Source of the DNA: Octopus sinensis
Lineage: Eukaryota
Assembly: GCF_006345805.1 (NCBI RefSeq)
Contig: NC_043009.1
Coordinates: forward strand, 4,836,001 to 4,900,000
Direction of reading: 5' to 3'
Length of the DNA stretch: 64,000 nt
Shown here: piece by piece, positions 1-64,000 of the stretch
How positions within the stretch are numbered: position 1 is the first letter of the stretch
How the letters are laid out: every line of letters begins with the position of its first letter
Notes under the pieces: model-generated
What the model saw: the letters and a program-made list of their open reading frames with translations, nothing else
The model's database searches: none
What the model was told of the DNA's origin: nothing
Position numbers and translations under genes: made by a program

Positions 1-90
1 CTGCCTATTATTCCACGCAGTAGTACTTAACTAGGAATCACGTTGTTGGAAAGCAAGCTTCTTACCCCATAAGCATACACATATATATAT

Positions 91-293
91 GTTGATTCGT
101 TAGCTACTGCACGCATTTTTTTTCTCTCCTTCTGTCTGTGTTTTTCTCTCTCTGTGTATCTTTCTGTTGAAGAGCGTAGGCTCGAAACGTTAAAGACTTG
201 TTTTATTTATATTTCCTGAGCGCCATACTAATACAATTGTTCGTTTGTTTTCCACCTGCCTTCGTCTTTTGTTTATTTTCATAAAGCTTCCCG

Positions 294-294
<1 letters not shown>
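91..294 (+). mobile_element. ~200-bp non-coding HHR-bearing element, family H1, inserted in (TA)n
   Basis: Flanked by (TA)n. Homologous over its length to 8321-8510 (minus) and 28088-28253 (plus). Confidence 0.7.
159..196 (+). ncRNA. Minimal type I hammerhead-like motif (H1)
   Basis: TCTTT-CTGTTGA-A-GAGC-gtag-GCTC-GAAA-C-GTT-AAAGA. 5-bp stem I, 4-bp stem II, palindromic AACGTT in place of stem III; core is CTGTTGA rather than CTGANGA. Confidence 0.6.
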
Positions 295-327
<33 letters not shown>

Positions 328-570
328 AATCATTAATATGAGGGAAGTTATTCCCGTGTCCACAAGGGAGAGAAATTCAATTTAGTGGTACTAAAATGAA
401 TTTCTCGCTGTATTATATACATATATATAGATAGGTTTAAGAGACCGAACCACCTTCAAGCAAATCAATCAACATTGAACAACATTATCTATGTTAGAAA
501 TATATAAGATTAAATTTCATCAAAATTAATATCTACAATTACTATTGTGAATCTTATATTAAATTACATA

Positions 571-700
571 GACTACGCGCGTTTCATGACAATATATCTA
601 TCGGTATTGCTGAAATAGAAGGTCTCAAATTCAATACCTATATATACATATCATATTAGATATATATATATATATATTATATATATTCATTCTTCAGTTG
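571..700 (-). ncRNA. Hammerhead-like motif with ~105-nt stem II region
   Basis: Minus strand: CTGAAGA-ATGA...TCAT-GAAAC-GCGC-GTA (palindromic ACGCGCGT). Stem I is poor. Confidence 0.45.
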
Positions 701-737
701 CTTATTACTATTCTTAATTTTAACTCATGTCCATTGT

Positions 738-777
738 CCGGAAATGTTTCGTCACACATCTGTGATCTTTTCAACGG
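738..777 (-). ncRNA. Degenerate hammerhead motif, family H5
   Basis: CCG-TTGAAAA-GATCAC-agatgt-GTGAC-GAAAC-ATTTC-CGG. The paralog at 27606-27647 keeps CTGAAGA but has lost GAAA. Confidence 0.4.
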
Positions 778-869
778 CACTTTCCGTCCTCGAGTGTGCT
801 CTTGCTCCGCTTAGAAGAACAGAATGTACTATACATACATACATACATACATACATACATACATAAATA

Positions 870-933
<64 letters not shown>

Positions 934-2042
934 TATTTTTATATACACATAGATACACACATTCATACACATACATATATATCATACATATATATAAATG
1001 CATTCATACGTACATGCATACATATAGATGTGCTGTGTTCCTGATGAATTTATTATTGTTGGGGAGACAATATCTTCTAAGATAAGAAGACATTGTTTCG
1101 TCATTGTCTGCTACATAAAATAAAGTTATTAATGTTTATAATCTTATAATATAGCAATGTTTTGTGGTATTCTATCCTCCTTTGCCATCACCAGCACTGC
1201 ATCAGCTGAGAGAAATAAATTAATTTAAATTCAGCATTCTACAAAGTTTGGTATGAAGAGAAAATACTTTAGAGTGTAAAAAGGCATAAATGAATAATTC
1301 TCATCCTAAATCATTAACTACTTAGTAGTTGACAAAAGAGAAAGGGATAGAGGGAAAGAGAGAGCGAGAGAGAGAGAGAGAGAGAGAAAGAGAGGAGAAA
1401 GAACGAGGGGGAGAGAACAGAAAAGAGAAGAGGGTTCATTTTCTTTCATGCTGGTTAAATATCTCCAAGGGAAGTCCATCGTGTACGATCGATTTTTTAT
1501 ATATATTTAGAGCCATTTCTCTTTTTACCTGCGAACAACTTTCACCAGCCTCTTTTGGTGCATGCTTTCCGGGAACAGATAAAAATTTCCGGGTGTTACT
1601 TCGTTTCGTCCTACCCATCAAGGACTGTTAGAAAAGTCAGGCTTCATGTTCACGTCGCTATAGCTGTTGCCACTAATTTTTCATGAATATTTTGAATTAA
1701 AAGTGACCAGGGGAATTTGAACATCTGATGAGATCGTGGTGATTTTAGCGTTTTAGGTAAAACAATATTTTGTGGCTGAAGTAAAGTTGCGCTCTTTGCA
1801 TCAAAGAGTAAAGAGCATACAAAAATAAATTTTCTATACGTTTGTATCTGTGGGTAACACTATTTTTTCCCCACTGGAATCGTCAGAACGGCAAAACATG
1901 AGACACAATTTAAATAAATTTAATTGAATTCAAAATTCCTGAATTTTCTTATAAAGAGGAAATGGTTTATAAATCAGAAAAAATCATGTTTTGCATTCTA
2001 AATCGCTAAAAGTCTAACAGTGGAAAATAGAGGAAGAGAGGG

Positions 2043-2084
<42 letters not shown>

Positions 2085-2151
2085 GGAGATATTTCTTACA
2101 TGCAATTTAAATCCTCCTGTGTTGGAATGTCTGATTAAAAGCGCATATATA

Positions 2152-2598
2152 AGCGCAAACGTGGCTCTGTGGTAAGAAGGTTGCTTACCAACCACATGGT
2201 TCTGGGTTCAGTCCCACTGAGTGGCAGCTTGGGCACGTGTTTTTCCGGTATAGCATTGGTGTATGTATGTATGTATGTATGTATGTATGTATATATTATA
2301 TCTATATATATATATATATATAATATATCTATATATAATGCATGTATTTGTATATATATATATATATATATATATAATCTGTGTGTTGTGTGTGTGAGCG
2401 TGTGTTTGTGTTTGTACCCCCTCTATCGCTTGGCAACTGATTGCTGTGTTTACGTCCACGAAACTTAGCCGTTAGGCAAAACGCACAAAGAATAGAATAG
2501 GTACTAAGCTCACAAAGAATAAATCCTGGCGTATATGTCGTCGACGAAAAGTGTTGCACCAGAATGGCCGTATTCACATGACCGAAAGAAATAAAATT
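2152..2598 (+). mobile_element. tRNA-derived SINE, family A
   Basis: A/B-box-like head (GTGGCTCTGTGGTAAG...GGGTTCAGTCCC), internal TA/TG microsatellite, 3' half shared with 14675-15067. Confidence 0.8.
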
Positions 2599-2616
2599 AT
2601 GAAAGACAATATCACT

Positions 2617-2649
2617 TTAACCTCGAGCACCGCCGGGTATCTCTGCTAG
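2617..2649 (+). mobile_element. Isolated Helitron 3' end
   Basis: CTCGAGCACCGCCGGG-TATCTCTG-CTAG|T matches the terminus at 46016-46043. Confidence 0.5.
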
Positions 2650-3488
2650 TGTGTGTGATTGTGTGTTTGGTGTGTGTGTAAATTATATATATATATATAT
2701 ATATTATTTATACATATATATATATTTAACCTACCTATCTATCTGTCTATCTATCTACCTATCTACCATCTATCTATCTATCTATATATACACACACACA
2801 TAAACGCATATACGAGTGTGTGTGGGGTGTGGGTGGATCATGTGATCCTGCATCTACAGATCAGCATACATGGCTATATTGATTGATCTTAAGGTAAGGA
2901 GGTGTTGATAGGGAGTGAGAAAGCGTATAAACTCAGCCGAAATCTCTAAATGAACGACGTCGTAGCAATAGAGAAAAAAAAACTGAGCGTTTATATATGT
3001 AAGGGATTTAGAAGGCTGGATAACTCTAGGAACAACATCTCAGAAGGGGCCTGAACTTCGTATTTAACTAAATGGACAGGCATGCGTTTTGTAAATCCTG
3101 TAGCTGAATCCACGTAACTATAAGAGCTGTTTACATTGAAGGAGAGATAAGGCCGAATATCAAAATTTCCTAGAAGACAATGTATTATATTGTCAGCATC
3201 TCAAGAAATATTATTCACAAGATATAAGAGAATCTGCTGCTCGGACAGAATCGAGAAATTTCATATAACTTAATTTGTGGACGATGATCTTGAGCGGAAG
3301 ATGTACTGGAAGATGGGTCACCTCGAATCTACCTGGATAAAGGATTCTCCTGTATTTGTGGACAGATTAACCTCAATAATGCTTCTGTCTGACATTTTTT
3401 TATCCGCATTGCAATAGTTTATCGTGAATTCGCTGACGCATCTATTTACATACAAACCTTCATACATGCGTACATACATACATATGTA

Positions 3489-3590
<102 letters not shown>

Positions 3591-4840
3591 GTATGGTGTG
3601 TGTACGTGTGTGTACATATGTCAGCGAGTTTATATAATTGTGTATCTTTGATTGTGTGTAGTGTGGCTAGATTTGTATGTGTGTTCGCGTGTGTTCTGTC
3701 GTGTATAAGTACATCAGGATTTGTGACCACTGTTGTATGACACATTCTGTATTTCATGTTTAAGCCCTTGTGGACGATAAAGAATTATTATTATTATTAT
3801 TATTATAATTTTTATTATTATGATTTGTAGTAGTAGTAGTAATAGTAGTAGTGGTAGTAGTAATGCAACGTGAGCAGATTTTTCGTAATGTGTATCTGTT
3901 TAAAAGGCATGATAACAATACTTTATTATTACTAGCATGGCCCTCAAAAGGAGAAAAAAAATTGTTATATATAACTTTATCAGAATGAAAACAAGAAAAT
4001 ATAGAAATAAATATATTACCAACGAGTACCGATCAAAGACAATAAACGAGCGAATACCAAACACTAGCTCACTGTTCACCAGTCTCCCCCCCTCTCTCTC
4101 GCTCTCTCTTTGTCTTTTTCTCTGCTTTCTATCTATTTCATGTATCGATCCGTCTGTTTGTCTCGCTGTGTGTCTGTCTTTCTGCAGCTCTGTCGCTATA
4201 CGCACAGACATGTAGTCACCCAGTCATATTCAACATGTTACAAAGATTTGTAATATCTACGCGCGGCGATTCATTGACACTCTCCATATTAATGTGCTTA
4301 TGAGAATATATATATAGGTGCGTGTGTGTGTATGTATGTATGAATGTATACAAAAATACAAAATTGAGACAAGAACACAAAACATCCAGACAGGTGAAAC
4401 AAAAAAAGGAAACCAAAATATCCAGACAGACGATACAAGGAAAACAAGGTCGGATCATTCGGAGTTTTCTATCTTCAGTCAAATTCCAGATTATCTTTGC
4501 AATTTCGGTTGGTTATACTCGAGATTGCTCCAATCTGGCCAGCCCCAAGGAAAAATAAGCTAAGAGCATTAGATTCCTTGGAAGAAAGCAGCGAATGTAT
4601 GCGAAACATATATATGCATGTATGCATGTATGTATGTATGTATGTATTTATGTATGTATGTAGGTATGTATGGTATGTATGTATGTATGTATGTTGTAGT
4701 ATGTATGTATGTATGTATGTATGTATGTATTATGTATGTATGTATGTATGTATGTATGTATGTCTTTATGTATATATGTAGATGTGTATATATGTAAATA
4801 TCTGTATATCTTTATCTGTCAATCTCTCTATCCATCTATC

Positions 4841-4874
<34 letters not shown>

Positions 4875-4875
4875 C

Positions 4876-4913
<38 letters not shown>

Positions 4914-4970
4914 ATATAACGTACATACATACATGGAAATATATATACATTATATCTATCTATCTATCTA

Positions 4971-5027
<57 letters not shown>

Positions 5028-5857
5028 GCATTTATAAATGTAAGTACATAAATATTTAGACGTATTATTACTAAGTAATTACGCTACATAATCTTCCATT
5101 ACTGAACTGTTTCAGCTGTATGAAATTGGCAAATAGTACAAGTAAAACGTTTTATTTCACCCTCATTGAAAACTGTGGAATCCTGTGCAATGCGCCTGAT
5201 CTCTACGGAAGGTCTCTGTAGGTCTTTCAGAAATTGATGACAGCAATGTGCAAAATATTCTCACCTCATATTCGATGAAAGCTTGTGCAGACCGGAATAT
5301 TATAAACTTGACCGCATGTCTTGTTTCGCTATAGTTTTATAGGAATCTGCTTTATTTCAGTAATATACCTATTAGTTAATAGCATTTGTTGCCGGATGTA
5401 TTTTGTTAAAGTGGTTATTGTTATTCCCTTTGACAATGAAACTGTAAATGTATCTACAAAGCACTCAAAGTACATTTGGAGAACTAACGACAATAATGGA
5501 GACAACACACTGGAGCAGAGAATTAAAGAGAGAAAAATCTAGAATGGCAATTCATAAATTGAGCGGAATGATAATACAATCCGTCCGTGAAGGCAATTGA
5601 AGATTTTCTGCACGCACTTTCTGACTATTTTGAACTTAATAAACAGCCCTAGCCACCATTCGAATGCATTCAGTTAAAATATAAATTAAATGTTCGTTTA
5701 TTTTGAAATACTTCAAAACTTATATACTTTATCTAGTGTGGCACTCTTTTAGCTGTGCATTCTTTATCGTTATTATAAAATAATTTATTTCCTATATTCC
5801 TCTCCTAGTATATTTTCAAATACCAGCCAGCCCGTTCCATAATTGTTACTATCAAAT

Positions 5858-5975
5858 AGGCGGAGGCGTAGCTGTGTGGTAAGAATGTTCTTTCCCAACC
5901 ACATGGTTCCGGGTTTCGTTCCACTGCATGACCGCTTCAGTAAGCGTCTTCTACTGTAGATTCGGACTGACCAAA
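5858..5975 (+). mobile_element. SINE family A, 5' fragment
   Basis: AGGCGGAGGCGTAGCTGTGTGGTAAG...CCACATGGTTCCGGG head. Confidence 0.7.
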
Positions 5976-6218
5976 TAATCACGATCTGAGAAGTTCGAGC
6001 GACGGAGGTAAGCGTTGATTATCTGCCACTGCTAATAGCTATGCTATTATATTCAGCATATAACCATATGGGCGTTTTCTCTCTTGGTAAATATTGCAGT
6101 ATTTGTGTTCTAACGCAACATCCACTTGGAAATGATGTCAATATTACATTTGGATATTAATACTGCTTCTCTCGCTTTTTACTATATATACATAAGTATT
6201 TAAAAATATGCATATATA

Positions 6219-6344
<126 letters not shown>

Positions 6345-6764
6345 TATGTGTGTGTGTGTGTGTGTGTGTGGGTGCATGTTACATACAAATATACATAAAT
6401 ACATTCACAGAAGAACATATATAACGAGCACCCTCACAGTTTCATTCTGCATATTTCACAAAAAATTCAATGGCCAAGACACTGGATCAGTGTACCGCAA
6501 AGCGGAGCCGAATTTTAAGCCCAGTATTAACAAAATATAAACCCATACAACAAAGAGAGAGGAAGGTACTACATTAGAAATTGAATGAATTGAACGTGGC
6601 ACGAATTTCTTCACTTTTTGAGATTACGTCAAGCGTAGACGTACGTATATTATTTGCAAAAGCTAAGGAACGAATAAATGCGTAAATTCAGGTGAACCTT
6701 GTCGGTAGCAGATTATTAACTATTACACACACACACACACACACATACACACACACTCACACAC

Positions 6765-7250
6765 AGAGGATGATTGAAATGTAACCCTCTATTTTATAAT
6801 ACTTATTAATTATTTATTTATTGCAATTATTTTCTCAGACTTTTTATGTTCGTTTATTTATTTTTGAAGAACGACAATTTAATCTGAAATCGTATTGTTC
6901 TTGTTGTTTGTGAATTGCTGAATGCCTAATTCCCTAGAAGATGGATAGGGTCATTGTTATCCGCATGAATGGCCAGCCAGGAGTCCTAGCTTAAAACCTT
7001 GTGACTTCTTTCTTCGGGGTTTGTTAAAGGAACAAGTCTACCGTAACAAACCAAAGTCTTTCGAAGGCCTTGAAGGTAGAATAAGACAAAGTATGTCTTG
7101 TTCCATCTCACAAGTGTTTCTGGTGAAATCAGTCGACGTAATTCCTGGCCGACACAAGAAGCCGCTGGCGACATCTGAACCCCATATCGAATTTTAAATA
7201 AAACCTCATACTAATAACTTTCTTCTCATATATATTGCCATTAATAAATA
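6765..7250 (+). mobile_element. Tc1/mariner (IS630-like) transposon remnant
   Basis: Broken frames FPRRWIG / EWPARSPSLKPCDFFLRGLLKEQVYRNKP, matching the WPPRSPDLxPxDFFLWG motif. TIR-like GGATGATTGAAATGTAACCCTCTATTTT is shared with 30113. Confidence 0.75.
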
Positions 7251-7601
7251 ATTGGTTCTCCATTTATGTATAGATATAAGTCAGCAGTGTTGTTCATGAA
7301 CATAAGCAAAGAGTGATTCGTTTTACCGATTTAGTCAATACTCAGGTTTCAGATGTCCTCTCTCATACGGCATTGCAATAGCCCAAGGTATAGGTAAGGG
7401 CCGAGACAGGCTTGTGTGAATTTTATCACACGAAAATCATTCGAGAACAAATATCACAAAACGTTTAGCCCAAAATTGCAAATTGTTCTCACAATACATC
7501 GCCTCATTTTATTTATTTACATGCAGGCAGACAAACACGCAAGCATAAACATACACTCACACACACATACACATACACTCACACACAGATAAATATGTAA
7601 G

Positions 7602-7683
7602 TCATTACAGCCGTTTCTAACGAATTTTGTTATTGATAAATGGGTAGATTATATCATTATAAAAATCCGTTTCCTTCAGATGA
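7602..7683 (-). ncRNA. Type I hammerhead-like motif with extended stem II
   Basis: TCAT-CTGAAGG-A-AACGGATTTT...AAAATTCGTT-A-GAAAC-GGCT-GTA-ATGA. 4-bp stem I, 10-bp stem II, A9G core variant. Confidence 0.55.
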
Positions 7684-8085
7684 ATCCATGAATTTTACAA
7701 TCGAGGATACTTATACACCTCCCATGGAAAATCACTACTTCCGAGGTTCCGCTCGAAATGAAACATATGTAGATCAGATGTAGTCCATTCCTATATTTTT
7801 AGATCTTAGGTCGCGTACCCGGTATATATATATATAACAAACATCAGAAAAGGAAAAACTGCCCAAGGATGTTTACTGGTTAAATTAATAGGTTGATGAT
7901 CCGGAAAAGAAGACATAAATTATAGAGTAAACCGTATTGGATACCTTCGTTGAATGCCTGAAGGATATCCAGGTTTGGCGGAAATAGGAGAAGAAAGAAG
8001 GGAATACAGAACATCAGAAGAAATGTTCCTTGGTTTGATTCATATGTTCGAACAATCTCTCTCTCTCTGTACACACACACACACA

Positions 8086-8163
<78 letters not shown>

Positions 8164-8171
8164 AATATATA

Positions 8172-8702
8172 TGTGGTCCCGATTCAGTCTCACGGTATTG
8201 CACCTTGGGCAAGTGCTTTCTACTATAGCCTCGGATCGACCAAAGCCTTGTGAGTGGATTTGGTAAACGGAAACTGAAAGAAACCCGTCGTATATATATA
8301 TATATGTATGTATATATATATTGGGAGCGTTTACGAAAAAAACAAAAGACGAAGACAGGTGGTGTACAAAACAAACAGATGCATTAGTATAACGCTTAGG
8401 AATAGAAAAAATATTTTACGTTTCGAGCCTACGCTCTTCTACAGAAAGGGACACAGAAAAAACAAGGAGAGAAACAAGGAGAGAAAAAAATGTGTGTAGT
8501 GGCTAACGATGTGTTTGTGTTTGTCCCCCTCACCATCGCTGGACAACCAATGCTGGTGTGTTTACGTCCCTGTAATCTAGCGGTTCGGCAAAACGGTCCG
8601 ATAGAATAAGTACTAGGCTTATAACGAACAAGTCCTGAAGTCGATTTGTTCGACTAAAGGCGGTACTCCAGCATGGGCACAGTAAAATTACTGACCTAAG
8701 TA
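8172..8702 (+). mobile_element. SINE family A (5'-truncated), interrupted by an H1 element
   Basis: CACCTTGGGCAAG...CCAAAGCCTTGTGAGTGGATTTGG...GGCGGTACTCCAGCATGG. Confidence 0.8.
8321..8510 (-). mobile_element. H1 element nested in the SINE's internal (TA)n; HHR-like motif at 8414-8447
   Basis: Minus strand: TTT-CTGTAGA-A-GAGC-gtag-GCTC-GAAAC-GTA-AAA. Homologous to 91-294. Confidence 0.7.
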
Positions 8703-8707
8703 GATAT

Positions 8708-8743
<36 letters not shown>

Positions 8744-8832
8744 TGGGAGGGCGAGAGATAAATACATTGATAGATAGATTGATAGATAAACGCATAGATA
8801 GATACAGAGAAATAGACAGACAGACAGACAGG

Positions 8833-8877
<45 letters not shown>

Positions 8878-9284
8878 GGATAGATAGATGAAAGGAAGGA
8901 AAGATGAGAAATGACTGTAGGCGAATCGTTTCTGAAAAGTCTAGATGTGCCCCGATGTAAATTGTGGTAAATACTCCGTACTTTGTGTTCTGTGGTATAT
9001 CTGTAATTCATTCTTCTCTTTTGTGTAATGCATTTAGACATAAATTCATAGCACAGTCTATGTTGTGTCTTTGTTCTGCACTCTCAGAGATTAAAAATCT
9101 CGCTTAAATGAACTAGAATTGTACTGCCTTGGTTTGTGTGCATCAAGGTAACATATAAACATATAAACATACATATATACAGACACACACACACATATAT
9201 ATATATACCGAAATATATACATAGGTATATATATATGTATATATGTACATACAACGTACATACGTATATGTACGTATATATGCG

Positions 9285-9357
<73 letters not shown>

Positions 9358-12300
9358 ATATGTGTGTATATATCAACGTATATATGTTGCATGCACAAAT
9401 ACGTACACATACGCTATACATACACATAAAGAACGATTTTCATGGCTGAAGTGATAAAGAGAGAAAATCTAGTTGACTGTTAATGCCTTTATCGGAAGAA
9501 AGATTAGAAAAACAAATGGGTAAATTTATTTCTAAATGTTTTTATTTATTTACATATCGGTTTCATCTTGTGTCTCTGATAAATACATTTGTAGTTTTCC
9601 GAATGTCTGTTAGTGTTTTTATATTATTTTAAGTGTTTTCTTTTTATTAAATATATGTCCATCTTAGCTTCTACTTCTACTGTTTTTTTTTATTGTGTGT
9701 TTTGTGTCTACCATTAAATCTTTCTTTAATTATCTGGAGAAGTTTTGTTGAAAAAGAAAACAGAATAGAAATACTTGTCTCTTAACTAACAATGCAAATA
9801 AGAAAACAAACGTAATACTAACCAGTTACACTAATAATAATAACAGTGGCAACAACACTGATAAAAAGTTTTAAAAATACGGGAAAAAACATATTTAGTT
9901 ATAATCTAAATTGAGCATGTTCTCAGTTAATGTTAGTTAAGTATAAAATAAAATCGACTGATAGATTACAGAGACAATAAATTAAAACGAAATAATGGAA
10001 GAAAAACTAAGACGGAGAGAACAAAAAAGAAATCAATTAATATGTTTTCCTAGGAATTTTCGAACCTATCAGTTTAAATTTAATCCACATTTATTTGTTC
10101 AGATGTTTATACAGTTCAGGCTCTTGTTATTGTTAGTTTTCCATTTGCCGTTTGTTTCTTTGTTTCCATTCTAATTGTATTCATCCTGCTCCTCCTCTCC
10201 CTTCGTGCCCCTCTTCCTATTCCCTTTCTTTATCCTTATTTTTTTACGGAGTTGAACTGGAAGAACCAATAATATGTTGTATGGAATCGTTTGATTCTAT
10301 GGTTCCAGCTTTCAACGTTCTAAGTTCATTACCCGTGAATGCCATGTATGTCTTTTCATGTTTTTTAGTGGACAGATAATATAAAATAGCACCAACGTTT
10401 CAACGATCGTACGATTCTCCTCCCGATTATGTTTTGGAGAGCATTTGGAGCTCGGAATTCCAGTTTTGCCAGATTGGGCCTTGCTGATTTGGACTGTGAA
10501 GTATTTGCGTTATGGTTATACGAGTCTAATATATTCAACCATTTACACTAGAATTTTACGTGTAAGAATTGTGTTGATGAAGCGTGTCAGAATTTACTGT
10601 TAAAACCGATGACGAATAGTGTGTTTTGTTCTTCTTTTGTTTGAAAATGTACGAAAATTACACATTGGTATTATGTGCTTTGGCTGCAATTCAAAAAGCA
10701 ACTCGACCATAGGTCACAAACTTATAGGTATCTATGGAATCGTTATGAGACAGAGTTAAACCCTTTGACAGTCACACACGTTGCTCAGTGGAGCTACCAA
10801 GATTTTCAACTGAAGAGAAAGCGTTATACCGAACGTCTGTCTAGTATATTATTCCATCAAATTTGCCTTCGCTGGAATTTGAACTCTGAACGTATAGTGT
10901 TGGAGCAAATACCCGAAAATATTTTGTCTGACACTAACAATTTTATCCATACAAGACACAACAGTGAAAACGAAGGAAAATTACTATATCGAACTTGTAG
11001 CTGCTGGTGCTAATGTTAGTAGTGGTGGTGGTGGTGGTGGGGTGATGTTGGTGGTGGTGAAGCAAAAATGACCGAATTGCTTCTAAATCATGAATGATGT
11101 TTAGTTACAGTCCTTTACACGAAAGTGGTTTCAGCAATTCATTCAGTCGTTGAGGGTTGATAAAATATGCATCAATAATTTGCTGAGGTCAATTAAATTG
11201 ACCATACGCTACACATTAATAGAATCGTGCTAACATGATAAATCAGAATTAACAGTGCTTCACTGATACATAGTTAGAATTGCCACAAATAATTTTTCCG
11301 TTCTGAAAACGATGAGTTTGAGTGTTAACATTGTTGTTGCGTTACCCCAGGTCAAACTATCGTTTTTGAACAGAACGCTGGAAAACTTGGACATGACTTC
11401 TATAAACATACAACTACCAACATAAGAGACAATCATGTATGATATGCCTTTGATCATATAAGTTCTGTTCAATTTGTTAAAGCGTGTTTGTCTGTAACGA
11501 ACATTGATTTGCTTTTATGATCAACACACTTAAACTTGCTTTTCAAGAAAAATACAAACTAAATATGTGTAGGCACATTTACAAAGGAAGAAACAGTAAT
11601 TTTGTTGTTTATTTTTTTAGCCTCATTTCGTTCAACACTACAGTAGCCATATGTCTCAGTTATATATGTGGGAGCTTTTAGTGTAGCAGATATTCTTTCT
11701 CTTAAAGTACAAAATGTACAGAGTAATTTCTTTCATAATTTCTCAACTGGTACAGCAATATTTGTAACAGAACATCGTAGTAATGAAATGGATAAATGAA
11801 AACGCAAAAGGCACACCGATATCAGTTGGATCCTGCACCGCCTGCTATTAAGTGTAAGTAGGGCAGATACAAAGAGAAGTTTTGTCAGTCATCATAAATA
11901 CCTGTATAATAAATGAGGATGCAAAATAAAGAACAAACCGCCCGGGATCAAGGGTCTAAAAGAGGTACGACGGATATGATGTTTATACGTTGTACAGTGG
12001 TAAATGAATTACCCAAGATCTCATAAAATTTCGAAAGTTAACATTCACATCTTGAAGAATGCTCAGAAGAAACTCTATCGCTTGATAAGATTTCAATAAG
12101 AGGCACTGATCACCAGAGTCCATATATTTCCTGAAATCAACAGGTTTTCAAGTTTGGTTCCTTTTGTTGTGTTGTTGAGGTTGATGTCATTTACGACTGG
12201 TCAAATTTACTATGAAGATTTGCATTTACTACGATCAACACTACTAGGTGTTGATACAGAAAATCTAGCTTAATCTCATCAGGCACTGGGAAATCATTAA

Positions 12301-13688
12301 CTTGCAATGTATAAAGTAAATTTACAACAGTTGTCGTCATTAACTTTTTTTATCATTTCACTGTTAAATCTTTTTGGGGTAACATTTATAAGTTATCATC
12401 CATGTGAAGTGATACTTCTCTTGTCACTTCGGTGGGTGCTAGGCATAACAACTACTTAAAAAGGAACGGCGCTATCCAAAAAAAGAAAAAAAAAGTAGAC
12501 AGGTTAAGGACCACTGGCCTACATTATTCTTAACATAGTAGTGTCATCATTCATCTCCAGGAAGCTCTAAGAGTGGAAAACTCTAATCAAAAGCAATATG
12601 GTCCGAGCTGATATTATACAAAGTCTGTCTTTTCATATAACAATTAGTCCAAAGGTATCTTGTTACTCTTTCTAGCAAATTGTGGTGTAAAATTACAAAG
12701 TAAATCATAATAAATTTATGCATCCTATTTCCAGTCGTTATTTTTTTTTTCTTTGTTTATTTCGTTTTTTTTTCTTTTACATTTCTTTCTCGCAATTTGT
12801 GTATTGGCATGGTGCCATTTTATTTAAACCAAGACAGTTAATTGTGCTCGCAGACTATTGCGTTTAAATTTTACTCATCTAATTTAGAAGTATATTTCCG
12901 AAGAGCAATGGTTATTGACATGAATGCCATCGGCAAATGTTCGTTAATATATTAAACGAAGATTTTTAATTAACTTGTAAAACGAAAATAAAAAAAGAAA
13001 AGCAAAAAAGAACAAACGATAAATAAAAAAGCTTTAAAAACCTAAAATAATTTCAACAATTATTAGACATAAAAAATATATGTGTGTATACAAAAAAAAA
13101 TGTGACATGTAACAAATATCTAATTCCGACTTTTTGTGGTATAAACTGCTTTTGAAGAAATAATTACACCTAAATTAGTTGGTGAAATATTTCAATCTAA
13201 TGGTCAAAACGATAACATCTTCCATCAAATCATATTAGTTTTTCTTGATAAAAGATATTTATCTATTTGTATAATTTCAGCCAAAAACATTTGAGCAGCA
13301 ATTGAATGTAACTAAACAAAGATAATGATAAGATTTTTTAAATATTTATTATTCATTTGCATATTTGTTATTTTTTTTACAATTTATGTATTTGTTTATG
13401 TTAGAATTTAATTAAATCCGACTAAATGAAGATGAAGTTTTTATTTTCATTTCTGTTTCATCATTCTTCAATCATAGACAACTTAGAGTTTTCTATTAGC
13501 TATTTGACCCTATTTCAAAATTCCAATCAATTTCAGTAACTGAGTTGTTTCCCATGCATTTGAGAAGAATTGTCATTAACACATATGATTTTTTTTCTTT
13601 TTCTTTACTACGGATCCAATATACATCTGCAGGGAACGAAACTGTACTGCAGCCACTTTGATTAGTTATCAGAAAAAAGCTATATTTC

Positions 13689-13765
<77 letters not shown>

Positions 13766-14242
13766 TGTGTGTGTATGTATGTACGTGTATCTTCCGGTGG
13801 GATTTCGTGATAGAACCGATTGATATTTCGTACACCCGCTGTTTACCTATTTCAAATGAATATGTAATATGTCAAAGTGGAACAGTTTATGCAATAGAAC
13901 GGTGTCCTGTTAAGTGGAAAATTTGTCTGTCATTCCATTGAAATCATTAAACGAAGAATATTCAACATTTGCATAAAGAAAACACTTGGGAGTTGTGAAG
14001 ACACTGGTATGTCGTCACATTTGTTAGAGATTCACATAAGCTGACGAGAAATAACAAGCAAGTACGAAATTGTGTAAATATCTTGTGGGTGCATTGTTTT
14101 GTTGACAATGGGAGCAACCAACTGAAAGATAAAAAAACGACAGCAAATTGGTGTAAGTATGAAACACAAGGCTGCTGGAAACATAGCGTTTCTTGTTTAG
14201 CTTAATTTACGGCAAAATGAAAGAAAAAAATTTACAAAAAAC

Positions 14243-14636
14243 CTAGCAGTATAGCCCGGCGTTGCTCGGGTTTGTTTATTTTTATTTGCGCTTAAAAGGA
14301 CCCTTTAGAATTGGAATGTTTGAAACGTAAAAAGTTTGCATTATGTAGCTTTTATTCTCTTTAAGTGAAAATTTTTCTGGTTGAAATACACCGAAAAATG
14401 GCGATTTTCATAAATAGGGATTTTCATAAAAAACAGAACCTTTTTGATGTTAATAACTTTCGGTCTGAACATGGTCCGATTTGAATTTCTTCTTCTACGG
14501 AATAAAGAGCAAACCTTCTTCTATCATATTCTCGGTTTTGGTCAATTTGCGCCACAGGGTCTCGGAGGAGATAGTGTTAGTTGAAGGCTACCAAACCTGC
14601 CACACGCAGACAACTTCAGTTTTATATATAGAGAGA
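14243..14636 (-). mobile_element. Non-autonomous Helitron
   Basis: Minus strand: 5' TCTCTCTATATATAAAA...; 3' CCCGAGCAACGCCGGG hairpin then TACTGCTAG. Confidence 0.75.
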
Positions 14637-14674
14637 TTATTATCTATTGACTGCATAGACCTATGACTTTAGAT

Positions 14675-15064
14675 ACTCTTTACTCTTTTACTCCTTTACT
14701 TGTTTCAGTCATTTGACTGTGGCCATGCTGGAGCACGGCCATTAGTCGAGCAAATATATCCCAGGACTTATTCTTTGTAAGCCTAGTACTGATTCTATCG
14801 GTCTCTTTTGCCGAATCACTAAGTCAAGCGATGTTGGGGGACAAACACAGACACAGAAACGTATACACACACACACACAGACATATGTATATATACATAT
14901 ATATGACGGGCTTCTTTCAGTTTCCGTCAACCAAATCCACTCATAAGGCTTTGATCGGTTCGAGGCTATAGTAGAAGACACTTGCCCAAGGTGCCACGTA
15001 GTAGGACTGAACCCAGAACCATGTGGTTGGTAAGCAAGCTACTTACCACACAGTCACTCCTACG

Positions 15065-15067
<3 letters not shown>
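14675..15067 (-). mobile_element. SINE family A, near full length
   Basis: Head AGGCGTAGGAGTGACTGTGTGGTAAG; tail (AGAGTAAA)n-like. Confidence 0.85.
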
Positions 15068-15117
<50 letters not shown>

Positions 15118-15353
15118 ATATGTATGTATATATATTCATTTATTTTGAATAAGTATGGAGCAATAACGCACCGAGGTATGCCAGTTGTATGCCGTATCAC
15201 ACCAACCTTAGTGAAAGATATTAATAGACAAAACCATGACACTGGACCGTCATATTACAAGGGAAAACATTTGCAGTGAAGTATATCAATGACAATTGAG
15301 TATGAATTCAATGACGCTGATAAATCGTAACGTTATGGAAAGGAAACAACATA

Positions 15354-15603
15354 CCGTAATGCCTCGATATACGCGTTAATTTATTCCCAGACAGTGTTCG
15401 TAAAGTGGAAACTCGTAAAGCACAGCAATGTTATAAATCTTAATTCGTTCCCACGAAGATGTTTACCTAAAAGATTTATAATACTCGTCAATAAATGTCA
15501 AGGAAACGACAGTGGAATGTAAATTTGAACGTTGTGCTTGAAAAATAAAACTCGTAAATCCGAGATATCGTAATGCGGGTCCTCGTAAAGTAAGGTATTA
15601 CTG
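15354..15603. mobile_element. Tigger/pogo-type MITE
   Basis: Imperfect TIRs CCGTAATGCCTCGATATACG / CGTAAAGTAAGGTATTACTG, TA on both sides, no ORF. Confidence 0.65.
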
Positions 15604-15847
15604 TATTTCTCTTCTTCTAATGCATCAACTTACAATTTACTAACAGATACAAAAACAAACTTCTAATTTTGTTTTTCTTCTACTTGTACGTCTGTTCAAT
15701 TCATTAAACGCGATGTAAAATAAAGTTTGTACCAATATACAATAGTTATTTAAAATAATAACAACTTAATCGTCCCCATCCCGTCACTTGCAACAGGCAG
15801 AGTCCATAAAAAATACATTCTGCGCTTTGATATAATTATCTGGTGGA

Positions 15848-16390
15848 AAGCGGCGATCTAACTGAATCGTTAGCACACTGAGCATAATGTTCACTAGCAT
15901 TTCACCCGTCTTTACCATCTGAGTGTGAAGGAGCGTGGCTTAATGGTTAGGGTATTTGGCTCGCGAGTTCGATTTCCGGCGGTGCGTTGCGTTCTTGAAC
16001 AAGACACTTTATTTTCATATTGCTCCAGTCCACTCAGCTGGCAAAAATGAGTAGTATCTGTATTTCAAGGGGCCAGCCTTGTCACACTCTGTGTCATACT
16101 GAATCTCCCTGGGAAGTATGTGAAAAGGTATGCGTGTCTGTGTGGGGCTTTAACCACTAACACGTTCATCTCACGATTAAACTGTTTCGTTGATCGGATC
16201 AACTGGAAACTTCGTCGTCGTAAGCAACGGAGTGTTAGTTACCAACTGAGTTCAAATCCCACCGGAGTAGCTTTGTCTTGTATCCTTTTGGAGCCGATAA
16301 AATAAGTACCAGTTGAGCACTGGGGTCGATATAATCGACCTTTCCACCCCGCCAGAGTAGCAGGTCTTGTGCCAAAATTTGAAGACAATA
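15848..16390 (+). mobile_element. SINE family B, split by a family C insertion
   Basis: Head 15848-15924 resumes at 16239 (CTGAGTTCAAAT...GCACTGGGGTCGAT...GTGCCAAAATTTGAA). Confidence 0.75.
15925..16238 (+). mobile_element. tRNA-derived SINE, family C
   Basis: GTGAAGGAGCGTGGCTTAATGGTTAGG head, CTCCAGTCCACTCAGCTGG core, 13-bp TSD TTACCA(T/A)CTGAGT. Confidence 0.85.
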
Positions 16391-16903
16391 TAATAAACAG
16401 TAGTAAATAATTGTCAGACCCTTATCAGAAATGTCTGACCTTGTGCTGAAATCAAAAAGCAATATATTTATCCGGTGGTAATTATTATTTTTTTTTTTTA
16501 CTGGAAGTATAGATAGCACAAGAGAGATATTTCGTGGTGATGACTAGTAACTATTCTAGTTGGTGTGTCGCATGAAGTATTCACATATATAGACCAAAAG
16601 AGTTGAGCATTCGGTGAGGAATTTGTTCGATGTTCGCTTCTTAAACGTCATCATACATACCAACCTGACAACCTAACAAATAAGAAACTAACTAATGAAT
16701 TAAATAATTACCTAACGAACTAACCAAACAAAACGACCAGCTAAATAACCAGCCAACTATCTATCTATCTATCTATCTACTTATCTATCTATCTATCTCT
16801 ATCTATCTATCTATCTAACTAACTGTCTGTCTGTCTTCTCTCTCTCTCTACCTATCTATCTATCTATCTAACTGTCTGTCTGTCTTCTCTCTCTCTCTAC
16901 CCC

Positions 16904-16970
<67 letters not shown>

Positions 16971-17099
16971 TATATCTATCCATCTATGTCTGTCTGACGC
17001 TCTCTATATGTCTATCTAATTAACTAAATAACCAATTAACTCCAATGTATGAAAATTTATATGGTTTAAAAGAAAGCGAACATAAGTTAGCGCAGCAGC

Positions 17100-17480
17100 G
17101 TAGATGTGTGCAACATTTAGAAGGAGGTCGTTGTAACCTTCAAACAATCCAGCAACATGGCGTAGTATTGAGTCTCGCAGTGGGAATATTTACCTATTCC
17201 TTAATGTCATTAAAAATGCATGAAATGTAACAACTCATTTATGCCCATCCATAAAACTTAGCTGTATTAGTCAAGAGAAAAATAGATCTCAAGAAAGTAA
17301 AATCATTACTGTAAACGTTGCTTGGGAGGAACGGCACATCCGCGGACTGAATAATGATATTAGATTTCGTATCACGTTGGGAATCTGGTTTCATGTCATG
17401 AATCACTGTTATCTTTCTCATCAGCTCAAATTTTGGACACCAATCTACATAACATTCATATCATTCCAAAAGTATCAGCT
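17100..17480 (-). mobile_element. Possible highly decayed mariner transposase fragment
   Basis: Short minus-strand remnants (ADEK; TQYYAMLLDCLK) resemble the mariner GDE and 'YY..LL..L' motifs. Confidence 0.3.
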
Positions 17481-17761
17481 TCTTCGACAGTGAATTACGG
17501 GTTTTGCAACTTAGAATTTAGAATTTTCCTTTGTAATATTGGTAGATTTGAACCTTGATTTACGAGCAGATTGTCCACGCAGTATACCCTCGAATTTAGG
17601 CTTACTACTATGTACAAATGTATATATCATGTCATCGTTCTAGACCCTTGTCTTAAATACCACTGGAAAACGGTTTGCACCTTATCCTCAAAGAAACTGG
17701 CTGTCACTTTTCATCTACTCTTAACATATGTGATCATGTTTTTATTTAATAAATAGTAAAA

Positions 17762-18425
17762 GTGTGGTGGGCTGGTAAAATCGTTACCATGTCGAGCAAA
17801 ATTTTTAGCGGTATTTCTTACGTTCTGAGTTCAAATTCCAGCACGGTCCACTTTGTCTCCCATCCTTTCAGGTTCAATAAAATAAGTACTATTTGAACAC
17901 TGGTGTCTATATAATTGACCTGTCACCTCCACCGAACTTGCTGACCATGTGCCAAAATTTGAAACCAGTATAATATATAACAGTAAGGAGGTGAGCTGGC
18001 AGAGTCGTTATGGCGCCGAGCTAAATGCTTAGCGACATTGCATCTGTGTGTACGTTCTGAGTTCAAAATTCCGCCGAGGTCCACTTTCCGTTTCAATCTT
18101 TCGTTGTCGATAAAATAAGTACAAATTGGCAAATGGGGTTTGTGCATTGGACTTATTCCTTCCACCAAACTTGCTGGGCTTTTTGCCAAAATTTGAAACC
18201 AAGATAACAAATAGTAGTAAGGCGGCGGGCTGGCAGATTCGTTCCCACGCTGAGCAGAATGTTTATCTGCATTCCGTCTGGGTTCAAAATTCTGCCAAGA
18301 ACGACATTGCCTTTAATCCTTTCGGTGTCGAAAGCATAATTACTAATTGAATACTGGGGTCGCAGTAATCATCCTGCTCCCTCCTTTGAACTTGCTGGCC
18401 TTGTGCTAAAAAAAAAACGAATCAA
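17762..18425 (+). mobile_element. Three head-to-tail family B SINE copies
   Basis: Heads at ~17762, ~17985 and ~18220; each copy ends in a CTTGCTG..GTGCCAAAATTTGAAACC-like tail. Confidence 0.8.
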
Positions 18426-19250
18426 ATATAATAGATAGTAAATAATCGTCAGTGTGTTTAGTCATTAGGTAATATATTAATGCATTATGTGATATATATT
18501 CGATTTTACGAAAACATTATCACTTATGCCGGGTCACTCCTGCCGTATGAATTGCCTTGTTAACTCATATCAGCGTTATGATATTCAATCCTCCGTCTGT
18601 CGTCAATATACACTCGGAAGAACGTGAAAATCTATAACTTTGCGAATGTCATGTAAAACCAATACGAAGAGAGACTTGATTGTAAGGAAGATGAAAAATA
18701 TCTAAATATACATCAGGGTTTTGATTCTCAAAGGAGCCTTTTGACTTGCGCATCACTGTTAATGTGCTCCAAGGGAATTAATTGGCCATCCAGGGTTGGA
18801 TACATCTAATTAAGAAAATTAAGCAGCTAACTAGACTTCTAAAATACATCACGTATTAAAATAATTACTGAATAAGTGGATATTGCTTTCTATTTCAAGC
18901 ATAAAACTATAAGTCGCAGTTTTTGATTGTGTTTTTTTTTTTGTCTTCGATCTAGACAACCCAAAATGCAAAAACATTTAGAAGTGGCGGTTTTGTTCAC
19001 GTGTCCATCTGTCGTCTTTGGTATATTTGGTACAGAAGACTTTGTTTAATAAGTCCTTCCTTTTCTATGATGATAGGATATGATTTGATTGAGACTTGAC
19101 TCATATTTCTGTTAGGCTACGCATCATTAGAGAGGCTTAATTGTTGTATCGAATGGCGTGGCATGTTGTGCCATATATGACAATCTAAGATTCGTAAAGT
19201 GTCGTAAATACAATAAAATTTGTATCGATGGAAAGTGGTTAATTATATAT

Positions 19251-19556
19251 GTTGTTTGTTCCTTCTCGAGCCATGAGTGGTACATAAGGGCCGGATTCCC
19301 GGTTTCCTTGGCGTGTAAGTTCCCCACCTGGACAGGACGCCGGTCCGTCGCAGGTGAGCAGCAAGATGCAGGAGGAAAGAGTGAAAGTAAGTTGTGGCGA
19401 AAGGGTCAGCAGAAGTTCGCCATTACCTTCTACTAGATCCGCATGGTGCTAAGGTGTTTCGCTCATAAATACATACATCGCCTTGTCTGAGACTCGAACC
19501 CGTGATCTCTCGACCGCGAGGCTGCTGCTCTAACCACTAGGCCATGTGCCTCCACG
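19251..19556 (-). mobile_element. tRNA-derived SINE, family D
   Basis: Head GTGGAGGCACATGGCCTAGTGGTTAGAGC...GGGTTCGAGTC; tail GGCTCGAGAAGGAACAAACAAC. Confidence 0.85.
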
Positions 19557-20289
19557 AAAAAATGTGGCTAACCGGCTACCTTCCTCCGATAGAGTCTGGT
19601 AAGGTTTGTTTATCGTTTGTTTATTTTTCCACTAATTGCTTCGTCCCTTACTTTTCTCGTTCAGATAATTACTTGGTAATTTGATATACATCTTAGATAT
19701 ATTCATATAAAACACTATTTCCATATCCGTAAGTGCTTTTTTTTTTACCGTCAATTCATTAGTAAGACCCCTTAGACTATTCATTCCTTAAATATTTTAA
19801 TTTTTGTTTTTACTTCTCTTGTAATTTATTGATAATTTTACCGTTTCAAAGATTAGCTGACCAATTAAGTTGTAGGATTAACTTTGGCCTCAAACAACTA
19901 TCCATAGGGGTCTCGGGATTAAGTTTCTGTAAATATGTAACAAGTAATAACACCGCACTAAGGTTTTACCTAATTTTCTTTTCATTGATACATCTACGTA
20001 TTGAATTTCTCCAAACAGATTCAATGTAAGTTAATCCTGCAAATTCCTTTTATGATGCTCTATTAAATAGCAGTTAGCCTCTAACTTCTGACCCTGTGAC
20101 ATGAACCCTACCATTAAATTCACTCCACAACGTCTTACCCTCGCTATCCCCACCCCCCTGTATAATTGAAACGCTATGTAACTCTCAAAGGCTGCGGAAA
20201 TTTCTCTTGGAAGTAACTTTCTTTACCATAAGATGTAATACCATGGATTATAATAAAATCTTGAAATGATATTCTCGCCATTCCTTACT

Positions 20290-20965
20290 ATTTTTATTAC
20301 GTTATTTTAATTTTACTTTATTATTTTAACTTACATTCCAACATGTTAGTTTCCTATAATTCGGTCTCTCTGATGAAGTCTTGGGGGATCAACCATAGTC
20401 CAACCCCTGTCCAATGTTTGTTCAACCTTTGTCAGGTTCCTGTATATCACTGGCGTGATGTGGAAAACTTGGAAGATTGAGGAGCCCCGCTTTAGAAACG
20501 GCTGTAAGTGTTTAGTATTTGCACATTTATTCCTATTCGTTTATTTTTTATTTATCTATTTATTTACTTATTTATTTGCTTATTTCATTCGTTTATTTCC
20601 ATCACTTATCCATATGATTGTAATCAATTAATAAATATAATTGTATCAGACAGAAATATTTTTTATTCTCAAATGCTAATAAAATAGGGTGATCAGGATA
20701 AATTATCCATACATTGGAGAAAAATACTCGAACTCACATATCTGTGATTACGCGTCAAGTGCTTTACCATAAAGCTAAACAGCCCAGTAACGAATTCTTC
20801 TGCAATTTTAGAACTTATAAATTTAGCTTCATAAGACGCTAATGTTAAATAAAACTTCCGGTGAAAATAAACAAATAAAGTTTGTCTTTTTAGGAGCATT
20901 GAGATGTATGCTTACAGGCTGATGTTTGTCGAGTTATATCCTCTCCATTTCCTTATTTGCTTTAT
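20290..20965 (+). mobile_element. HHR-bearing element, family H4; motif at 20366-20510
   Basis: CTGATGA-(118 nt)-GAAAC-GGCT-GTA-AGTG. Body and terminal GTTTGTCGA..TATCCTCTCCAT are homologous to 53330-53742. Confidence 0.6.
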
Positions 20966-21091
20966 ATATATATGTATATATATAGGGTGGGCTTCTTTCA
21001 GATTCAGTCTATCAAAATCCACTAACAAGGCTTTGGTCATATGTATATATATATATATATAAATAATAAATATAAATAAATATATATATAT

Positions 21092-21402
21092 ACTCTTTTA
21101 CTCTTTTACTTGTTTCAGTCATTTGACTGCGGCCATGCTGGAGCACCGCGTTTAATCGAGCAACTCAACCCCGGGACTTATTCTTTGTAAGCCCAGTACT
21201 TATTATATCGGTCTCTTTTGCCGAACCGCTAAGTGACGGGGATATAAACACACCAGCATCGGTTGTCAAGCAATGCTAGGGGGAAAAACCCAGACACACA
21301 AACATATATATATATACGACAGGCTTCTTTCAGTTTCCGTCTACCAAATCCACTCACAAGGCTTTGGTCGGCCCGAGGCTATAGTAGAAGAAAATTGCCC
21401 AA
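21092..21402 (-). mobile_element. SINE family A (5'-truncated)
   Basis: Closely matches 14675-14990. Confidence 0.85.
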
Positions 21403-22568
21403 TGTTTGCCTGTATGTATGCATATGTATTCATATATGTGTGCATATACATGTGTGGGTATATGAGTACGTGTATGCCTGCTTACATACGCACATACACA
21501 TATATGGCTACATACTTTCAGCGAACATATTTTATTCCCTGTCATATTTGTAAGTACAGTAATACTGTGTCCATGAATTTTGTGGTAGAGTTATGAGTTA
21601 AGCATAAACATGTTGAGTATTTACTAGCAGAAAATGTTTAATGTTTTATTAAAAGTTTCAATTTAGAGCGAGATTTGCTATTTCCGTTCACACACAGATG
21701 GAATGATCAAATAATTCTCTCCATTACCAAAATAAAATAAAATAAAATAAAAATGTTAAAGAAATCTCTATTCGTAAAAGTACTTGTATCGTTCTCAGCT
21801 GTTCTTTTGAGAAAGCCAAATGCGATGGGAACGATGCGTTTGACGATCAGTTAAATATTCCTTGATCACAAACATTCTGCAGAAAACAAAAGAAATTCCC
21901 TGGCGAAAAGAATGTGAAAATATATCTATTCTCGAGAGAAATATTGCAATATATTTAATGAAGTATCTTATGGAATAAGATTCAGTGAGGAATATGATCG
22001 GTGGGTTTGTGTAGCGAGAATGTACGGCAAGCTCACTTCGCTGAATGAAAGCTGATGTGAGGAAAGAAGTGGGCAGAGACAGATTAACAGTCGAAGTTTC
22101 TTTGAAAAAACAGGCGTAATATTTTGTCAATCATGGAAATGTCTATTATGTTTTTTATCATACTCTGGGATGTGTGTGTATGAGTGTGCAGCAGTAAAAT
22201 TGTCCCAGATATGTCGGTTGTACTCTAATATACATATCACTTGACTTCAAAAGACAGTTCTCATTCCCTAATGCTATATAATGAATGGCTGTGTGTATCT
22301 ATATCTATATCGATATCTATCTATCTATCTATCTATATGTCTGTCTGTCTGTCTATCTATCTGCCTCCGCACAGACACACACACTCATACGTGAGTGAAT
22401 AGACAAACGAAAGAATGGACTGCGCATTAACCTTTACTTTAGAGTTGTGATTCTGAATGCTTCTCGTTGGGATACTTACAAATACTATTATTTCTATTTA
22501 GTAGATCAGTGATTGTGTGTCGTTTTGGAAATTATATAAATTTTCTAACACTAGTTTAGCAGCACCAC

Positions 22569-22882
22569 TGAAACCGGGAAACCTGCCTTTATGAGCCTGG
22601 CATGGCTCGAGAACATCTTTTCGTTGAGGCACGGGTTCGAATCTCCGACCGGGCGATGTGTGTGTTTATGAGCAAAACACCTAAGCTCCACGCAGCTCCT
22701 GTAGAAGGGAATGCCGAACTTCTGCTGACTCTTTCACCACAACTTTCTCTCACTCTTCCTGCATCTAGCAGCGCACCTGCGATGAACCCGCGTCCCATCC
22801 AGGTGGGGAGGCTATACGCCAATGAAACCGGGAAACCGGCCCATTATGAGCCAGTCATGGCTTGAGAAGGAACAAACAGCAA
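22569..22882 (+). mobile_element. SINE family D, preceded by an extra copy of its tail
   Basis: GAAACCGGGAAACC...ATGAGCC occurs at 22570 and 22825; body matches 30672-30977. Confidence 0.8.
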
Positions 22883-23928
22883 TATATATATATATATATA
22901 ATATATATATATATATACAATATATATTCTAGCATGTATGTATAATACTATTTTCGAGATGTTTATTCTTGGTTGCTGTTATGTTTCATTTGAAGGATAT
23001 TTATAAAAGCTCACTATGTACGTTGTCAGTGGTGGTCTCATGGTGAGTAATTACAATCAATAAAATCTATTCTTGTTTCTATTGGCGTTAAATAATTGTT
23101 ATATATATTTATTCGCCATACATAATATTATTGATGTGAAATCTCGTGAAATTGTTTTAACGAAATATCGAAACCTTATGGCCGGTTTGGTCTATCGAGA
23201 TGGATGCAGCTTTTACTCTATAGTGTTAGCAATCAGGTTCAAACATAACTAAAAGCGAAACAATAATCGGAATTTTATTTCGCAGATTTATTCATTTAAA
23301 CGAAGGAATTACTCAGAAAATGTCTTCAGAAATATCACTTCCTTCATTCAAGCAACAGCTGATTAAATCCGATAATCTGAATTTTATCTGATGATTGATA
23401 ATTTGACTGGACACAGCCCGCGGTCATATAGTAATAAGTGACCCGGTCAAGAGTTTTACAGCAGACAGCGATTGAAATGCTAATGATAAATCAGATTGCA
23501 AGCAAGGGCGAGAGAGCATAGAGTTAGTTCGTCCGATGCTTACTTTGTCCAGCGAAATAGAAATAACTGAAATATACGAAGATATATAAGCGAAATGTCA
23601 TCAATTTGACAGAGCTCTGTTCGATTTAATAAAGTGATTGATCGGGAAATTGTAACCTTCGACTGTTTTATTACTTTAAGTATTTATTTATTTATTTAAT
23701 TTTCACCCCATTCAAATATATAATACACATAGCAAACGATGCACAGGAATAATGAAATAACATTAAAAAAAACATAGGACAATAAAAATAACATCATCAG
23801 TCAATAGGCAAAGGCCATTCACATAAATTATTTAAGAAGTAACAGATATTGATGATGATATTCTAACTTTTGTGTCTACAAACATTCGAGTATGTGCTTG
23901 CTGCTTTTGATTCTGATGATATTATTAC

Positions 23929-24023
23929 GTGATGACGACGACGACGACGACTATGAGGACATTGATGCCGATGACGATGACGATGATGACATTGGTGACG
24001 ATGATAATGATGACGATGATGAC
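23929..24023. repeat. (GAT/GAC)n microsatellite
   Basis: Direct reading. Confidence 0.9.
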
Positions 24024-24479
24024 CACAAGGGTTCTAGGTTGCATCCCTCAGCAAATTCCACAGCTATGTGTCAAACAAAGTTCTTTCCGAGGAAGAAATT
24101 TTTATGAAATTCTGTAATCGTTTTCAGATATGTATACGTATCTCCTCTCACAAGGAAACAGAATAAACACACACACACACACACAAGCAGATTTCAAAGA
24201 GTGGCTTATTAGCAATGAAAACCCAAAGGCAAAATTAATAGAAGTCACAAAATTGACAAAGGGTAATGACTAGCTGACGTTTGTGGCTTTTAGTGAGTTT
24301 AACTCTTATCTTCAGCAAAAGCAGTGCTAGTCAGTACCCTTTGTCACCTTTTGTGACTTCTGTTATCTATCTATCTATCTATATATATATTATATATATA
24401 TATATATGCATCCGCCTATCCATACATGCATACACATCCCTTTGTGTAAAGTAGCTTGCTATTCAACTCATCAGTCAGT

Positions 24480-24680
24480 GAACGCGACAAGATGGTAGAA
24501 TTGTTAGGACGAAATGTTTAACATTTCGTTCGTCTTTACGTTCTGAATTCAAATTCCGCCGAGGTCGACTTTGCCTTTCATCCTTTCTTGGTCGATGAAA
24601 TAAGTAACAGTTGAGCACTGGTAATCGACTTAATCCTACTCCCGAAATTGCTGGCCTTGTGCCAAAATTTGAATCGAATA
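24480..24680 (+). mobile_element. SINE family B
   Basis: TTACGTTCTGAATTCAAATTCCGCCGAGGTCGACTTTGCC core. Confidence 0.8.
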
Positions 24681-25976
24681 TTTCTGTCTCTGTTCATCCA
24701 GCAATTCTAACTTTACATTGGATACTGGTCATGCAGACGGTTATTTTCCCAGCGAATATGGACAATATCCGTAGCGTGTGTCGTCTTTCTCTAGTGTCTT
24801 CCTTTCACCACCTTGACATGAAGTGAGTATATTATCCTCGCCCCACCCCAGGCTATATATGTATTTCGGGTCTCCAAAACACACCAGGTAATTTGTACAT
24901 TAATTAGTGTAACGTTTTAATTTTGAGGTGCAGGCAACATACGTTCGTTTTGTGGCTTCTGCCTGATTTCTGTTATCTATTCATCTTATGTTTTTTTTAT
25001 TTCAGAACACTGTAGCTGCCATATCCTTTCTCACGAGTGAAGTACTATATCTGTGATACTCTCTGTGGAATATTATAGCATATATTTTCAGTTTTTATTT
25101 CGCACAGCTTTATTTATTGTTAACTGACACTTTTTTGTTTAGAAATGTACTTAGTAAAGATTTTTATCTCACTCACTGCGTGAACGTAATACTTAAGCTG
25201 ATACAAATATGAACTCCATGGTAAATTTTAAAGTGTGATATATTCTCTGTTGTGACTACATTTCTTTTCAAGGGATTAGAGGTTTTTCTTCCCTGTAAAC
25301 CATTCTCATCGAGTTCACCCAATTCTTTTTTTATTTCTGTTGTCTTTAAATATGGTTTCACGTAAATTATTCTTTCTGAAATCTCTTTTTCGACATCTCT
25401 TTATATCCCGTTGTTTGATCTTCATTATATAGTCATACTTTTAATTGAGACAACATAATTTTCATCCCTAATATTTGTAGAAAAGCAGTAGAGTAGTTAA
25501 GGGTAAGATGTTTGCGAGAGGGCCGTCCACTCCAGAAGACACTTTTATAGGACTGGAAGTTGTTTTGTCTGCTGTAATATGCCTTAAAGTTTTAGAAGGA
25601 TGTTGGGGTACAACCTCAAATGATGCAGCGGGCAGCAAACACTCCAGCTAGGCCACAGTTTGAAAGATAGGTTTTCTATTGAATCTACTTGCCTTAAACT
25701 TACACAAGACGTTAGGAATAACTACATATAAAAGCACGTCTTAATACATATCTTTCACAGGACACTTAGTGCTGCTTTATGGAAGTGTAGAACTACAGAC
25801 AGCTATAACATCTGGCATTGGTACAAGTTTACGCCTGTGAAATGGAAGAAAAAGTAACTATCGATTAAATTGATCTATAGCTTGATTGTTATTTTATTTT
25901 ATCTCTTATCGCGAATTACGATCTCTGTATGATTTGAAATCAGAATATAAAGTGTTATGTGTAAATATCATAAAAG

Positions 25977-26197
25977 GAAATATTCTTTACAACTCTAAGC
26001 ACAAAGACCGAAATTTTGGGGGAAAGGGCCATTCGATTAGATCGACTCCAGTGCGTAACTGGTGCTTAATTTATCGACCCCGAAAGGATGAAAGGCAAGG
26101 TCGACCTCGGCGGAATTTGAACTCAGAACGTAGCGGCAGACGAAATACCTCTAAGCATTTCGCCCAGCGTGCTAACGTTTCTGTCAGTTCACCGCCT
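25977..26197 (-). mobile_element. SINE family B
   Basis: Reverse-complement core; possible TSD TCATAAAAG (25968 and 26198). Confidence 0.8.
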
Positions 26198-26478
26198 TCA
26201 TAAAAGCAAGTATTAATTTCTGTATGTGATATCACTCATGTAAATTTTCTTAGTGAATTCTGTACAATTAAGAACATTATATACCAGTACCATTAGTGGA
26301 AGATGTGACAGGTTATGAAATATGATATTTATGAATAATTAGGATTAAATTTAAATATGATTCGAACAGGTGATGGACATTTCAACGCAAATACAATCTG
26401 ATTGAAACTAATGACTATGAAATATTTAAAGAAACTATTTTATACTATTTTATACTAAGTTATTATGTTAGCTATCTA

Positions 26479-26532
<54 letters not shown>

Positions 26533-26695
26533 CATGCATGCATATATGTATGTATGTATGTGTGTATGTATGTATGTATATATATATATATACATATATA
26601 TACATATAATATATGTATACATATTATATATATATTATATATATACATATATATACATATAAATATATGTATACATATATATATATATATATATT

Positions 26696-26744
<49 letters not shown>

Positions 26745-27594
26745 TTTATATGTATATATATATATATATGTATGTATATATATATATATATATATACATA
26801 TATATAAATCGTTCGTTGGTGGTGTTTCAATTTATTTCTCAGAAATGGTAATTATAGAAGATAAAATTTAAAACAAAGGAAGAGGACAGCTGAACTCATT
26901 TCGCAAACAGCTGCCTCATTCACATTGAATCTTATCGCGCCGCTCATTCAATATCGTCTCAATCTAACTAACGGTGTTGTGTGTTTGAATATATTGTTTT
27001 ATAATGCTAATTGGAAATTGTAATTGGAATAATTCTACTTACTTCCAACCTTATTGAGATCGTACTCTATCTCAGCCATTTGCTAATGACGCTCGATGAC
27101 ATTAAATATTTATACTAATAAGTACATAATTAAGACGGACTTAATTTATATATACTGTAAAGATTATGATCAAACTTTAGGCGCATTAAAATGAGATGTG
27201 AGATTTGCTGTTTTTCTTATTTGTTTCCGTATAAAGTCATATCGAACGCATGGCTCCGTGGTTAAGCATTTCTTTTTGTAATCGGCTTCAATGCAACAGA
27301 GAACCTATTTTCGCAAGTGTCAATGACAGATTGTGTAATCTATTTACCCTGTGTGGAAATGCAGATACATACATACGTATGCACCACACACACAGAGACA
27401 CAGACACGCACACACACATACACGTTCACACAAGCACAAACACGTTCATGAATTTGCGCAGCAAGATTCCTGATGTGAAACCGTGTGTTGGAACAAATAT
27501 TATTGTATTTCGGGATGGTCACTGTTTTTTTCCAAAATAAACATACGCCCTGTATATACGTTATACACTTGTTTATTTTTGTTCGTATTCTAAA

Positions 27595-27735
27595 TCATGT
27601 CCATCGCGCAGAAATCTCCGGCACACATCTGTGATATCTTCAGCGACACTTTCCGCCTTTATGTATCCTCTTGTACTCCTTATTCTACTCTGTTCTATAG
27701 AAGAAGAGAATAGAGTAAGCGGAGCAAGAGCGAAA
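27595..27735 (-). mobile_element. Family H5 element with degenerate HHR (27606-27647)
   Basis: CATGTCCAT...CACACATCTGTGAT...CACTTTCCG shared with 726-810. Confidence 0.5.
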
Positions 27736-27766
27736 AAATTACAATCTCGAAATACGACGATATATA

Positions 27767-27805
<39 letters not shown>

Positions 27806-27810
<5 letters not shown>

Positions 27811-28005
27811 AAATGCAAAAGAGATGAACAAACACAAAAAAAACAACCACGCGAGGACGTGGTACATGTAAAATATTAGCAGACGCTCAGGGAAGGAAAG
27901 AAAGATGGTTTAAAGTTTCAAGCAGATGCTCTTTTTCGGAAACAAAGGAAGGTCCAATAGAAGGGAAGACGGAGAAAGAAAACCCGCAACGATTCCCATG
28001 TGGTT
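27806..28005 (-). mobile_element. Family H2 element, decayed
   Basis: Homologous to 55542-55743 (GAGGACGTGG...GACGCTCAGG...). Confidence 0.65.
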
Positions 28006-28087
28006 GCAGTATATGCATATGCTGCATGTATGTATGTACGTATGTATGTATGTATGTATGTATATATATATATGTATGCATATATAT

Positions 28088-28253
28088 CCACACATTTTTC
28101 TTCTCTGTTTATTTTGTGTTGTTCCTTTCTGTTGATGAGTGTAGTAGGCTCGAAGCGTAAAGGACTTTCTCACTCTCCCGAGCGTCAAAATAATACACCT
28201 TCTTGTTGTTCATACAATTGTCTTCGACTTTTGGTTTTCTGTAGACTTCAACT
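28088..28253 (+). mobile_element. Family H1 element; degenerate HHR at 28123-28164
   Basis: TCCTTT-CTGTTGA-T-GAGT...GCTC-GAAG-C-GTA-AAGGA. Confidence 0.6.
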
Positions 28254-28388
28254 ATATATATATATATATATATATAAATATGTAGGTCTCGGGTTGAGTC
28301 GGGGTTAACCACAGTAAATAAGGTACTCAATAAGTACATAATTAAGACGGACTTAATAGCAGAGTAAAGTAATTTATTTTATAGAAGG

Positions 28389-28439
28389 AGCTTCTACAGG
28401 ACTAGAACTGTTTCATTCCGATGAAATCTTCAGGAAGCT
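28389..28439 (-). ncRNA. Type I hammerhead ribozyme with complete core and stem III
   Basis: AGCTTC-CTGAAGA-TTTC-atcg-GAAT-GAAA-CAG-ttctagtc-CTG-TA|GAAGCT. 6-bp stem I; predicted GUA cleavage between 28395 and 28394; lies in a TA-adjacent element at ~28280-28760. Confidence 0.8.
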
Positions 28440-28938
28440 GGCTGTCAAAATAATTTCTGGTATTTATGCATTTAGGCAGATTTAATGGAGTGGTGGTGGC
28501 AGGGGGGACGTTTTTTGGGTAGGTTGGTATTTAGGAGATAAACAGGGCACAAGCTATTGTTCTTAGGGGAGTGATCAAAAGGCCAGAGTGTTTTTTGAAA
28601 TGAGAAGAATCAGTGAGAAAATAAATAAATGAATAAATAGAATAAATGAATAGAAACTCCAAGAATAGTATTTCAACAGATATATGGGATGGGATTTTAG
28701 GTAAATTAGAAGACAATTGCTTTTTGGTGGTCAGGAAGAGGTAGGCAGTTTGTTTTTGTTAGGTGGAGGGAATAAATAGATAAATATACATGAAAAACAT
28801 AAAAAATATAAAATAAGTATACATACGAACGCACATACATACACATACGAATATACATACATACGCACATATATATACATACATACATACACATATATAT
28901 ATATACATACACACACACATATATATATATATATATCT

Positions 28939-28969
<31 letters not shown>

Positions 28970-29182
28970 CATACATACACCTACATACTCACACACACGC
29001 ACACACAACATATATATATATATATATACACACACATACAAATACACATAAGTATACATACATAAATATACCCATGTACATATAAACATATACATAATTA
29101 TGCATATATAAACACATACATAATAATATATGTACACACAAACACACTCATAAATATATACACGCATATATAAACACATATG

Positions 29183-29249
<67 letters not shown>

Positions 29250-29254
29250 ATATA

Positions 29255-29305
29255 TCAGAGCCGCTGACGAGCCCTAATGTAAGTGCGAAATCACTGGTTA
29301 TCTGA
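29255..29305 (+). ncRNA. Type I hammerhead-like motif in a TA-flanked element (29248-29492)
   Basis: TCAGA-gccg-CTGACGA-GCCCT-aatgta-AGTGC-GAAA-TCACTGG-TTA-TCTGA. Confidence 0.5.
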
Positions 29306-29497
29306 CAATGCCCGGCGCTGAAGGACCTTGCCTCGCTTGTCAGTCATTAACATGGTGTTTAACGTGGCTATGAGCTGCTTTGACTGTTATTCCTAGCAAT
29401 ATGTACGCTGACTAATGCACTTATACGCTTTAGAGACGTATATATGTTTGCATTTCGTTTGAAAAATTACTAACAAACCACTCTTAGTATTGATATA

Positions 29498-29535
<38 letters not shown>

Positions 29536-29538
<3 letters not shown>

Positions 29539-29977
29539 ACGTATATTTGCCAACTCAATATGGCTACCCCTAAGGGTGGATGCTACTGTAGTTTTTAGCC
29601 CCAGGAGGACACACTCCTCCAGCTGGCCATCGACACACTTTCTGTGTCCTGTCAGTATTTGCAAAGGGAAGTCATCCTTCCCGTCTTCAACTTATGATAC
29701 ACACGGACTCGAGTTTCGAGGTATTGACCTCTCGTCAGCGTGTGACAATCATAGTTGTCGGCGAGAATTAGATTTCCTTCACAAATACTTATACTTTTTC
29801 CAGCGTCCACTGTCGCTGATATTGAAAAAGTGAAATCAAACAATGATAAATATCAAAGTGAGTTATATACAGTAGCGGTAACACAACGTGACGTATATTT
29901 GCCATCTCAATATGGCTACCCCTAAGGGTGGATGCTACTGTAGTTTTTAGCCCCAGGAGGACACACTCCTCCAGCTG

Positions 29978-29982
<5 letters not shown>
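29536..29982 (-). mobile_element. Retrozyme/pseudo-LTR-like element (family H3): 352-bp unit plus 95-bp terminal direct repeat
   Basis: 29536-29630 repeats almost exactly at 29888-29982; (TA)n on both sides; contains an intact HHR. Confidence 0.75.
29700..29744 (-). ncRNA. Canonical minimal type I hammerhead ribozyme
   Basis: CACACG-CTGACGA-GAGGT-caat-ACCTC-GAAA-C-TCGA-G-TC|CGTGTG. Perfect stems I and II, intact core, palindromic ACTCGAGT stem III, GUC site (cut between 29706 and 29705). Confidence 0.9.
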
Positions 29983-30018
<36 letters not shown>

Positions 30019-30020
<2 letters not shown>

Positions 30021-30101
30021 AGAGAAAGAGGGAAAGGGAGAGAAGAGGGAAAGGGAGAGAAAGAGGGAAAGGGAGAGAAAGAGGGAAAGGGAGAGAAAGA
30101 G
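30019..30101. repeat. Purine-only 18-bp minisatellite (AGAGAAAGAGGGAAAGGG)n
   Basis: About 4.5 units, read directly. Confidence 0.8.
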
Positions 30102-30112
30102 AGCGAGAGATA

Positions 30113-30575
30113 CAGGGTAATTGAAAAGTAACTCCCTATTTTAAAATACTTATAGTTTATACATTAACTCTAATTTTTAGAAAAATAAAGGAATATGTGA
30201 AGAAAGCATATACCATGGATTGTTATTTAAAATTCGATATTGGCACCAGGATTCGAAACCAGCTCCTCAAGCTGCCTGGGAACCGTTTCAACTGATTTCA
30301 TCAAGAACTCTTGTGATGGTGGAAGACAACTTCTCGTATTCGCCTTTCAAGTTCTTCCAAAGTCATTGGTTTAGTAGGGTAGACTTTCTCCTGTTACCAA
30401 CCCTGAAGCAAAATGTGAAGCAAGTTGTGAAATCAGGGTTTCTGGCCCGCCAAAAATGTGGACATGGACGAACAATTCATCAGCCACGGAAGTGGACAGC
30501 CAGCTATTCATGAACAACAATCGCAAAATGTGGAGGAGCGCCATCTTCCATAAAAATCAAATTTTCAATATACTC
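30113..30575 (-). mobile_element. Tc1/mariner transposon 3' part with TIR
   Basis: Minus strand IFMEDGAPPHFAIVV...HFWRARNPDFTTC (QDGAPPH and WPARSPDL motifs, with stops); TIR TA|CAGGGTAATTGAAAAGTAACTCCCTATTTT. Confidence 0.8.
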
Positions 30576-30585
30576 CCAAGTACTG

Positions 30586-30662
<77 letters not shown>

Positions 30663-30671
30663 TGTGTGTGT

Positions 30672-30977
30672 GTGGAGGTACATAGCCTAGTGGTTAGAGC
30701 AGGGGACACGCGGTTTCGAATCTCAGACCGGGCGATGTGAGTGTTTATGAGCGAAACACCTAAGCTCCACGCGGTTCTGGCAGAAGGTAATGGCGAAACT
30801 TCTGCTGACTCTTTCACCACAACTTTCTCTCACTCTTTCCTCCTGTATCTGGCAGCTGACCTGCGACGGACCGATGTCATGTCCAGGTGGGGAACAAATA
30901 CGCCAAGGAAACATGGAAACCAGCCCTATTAGCCAGTAGTGGCTCGAGACGGAACAAGCAACAACAACAACAACAAC
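30672..30977 (+). mobile_element. SINE family D
   Basis: GTGGAGGTACATAGCCTAGTGGTTAGAGC head; (CAA)n tail. Confidence 0.85.
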
Positions 30978-31156
30978 ATATATATATATATACATAATTC
31001 CAAGAGAGTGAAAAGTTGTGAATCCCACCAATTAAGGGATAATATCTATCCAATATGCTGCTGGTAATATATTAATACACAAGTATTTTATCATTGCATG
31101 ACAATTACATTACCGAGTGCAATAAATGGGTGAGGGTACAAAGTTATTTTACCTTT

Positions 31157-31199
31157 AGGGGATCAAGAGGTGGCGATAAATATCACCTCTTGATCCCCT
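31157..31199. repeat. Perfect 16-bp inverted repeat
   Basis: AGGGGATCAAGAGGTG-gcgataaatat-CACCTCTTGATCCCCT. Confidence 0.85.
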
Positions 31200-31272
31200 C
31201 CATTTTCTTATTGCTGTATATATATAGATATATACATATATACACGCATATATACTTGTTTGTGTGTGACTG

Positions 31273-31583
31273 TGTGAAGTCACGTGACTTAGAGAATTCG
31301 TCTCATGAGCGTAAGGTCGTAAGTCCAATTCCGGTCGACACATTGTATTCTTGAAGGCGCTTTATTTCACGTTGCTCCTGTCCATTCAGCTGGCAGAAAG
31401 GAGTAGCACTTGTATTTCAAATGACCAGCCTTGTCACATTCTGTGTTACGCTGAATTTCCCTGAGAATGTTAAGGGTACACGTGTGTATGGAATGCTCAG
31501 CTACTTGCACGTTAACTTCATAAGCAGGCTATTTCGTTCGTCGGATGGACTGGAACCCACGTCATCGTAACCGACTGAGTGTT
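31273..31583 (+). mobile_element. SINE family C
   Basis: Collinear with 15925-16238. Confidence 0.8.
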
Positions 31584-31610
31584 TCAGATCATATATATAT
31601 ATACAGAAAA

Positions 31611-32040
31611 TTAGAAATATTGCATTTCTAAATCTCTCAGAGAGACTTTTACAGTAGAAGCACGATAAAGTGATGGTTTGTCAACTTAATGTGGTAGTTC
31701 CAGGAAATCTAAGAATGAATGCTACATCTATTTAGCCCCAGGGAACATCGTTTCCAGTTGGCTACGTGTCACAAGCGTTCTGTGTCCTTACGTTTTGAAA
31801 CAGGGGAGATGATCACCTCTATCTAGTAAAACCAGCAACCGGAGAATAGTTTCAGAGTTATTGTGCTTCATCAGTTTGGAGTAGCTTGGCTTCCTTGATG
31901 TCCATGCTAATTTTGTCTTTGAAAAATCATAGAATTTCAAGTGGAATAAATTCACTGATCTACAATTTTAGAAATATTACATTTCTAAATTTCTGAGAGA
32001 CTTATACAGTAGCAGACAGATAAAGTGATGGTTTGTTGAC
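31611..32040 (-). mobile_element. Older family H3 element: ~357-bp unit with terminal repeat and decayed HHR (31839-31879)
   Basis: 31611-31685 repeats at 31968-32040; ATGCTAC..TTTAGCCCCAGG..TCCAG.TGGC..TTCTGTGTCCT shared with 29580-29650; minus strand CTGATGA...GAAAC. Confidence 0.6.
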
Positions 32041-32354
32041 AATGACAATAAGACCCCATTAATAGTGGCCTTAACTCCCACATTTTACAACTCCATGTGT
32101 TCCATGTGCTCCACTTTTCAGGAGCAAAAATCTTTGAATGGTGTTTATAAGATTTGGAGTTTGGAATCTGGGTATAAAGATAAGTAGTATGGGATAAATT
32201 TGTCATGATTAGGATTTTTGGTTGGGTGTGTAATGAGGGAAAGAACTCCCATTAAAATTCTTAATCTCCAATTTTGATGAAATTCGAATCATATATATTC
32301 CAGTTCATTAGAGAAAATATAAAAGAAAACTTTTATTTCTTAAATTTCATGTGA

Positions 32355-32382
32355 CACGGACACCGCCGAGTATCTCTGCTAG
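32355..32382 (+). mobile_element. Isolated Helitron 3' end
   Basis: CACCGCCGAGTATCTCTGCTAG|T. Confidence 0.4.
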
Positions 32383-32384
32383 TA

Positions 32385-32450
<66 letters not shown>

Positions 32451-32956
32451 ACACATTATATATATATATATACATTATACATACGCACATAGATAGAAAC
32501 GAAGGTACATATAGATATAACAATAGATGCATAAATAGATGGATAGATAGATAGCTTGACACATACATGCAAACATACGTACATACATACATATATACAT
32601 ACATACATGCATACGTAAATACACAAACATAAAAGCCAGATGACCAAATATGAAGCTAATAGGGAATAGAACAGAATCATGATATTTGCCTTTACAAACT
32701 TTCTTTTAAATTAAATATTAGAGTTTCAGAAAGTGGAAAAGAGTCGCCCTAAGCATTTATAAAACAAACAATGAAGAAAAAAGGACAGCATGTCACACCA
32801 TGTAAAATCTCGATTTGAATATTTTGCATTGCACAAGAAATCTTTTGGGTGAGATACTTTTGTCACATTCAGCCTTTCTCCCCTCCAAAACTTCCTCCCT
32901 CTTAATGCACAATGCTACGCCCCTCGGACGCCCTACGCCATTGTCACTCTCTCTTC

Positions 32957-33000
<44 letters not shown>

Positions 33001-33194
33001 CAGCATTTCTTTGCTGAGAATGAATGTATATATATATAAATATATATATACCCAATTGCATATGTATATATGCATACATATATATAAACATACATACACA
33101 TATATGTGTATGCAAACTTGTTCATATATATATATGCACACATACACAAATACATACATATATAAATATATATATATAGGTATATAGGTATATA

Positions 33195-33239
<45 letters not shown>

Positions 33240-33661
33240 GTATATATATATGTGTGTGTGTGTATATATATATATGTATATATATACGCATATATGTGTG
33301 TGTGTGTATGGGTGGGTGTAATCATGTAATATATTGCGTAACATTCGTTTCTAAAGTTGTAGGATTTTATTTATGCTATTTTACTCAATTTTTGAAAACA
33401 ACCTCGAATGATGTTTTTTGGTTTAACATAGCTTCTTTTCAGGTGTATATTGTTTTATTTCTACTTATTTTCCCCTAAAACAGGGCAATTATATTTTTTA
33501 TTCGTAATTTAGTTTATTTCGTTATTTTGCGAATTTGTACCATTTCCAGCATCATTGCAGCGTCCCGGGCAAACACTGATGCCATCATTATATTCGCTTG
33601 TCTTTACAATAGGGACAGCCTCTTCTCAATACATAAATACATACATATGTATATTTGTATA

Positions 33662-33734
<73 letters not shown>

Positions 33735-33843
33735 TATACATATACATATACACGTATACATATGTATGTATGTTTGTATGTATGTAGGTATTAAGGAGAG
33801 GCTGTTCCTATTGTAAAGGCATACATATGTATATGTGTATATG

Positions 33844-33899
<56 letters not shown>

Positions 33900-34189
33900 C
33901 AGACACATAATATATGTATTCGCGCGCACACACAGCCACCTAACGTATAATTGCATATATGGAGATTGTGTGTCCGCTGTGTGTATGTTTGTTAATATGA
34001 GAGAAAGAATGTGTACGTGTGCGTGTGTATGTTGATGATCCTTAGAAACATCAGCATCCCAATCGCACTAACCGCATCCACCAAATATCATTATCATTCC
34101 TCCTACATTTTATCTTGTATATATTTGGCCATCGCTTATTATCAAACATTGCTGCAATCATCGGTGTCATTACGCTCCATCACCGGCAT

Positions 34190-34204
34190 TACCACCATCA
34201 TCAC

Positions 34205-34239
<35 letters not shown>

Positions 34240-34453
34240 CCACCATCATCATCATAACCACCACCACCATCATCATCACCATCATCATCACCACCATCAT
34301 CATCATAACCACCACCACCACCATCATCATCACCACCATCATCATCATCACCACCACCACCACCACCACCATCATCATCATTATCATCACCACCACCACC
34401 ACCACCACCACCACCACCACCATCACCACCACCATCATCATCATCATCATCAC
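34190..34453. repeat. (CAT/CAC)n compound microsatellite
   Basis: Direct reading; source of the poly-His and poly-Ile/Thr ORFs. Confidence 0.95.
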
Positions 34454-34937
34454 GTACACCTGTATCATCACGATTATATCTAAGAATGTTTGTTTGTTTG
34501 TTTTTTTTGTTATTATTATTATCATTATTTTATTATTTTTGCTTCTCATCATCATTTTCATCATCTACATATTCTACACAAGAAATAAGATGATGAAATC
34601 GCGAAAAAAATAAAAACAAAAAAAAACAACAAAAAATAAAGCAGAGATGTAAATTTTCAAAAGTAAAAGAAAAAGTTGAAAATATTTACTAAATTGTATC
34701 TATTCGAAGAAGAGCAAATTGACCTAGTCATAATTTCCATTACGTAACGTTCAAATCTTCGCACATACACTCACTCACACACACACACGTGTATAAGGGC
34801 GTACTCACTCACACAGATAAATAAGCCTACATACATACAGACAAAGAGACACAAGATATCATATACATGTATCCACTTACATATGTATTCCATACATTAG
34901 ATGCGCATATACATATACACATATATATGTATATGTC

Positions 34938-34971
<34 letters not shown>

Positions 34972-35015
34972 CATACATATATATACATACCTTATATATA
35001 CATATATATATATAC

Positions 35016-35069
<54 letters not shown>

Positions 35070-35121
35070 GTATATATAATATATATTATATATATATATA
35101 TTATATATAATATATATATAG

Positions 35122-35153
<32 letters not shown>

Positions 35154-35340
35154 GTTTTTAATTAAGTGTATGCACGAACTACTCTATGCATGTACACTAT
35201 TTAAAATTTAGCCTTCGGTTAGCGGCCTCTGAATCCCAGTAATTTTAACCAATCATAATATCCCAGGAGATGGCACTAAGAATCGGTAATAACATGCAAG
35301 AGTTTAAGGAAGAGAGGAAAAAATACATAAAATAATACAC

Positions 35341-35388
<48 letters not shown>

Positions 35389-35785
35389 GCATATATATAT
35401 ATGTATATATATATGACCGTTTTGTGCCGTATTTATATATTACATCACATGTGTGTCTGTGTAGCAAAATAATGATAAGAAAACAAGGATGTAAAATTAT
35501 GAAGAAACGAAAAGAGTGGAAGACACGAAAGAAGGTTAACAAGATAGACGAAATATATAGAATCACAAGATGAATTACTTTGCGGATTCTTGCTGCATAT
35601 TTTAGCAGAAGATAATCCTATTGTAGAGACTAGGTTATTTTTCCAAAATTCTTTTTCTTATGATATACGTTTTCCCCAAACACTAACAATAATAGCATAA
35701 CATTTTCTTAACTTTTCTTTCTGATGTTTCTTTTTTTATTCCTCTTACAATGCAAGTTCTTCATATATATATATATGTATTTATG

Positions 35786-35844
<59 letters not shown>

Positions 35845-36356
35845 TATATATATATATGTACATGTGTGTGTGTGTGTGTATATATGTACACACGCACACT
35901 CACAAACACATACACACAAAGACACACACACACATACTCTCTCTCTATATATCTCTCTCTTATGTATATGTAAGCCTTGTTATGTTTCAATGTGTATACG
36001 TATTAAATATTTTATATTTTTAGTGTTTCTAGAACCGGTGAATTGCGTCAGAATCATGGGAAGATAATTGAATAAAAATTGCAAATAAATAAGAAATTTG
36101 CTTTTATTTATTTCGCCATTGCAAAATAAAACGAAAATCAAAATCAAACCAAAATGTCAAAAAAATAAAGCAAAAAAAAAAAGAAGCAAAAGTGGAAATG
36201 TATTACAAGAGAAGAGAAAAAAAAATTACTATTTTCAGCAATTTTACTTCTTATGTTGTAAATTTGAAATATTTATGTGTTATGTCATCCTTATTTCGTG
36301 TATGTATGTATATATCAATATTTATATGTATGTATGTACATACGCATATGTATATA

Positions 36357-36501
<145 letters not shown>

Positions 36502-36910
36502 TACGATGGAGAAGGTGAAATTGAGGAGAGAGGAAATTTGCTATGGAGCGATAAGTATAAAATAGATAGACGGACTGGTAGTTAGAGAGATAAATATAAT
36601 GCATGAATTCGACTTAGCTCTATTTTCCTTTTTCTTTTTTGTATGTGTGTGTGTGTTTTATTTAGTTAGATATCAGCACTTTCTAGGGTTTTAAAGCGTA
36701 TTTGTAAAACAGTAAAATATCCAAACTGAATGAAAAAAGGAACGCCACAATACGCTGGAACGTTGATTTTGCTGAATTGCCAAATTTTTTAGAGAGTCTA
36801 TGTCATGCCCTTTTATAGCATAACCCTGTTTTAATTCTAACAAACAGTGTCACAGCCATTTACAGACACAAATGTATACCACTGCGTGTAATTATATATG
36901 TGTGTCTGTT

Positions 36911-37069
<159 letters not shown>

Positions 37070-37229
37070 GCCTAGTCGCTTAGCCAGCGGAGTGGCGTCT
37101 TTTGAAGCCTAAAACAATGCAAGGCGCATTGTGACCAGCGATGTGTAGCTGCATCTGATGGCCTGTTCGGTCACAGTGATCACAGTGATCACGGTGATAT
37201 ATATATATATATATATATGTGTGTGGGTG

Positions 37230-37445
37230 TGTGTGTGTGTGTATGTTTGTGTGTCTGTGTTTTTCCCCTCAACATCGCTTGACAGCCGATTCTGTTGTGT
37301 TTACGTCCCCGTAATTTAGCGGTTCGGCAAAAGAGAACCGATATAATAAGTACTAGGCTTACAAAGAATAAGTCCTGGGGTCGATTTTCTCGACTTAAGG
37401 CAGTGCTCCAGCATGTCCACAGTCAAATGACTGAAACAAGTAAAT
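37230..37445 (+). mobile_element. SINE family A, 3' half
   Basis: CATCGCTTGAC...GGTTCGGCAAAAGAG...CAGTCAAATGACTGAAACAAG. Confidence 0.8.
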
Positions 37446-37457
37446 ACATACATATAC

Positions 37458-37515
<58 letters not shown>

Positions 37516-37566
37516 ACAATCCCTCTCTTTAGGCACTGAGCAATCCCTCTCTTTACTCAGTGCCTA

Positions 37567-38172
37567 AAACATCGTGCAAAGTATGTAAGTAGCGATCGTG
37601 ATACCCACCACGAAGAAATGATCAACTCAATAACGATCTGTTAAGCAACAGCTACCCCCAAAACCATACTATCCACTCCAATTATGAAGGAGAGAGAGGA
37701 TGAGGCAAAAAACTGTCCAGTCTGTCTACGATTTGTGAAAGGCCTCTTCGAAAATATACAAAAGTTATGCGGCCCATATGACATCAGGATAGTATTCAAG
37801 AGTAATACGACACTTCGCAAATATCTCCTTCGAGTAAAACCACCAATAGAAGAGAACATGACCAAAGTCTGCGTTTACTCCATTCCGTGCAGCTTTGGTA
37901 GGTTATACAAAGGTGAAACATGCCGCCCCCTCAAAATAAGGGTAGACGAACATCGCATAGCTGTAACGCGAGGAGATATTGATAAATCGGGAATAGCTGA
38001 TCATGTATGAAAAAATGGATGAAGTTAAAATAATTGACGGAGAACACCACTGGAAAATACGAAAACTAAAAGAAGCAGCACATATACTAGGACACAGCAA
38101 CCTCCTAAGCAGACCGAGTGCAGATATGAGCAGCAAATGGGAACCGGTATTAGAAAGGATAGAAAAATATTA
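37567..38172 (+). pseudogene. Penelope-like element: RT thumb plus GIY-YIG endonuclease remnant
   Basis: CVYSIPCSFGRLYKGETCRPLKIRVDEH...KSGIADHV and KIRKLKEAAHI match the PLE GIY-YIG consensus; frameshifts and stops present. Confidence 0.85.
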
Positions 38173-38194
38173 GATTTATGAGCTCTAAAATTCA

Positions 38195-38265
38195 CTCCAT
38201 AACAGTAGTTAAGAGCGCGGGCTACTAAGCCCAAGATTCCGAGTTCGATTCCAAGCACTGACCTG
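38195..38265 (+). promoter_or_regulatory. tRNA-derived segment with Pol III A/B-box-like motifs in the PLE 3' region
   Basis: GTAGTTAAGAGC-GC-GGGC-TACTAA-GCCC-AAGATTCC-GAGTTCGATTCC. Confidence 0.45.
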
Positions 38266-38442
38266 AACAACAACAGCACCAACAACAACAACACCACCAC
38301 CATCACCACCACCACCAACAACAACAACAACATCAACAACACCAACAACAACACCACCACCATCACCATAATAATAATAGTAAGAAGAATAATGATAATA
38401 ATAATAACAATAACAATAATAATAATAATAATAATTATAGTA

Positions 38443-38485
<43 letters not shown>

Positions 38486-38492
38486 TAATAAC
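38266..38492. repeat. (CAA/CAC)n-(TAA)n microsatellite
   Basis: Direct reading. Confidence 0.9.
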
Positions 38493-38540
38493 ATCGAAAA
38501 ATACCATAAGAATGAGAAGCCAGGTTCGAAATTTCCCGAA

Positions 38541-38584
38541 AACACCTGAAGAAGGCTGAAGGGTATATCAGGCGAAACGTGATG
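38541..38584 (+). ncRNA. Hammerhead motif in the PLE tail (3' strand of stem I missing in this copy)
   Basis: AACAC-CTGAAGA-A-GGCTGA-agggtata-TCAGGC-GAAAC-GT, ~370 bp downstream of the GIY-YIG remnant on the same strand. Confidence 0.6.
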
Positions 38585-38614
38585 AGGACAAATATCCGTC
38601 GAATGTAAATAATG

Positions 38615-39085
38615 TAAATAAAGCCTACGTTTATTCGATCCATTCACATATGTTATGGATTTCTCAATTACTTTCCATTTAATCACATGTGGTGTTTGGC
38701 TACCTTTCAAAGACCAGACGTGGCTAACCACTTAGTTGCTTTATTTTGTCCCTATGATAAAGGAGGATATGTGATTGGTTAAGCGATTTTTAATTTCACC
38801 TTCACATAGGTTTTCTTATTAGTTGTATTATTATTATTTAGGATTGCAGTAACCTCTGCTTGATATATAATAGATTTAATCATACACCGTTGGTCAAGTG
38901 GACAAGATGATGGTTTGCGACAGTAGCAGCTGGATAGAGATATTCTTCATATTGGTGCAGGAGCTAAACGATAATTTCACAGAACACCTATCAAATATTT
39001 TCTTGTCCCTGTGAGTTGCTGGAAAGTGTTTGTCTAGCGAAGACAGGAATCTTTTACCTATGTTAGTTTTTATATTTAGGGAAAT
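38615..39085 (-). pseudogene. Second PLE (Naiad-like): linker plus GIY-YIG remnant
   Basis: IKTNIGKRFLSSLDKHFP..KIFDRCSVKLSFSSCTNMKNI; CYCRKPSSCPLDQRCMIKSIIYQAEV; SHVWSLK...IKWKVIEKS..Y.NGSNK. Confidence 0.8.
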
Positions 39086-39199
39086 GGATATAAAGTAGCA
39101 TAGTGACGAACTATTTGATGTATGGAGTCATAATATTGTGCTGACATATGTGATCTTGTGGGCTTATTTATATTAAAGACAATGAGATATAGAAGCCAT

Positions 39200-39490
39200 C
39201 TCATGACGTTGCCTATACCACGACGACGGTTTAGGTATTTCCCATGAATGTGATGGATTTAGAAAGCAACTTATTTCCAACTTTAATTAACGAGGACTTA
39301 AAATTACAATAGCTACTAATCTCTCTATAATTGATTATTTACAAGTTCCCTAGAACTAAACTCCTCGTATAAACCTTTCCGTAAGCCTAATGAGAATCTC
39401 GCATATATACATAACCAGTCTTGTCACCCTCCTGTAATATCTAAAAACCTGAGAGCCAATATTAGCAACAGGGTATCTAACAAATGCTCG
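39200..39490 (+). pseudogene. PLE (Naiad-like) reverse transcriptase C-terminal remnant
   Basis: LYHDDGLGI (YxDD), GLKITIATN, YKPFRKPNENLAYIHNQSCHPP..KNL..NISNRVS. Confidence 0.8.
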
Positions 39491-39791
39491 TGTTTTGCAC
39501 ATAAAATCTTTTCTCAACATTTGTTCAAAATATTAGATATTCCGTAAATTTTCAGCGCAATCATACGTTCATCAAATTTGAAGAAACAAAAAACTGGAAC
39601 TGTGGCGCGACTGCCAGATATTTAGAAGCACTGCTAAGCTATGACTCTTCATTTCACATTTTATTCAAGCGGTTAGAAAAGTTTATTCGTCGTTACCTTC
39701 AAATGTAATATTTTGGCAGGTAATTTTTTTACAACTATTTTAGCTTAGACATGACAGTCTGTTATTTAGGTCCTGTAACAAACCTTGATAA

Positions 39792-39822
<31 letters not shown>

Positions 39823-39931
39823 TGTATGTATGTATGTGTATGTATGTATGTATGTATCTGTGTGTGTATTAAATGACAGAGAATTATAATTTAGAATAGG
39901 ATGCCAGTTGTCATTGTAAAGGCAATCGACT

Positions 39932-40212
39932 GCTGAGACCCCCTTCGGTCATGACAGACCATGGGTTGCAACTAGAAAGTTACACTCCCAGGTACAAGTC
40001 CGGTCAAAGTTGTTTTTATGGAAGACCAGCAGTCGCCCATGCATACCGGCCTTCCCTCTCCCCTCTCTCATTTATACAGTTGAGTGAACAGTAGCAACGT
40101 GAAATATAGTGTCTTGCTCAAGAACACAACACGCAGCTCCGTCCGGAATTCGTACTCACAGCCTTACGATCGTAAGCTCGACGCTCTAACCACTTAGCTA
40201 TGCGTCTTCACT
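39932..40212 (-). mobile_element. SINE with family C head and a different tail
   Basis: GTGAAGACGCATAGCTAAGTGGTTAGAGC head; 11-bp TSD GGCAATCGACT (39921 and 40213). Confidence 0.8.
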
Positions 40213-41311
40213 GGCAATCGACTATAGTTCATAAAATCCTTGTTTTCATAATCTTTCGTGCGCATTTGCAATTCCGTTATGATACTCCATTGGAGTTTTC
40301 ATTTATCTTCTCTTAACAACAGACCGAAATTCAGCTGCTAGTTCTTCATGAAGGATTGTTTTTGCAGTCATGATCTAATTAAAACAGTGCGACTGACAGC
40401 CTTGGTTCCAGATTATGTATAGGAATGTCCAATAATTTCTAGACTCTATTTAAGGAGAATGCGCTGTTGTATACAGTTTTATCTTTCTCTGTTATACAAG
40501 TCATTTGACTCCAGGTATTATGAATAAATATTGTTAAGTTTCGCTTTTTGCATTCTTACGATTAACACCAGTACGATGTGACCGCCCTTTTGTAAGTTAT
40601 CCAGACAGGAAGTAATTGTGCTGGTGGATTTTAATACCTACTTCTAATTTAGAGAATTTTGAGCACTTTTGATTTTCTTTTTAGCTGAAATTGAACATAA
40701 ATTGAAAGCTTTATCACTTTTCCACATTAATATTGTTAACGATATTATTAGCTAACACTGGTACCCATATATCTATACTCACGTAAACAAACACTCACAT
40801 ATACATAAAACGAACAAACGCAAAACATGCAACGACAGAAATGTATAAAGCGGACACAGACACATAAATGCGAACACACCAGTTTAGAAATTCTTTGGAT
40901 AAAGGTTACGGAGAGACGGAAACTTTGACGCACTTGAAATTATATTCTAATAGAAAATCTATTATTAGACACAAAATTAAGAAATTGACGTTCGTTTTCT
41001 TCAGTATCATCCATTTGAATCTATGCATATAGACTTATTTCAATTACGAAAGAAAGACGATTACTACAGAGTAATTTACCATCACGTGATTTCTGAGTAG
41101 TTTTATTTCTAAATTATATGATAGACTATACTAAAGATTGTAAAATTTCACATTCTTTACTGCATAATAGGTGAAAGATAAGTCAGAAGCAGATATACTT
41201 GAAAATACAACAAATTTCATAACATTTCCGACAGTCGAAAATTGAATGGATTTGCGTGTATCTGCAGAAAATCTCGAAAGAAAGATAAAATAGTTTGATT
41301 CCACTGTGACA

Positions 41312-41689
41312 ATGGAATCAAGTATTGAATTGGCTAAATGTAAATACATTTATGCTCTCTCACTCTCTCTCTCTCTCTCTCTCTTTCTCTCCACAGACAG
41401 TTCCTCCTCCTTTTACCAGTTAAAACACTTGACGAACTGTGGCACAATAAATATAAGACTGACAGGTTCTGACCTTAGTAGGTTAAGAAATCAACAGTGG
41501 TCTTCGGATATAAGTGAAGGATCTAAACATAAGTAACTAAAGGCAACAATTCATTTTCTCTGATCTTCTTACAGTGTTTTGACATTCCACCAGCTGCAGT
41601 TTGTTTTAACATTGATTTTCTTTTATAGTAGAAGCAGGTCAAATATTATAGGACTACAATCGAATAAAGTGACTGGCTCTATATTACAG
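41312..41689 (+). pseudogene. Putative spliced Ulp1/C48-protease-like fragment (exons ~41312-41339, 41397-41532, 41629-41689)
   Basis: Phase-compatible GT-AG introns. Joined peptide ..INIRLTGSDLSRLRNQQWSSDISEGSKHNRSRSNIIGLQS.. resembles the Ulp1 'LT..DL..L...WLND' and 'I.GLQ' motifs. The upstream frame has stops. Confidence 0.3.
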
Positions 41690-42110
41690 GTAGTTATTTT
41701 TACCGAACTCTGTAGGATAGAACACATGCTCATTTATAAAAGAACGCAGAAAAATAGTAAAGTCGCGATACTGTTCATTCGTTTCTGCCAATGCTTCTGT
41801 TTTCATCATGAACAAAAAGTAGTATTAATTATAAATTTGTCATGATAAATGCGCGCTCAAAGACAAGCGGGAAGAAGTGACTATGATTAAATATTCACAT
41901 ATAAATTAGTGTTATCGTGAAATTATAGGCTCGGTTGTAAAGGGCCTTGCTTCTTGCAAAATGTCCCTCAAAAATTTCAGTTAAAATAACATTGATGTCG
42001 AATCTAGATTTTGTGTCAGGTACTTATGTTAATTTTATAAAATATATTCTTCGCTGAAATATGAATCGGATCTCTGCTACAAATCACTATTTAAATACGT
42101 TTTGAAATAG

Positions 42111-42550
42111 TACGGCGGCGAGCGAGCTGGCAGAGTCGTTAGCACGCCGGACGAAATGCTTAGCGGTATTTCGTCTGCCGTTACGTTCTGAATTCAAGTT
42201 CCGTCGAGGTCGACTTTGCTTTTTCATCCTTCAGGGTCGATAAATTAAGTACCAGTTACGCACTGGGGTCGATATAATCGACTTAATCCGTTTGTCTGTC
42301 CTTGTTTGTTCTCTCTGTGTTTAGCCCCTTGTGGGTAGTAAAGAAATAGAAATTAGTATATCGTCTGTCTTTAAATTCTGAGTTCAAATTCCGCCGAGAT
42401 CGACTTTGCCTTTCATTCTTTCGGGCTTGATAAATTAAGTAACAGTTACTCACTACGCACTGGGGTCGATGTAATCGACTTAATCCCTTTGTCTGTCCTT
42501 GTTTGTGTCCTCTATGTTTAGCCCCTTGTGGGCAATAAAGAAATAGAAAT
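42111..42550 (+). mobile_element. SINE family B with internally duplicated body (dimer)
   Basis: Core at ~42170-42350 and again at ~42360-42548; one 12-bp TSD GTTTTGAAATAG (42099 and 42551). Confidence 0.9.
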
Positions 42551-43865
42551 GTTTTGAAATAGCTGAGTATTTGGGCATTGTATAATCTTATCCTCAATAA
42601 TTGCTAGATTTACTTGTGTCTTGAATACTTTCATCTAAGTATAAGTCAAGTACAAATTCTGTTTAATTAAAAACATTCTACTGCGTAATTTCTGCTTTTT
42701 CTTTTGACAATAAAAAATATTCGCTTAGCGATTCCAATTAAATAGAGATCTCTGTAATTTTGCAAAAAGAGAGTTAGTTTTCGAGAAGAAAACTTCTACC
42801 ATAATTTTAAAACAAATTGTTGATGTTGACAGTAAATATATATGTGTAACAAAATATCCTGTATTTGTAATAAATTTGAATTCTGTGTTAAAAAAAAAAT
42901 ATTTGTATTTTTTGTTTACGTGTGTAAATGATAATTATTGTTTCCAGTAGCCGTTCTTATGTGAAATTTCTGCCTGTTTCGTACGTTTCGAATATTTATT
43001 TATCTACTTCGTATACTTTTTCGATCTGTAATTTGATAATACATCTTAATTAAACCTGAAACTCGAGACAGCAGGCATTTATTTCTATTTCTTGTTTTTT
43101 GTTATCTATTTATACCAATTCACCACCGACGTATGGCATGAGCCATAAAAAGGTCAATCTGATAACAGGACAAATGTCGACACCTGGTCATTGATTGGCT
43201 GAAAAGGAAAACAAAAAAAAAAATAATAAGATGAAGTATATATCAAAATCTGTTTTTTTTCTCATCCAAGCCAGTGAAAAAAAATTACTACAACAATAAA
43301 CGATACAAGCAGAAGTGGAATAAGAACAATAACAACATTTAAAATAACATCAATACAAACAATATTAACAAAAGATGAACAGCAACAAAAAAAAAATAAT
43401 TGATTTCTTAATTTTAGCACATGACCATATTTAGCTGATCGGTGTCGTCGATATATTTGACCTCAGTGTTTGGCTGGTATTTAAGTTAACCTAAAATAGA
43501 TGAAAAGCGAAGTCGACCACTACAGTATTCCAAATTACAATATTACTAAATCCCGTAACACTTTTTGTTATGTATATATTTCTAATTTGCAATCAATTTT
43601 TCAATCTAAAAGAATTAATTTAAAAAGAAAATATATATATAAACAACCATGACACCACGATGTAGAGATTATGAAGATAATTATAATGCCGATGATGATT
43701 ATGATGATGATGTATAAAAATAACCACAGTGATCGTGATGATGGTGGGGGTCAAATGCTGTTTACCCACTTCAAGTACGAGCAGGGAAACTATGGTAAAA
43801 GCCCTTCCTACAGCAACCTGTCCGTCTTTCGAATATCATGCCGGGAAATTTTATATAATGTATTC

Positions 43866-44040
43866 AGGCGGCAAGCTAGAAGAATCGTATGCACGCCGGG
43901 AAAATGCTTAGTGGCATTTCGTCCATCCTTACGTTCCGAGTTCGAATTCCGCCAAGGCGGATTTTGCATTGGGGTCGATGAAATCGATGCTAGCCAACCC
44001 CCAAATTGCTGATCTTGTGCCAAAATCTGAAACCAATATT
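43866..44040 (+). mobile_element. SINE family B (internally deleted)
   Basis: AGGCGGCAAGCTAG..GCACGCCGGG..GAGTTCGAATTCCGCC..GTGCCAAAATCTGAAACC. Confidence 0.75.
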
Positions 44041-44300
44041 ACATAATAGCTTCTCTTAATCTAAAATAGTATGATGAGATTTAAGACAAATTCGGTTGCT
44101 ATTTCTGGAAGGTCACAGGAACATATAGGCGTTCACTGATGACAGGATGGGTATAAAGCATAATTTACATTATGCCGATACTGATGAGGATGACGATGGC
44201 AATGATATTGATGTTGATTGTGATAAACATGATGGGGCTAACTATGTACCCCTAAAACAAATATGTGTAAGGCACATGGACAGATGAAAAATAAAACAAA

Positions 44301-44362
<62 letters not shown>

Positions 44363-44364
44363 CG

Positions 44365-44396
<32 letters not shown>

Positions 44397-44427
44397 TTAT
44401 ATATATATATATATTATATATATATAT

Positions 44428-44518
<91 letters not shown>

Positions 44519-45649
44519 ATAATATATATATATATGTTTGTATGTATGTACATACAAACACAAAATAGATTGACATCCGAAAGGTCACAATTATATACCA
44601 GAAAGTCTTGTTGGCTCGATGACATGGCGTACTTACAATGTTGCCATTGAAGCTTTAATGACCGTCTTAATATGTGACACTTTGAAACGTAAAGTTCAGC
44701 ATCTGCTTTTTGAAGGGTGGTTTATACTGTCAGTTGGTATAGAGTTACTTAATCAGCTCATTCGCGGCTGTTCTGTTTCTATTTCTCTCACTTTCCCTAA
44801 ATAAAAGTAATTACGGCTCTTGTATTATTATTGTTATTTGTTTTGTTTATTCTTTTTTGTTTTTGTTTTCAATTTTCAACAGAGATCCGTACCATGAACC
44901 ACAAGCTCACTCCCGAGGATCAAAAGGCCGCGACCCGTTTACCAACTTCTCTTAAATACACAACAGTTCAATCGTGGTGTTTAATATCCTGCGGGAAGAC
45001 AAATAAGAACATACAAACTTCAAACCTACTTTTGCTTGAAACAGGTTAACTTGTGTTTAGTGAAAAGATATTAATGTTAAGGCCTTTAACATGTAAATCT
45101 CAAAGTATTTGTTCACATTTTTACATTTGCATTTTAGAAGAACTGTTGCTATTTTTTCGGTTTATTTTGGGTATTTGTTTTATCATAGTATTCCTGATTT
45201 GTTTCTTCTGTTAATGCCTAAAGTCCACGCCAGTTATTATTTTCTATGTTTCTTTTTTCGTAGTCATATGCCATATACTTAACTAGATTGCCCAGCTTAC
45301 TATTGAATTTCTGTTCACCTTATTTGCTATTTCATTACATTTACATTCTTAACGCCCTTAGCAACATACGAACGTAGACGTTTTCATATTTTTCGTTGCT
45401 AATATTATTAGTATTCATTCTTACGTAGGATGTTATTAAGAAATTCTGATTTGGTGGAAAGTTAAATTTGCTAAAACGCCAGAAAAAAAAAAGAAACATA
45501 TCAGGCAATGTACTCCAAGGTTATGAATAGACGAACGTATCGACTTTTCTGTGTATACACGTAGGGATATATTTTCTTACATATTTTCCTAAGATATTTC
45601 ACGTAACAACTTTAGTTGTAAATCTGGTGGCTTCATTTAACTAACATAA

Positions 45650-46043
45650 TCTTTATATATAAAAGTAAGGTTGTGTGTCTGTCTCCTACGATTTAGATTC
45701 CTAACTACTCCCACATTTTGCGGTGCAGTTTAACCAAAACCGGGTATCTTATAGTCGTGATTCATATCGAGCCCTTCTGGGTATTAGCGCGCGTCTACGA
45801 TGAGTCTACGATTTAAAAAAAAATTACCATCATTTTTTCCATTTTAATGCATTTTTCGCTATTATATAAGGGAAGTAACTCTCTAAAAATGTCTACGATG
45901 TGTCAACGATTTTAAAAAAAAATTACCATAATTTTTTTTCCATTTTTAATGCATTTTTTGCTATCTTTTGGCTATAACTCTCTAAAAATGATTATATAGT
46001 TATTTCCCTTACAAACCCGAGCAACGCCGGGCGATACTGCTAG
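45650..46043 (+). mobile_element. Non-autonomous Helitron
   Basis: A|TC...CCCGAGCAACGCCGGG hairpin-CGATACTG-CTAG|T: 5' TC, 3' CTAG, AT target, no TSD; internal ~90-bp duplication (GTCTACGATG...AACTCTCTAAAAATG). Confidence 0.85.
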
Positions 46044-46287
46044 TTTATTATATACCAACTTTTCCGTGTCATGAATAAGAAATGGAGTAAGAGTATTACC
46101 ATTTTTGATAATCGTGTACAACTGTGGAAGCTTTTGTCGGGATGATTAGAAATAAAGTCGAATTGTAGCAATGTCGTGTGAACACTGACGCGGCGATTGC
46201 TTTCTCTGCAAACTCGTCTCACCATCTTTGTTGTCGTTTGTTACCATCATGTCCCACAAATACGTCGACAGCATATAGACTCCTTCA

Positions 46288-46300
46288 ACTACTACTACTG

Positions 46301-46341
<41 letters not shown>

Positions 46342-46363
46342 GCTGCTGCTACTACTACTATTG

Positions 46364-46398
<35 letters not shown>

Positions 46399-46853
46399 GC
46401 TGCTGCTGCTACTACCACTACTACTACTACTATTGCTGCTACAGCTACTACTACTACTACTAGTATTACTATTATTATTACTACTACTACTACTACTACT
46501 TCTGCTTCTACTACTACTACTACTACTACTACTACTATTTCTTCTTCTTCTTCAACTACTACTACAACTATTACAACAACTACTACTACTACTACTACTA
46601 CTTATTCTACTACTATTACTACTGCTACTACTACTACTACTACTACTAACTCTACTACTACTGCGACAATACTTCCTCTCTTCCTCCCCTACTACTACTA
46701 CTGCTACTACAACTACTACTAATTCTACTCCTCCTCCTACTACTACTACCACTACTACTACTACTACCACCCGGTAACACTACAACAATATTTACTACTA
46801 TTGCGATAACACCTCCTCCTCCTCTCCCTTCCCCTCTTCCTACTACTACTACT
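46288..46853. repeat. (CTA/CTG)n compound microsatellite
   Basis: Direct reading; source of the poly-Leu and poly-Tyr ORFs. Confidence 0.95.
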
Positions 46854-46869
46854 AAGTAGGGGCTTATAC

Positions 46870-47070
46870 CAGGTTCCTTAACTTATAAACAATCGAGTGT
46901 GAGGCACTCCTCCCCCAATGGCACGTCAATCCATTCCAGGATTGTTGTCCCGTATTTCGTGCTGCGAGAAGAGGGAACAGCCTGAAAAGAAATGTTTTTA
47001 ACCCAGAAAACAGCACGCCACCCGGTCTCAGGATCGAAACTATGACCTTACAATCCACGAGAAAGCGCAT
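46870..47070 (-). mobile_element. Decayed tRNA-derived SINE (C/D-like head)
   Basis: Minus strand GTAAGGTCATAGTTTCGATCCTGAGACCGGG. Confidence 0.5.
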
Positions 47071-47189
47071 AATTGGTTACACCACGAAATATGTACGGGA
47101 GTCTATTAACACCTATAATATTCGTTTCATCCGCATCACTATCGTCGTCATCATCATCATCATCACCATTATTATTATTGTTATTATTA

Positions 47190-47368
47190 TATGTTTGACA
47201 TTTTTCAGGTAGGTGTTTAGGCCAAGTGTGGCAATCTTCTGGTTCAGAGTGGTTCTCCATGATCTCATACTTACAGACAAAGAAATTTCGCAGAGTAGGT
47301 TCTATTTTATACATTTCCAGACATTTCGTAATCCAGCTATGTGGTAGACTATCAAAAGCGTTTTTTTC
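47190..47368 (-). pseudogene. R4/Dong LINE RT fragment
   Basis: KNAFDSLPHSWITKCLEMYKI (DxxKAFDSxxHxW motif), next to (TTA)n. Confidence 0.7.
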
Positions 47369-48019
47369 TTATCCAAATTGAAGAAGTGAAACTGGTGAAA
47401 AAAGCGAGTGTGTAACTCTCGATACCAATAAATTGTTATTGTACCTTATTGTACACTGGCCACTTTTCGCTCCCTCAATCGTCCACATACTGCTTGAAGC
47501 TTATTAACGTCCAACTCTCGAATCTCCAGACGTATACATATATTTGTATGTATGGAAAAAGATGGCTAGATTGATTGAGAGCTAGATCGATAGATATGAT
47601 ATATACATGTGTGTGTATATGCGCATATATATATATATTATATATATATATATATACAGATATACTTATATTAGTATGTAAAGTTGGCTATACATAAATA
47701 CAAAGGGGAACTTGCCAGCTAGTAGCAGCCATTTGTTTCTTATTCAATGCCCCACGTTTCAGAACGTTGCATTTTTGTGATGGTGTATCACATCCACCCA
47801 TTCCAATTAAATAATTGCCAGTAACATAATATATTTAACATGGGCATTTTTTTCATTACCATAAAAATAACTTTCTGAATCAGTTATTAGAGAATAAAAA
47901 AAATAGACATTAATAAGAATACAGGAAAAATAGTCCGAGCTAGACATGTTCACGACTGTCATGTATTATTGTATCATATATATGTGCCGTAGACAAAGAT
48001 ATAAAAGAAATTGTTGTTG

Positions 48020-48050
<31 letters not shown>

Positions 48051-48077
48051 CATTATTATTATTATTATTATTATTAC

Positions 48078-48267
48078 TAAGGGGCGTGATTGCAGAATTG
48101 TGATCTCGCCGGGCGAGATGCTTAGCGGCTTTTCGTCCGTCCTAGGTCGACTTTACCTTTTCATTTTCTCGGGGTCGATAAATTAAGTACCAGTTGCGTA
48201 CTGGTGTCGATCACATCCACTAAACCTCTCACCCAAAATTTCGGCCCTTGTGCCTAGTTTAGAAAAG

Positions 48268-48268
<1 letters not shown>
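48078..48268 (+). mobile_element. SINE family B
   Basis: GCCGGGCGAGATGCTTAGCGG..GGGGTCGATAAATTAAGTACCAG. Confidence 0.7.
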
Positions 48269-48304
<36 letters not shown>

Positions 48305-48321
48305 TATTATTATTATTATTG

Positions 48322-48739
48322 ACTGAGGGAGAAGTGACACTGGGGTAAAATATACGAAGCCCAGTATACCCATCCTGACCACCTATATGATAAGGGTACA
48401 TAAGGCACATGCATCACAACCATATGTGCTTGAAACGGTGATCTTATATCAATATAAACAGCAGGTGGGTCCCAGTTAGAATTTTGTTCACATCGAGTAA
48501 TCCATCCAACACAAAAGTTCCCCGAATAAGGCTTGTTTAAGGATGTTGAACGAAACACTCACGTTTCGAAATGTGAATTACCCAAATCCTAAAGAATTTC
48601 TCTCATCACATGGTTATGATGCTCCTGCACTACTTCTGCACATATCGTTAGGCACTAAGGGACATGATCAGCTGGTTAAGGTCAAACAACTGAGAAGCAA
48701 ATCTGTTGTATTTGCTGTAGCCCATCTTTTATACCAAGA

Positions 48740-48740
<1 letters not shown>
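48322..48740. mobile_element. Unclassified ~420-bp segment between (TTA)n tracts
   Basis: Sharp (TTA)n borders next to the Dong 3' end; no convincing ORF. Confidence 0.35.
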
Positions 48741-48789
<49 letters not shown>

Positions 48790-48834
48790 TATTATTATTA
48801 TTATTATTTTATTATTACTATTATTATTATTATT

Positions 48835-49043
48835 CAGTAGTTTTATTTTTATAGCGTGCTTTCACTTCACTACCGAGCGCAGCTCTGTGTGCCTTGGGTA
48901 TGTGCTGTGATTTGTTGTGATGCTCTGATGGTTATTGTACGGAAAGTGTTCTGCGTAGGATGTGTGCAGTGCCTAGTAGTGCAATTTTCTGTATGTTATA
49001 AGTGTTTGTAAGTCCTGGTGTTTTTGTTATGTATTTGTCTGAA

Positions 49044-49127
<84 letters not shown>

Positions 49128-49560
49128 GCACATGTTTATACCATTTGTCAGTTTTTATGTTGTAGTGTTGGCATATTGTCCAGTAGATATAACTACTCAC
49201 TCGGTCGTGCCTGCGTATATATTCAGATTTGACAAGGACCGGACAGCCAGAGATGATGTGGTCAACTGTCTCATTCCACTCGTTGCACATTCTGCACTTG
49301 GTGTTTGGGTCTATTTTGATTATTTTACTTCTATAGTCGTTCGTAGTCAGGTATTGGTCTTTGGCCACGAGAGAATCAGTCCCTCCGTTTCAACTCTTAG
49401 TCTAGAGCTGTTAATCCATTGTTGGCTTTCACTTAGGATTAGTTCTTCCCTGTCAGGCCTTGCAAGGTATTAGCAATCGACTGATTTTCTCACCGTTTCT
49501 TCTTTAAATATGTTTTGTAATTCTGTTTTCATGTTACTTTTTTGCCTCTGCCCATTTCTG
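48835..49560 (-). mobile_element. R4/Dong LINE 3' end
   Basis: CRMCNEWNETVDHIISGC (CCHC) and YIRRHDRV; C-terminus QKIALLGTAHILRRTL, then a short 3' UTR ending in (TAA)n. Confidence 0.85.
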
Positions 49561-49690
49561 CTATGCAGTCATCTGAGATCATAGTATCCGTATATTATGT
49601 TTCTATTTCGAATTTTGTCGCCCCCTCATGAAGAGAGAAATGCGTTGTCTTTTTCTCGCGTTGCTTTATTACATGTAGTAATCTTATTGA

Positions 49691-49736
<46 letters not shown>

Positions 49737-49876
49737 AATAATAATAATATTATTATTACTTTACTATTATTTTGCAAAAAAAAGAGACGGTAGTATCGAG
49801 AGCATTTATATATATATATATATATATATATTGATACACCTATATTTATATGTATCTATAAATAAACAAATAAGTG

Positions 49877-49951
<75 letters not shown>

Positions 49952-50182
49952 CATAGAACACTGAATGTTCTTTGAACACTTAGGAGAAGAGAAAGGCTTC
50001 CAAACAGATGATTGTTTAGTCGTGTGAATATTTTAGACTAAACTACAATTCCACTCAGACATTTATATTGACCCATCCTGAAGTGAGTGACGCTATTTGT
50101 AAGTAATGATTCAAAAATAATTGTGGAGAAACTGAGAGCAAGCGATGAGGGGTGAGAAACAAATAGAAAGCAACTTAATGAG

Positions 50183-50185
<3 letters not shown>

Positions 50186-50260
<75 letters not shown>
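50186..50260. repeat. (GA)n microsatellite
   Basis: Direct reading. Confidence 0.9.
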
Positions 50261-50261
<1 letters not shown>

Positions 50262-50934
50262 TGACGGAGTAAGAAAGGGAGGAAATATAAGATATTTTAA
50301 AGACTTACTAGATATTTATACTCGAGTGAGTTGATCAGTCGATAGTGCATTTCAAGTATGAATCAGATGTCTGAAATCTTTGACCTCCTCAAAACAAAAT
50401 CCCAATAAAATGTCTCAAATTTTTGCAATCGTTGAAAATATTGATAGAAACAAAATTGACACACATTATTTAGTTATTGGTTGAGACCATCTGCATCGAA
50501 GAGTGCTTAATCTGTTGACATATTCCTATAAAACTCCCACCCGAAAAAAAGTGTTTCATGATGATTTTCAATTCCGCGAATTCAATATTTCCACTGTTTA
50601 ATTTTTACATAATTTCATTTCTTCTAAGTTTCAAATCAGCAAATTTCAAAGAAAACAATCACAACAAAAATATTCCATTGACAATTTGACTAAATATTAT
50701 ATATATATATATATATTAAATATATAAACGATATATTCGATAAAAAAGAATCGAGTTATGATTCGACAAAAACGACACACTTAAACGGATATATTGATAC
50801 AGTTTTATTTCCAAGAGTATGAGCAAAATATATGAAAAAGCTCCAATAGGGAATTGAAATTATATTACGATGTTGACTATTAGATTCACACATAATTCAT
50901 TGAGAAATAAATAATAAATAGAAATATTGTTTTC

Positions 50935-51522
50935 TCCTTTAGGCACAAGGCCTGAAATATTTAGAGTGGGGTGCAGTCGATTAGATCGACACCAGTACGC
51001 AAGTGTTACTTAATTTATCGACCCCGAAAAGATGAAACTAAAGTCGACCTCGGCGGAACTTAAACATTAAAGACAAAAAAAACTGTAAGCATTTTGGCCT
51101 GCGTCTAACGTTTCTTATTTCATTATTGCCCACAAGGGGCTAAACATGGATGGGACACACAAGGACAGACAAACGGATTAAGTCAATGACATCGACTCCA
51201 GTGTGAAACAGGTACTTAATTTATCGACCCCGGGAGGATGAAAGGCAAAGTCGACCTCGGCGGTATTTGAACTCAGAACGTAAAGACAGACGAAATACCT
51301 ATTTCTTTACTACCCACAAGGGGCTAAACACAAAGAGGACAAACAAAGACAGACAAACGGATTAAGTCGATTATATCGACCCCAGTGCGTATCTCCTACT
51401 TATTAATCGACCGCGAAAGGATGAAAGGCACCTCGTCGTAAGTTGAACTCAGAACGTAGCGGCAGACGAAATACCGCTAAGCATTTCGCCCGCCGTGCTC
51501 ACGTTTCTGCTTGATCACCGCT
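50935..51522 (-). mobile_element. SINE family B trimer
   Basis: One head (~51455-51522) and three successive core copies. Confidence 0.8.
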
Positions 51523-51779
51523 TTGCAAATAACAAATATTAAGTTAACTTAAACGTTGTAGTTCGAGCTTCAACGTGCTTCTGAAGTAGTGAAGAAAGAT
51601 AAGCACATAATAGGCTTTGTAGACAGTCTTTCAGTGCTTTTTTGAAGTACGGATTTGCATAAGGTGACTCAAACACATCCACAACTCGGGTGCAGTAAAA
51701 AAAAAACGATACCTAGTGACATTTTTGAAAGGTATTAATTCGTATTAGTTAATCCAGCGCATCTATTTTCTGAGTGAGA

Positions 51780-52250
51780 ACTCTTCTGAGAATGATTTAG
51801 AATGTTATACGAATTCATTTGTGGCTATTTGTATTAGTTTTCCTTGTTTCTGAAGTTGGTATTTCTGTAGTCATATGGTGGTTATTGTGTAATAGTTTTC
51901 TAGCTAATACAAATCTATATTTAAGAGATGGGGAATTATGTACATTATTTACATTATTTACATTATTTACATTTGTCGGATATCCGTCAAACGTAAATAA
52001 TGTAAATAATGTTTTCTAGCTGTATAAGGCATCTACCACATTCGATACGTTATATATATATATATATATATAACATTTGGTTGTCAGATTTTGGGTGGTG
52101 CATCCTAAATCCTGTCATTATTTTTCTTGTTTTCCTGTCTATTTTGATTAGTTTATTTAGAGTCCAGTTAAGAATATTATAACTAGTGTTGATACCTATT
52201 ATTTTGTTTTTTGCATTGAGCTCTGTATTCAGTATTAGTCTACGTAAAGT
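51780..52250 (-). pseudogene. R4/Dong LINE post-RT fragment
   Basis: LILNTELNAKNKIIGINT..LNWT..IDRKTRKIMTGFRMHHPKSD..LY. Confidence 0.8.
51951..52012. repeat. 62-bp near-perfect palindrome built from the PLE terminal sequence
   Basis: ACATTATTTACATTATTTACATTTGTCGGAT|ATCCGTCAAACGTAAATAATGTAAATAATGT; the right arm matches ATATCCGTCGAATGTAAATAATGTAAATAA at ~38592-38621. Confidence 0.75.
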
Positions 52251-52865
52251 CACGCTGTATTCTTCAAAAAAGAGAAAGACATTAATTCCTTGGGATACTA
52301 TGTTGGAAACACGAGTATGACACATAAGGCTGACACGTACTTGAATAATCGGCAATCAACGGTGGAGGCGGAGTACGGCTAAAACGCAAACATATATTAT
52401 ATTAATTAAATAAGAATTTAGCATATTTTGATAATGTGCCATCATTAACATAAATTATAATCACAAATGTTTACGTTAGTCTGAGGAAATTAACAAACAA
52501 CGATGGGTCCCGTCTTCTGAAGTTCAATGTATACATCAGGTTATTTTTTTTTTTACATTTGTTTTGCTTTCCTGCTTGTAGATATGTCACTTCGAATAAC
52601 TGCTTAATAGTTTTAAGACAGGCATGAATGCAATGTATATAATTCCGGCTCTATTACATTAACTACAGATAATTTGGATGTTGACACACATAGGCAAACA
52701 ATAAAATCGATGTGCTGTGACAAAATACTAACACACACATATTCAAAGAAACGCAATCACGCACGCGCACAAACAACTATCGTGCAAACAAGGATTATAT
52801 TTATATGCATGTGTATATACACATATTTATATATACATATACGTACATACATACATATATATATA

Positions 52866-52911
<46 letters not shown>

Positions 52912-52937
52912 TATATATATGTATGTATATTTCAAAA

Positions 52938-53142
52938 TGTGACCCCGTGTGTACCGTTGGCGATTTTTTTCCTCTGTCTTCCCTTCTCTGGATATTTCCT
53001 TCTCCTATGTTTCCGACGAAGAGCTCCGCTCGAAACGTTAAGCCCTCCTTCTTTCCTTCTTTCCTGAGCGTCCAATAATACTATATTTGTTCCACGTCCT
53101 CGCGTTATTGTTTTTTTTGTGCTTTCTTGTTTGGATTAACTT
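52938..53142 (+). mobile_element. Family H2 element; HHR-like motif at 53009-53043
   Basis: GTTT-CCGACGA-A-GAGC-tcc-GCTC-GAAAC-GTT-AAGC; TA-flanked. Confidence 0.7.
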
Positions 53143-53329
53143 TATATATATATATATATATATTACTTTATGTAATTAGGGTTCAACAAAAAAATTTGCT
53201 TTACCACACACCGAACTTTTAGAAATAGCAGCCAAAGAATTTAGCTATTTTCTCTACTGTTAGAAGAATCTCCCAGACAATGTATATATATATATACATT
53301 GTAATGTATATATATACATACATAATAAC

Positions 53330-53742
53330 AGCTTAAGATAAAGTTTTTAATTTTCCTTACTCTATCTTATCTTATCTAAGTGAATTTCCCACATGCTGCT
53401 TTGCTAACATTTGTATACTCTGAAGAAGTCTTGAGGTTCAAACATTATCCAATCTCTGTACAATGATTGTGCATCCCTGTATATCCCTGACTTGATGAGG
53501 ATACCTTGGAAGATACAGAAGCCCCATGGTAGAAACGGCCGTAAGTGATTTCTAACTGTACACTCCTCTATTATTATTCATTCATCTCTATATATCTGTT
53601 AACCTATTTATTGGCTGATCTCATATTCTTTTACCTGTACGACTTAAACACATGTATATTATCATTTCATAAATAGATGTAATGGAATGTTTACTAGCTG
53701 GTGTTTGTCGATTTTATATCCTCTCCATCTTCTTATTTGCCT
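53330..53742 (+). mobile_element. Family H4 element; HHR with 105-nt stem II region at 53416-53547
   Basis: TACT-CTGAAGA-(105 nt)-GAAAC-GGCC-GTA|AGTG; palindromic ACGGCCGT. Confidence 0.65.
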
Positions 53743-53934
53743 TAATTATACACACACATATATATATACATACAAATATATATACTCATATATATGCATA
53801 TATATATACATTTCATAAATGTATATATATATATATAAGGATATATATATAAATATACACAAATATATATATATATATATGTATTCATATATATATATGA
53901 ATAACTATGTAATATGTGCTTATGCATGGAAGAG

Positions 53935-53974
<40 letters not shown>

Positions 53975-54103
53975 ATATATATTCATATTAATAATTTTTT
54001 ATGCATACATACATATATAATCAATATTTTATACAATAACGTATCTTAAAACACCCATACAAACACACACACACACATACCACACGCGCACACACACACA
54101 CAG

Positions 54104-54149
<46 letters not shown>

Positions 54150-54930
54150 GTATAATCAGTTGTGTTTTCCGAAAAAGTGCCACTTATATAAATTAGAGTT
54201 ATTTACTGTAAGTATGAAATGTAGGCTCAGGGCAGAACAATAATGAATTATTAGACAATTGGCGGTTGTCATAGCGTGAAATAATTAGACCATTCATTGT
54301 GTGCGACTGGTGAATACTGGTTAGATTAAAATCTAAACTGATATTAGATTCTACGATCTGCTAACCTCTGTGCTGTATTACAAATTCGATTACTATTCAG
54401 AAATGAATTAATATTCTTTAGTTAGCTATTCATAGATATTAGTTAATGTTATTATGTGTGTTATTCACTCCTGAATTGCTTATTGTTTTATCTCGGAAAT
54501 AATCCGTTTAGAAACTGACCGAACGAAATTGCTACCACCGATTGAAGATTCAGATCGATAATTTGCTGTTTGCCGTTCGCATTCTACATCTACAATATCC
54601 TTATAGTAATTTAATTAGTTAACATACGCCAAGGAAGAATTGCTTTTATGAAATACTCTCAACCACCGAACACCGTTCTTCGTGAATTGACAAACCGATA
54701 ATTAATCAGTTCAAAGCAAAGGATGCTACCTTATCAGGTAAAAAATTCTGGTGTTATTTTTTTCTATTAATCTTGTGCAGATGTTCAACTTTCTTGAGAA
54801 AGAAAAAGCTTAGTTTTTGATATCTCAAATGCATTCTGCTTGTTTACTGCAGGCCATACATACATTATATACACGTACAAATATATGTATGTATGTATGT
54901 CATTATTCAGGTTTATTTCAAGATTTCTTG

Positions 54931-54976
54931 CCAATAGCCGGTTTCTAACCTTGATTCGAGGCTACTTCAATGGAAT
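54931..54976 (-). ncRNA. Degenerate hammerhead-like motif
   Basis: CCATTGA-AGT-AGCCT-cgaatca-AGGTT-A-GAAAC-CG-G; the core is non-canonical. Confidence 0.3.
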
Positions 54977-55510
54977 TTTAACATCAACAGGGTATGCATG
55001 TAAGTAAGCATGCATGTATGTATATGTATATATGCAGATTTTTATGTTTAATTTTACGTATGTATTCTCATGCATATAGTTACGTTTCTAGACATGCTCA
55101 TATATACTTAAATGACAAAGTTTTGGTAAGTTTTATAGATTTTTACAGTTCTTGTAATGGCTTGCGTCTGTAGTCTTCGAATCAGATTTATAATTTTTGT
55201 AATTGTATCAGCTTTCTCGTTTCCGTAATCAGCTTTCTCCTTTCATGTAATCTGGTAGTACTTTTAAAACGAAAAAAAAAGCGTATCATTCTGCAAAGCA
55301 TATAGAATATATAATGTGATACAAGAGAAAACACTAAGGTGTGTATATACATTCATAAATGACAGTGAAATAGTTTAGCTTGTTATTAATATCATTCATA
55401 AGCGCTATTTGGTCTGTCTTTACGTTCTGAGTTCAAATTCTGCTAAGGACATATTTGCCTTTCACACAGACACAGAGACACAGACACAGAGACACAGACA
55501 CACACACACA

Positions 55511-55541
<31 letters not shown>

Positions 55542-55546
<5 letters not shown>

Positions 55547-55742
55547 TAATCCAAGCAAGAAAACAAAAAAACACAACAACGCAAGGACGTGGAACAAATA
55601 AAGTATTATTGGACGCTCAGGAAAGAAGGGAAGAAGGAGGGTTTAACGTTTCGAGCGGAGCTCTTCGTCGGAAACATAGGAGAAGGAAAGATCCCGAGAA
55701 GGGAAGACAGAGGAAAAAAATCGCCAGTGGTACTCACGAGGT

Positions 55743-55743
<1 letters not shown>
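55542..55743 (-). mobile_element. Family H2 element; HHR-like motif at 55641-55675
   Basis: Highly similar reverse complement of 52938-53142; GTTT-CCGACGA-A-GAGC-tcc-GCTC-GAAAC-GTT-AAAC. Confidence 0.75.
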
Positions 55744-55825
<82 letters not shown>

Positions 55826-55835
<10 letters not shown>

Positions 55836-56042
55836 AGGGCTTAGTAAAGTAAATTACTTTGCCACATACTGAACTCATTAGAAATAGCAGCTAATAGCAG
55901 TGTGAGTTGGTTTGAGCAAACACTATCTGAGAGAGATCTTCTTTAAGTATTAGAAATAGCTAAAGAAATTTCTTTAGCTGCTATTTCTAATGAGTTCAGT
56001 ATGTGGCAAAGTAATTTATTTTACTAAGCCCTTATATATAAT
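55826..56042. repeat. Long inverted repeat (foldback) in (TA)n
   Basis: 60-bp arms 55835-55894 and 55974-56033 with one mismatch, plus an internal 22-bp palindrome at 55958-55979; the arm is related to ~53175-53245. Confidence 0.85.
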
Positions 56043-56135
56043 GTAATATTTTGAATTCGCCTAAAATGGTCCCTTTACATACTGAATACTTGGTGAAATT
56101 GATTAATAATTAATTAATTTTACCCTCAATTGTTG

Positions 56136-56176
<41 letters not shown>

Positions 56177-56653
56177 ACAGTTAGTCGTAAATGACAAAGC
56201 AATAGTTTGATATATTCTGTTTCACAATAAGAAAATTCTAATATCATGGCAAATTGTTTCGTTACGTAAAAAGACATGTCAATAATGTATACTATTATAT
56301 AAATGATAATTAAATAAATAAATAGATAAATAGATTATTTACATGCCTGCATTGATGGAAAATGCCAAAAGTCCTTCAAAATAATTCAGAATTTAAGTTA
56401 AATCCACAGGTGAAGAAACTCTTTGTTAAATGCTCGATTCTCGTCGTCACAAATCAAAATTTCAAAATATCACGGAAGACAATAATAATAAAATTGATAT
56501 AAATTAATAAAAGTATTTTCTAATGAATGGAGGGGAATTGAAGTAATATGATTAAAAAGCAGCTAGTAGGTATTATTAGTACAATAAAACAAAAGAGATA
56601 TATTTATTATTAAATATCTAGAAAACAAAATATCGTAATAATAGCGAAAAAAG

Positions 56654-56691
<38 letters not shown>

Positions 56692-56710
56692 ATATATATA
56701 TATATATATA

Positions 56711-56747
<37 letters not shown>

Positions 56748-56786
56748 TTGTTATAACAACAACAACAACATCAATAATAATAATAT

Positions 56787-56955
56787 TTCTTGCATGATAA
56801 TTGACATAGCATGCCCCAGTGACAACAGAATCAATGTGAAAGAAGAAAAACAGTTAAGCAACTATGGCGTTTTGAAGTAGGAAATACGAAGGTTTTTATT
56901 AATGAGGAGAGTAAACGTGATAGCAATAGTAATTAGTACATATGGAAGTATCAAC
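56787..56955 (+). pseudogene. R4/Dong restriction-like endonuclease fragment
   Basis: CMIIDIACPSDNRINVKEEKQLSNYGVLK*EIRR...VIAIVI, following (CAA/TAA)n. Confidence 0.7.
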
Positions 56956-57329
56956 ACTCAACTACCAACAAACAACACACAATGCAAAAACAAATACAAC
57001 AGAAAACTCAAACCAATCCCCATAACAGCACATACTCATACAATTTAAATCTCCCACCCCAACAAAATTATGCATTACAAACGTGCAACAAATGATGCAG
57101 TAGAAAGCTGCTTGAAACTATCAGATGTCGAAAAATTATAGTGTTGATGATGTTGGTAATGAATGTTACCTTACCTCAGTTTATGAGAGACAGAAGTTTC
57201 CGAAGAAACTCTTGTTGTAACAGCAAAAATGAAGCTGGACATTTAAGGGAAAGCCTATCGCTCGACAGTAGTTCAGTAAATATGTAAATTGACCACAGCT
57301 GTGATCCTAATACAGCATCAGAAGATAAT

Positions 57330-58965
57330 AGAGTAAGTGGGAGTGAGTGGTCCAGAGAAGAAAACAGGATAGTGATGCAGTGCTTCTTAGAAAATGAACC
57401 TAAAAGAAGGAGCTATAGGAAACGGATGTTAAAATTTTGGTTAGAGAAGGGGATGTTTAAAGTGACTGAACAGAGATTAGTTGATCAAGCTGACGCTATT
57501 AGGAGGAGAAAGTGGATGAGAGAACTGGAAGTAGAAGGGATCATAAGAGAACTGGAAAAGAAAGACAAACAACATAAGAGATACAGCTCAAACCAAAGAA
57601 GAATCTAAAGGAAAACATAATAATAGCTCTACCAATAATGAACGGAGCAACGACTTGAATGATTTAAGTGAGGAAGATCAGAAGATTTTAGATGAGTTGC
57701 AGAAAGTAATGAGTATAGAAGCAAGGAAAAGATTGACAGCATTAAAATGCACCAACAGAAGGAAGCTGCTAGAAATGACGAGAGAAGTAGATTCTGTTAT
57801 CGGTAGGATAGATACAAAAAATATAGGAGACACTGACTTATTTATATATGTAGGAGGGGTAGTAGTCACTAGATGATTAGGTATCTCATAGGGAAAGATT
57901 AAAAATGAGCAAATGTGGAAAAGGAGACTAGAAAATAAAGTGAAGACTTTCAGGCAAAATCTGAGTAGAATAGAAATCTGGAAACTGAACAAATTAGAAA
58001 ATACAAGATGAAAATCTTCCCCTCAGAAAAGATACTTAGTCAAAGAGAAAGGATTTGGGACAGTAATAGAAGAGCGTGTGATAGCAGTAGCAGGTAAGCT
58101 GTCCAGATATCAGAAAAGAATATATCAGTATAGATTATTTGAGACAGACTAGAGATTTTATAACCAAATAAATAGTGGAGAACGAAGAACTGAAGATGTG
58201 AAGCCTATTGCAGAAGAAACTAGAAAGGTTTGGAGTAACATTTGGGATAACCAGTCAATCATAATCGAGATGTAGTATGGTTAAAGTAAGTGAAGAAGTA
58301 GTGAATGAGAAGCAACCAGATCTAAGATTAGTGCATTAATGAGTATAGTGTTGGGAAAAATGCCGAATTGGAGGGTCCAGTACCATATATTGTTCATGGG
58401 TACTGGTTAAAGAAATTTAATAGTTTATATGAGAGGCCAAAGGAACAACTTCAGGATTGCCTTAATGGATGCATAGAGGGAGGAAAATACACCTTATGAA
58501 AGACACAACAAGGCTAATACAGCTAGCAAGTATGGTCCAATCGCTTGCTTACCATTAGTTTAGAGGCTGTAACATTAACAGGAATGCTTTCAGAAAGTAT
58601 TTACAATCACCTTGAGAACCAGAATTTATTGCCAGAAGAGCAGATAAGGTTGTAGGAAGACGGCTAGAGGCACGCATGATCTATTATGCACAGACAAAGC
58701 TGTTCTAACTAAAGGAAAAACTAGAAAGAAAAATCAACACTAGCATGGTTAGATTATAAGACAGCCTATGACATGATCCCACACTCATGGATAAGTGAGT
58801 GTTTAAGTATATTCAGTATAGCAGACAAAATAAGAAAATTAATTAACTTCAGCATGGAAATATGGAAAGGTGACACACTCTTAGGGAAAGTTAATATCAA
58901 GAAAGGAATTTTCCAAGGGGATTCGTTATCCCCTTTAATATTTATCTTATGTTTTATCCCACCCA
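57330..58965 (+). pseudogene. R4/Dong LINE ORF remnant (N-terminus plus RT)
   Basis: WSREENRIVMQCF..SYRKRML..TEQRLVDQ; LAWLDYKTAYDMIPHSWI; KGIFQGDSLSPLIF; many frameshifts. Confidence 0.9.
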
Positions 58966-59344
58966 CGTCTAGTTTAGTGAGATAATGACTCACTCCAATT
59001 TTCTCCTTGTGCTTACATTTTTTTCTTACTTTATCCATGTTTACCCGGTTGTCGCTTCCCAGCAAAAACCAAGGAAGACAATTTGCAGCAGAACTTATTA
59101 AATAGCAGGAAAATAGCTTGAATATATATTGTTGTTGGTAAACGAAAAAAAACAACAACAATTGGACGTTTTTCGTTGCCCAGTTTAGCCAAGAAAGTAT
59201 TCGTTTGCTGACAAGAAAGAGTTAGGACTTTCATACATTGGAAATTTCGCTATCAATAGCGACTACTAAAAGAAGAAAAAAATGTAATGCAATGTATCAA
59301 CCAAAAAGTTCTCAGAGCGTGACAAAGCAAGCATGCTGTAGTAT

Positions 59345-59568
59345 ATACCAAATTACACTGACAGGAAGATCGAGGCTAATCGACCGGATATTGTTGTCAA
59401 TGACAACCAGGAAAGGATATGCCATCTAATCGAAATGCCATTTCCCAACAGGCGTTAATGTACTTCCAACTGAAATGTCGAAATTTACCAAATATGAAAG
59501 TATGAAAATAGATGAAGCTAAAACGTGAGTAGTAAAAACATAAACAATAATAATTGGCATTGGAGAGA

Positions 59569-59600
<32 letters not shown>

Positions 59601-59670
59601 ACTAAAATGTTACTAACATATAATATTAGGAATAGAGCTCTTCTTGGGGTTGCAATCAGAGCAGTTAGAT
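59345..59670 (+). pseudogene. R4/Dong endonuclease and C-terminal remnant
   Basis: DRKIEANRPDIVV..ICHLIE..KFTKYESM; ALLG. Confidence 0.7.
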
Positions 59671-59842
59671 GACTCAATACAGTAGAAAATAAAGGAAAAC
59701 CTAACAGTTCATATAACCCAGACACAAAGGAAAACACTCAACGGTGCATTGAAAGCAAGCAATAAACAGAAGAACCGGCAAATAAGAATAACAGAATTTG
59801 CGGGAGTATGCATGTATATTCGCATGTATGTATATATATATA

Positions 59843-59919
<77 letters not shown>

Positions 59920-61477
59920 GTGTGTGTGTGTGTGTGTGTATTTGTGCCTGTATGTATGTGTATTAGTATGTATGTGCGAATAATTTTGTTTAAATGTGTA
60001 TCTGTATATGTGTGTATATATATATACATACATACATACATATATATATATATATAGCATATATATATATATATATACATGGCAGCAAGTAGATGTAGTA
60101 TTTTTGAGGGACAATAGTAGTGGCACTATCAGGTTGCTAGTATGTGGTTGCTAGCTACTGTTCCTACTACCACCACTACCACTTAGTAATACCAGTAAAG
60201 AACTGTCACTCCCACCACCACTGATCCGCCTCCCACTACTATTAGACCTATCTCCTACCAGCTAACAAATACCAGACCACGAAATACAACGCCATGTGAA
60301 GTATAATATGAACATCCAGAAGTGTTCGTTAGAAAGTTTAATTTGTTTTATTTTTCCATTTTCATTCATTTCTTTTTTTCTTTTATATAGTTTTTTTCAG
60401 TTTGAAGAGGTCATCTTAAACGACCGGAACCATACATATTCTTTTGTTTATATATTATTTATCTATATATTATATATCTATATATTATATAATATCCATA
60501 CAAATACGTGCGGTTGCGGTCGTTGAAGTATATTCACACCTATGTATGTGTCCATTAATGTGTTTGTGTCTGTGCGTGCGTTCGTGTGTGTTTCATTGTG
60601 TGTTGTGACTAAATAAAAAAAATCAAAGATTGTTTAACTTTCGCCTTTGTCTTCGCCAATTCTGTCTATTATTTCATTCCTATATTCTTATTCTTACATG
60701 TTTTCAAATTTTCGCTTCTTCTCAGCGTTCGTCCTTGTATTTGCCGTGCAACCTTCTAATTAGGCCTAATTTTGAAGGCTTGTTGTATCCGAATACAAGA
60801 TCCAACTCAATGTGCTTTAAGCCTATATTTTGGTCTATGTACGTCATTTCTATAGCACACATATATATGCTATACTTCCAGAATTTATTAGCTATGAATG
60901 CAGATTTATAAGGTCCAAATGTCACACAAAAATTTAAAACAACTTTAGAAATTACTCTTTTATTCCTTAATTAAATATTGGAACTTTTGAAAGAAAACTT
61001 TATGTAAGTATTTATGAAACTCATAAGATATTTTGTTTTTGTTTTGTGAAAGTGTCCATGTCGTAGTAGAAAAGAAATGATGGTAGTAAGAAATTCTAGG
61101 GAGAGCTGAACAGCAGAATATTTTGTTTGTGAACTACTTATATACTAAAGTGGACTGGATGCATTCAGGTCACATTGGCAGCGCAGAACTATATAGATTA
61201 CATTCTGATGATAATAAACTAGGGGCTTAAACCTGTTTGTTACTTCTGTTCCCTTCACGGTAAAATATTTCATTCAATAATGACGTGAGTTCTTCACAGA
61301 AATATTTCACCCGTTATTGTTTTAGTTTCTCCTTGTTGAAAACCCTGTCTACTTCTGACCGAGATTTGCTCGTCAATCGTTTTAGGCTTGTTCGTCCTTA
61401 GGTTTCGTTCTGATATAGTATTATGTCTCATTACAGTAAGTAACATGCATTAGCTACTCTCAAGTCGGTGTGATAGG

Positions 61478-61730
61478 AAAGCACATGGCGTAATGGTTAC
61501 TGTTTTGCATTCACGTTCTTACGCTGTGCGTTGTATTTTTTGCCCACTTCGTTTCATATTACTGCAAGCTGCGCGACTATAAACAAGTCCCAGCAACGTT
61601 TACGACATTAACACGGCAGCGTTGCGACACTCTCCTCTAAATAAGGAGCATGTCATAATCTCAGTCGCTTATACACTGGAAAGCGGCTTAATTTCCGGGT
61701 GTATCAGCCCTAAGCCTTATGACGAACGTG
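61478..61730 (+). mobile_element. Old decayed tRNA-derived SINE
   Basis: GCACATGGCGTAATGGTTA head resembling families C/D. Confidence 0.4.
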
Positions 61731-62280
61731 GCGCGTTTTAAAAGATTAATGGTTACTATTTCTAGCTTGTCAAGGGTCTACGTAGAGTCTTTCTGACCCT
61801 TCACATAGATGTTAAGGAAAATATGAGTGAAGCAAATACAATTTAATATTAATTGACGATGTTATGACGCTGATCATCACAGAACACTCTTAACGCTGAG
61901 TTTTGATAAGAAAACAATTATTTGGTGATTAATAAACTCTGTGATTCATTCTTTTCACGGCTGGAATAATTTAATTTCCATTACATTCATGATGCATTTA
62001 TAAAATGGTTTTCCAATTACAAATTCATATTTATTCACTATTGTAAATCTATAGAAATAATTCTTTAGTCTTTCTCACAATAACTATTTCTCTGCAATTA
62101 CCTTCTTATTTGCAATGTCTTTCAATCACTCAACTGCCAAAACAAACAGGGAATATATCAGTCACAGCAACACAAATGTCTTCGCTAATTCAGAAGGATG
62201 CTAAGTTGATACATTGTTACATCTCCATGCATCGCACAGCATCAATATACACTTGCACGCACACACACACACACACACAC

Positions 62281-62356
<76 letters not shown>

Positions 62357-62390
62357 TGTGTGTGTGTGTGTGTGTCTATAATAAAATAAA

Positions 62391-62642
62391 CGCGCCCTTT
62401 TAAAGCCTAGCCAGGCTCATGGGCCCGGTTTCCAGGTCACTATGGCGTATGTGTTCCCCAGCTGGACGGGACGCCTGTCCATCACAGCGTTACTTATTTT
62501 TGCCAGCTGAGTGAACTGGAGCAACGCGAAATGAAGTGTTTTGCTCAAGAACACAACGCGTCACCTGGTCCAGGAATCGAAACCACAATCTTACGATCAT
62601 GGTGCTGTGCTGACACCCTAACCACTACGCCACGCGCCTCCA
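62391..62642 (-). mobile_element. SINE with family C head and D-like tail
   Basis: GGAGGCGCGTGGCGTAGTGGTTAGG head; GCTCCAGTTCACTCAGCTGG core; CCCGTCCAGCTGGGGAAC..GGAAACCGGGCCCATGAGCC tail. Confidence 0.8.
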
Positions 62643-63070
62643 TTACACACATATATATATATATAATAAACGAAAAATGTATGCTAAATAAACAAACGAT
62701 GCAACGTTTATTGAGTGTAGAACCGGACGGGACACAAACACAGAAGGTCCCTAATTCTTCATCAGTTACTCAGACACGTGCCATAATTGATAAGAATGAG
62801 GACTTCCCATATTGGTGGTGCCCGCAAAAACATTTTCTTGCGGAGAATTCAGGGCCGAGAGTAAACAAAATGCAAGACAACACAGCGTTAGTTAGGGCGG
62901 TGGAGAAGGATGACGAGACGAGCAAAACACGGCCTGCGAGTCAAGTAGAGAAAGATATCATAAAGGATAAGGCACGAAGAGACAGAGAATTTGCGACTGG
63001 TCAGCTACGGGAGCAGAGTGAGAAAGGGAGAATGCTGGCTGCGGGTCACAGACATCGAATGAGAAAGAGC

Positions 63071-63140
<70 letters not shown>

Positions 63141-63173
63141 GAGAGAATAGGGTCTTTCAGGTACACACATTCG

Positions 63174-63396
63174 AGCTGGCAGAAACGTTAGCACGCCGGG
63201 CGAAATGCGTAGCCGTATTTTGTCTGTCGTTACGTTCTGAGTTCAAATTCCGCCGAGGTCGACTTTGTCTTTCATCCTTTCGGCGTCGATTAAATAAGTA
63301 CCACTTACGCACTGGGGTCGACGTAATCGACTTAATCCCTGCGTCTGTCCTTGTTTGTCCCCTCTGTGTTTAGCCCCTTGTCGGTAGTAAAGAAAT
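63174..63396 (+). mobile_element. SINE family B, young copy
   Basis: Intact core; 15-bp TSD AGGTACACACATTCG (63159 and 63397). Confidence 0.9.
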
Positions 63397-64000
63397 AGGT
63401 ACACACATTCGCACACATATGTATATATATGCTCATCTTTAAACTAACCGTATTTTCAATTTCCATCTAAAAAAAAAAACACAAAATAACAGCACATCTA
63501 TACAAACAGCTTTATTTTTGACAAATATGTAATTGACATTGTTTCACATCAAGTCAATAAGCCAACCTAAGCAGTTTTTTTTGCGGTGCTGGCACGGTTC
63601 ATGTCCATTAATTTAGCAGATATACTATCGAAAGGGTTCTTTCCTTGAAAATCTCTCCTATTTCCATATCAGGGACGATATTGTCCAAACTATGGTGGAG
63701 CGTGACTTGACGGAAATTTTAGTCAGAAGATCTATTTCATTCAGTCCATTACTATTTATTTATTTTGTAAGCAAAATTCTATATGTTAATCGCCTGTGGT
63801 TTAGCGTCGAATAACCAGAATCATAAGTTCATGAAATAAAGTACTTGACGTTATTTTTCTGACTCATTGCGCTCTGTGTTCGAATCCTACAGAGATCAAC
63901 TTTGCCTATCATGTCTCAGACGTCAATGAAAAAGACTGCCAAGTAACGGAGTGGATATAATCAACCAATTCTCTCTTTACCTAAAGAACAGTCTTATGTC

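Follow-up and report, generated by a model that had tools for sequence, protein, structure and literature searches.

A putative non-LTR retrozyme in an Octopus sinensis genomic window, with copies slightly longer than one unit

Two dispersed elements, designated A and B, were identified in the window, which is the whole 64,000-nucleotide stretch of Octopus sinensis DNA analysed here. We consider it probable that both are copies of a non-autonomous non-LTR retrozyme, copied into (TA)n sequence by the reverse transcriptase (RT) of a Penelope-like element (PLE) from a template that was longer than one unit. Each element consists of a little more than one non-coding unit with one hammerhead motif (Table 1), and the two are homologous, begin and end at different points of the unit and represent a large repeat family.

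Table 1. Elements, repeats and ribozyme motifs in the window
Feature	Position	Strand	Remarks
Element A	29536..29982	minus (RNA sense)	1.27 copies of a 352-bp non-coding unit
A duplicated segment, left copy	29536..29630		95 bp; recurs downstream at a spacing of 352
A duplicated segment, right copy	29888..29982		95 bp; two family-minority letters common to the left copy
(TA)n microsatellite, left flank of A	29493..29535		insertion target
(TA)n microsatellite, right flank of A	29981..30017		2-base ambiguity at the boundary
A hammerhead, canonical type I, intact	29700..29744	minus	Rfam Hammerhead_1 (RF00163), 32.2 bits, E 3.3e-5
Element B	left end 31604-31611, right end 32036-32041	minus	~1.2 copies of a diverged 355-357-bp unit
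B duplicated segment, left copy	31611..31681
B duplicated segment, right copy	31968..32036
Short (TA)n left of B	31591..31603
B hammerhead, decayed	31836..31880	minus	CUC at the site between 31842 and 31841
Candidate third A/B-family fragment	22429..22574	plus (opposite to A and B)	older, without a ribozyme; nhmmer E 5.8e-4
Penelope/Poseidon-like remnant	37555-38640	plus	5'-truncated; broken GIY-YIG-like frame, interrupted by microsatellites

Anatomy of the two elements and their ribozymes

The first-pass annotation described A as a 352-bp unit followed by a 95-bp repeat of its start, and this description is borne out by the two 95-bp copies, which are identical at 94 of 95 positions (the sole mismatch is at 29553). 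In the RNA sense, the 5' end at 29982 precedes the predicted cut by 277 nt, and the 3' end at 29536 follows it by 170 nt. With 352 bp and a GC content of 43.2%, the A unit lies inside the range given for retrozymes (150-450 bp and less than 50% GC), as does the B unit. The longest ATG frames span 38 codons in A and 35 codons in B, and neither of the two frames tested has a Pfam match. Consensus patterns for polymerase III boxes have no match in A. The output of Tandem Repeats Finder for the window includes neither A nor B, and there is no tandem array of the unit within the window.

Element B had been described as a diverged homolog of A with a period of ~357 and another permutation point, and all three parts of that description stand. 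Its duplicated segment repeats at a spacing of 357 (31611-31643 and 31968-32000) and then of 355 (31637-31681 and 31992-32036), with 87% identity between the copies over 71 columns; the unit taken at 357 bp has a GC content of 37.8%. A collinear alignment of A 29536-29904 with B 31670-32041 is identical in 239 of 347 columns (69%) and scores 194, compared with at most 109.5 across 300 dinucleotide shuffles. When projected onto A, the left end of B falls at ~29829 (A's own is 29888) and the right end at 29904 (A's own is 29982). The corresponding ends are therefore ~59 and ~78 nt apart, the duplicated segments of A and B overlap by only ~17 nt on the unit, and the phase difference between the two elements is genuine. 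Read as RNA, B has about 195-200 nt before the cut and 231-238 nt after it. No (TA)n is present at the right end of B, and no target-site duplication is visible there or at the left end.

Judged by their 69% identity, A and B are separate subfamilies, and they are the only two copies in this analysis with both ends in view. The fragment at 22429-22574 is probably a third and older member of the family, as indicated by its score against B (112.5, with a shuffle maximum of 78); its score against A is 64, below the shuffle maximum of 83.

The hammerhead of A has an intact core with all 13 of 13 pairs formed. Its proximal helix I (6 bp) extends into a long bulged stem at about 29654-29790, helix II has 5 bp, and helix III has 2 bp with a tetraloop. 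The match falls just below the RF00163 gathering score of 34, and Rfam returned 0 matches in the whole window at the gathering threshold. A descriptor scan recovered the GUC site that had been named at the outset, with cleavage predicted at 29706/29705. The B hammerhead retains the core letters and 4 of the 13 pairs, and both the Rfam scan and the descriptor scan missed it. In two of the four surviving pairs, which belong to helix II, both partners differ from those of A; covariation between the two ribozymes, a comparison of two sequences only, is not above that of shuffles (119/500). The proposal of one minus-strand hammerhead per unit is consequently upheld in full for A, and for B only in the form of a decayed remnant. 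B is probably an old, dead copy.

Folded as a circle, the A unit reaches -113.8 kcal/mol (z -5.35 from 40 shuffles), and a fold that contains the ribozyme is 5.9 kcal/mol costlier. Given that the plus strand folds about equally well (z -5.83, versus -5.35 on minus), the strand was called from the ribozyme. The fold of the B unit resembles that of shuffled sequence (z -0.02).

Several other features of the window were noted. A loose scan for CUGANGA...GAAA core-like strings found examples at 14041 (+), 17424 (-), 30483 (-) and 58190 (+), none of which passed the stem filter; they are probably chance occurrences or decayed motifs. Immediately to the left of A, an element designated C (29256-29487, plus strand) spans 232 bp and is flanked within (TA)n by direct repeats of 11 bp, TATTGATATAT, which are likely a target-site duplication. 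Element C occurs once in the window and has a fold z of -0.76; at its start lies a decayed motif resembling a hammerhead, with its core at 29264 and GCC instead of GUC. Homology of C to A was rejected because the scores, 51 and 54.5, stay below the 72.5 that shuffles reach, and C probably represents a second ribozyme-bearing family. By eye, a long inverted repeat at 31146-31200 forms a hairpin between AT-rich flanks and is a candidate MITE- or Helitron-like end, and a SINE-like repeat has two copies (30675-30960 and 22566-22880), with other SINE-like repeats across the window. Fragments of non-LTR retrotransposon frames, which may be R4/Dong-like, are located at 47051-49389, 52053-52355 and 57288-59221; the segment 49030-49389 gives a weak zf-RVT match (E 5.8e-5) that is under the curated cut-off.

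Abundance and contig evidence

Of 24 rows from a search of sequencing runs, the 20 that were listed represent 11 studies and nine organism labels; all are contigs, and none is recorded as RNA. Four runs were compared with A at 85% likeness, two guessed to be DNA (X2 and X4) and two guessed to be RNA (X5 and X19). Matching contigs number 3,682 in X2 and 2,834 in X4, and the A/B family is therefore large and present in high copy. There are 45 such contigs in X5 and 13 in X19, which, with RNA status being a guess, are no evidence of expression, strand or circles. Scans with exact patterns gave 0 matches in metagenome contigs, viral contigs and prokaryote genomes, as expected for an animal repeat.

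The contigs give no sign of fixed ends at the boundaries of A. Depth, which is summed per contig and is not a copy number, shows no step across the boundary between 29887 and 29888 (480k, 520k and 408k in X2; 497k, 585k and 555k in X4), and past 29630 it increases rather than decreases. Fixed ends would halve or abolish the depth on one side of each boundary. The near-empty first depth bins would be accounted for by contigs that were assigned to A's other 95-bp copy. Diverged contigs span both boundaries of A (X5 record 29, with 9 differences, and X5 record 26, with 27), and the listed results include no place at which many contigs end. The 22 loose ends shown, out of a set with 321 more, comprise 21 that are diverged unit by eye and one that is (TA)n, and none is a junction to an RT or GIY-YIG frame. 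The (TA)n end belongs to an RNA-guessed contig of X5 and lies exactly at the left boundary of A; it represents either the A locus itself or a preferred or fixed start. The first-pass annotation had named fixed ends attached to a coding PLE body, together with an absence of circular RNA, as the observation that would count against a retrozyme; there is no coding body at A or B, and the depth at the boundaries of A gives no sign of a fixed end.

Across the family, contigs cover the junctions, but neither a dimer nor a multimer of the unit was seen, and none of the listed contigs carries two ribozymes. In X2 and X4 alike, the proportion of contigs continuing into unlike sequence is 0, although short contigs could hide a rare coding partner. 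Four joints, and four more with intervening letters, are single low-depth contigs without a 352-nt go-back; these data are uninformative because contigs that cross the junction map straight through a reference of 1.27 units.

Near the ribozyme (29686-29730), between one third and more than one half of the depth is lost, from 958k to 798k and 376k in X2 and from 806k to 657k and 466k in X4, and a drop occurs in X5 as well. This could reflect divergence among subfamilies or the presence of copies with an end at the site of self-cleavage. The variant analysis covered 40 of 64 rows; 26 variants were kept on the basis of reaching at least 5% in X2 or X4 and 14 were dropped. Six of the 26 common variants would, taken as single changes, break a predicted pair, compared with 10.5 expected at random, which is a weak signal (P about 0.03, with phase unknown), and two of the six are rescued by a variant at the partner position. 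The free position 7 is the only core position in those 40 rows that varies at 5% or more in the DNA-guessed runs. In one X5 contig the cut position is occupied by an A, which by the NUH rule leaves the triplet cleavable.

Both 95-bp copies of A carry the same two family-minority letters (29595/29947 and 29628/29980), which indicates a single template lineage for the two. The same outcome is expected from 1.27 passes round a circle and from a multimer with uniform units.

Template, enzyme and alternative origins

Neither end of A or B coincides with the predicted cut, and both elements exceed one unit in length. We therefore conclude that the ribozyme site of the template was unbroken, as in a circle or an uncleaved multimer and unlike in a linear monomer after cleavage; to a circle and to an uncleaved linear multimer we assign about even weight. 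Given that excision of a monomer needs two ribozymes (PMC7229834), A and B are products rather than sources. The insertion into (TA)n and the partial tandem structure are PLE traits (PMC8557442), and they point to a PLE as the supplier of the enzyme.

We infer a source multimer, its cleavage, circularisation and the identity of the enzyme, and arrange them as follows. A source locus elsewhere, with at least two units, would be transcribed in the direction of the present minus strand. To judge from the intact motif of A, the hammerhead could cut the multimer into ~352-nt monomers, which a host ligase may close. A PLE reverse transcriptase-endonuclease would nick (TA)n DNA and begin copying within the unit, and the anatomy of the elements shows that copying passed an uncut or re-joined ribozyme site and continued beyond one unit, to 1.27 units in A and ~1.2 in B. 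The resulting loci, with one ribozyme each, cannot release a monomer by themselves. We propose that the family is a non-coding derivative or parasite of PLEs.

Regarding the original proposal of a retrozyme, the portion that stands comprises the non-coding type I unit of retrozyme size, the large family and the read-through past one unit. The claim that A and B themselves yield a ~355-nt circle does not stand, as each has a single ribozyme where two are required and that of B is broken. Nor do the different start points favour a circle, as had been argued from them. The PLE enzyme of Anolis accepts unprocessed RNA and initiates reverse transcription on it at two internal positions (PMC11167929), 5' truncation shifts the other end, and the A and B subfamilies could each have fixed starts. 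That copies of 1.x units begin at freely permuted points round a 352-nt circle, with paired passes identical and arrays rare, is a conjecture that we advance only tentatively.

Co-occurrence with PLEs is a further criterion for retrozymes, and a PLE-like remnant is present in the same window. The PLE-like sequence proper spans 37555-38161, and the best of three matches for the fragment 37645-38007 is Octopus sinensis LOC118763458 (69%). We presume the remnant to be a PLE from RT and GIY-YIG-like motifs in P0002, and scans of Pfam, PDB and NCBIfam gave the PLE-like proteins no name. Downstream lies a minimal hammerhead-like motif (~38546-38580) that is unrelated to A. In O. vulgaris, PLEs make up 6.83% of the genome (PMC13282606).

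An alternative that we regard as unlikely, and nonetheless as the most serious, is that A and B are the 5'-truncated ends of a coding PLE, in which case the 352-bp ribozyme repeat would belong to its pseudo-LTR or 3' region and the variable ends would arise from internal starts and truncation. Most PLE copies are partial tandems that have lost their 5' part, favour microsatellites and may carry a tail of 30-40 bp (PMC8557442), and PLE reverse transcription uses two internal starts without a need for ribozyme cleavage (PMC11167929). In Xenopus, 24 of 57 retrozyme families match known elements at their termini, nearly all of them PLEs (bioRxiv 10.64898/2026.07.22.740005), and the left junction of A is repeated in one contig. 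However, there is no reading frame at A or B, the three PLE-like proteins have no match nearby, the unit is unlike the 3' end of the PLE remnant described above (score 48, with a shuffle maximum of 62.5), and no share of the X2 and X4 contigs runs into unlike sequence. Moreover, PLE ribozymes are mostly minimal and lack helix III (PMC7761336 and PMC6155905), whereas that of A is canonical with a 2-bp helix III. Because the same preprint derives retrozymes from PLE pseudo-LTRs, this alternative and the preferred reading of a retrozyme copied by a PLE enzyme are barely separable.

A second alternative places the phases at the level of DNA, with pieces of a tandem satellite spread by recombination, deletion or extrachromosomal reinsertion and the ribozyme carried as a passenger. 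Any piece excised from an array would be a permuted partial tandem, and unequal crossover has been invoked for array growth (bioRxiv 10.64898/2026.07.22.740005). This explanation also gains from the failure to read a target-site duplication at A and B; retrozymes may have one longer than 4 bp, which the (TA)n flanks of A would mask. We nevertheless judge it improbable: A sits cleanly within (TA)n, the window lacks any array from which a piece could come, and members of the family retain the ribozyme core, with the weak tendency of common variants to spare predicted RNA pairs pointing the same way.

Finally, that A is a small LTR element (a TRIM or plant-type retrozyme) with 93-bp terminal repeats, as the TG starts and CA ends of 29537-29629 and 29889-29981 would allow, was rejected as very improbable, given that B duplicates a different part of the unit (which largely refutes it), that the ribozyme is of type I and lies between the repeats whereas plant-type elements have a type III hammerhead inside fixed LTRs, that the repeat boundary shows no twofold rise in depth, and that the repeats of A have no adjoining primer-binding site or polypurine tract by eye and no readable target duplication of 4-5 bp.

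Relation to known systems and significance

On the DNA features tested, A and B appear to belong with the metazoan non-LTR retrozymes of Cervera and de la Pena 2020 (PMC7229834), of which the closest are the 350-390-bp units of Mytilus galloprovincialis and the 350-bp unit of axolotl. As in those systems, A combines a canonical type I hammerhead, whose helix III has 2 bp and a tetraloop, with a non-coding unit of ~350 nt that has less than 50% GC, a self-paired fold and many copies, in a host that is probably a mollusc like the mussel. The likeness to the mussel units is one of features and size. A cDNA longer than one unit is a prediction of the retrozyme model (PMC7761336), and A and B fit it. 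The metazoan retrozymes described so far occur as dimers to multimers, and circles have been demonstrated for them, in contrast to the DNA copies of 1.2-1.3 units with a single ribozyme that are found here in (TA)n.

Dispersed solo 'monomers' that co-occur with PLEs have likewise been reported by Li, Clavereau and Pollet 2026 (bioRxiv 10.64898/2026.07.22.740005), who read them as offspring of active tandems. Their 'active' class needs at least two complete ribozymes in tandem, whereas A and B have one each. In that work, only one of nine predicted Xenopus dimers cleaved in vitro, the host groups that it lists include no mollusc, and the sections consulted contain no analysis of where on the unit the monomers begin and end.

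PLEs of the Penelope/Poseidon type, including Anolis PAc, share with A and B the partial tandem, a ribozyme within the repeat, AT-rich or microsatellite targets and variable ends (PMC8557442 and PMC11167929). Unlike them, A has no RT-endonuclease frame, its ribozyme is canonical instead of minimal, and the 352 bp make up the whole unit. The Sm-alpha repeat of Schistosoma and newt satellite 2 also consist of a short repeat with a type I hammerhead and a looped extension of helix I (PMC6155905); they come from other hosts and are likened to A by description only.

A search of titles and the beginnings of abstracts, mostly of openly accessible papers, yielded no report of a cephalopod retrozyme. 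The words 'ribozyme' and 'hammerhead' are likewise absent from the O. vulgaris repeat paper and its supplement as searched (PMC13282606). Two loci alone are unsurprising, because the retrozyme class is known from corals, mussels and amphibians.

The return of retrozymes to DNA is currently a hypothesis, in which the cited papers propose, but do not show, the enzyme, probably that of a PLE, and the template, be it a circle or an uncleaved multimer (PMC7229834, PMC7761336 and bioRxiv 10.64898/2026.07.22.740005). Many dispersed copies of slightly more than one unit make the question of the template testable by the counting of their ends. If those ends proved to be freely permuted, the octopus genome would preserve extensive fossil evidence of a PLE reverse transcriptase that rolled round circular RNA, documenting a step of the retrozyme cycle that the cited papers propose and do not show, and the family would be the first cephalopod retrozyme described.

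What the first reader, a model, noticed from the sequence alone, without database searches (positions are those of the whole stretch)
29700..29744. Textbook minimal hammerhead, the best candidate for an active ribozyme
Seen: all core nucleotides intact (CUGACGA, GAAA, GUC), 6-bp stem I, 5-bp stem II, and a 2-bp stem III capped by palindromic UCGA. Established: this architecture favours dimeric cleavage in PLE and retrozyme HHRs. Inference: it could cut any minus-strand host transcript that spans it.
Basis: partly seen in the sequence, partly recalled or inferred. Interest (0 to 1): 0.7.

Follow-up and report, generated by a model that had tools for sequence, protein, structure and literature searches.

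The report
Young hammerhead retrozyme copied Penelope-style
This is a well-formed, likely self-cutting hammerhead RNA motif, but it is one of at least 587 identical copies carried by a small non-coding repeat that sits in TA microsatellites with the end pattern of Penelope-type retrotransposons, whose enzymes likely copy it.

Summary
The hammerhead is real, at exactly these coordinates, and the only one my descriptor finds in the window. It is not 'minimal' and not special. It is a canonical type I motif with an extended helix I, and the genome holds 587 exact copies. It lies in a 445-nt insert, one 352-nt unit plus 93 nt, in a TA tract: a non-LTR retrozyme. Insertions end at two fixed sites about 47 nt apart. 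Back-to-back insertions use one site per arm in 53 of 54 classifiable cases, which is the Penelope 'tail' signature. Copying reads through the cut site in 91 of 98 cases, fitting a circular or uncut template. This copy has one ribozyme, so it cannot release a monomer, and no spanning host gene was found. No autonomous partner with a matching repeat was found. A 5.3-kb LINE inserts site-specifically just upstream of the ribozyme. The scan noted this family before on other DNA of this genome (e1-8807173). Cleavage itself is untested.

The parts
29536..29980 (-). Whole insertion, 445 nt = 1.26 units of a non-LTR retrozyme, 5'-truncated, single arm
   Evidence: self-match; family
29629..29980 (-). 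One full 352-nt repeat unit (unit positions q1-q352, q1 = 29980), 43% GC, no Pfam hit in the overlapping frames scanned
29536..29628 (-). Terminal repeat of q1-93; its 3' end is the short (tail-less) fixed end, inferred RT start site
29700..29744 (-).
29688..29758 (-). Full ribozyme with extended helix I, internal loop with unpaired U1.7 (29699) and loop 2 UCAAUA (29727-29722)
29705..29706 (-). Predicted cleavage site, after GUC (q275/q276)
   Evidence: sequence; coordinates; cleavage untested
29864..29941 (-). Predicted four-way RNA junction (q40-117); the short fixed end falls in the loop of its third hairpin
29839..29888 (-). 'Tail' interval q93/94 to q139/142 between the two fixed 3' ends of the family (internal in this copy)
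29745..29764 (-). Target site (q217-236) duplicated by a site-specific LINE in other copies; empty here
29493..29535 (.). (TA)n tract at the 3' end of the insert
29981..30017 (.). (TA)n tract at the 5' end of the insert

Best explanation
The motif is a canonical type I hammerhead carried by a young, non-coding 352-nt repeat (a non-LTR retrozyme) that is likely copied in trans by a Penelope-like reverse transcriptase/GIY-YIG endonuclease. Shown: sequence, copy number, fixed 3' ends, one end type per arm, TA targets, read-through of the cut site. Inferred cycle: tandem copies are transcribed; the hammerheads would cut out unit-length RNA that a host ligase would close into a circle; a PLE protein would bind a folded region around q40-142, nick both strands of a TA tract, and start reverse transcription inside the RNA at q139-142 on one strand and q93/94 on the other; each arm runs a variable distance, often past the ribozyme and round more than one unit. 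The window copy is a very recent single-arm product with one ribozyme: it could cut a transcript once but cannot release a monomer. I put the retrozyme/PLE assignment at 0.8 and, within it, a circular rather than an uncut linear multimer template at about 0.5.
For: 587 exact 45-mers, 1215 exact 3'-end 16-mers, backwards controls 0. Units at 352-nt spacing on many contigs, mostly 97-100% identical. 3' ends at q93/94 or q139-143 with scattered 5' ends. Back-to-back loci: first set 37 pairs, 31 mixed, 1 short/short, 0 long/long, 5 unclassifiable (p 7e-9 for 31 of 32); second set 28 pairs, 22 mixed, 6 unclassifiable, none alike. 75 of 97 arms end in TA. PLE tail on one end only, tandem/inverted insertions and microsatellite bias: 10.1101/2021.04.23.441226 (passages). 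Internal RT start at two sites bounding the tail, both strands cut and extended, ribozyme mutants still inserted: PMC11167929 (parts 1-2 of 4). 91 of 98 anchors read through the cut site. Divergence within an arm 1.1%, between opposite arms 1.0%, between loci 2.1%. A rare variant is fixed in every covering unit in 10 of 55 young multi-copy sites and in both arms in 5 of 30. Unit folds as a circle at -114.3 against -84.5 +/- 4.6 kcal/mol in 60 shuffles. The youngest subfamily has the best core: U4 in 144 of 144 and G10.1 in 144 of 144 segments, against 18 and 10 of 43 in the more diverged ones. Intact RT + GIY-YIG frames of 781 and 775 aa exist in the genome; copies of the first family are 97-99% alike and TA-flanked.
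Against: No PLE whose terminal repeat resembles the unit was found in 50 GIY-YIG loci, 30 Poseidon-type loci and 5 extended loci (only 150 of 5029 and 150 of 2642 candidates were scored). The nearest-neighbour model does not favour the active fold: -8.8 against -26.7 kcal/mol for the 90-mer, helix II 0.3, helix III 0.0 (tertiary contacts are not modelled). Most rare variants are singletons (158) or partly shared (15) rather than fixed (14), so local duplication, later mutation or assembly error also act. 5' ends are somewhat in excess just 3' of the cut site (16 in q277-296 against 6 in q257-276, p 0.026, windows chosen after looking), and both arms of locus L097 stop exactly at q276, which points to some linear cut templates, though stalling in helix I explains the excess as well. 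The antisense circle also folds well (-105.9). No cleavage or circular RNA was observed.
Confidence: 0.8

Rival explanations
1. Same element and same PLE partner, but the template is an uncut or partly cut linear multimer transcribed from tandem arrays; the ribozyme only trims 5' ends or is dispensable, and arrays are homogenised by local DNA duplication.
For: PMC11167929 found unprocessed RNA to be the main substrate and ribozyme mutants to insert normally. Excess of 5' ends at q277-296 after a full unit, 11 against 0 in the list. Partly shared variants in adjacent units. Read-through and both-arm sharing fit either template.
Against: Variants fixed in 3-7 units, some across both inverted arms (L013, L030, L059, L212; L186 7 of 7 units), need a monomer step or prior homogenisation. 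No sharp pile-up at q276: 3 ends in q274-278 against 1.5 expected. Related invertebrate retrozymes are mostly circular in vivo (PMC7229834, results part 1 and discussion).
Confidence: 0.4
2. The unit is the orphan terminal repeat (pLTR) of an autonomous PLE not yet found, and the copies are 5'-truncated PLE insertions.
For: All end features are those of PLEs. 10.64898/2026.07.22.740005 finds Xenopus retrozymes homologous to pLTRs. Two loci join a PLE frame directly to the repeat (L177, L213).
Against: Arms run up to 8 units with no frame between them. The PLE pieces beside copies belong to several families and mostly lie across a TA tract. The PLE families whose 3' ends I read carry hammerheads of other shape or none, and no similarity to the unit.
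Confidence: 0.12
3. One reading: a stand-alone minimal ribozyme whose role is to cut a minus-strand host transcript at this locus.
For: Core intact; any sense transcript through it could in principle be cut.
Against: One of at least 587 identical copies in a very young repeat; not of the minimal class; no host exon found in 149 of 205 frames (short exons would be missed).
Confidence: 0.05
4. The repeat is mobilised by the L1/Tx1-like LINE that is found joined to it.
For: 13 places share the same LINE-repeat junction.
Against: The LINE sits inside the unit with a 20-bp target duplication in 4 of 6 extended loci, is 94-98% alike across hosts that differ by 1-15% from the window unit, and so is a later guest. 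Repeat ends have no poly(A) and show the two-site tail.
Confidence: 0.04

Closest known systems
Metazoan non-LTR retrozymes (PMC7229834; mussel Mytilus repeats of about 350-390 bp, coral 220-240 bp, axolotl 330/350 bp)
   Same: Canonical type I hammerhead in a 352-nt, 43% GC, non-coding unit in tandem; stable circular fold predicted; older subfamilies have a mismatch at the base of helix II like axolotl HHR_Amex2.
   Different: Here most copies are short dispersed insertions with two fixed 3' ends, back-to-back arms and TA targets; the words 'tail' and 'inverted' do not occur in the main text of that paper. Expression and circles not shown here.
PLE-derived retrozymes (bioRxiv 10.64898/2026.07.22.740005)
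   Same: Co-occurrence with intact PLEs; proposed trans-mobilisation.
   Different: That study infers the link from co-occurrence and pLTR homology and proposes local amplification; here the link comes from insertion ends, while pLTR homology was not found. By its rule (two consecutive intact ribozymes) this copy is a monomer, not an active retrozyme.
Penelope-like elements, EN+ (Poseidon PAc, PMC11167929; Neptune, Naiad and non-autonomous Chlamys/MRC1, 10.1101/2021.04.23.441226)
   Same: Tail on one end, two internal RT start sites, inverted 5'-truncated arm, AT/TA targets, start site in a stem-loop; non-autonomous Chlamys also give head-to-tail multimers.
   Different: No RT or endonuclease frame; canonical rather than minimal ribozyme; tail 45-49 nt against the 30-40 bp described.
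Schistosoma-type extended hammerhead (Rfam RF00163)
   Same: Full-length match; loop 2 of six bases ending in A and an unpaired U at position 1.7, the pair described for the S. mansoni structure (PMC11875169, passages).
   Different: Score 32.2 is below the gathering score of 34; the contact is inferred from sequence.

Membership tests
Canonical type I hammerhead (PMC4209133) | Conserved core CUGANGA / GAAA / NUH | tested here: met
Canonical type I hammerhead (PMC4209133) | Helix I 6 bp, helix II 4 bp, helix III 1-2 bp with palindromic loop | tested here: met
   93.3% of 638 cells paired over 29 distinct rows, 4 pairs with two-sided change; the G10.1-C11.1 pair holds only in the young subfamily
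Canonical type I hammerhead (PMC4209133) | Loop 1-loop 2 tertiary contact | tested here: inconclusive
   U1.7 and terminal loop-2 A are conserved (42 of 43 older segments each); contact itself not testable
Canonical type I hammerhead (PMC4209133) | Self-cleavage after NUH | not testable with these tools
   only indirect: both arms of L097 stop at q276
Minimal PLE hammerhead, min-HHR (PMC4209133) | Helix II 7-8 bp, helix I 4-5 bp with ill-defined loop 1, extra unpaired base 5' of helix II | tested here: not met
Minimal PLE hammerhead, min-HHR (PMC4209133) | Located in the pLTR of an RT-encoding PLE | tested here: not met
   insert bounded by TA tracts, no frame
Non-LTR retrozyme (PMC7229834) | Type I hammerhead in tandem repeats of 150-450 bp, GC under 50% | tested here: met
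   352 nt, 43% GC, arrays up to 8 units
Non-LTR retrozyme (PMC7229834) | Non-coding, non-autonomous | tested here: met
   no Pfam hit in the 4 scanned frames that overlap the insert; no PLE protein match in the window insert
Non-LTR retrozyme (PMC7229834) | Expressed as linear and circular unit-length RNA | not testable with these tools
   only contigs of runs not on record as RNA were available
Non-LTR retrozyme (PMC7229834) | Target-site duplication longer than 4 bp when present | tested here: inconclusive
   targets are TA tracts, so a duplication cannot be read
'Active' retrozyme copy (10.64898/2026.07.22.740005) | [quoted passage not shown] | tested here: not met
   this copy has one; other loci of the family meet it
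Autonomous EN+ Penelope-like element | RT + GIY-YIG frame | tested here: not met
Autonomous EN+ Penelope-like element | Tail on one end, tandem/inverted arms, microsatellite target | tested here: met

The most novel reading that the evidence does not exclude
These insertions are direct genomic footprints of rolling-circle reverse transcription of a ribozyme-made 352-nt RNA circle by a dimeric Penelope-type enzyme. A conserved four-way RNA junction, not sequence homology to any pLTR, would be the recognition signal that places the two start sites, one per DNA strand. A Tx1/L1-like LINE has in turn specialised on this repeat, inserting 20 bp ahead of the ribozyme so that the flanking hammerheads would cut its transcript at both ends: a three-level parasite system (PLE, retrozyme, LINE).
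Probability: 0.3. Interest if true: 0.8.

Novelty: new member of a known kind. Interest (0 to 1): 0.5.

Why it matters
The ribozyme at this place is ordinary. The family matters because how animal retrozymes are inserted has been proposed but not shown (PMC7229834 discussion; 10.64898/2026.07.22.740005 says the mechanism remains to be elucidated). A currently spreading family with exact start sites, a candidate recognition structure, a known target and intact PLE frames in the same genome gives a ready in vitro test with the published PAc assay. It would also show whether a PLE protein can copy an RNA circle round and round, and the site-specific LINE adds a case of a retrotransposon aimed at a ribozyme repeat.

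Tried and rejected
Expression: no RNA holder listed. Contigs of 4 runs guessed to be RNA cover most of the unit and some bridge the cut site, but they may be DNA and include related families, so the depth step near the cut site was not used. A read-based look for a spliced host transcript across the site was not obtained, so that question rests alone. Whole-window Rfam rows are microsatellite matches to miRNA models, all under gathering score. No tRNA gene and no Pol III A/B box in the unit, so not a tRNA SINE. Autonomous partner by homology: none; an apparent likeness between the unit and the L131-family 3' end scored 50 against a shuffle mean 40.5, sd 6.2, maximum 65.5. Copies of the repeat near PLE frames in L138, L127, L228, L068 are separate insertions in TA tracts or elsewhere. 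L181-L183 share both flanks and are duplicates of one site. A pile-up of 5' ends exactly at the cut site was looked for and not established; the anchor hides ends in q282-298. RNAalifold gave no consensus for q35-136 on an alignment with gapped rows; my first pair count was mis-registered and was redone. Rows dropped: overlapping loci of one site (9 of 70 and 6 of 30; 170 loci to 139 sites), three loci with whole-insert duplications, one duplicate anchor. Not in print as far as searched: and text look-ups; subscription papers, repeat databases and the closed supplements of the 2026 preprint could hold this family.

Full report
Observation. My descriptor finds it once in 64 kb and never, at equal stem lengths, in 100 shuffles. 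Rfam aligns it over the full Hammerhead_1 model at 32.2 bits against a gathering score of 34. Helix I extends past the given coordinates through a UGU/U loop into about ten more pairs; the 91-mer folds at z -2.84.

Class of ribozyme. PMC4209133 (part 1 of 4 read) defines canonical metazoan type I motifs as helix I 6 bp, helix II 4 bp and a 1-2 bp helix III with a palindromic loop, and minimal ones as longer helix II, shorter helix I and an extra unpaired base. This motif is canonical. It has an unpaired U at 1.7 and a loop 2 ending in A, the pair described for the Schistosoma structure (PMC11875169, passages). On 33 copies (29 distinct) 93.3% of cells pair and 4 of 22 pairs show two-sided change; the covariation score beats 500 of 500 shuffles, which related sequences can do without structure. 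The young subfamily has U4 and G10.1 in 144 of 144 segments; more diverged copies mostly have U4C (24 of 43) and a mismatch at the base of helix II. Against monomer activity, the thermodynamic model prefers another fold (-26.7 against -8.8 kcal/mol) and gives helix III probability 0.0, while two palindromes pair at -10.7. PMC7229834 (abstract passage, results part 1 of 3, discussion, passages) reports efficient monomer cleavage for invertebrate motifs; the 2026 preprint (parts 1-3 of 5) saw cleavage in only 1 of 9 predicted Xenopus dimers. Activity is therefore likely but untested.

Context. The motif lies in a 445-nt insert, 29980-29536, made of a 352-nt unit and a repeat of its first 93 nt, between two TA tracts. 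The genome G000 (2.72 Gb) holds 587 exact copies of the 45-mer, 1215 of a 3'-end 16-mer and 1341 of an 18-mer beside the cut site, backwards controls 0. The window unit differs from the commonest young type by one base, so the insertion is very recent. The host is probably an octopus-like cephalopod; this is my inference from genome size and microsatellite load and was not tested.

Insertion anatomy. I read 61 loci taken in genome order. 3' ends fall at q93/94 or q139-143; 5' ends scatter; 75 of 97 arms end in TA. Of 37 back-to-back pairs, 31 join one short and one long end, 1 two short, none two long, 5 could not be classed. A second set gave 22 mixed, 6 unclassed, none alike among 28. Copies only 70-80% alike keep this pattern (L127, L228). 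[quoted passage not shown] The short site lies in a hairpin loop of a predicted four-way junction at q40-117, which has 93.9% of 776 cells paired and 8 of 25 pairs with two-sided change, 9 cells in all; I drew the structure from the window copy, so this support is moderate.

Template. 91 of 98 anchored passes read through the cut site, so most templates were uncut or religated. Units of one insertion are half as divergent as units of different loci, also across inverted arms. A rare variant is fixed in all covering units in 10 of 55 young multi-copy sites and in both arms in 5 of 30, but 158 variants are singletons and 15 partly shared. The unit folds well as a circle (z -6.5, 60 shuffles). 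Some signs point to linear cut RNA: both arms of L097 stop at q276 with short re-copied pieces of the 5' end between them, and ends are in excess at q277-296 (16 against 6, post hoc); stalling in helix I explains the excess equally. I leave circle against linear multimer near even.

Partner. GIY-YIG and Poseidon-type searches scored 150 of 5029 and 150 of 2642 candidates. Intact RT + GIY-YIG frames exist, one family is 97-99% alike, TA-flanked and tailed. None of 85 loci has a terminal repeat like the unit. The PLE 3' ends that I read carry minimal-type hammerheads of another shape (U3-A8 type or without helix III, read by eye) or none. Two loci join a PLE frame directly to the repeat (L177, L213): template switching or a later deletion across a TA tract, undecided. 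The clade names Neptune and Poseidon are from my recall of the protein motifs, not from a call.

Host effect. A Pfam scan of 149 of 205 stop-free frames found only transposon domains and two sub-threshold hits. Nothing supports a minus-strand host transcript. This copy has one ribozyme, so it lacks a cis partner for a dimer and cannot release a monomer.

Guest element. After reading note e1-8807173 I tested its claim of a second retrotransposon. A LINE 3' end joins q217 at 13 places, 9 independent sites among the 12 read, with LINE copies 94-98% alike and hosts 85-99% like the window unit. In 4 of 6 extended loci both junctions are seen, with a 20-bp duplication of q217-236 and inserts of 5.3, 5.3, 5.1 and 3.3 kb; 2 of 6 show no upstream repeat within 8.5 kb. 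Its last frame has zf-RVT; the Tx1/L1 label is recalled.

Verdict. A real, canonical hammerhead in a new member of the non-LTR retrozymes. The single motif is ordinary. The family's insertion ends tie retrozyme spread to PLE-type priming, which I did not find stated for retrozymes in searches or look-ups, and make it testable. The same family was noted earlier by this scan elsewhere in this genome. Interest 0.5.

Noticed in passing
L259, L268, L271-L273 (G000:C7:88479500-88488400 and others); target = window 29745-29764: A young 5.3-kb LINE with zf-RVT inserts at one site of the repeat with a 20-bp duplication that rebuilds helix I downstream; 13 junctions in the genome. Its 5' end matches a loose end seen in run X1.
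   Followed up: partly
L097:2614-3035: Both arms stop exactly at the predicted cut site (q276), with short re-copied pieces of q278-292 between them: possible footprint of a cleaved linear template.
   Followed up: partly
L177:245-2017 and L213:1-2787 (L251, L253): PLE frame joined to the repeat without a TA tract; template switch or later deletion.
   Followed up: partly
window 37645-38500 +: Decayed Poseidon-type PLE 3' fragment; its family (75-83% aa identity, 150 scored copies) carries a tRNA-like stretch and a minimal hammerhead without helix III in its 3' repeat, read by eye.
   Followed up: partly
L131:674-5460 and relatives: Young PLE family with a 479-aa first frame (no Pfam hit) ahead of a 781-aa RT + GIY-YIG frame, TA-flanked, with a U3-A8 type minimal hammerhead near its end and a tail of about 35 nt.
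   Followed up: partly
L127:45-416, L228:490-890, L011:1992-2146, L070:5055-5174: Older related repeat families at 67-80% identity; L127 and L228 keep the short/long arm pairing.
   Followed up: partly
window 58725-58982 + and 49030-49389 -: LINE fragments (RVT_1, zf-RVT).
   Followed up: no
window 13499-13846 - and 27235-27537 +: Sub-threshold Pfam hits (DUF6652 E 8e-4; LOC400499 E 1e-3), possibly chance.
   Followed up: no
window 42166-42550 and 45793-45990: Two-copy tandem repeats of 197 and 99 nt.
   Followed up: no
   Followed up: no
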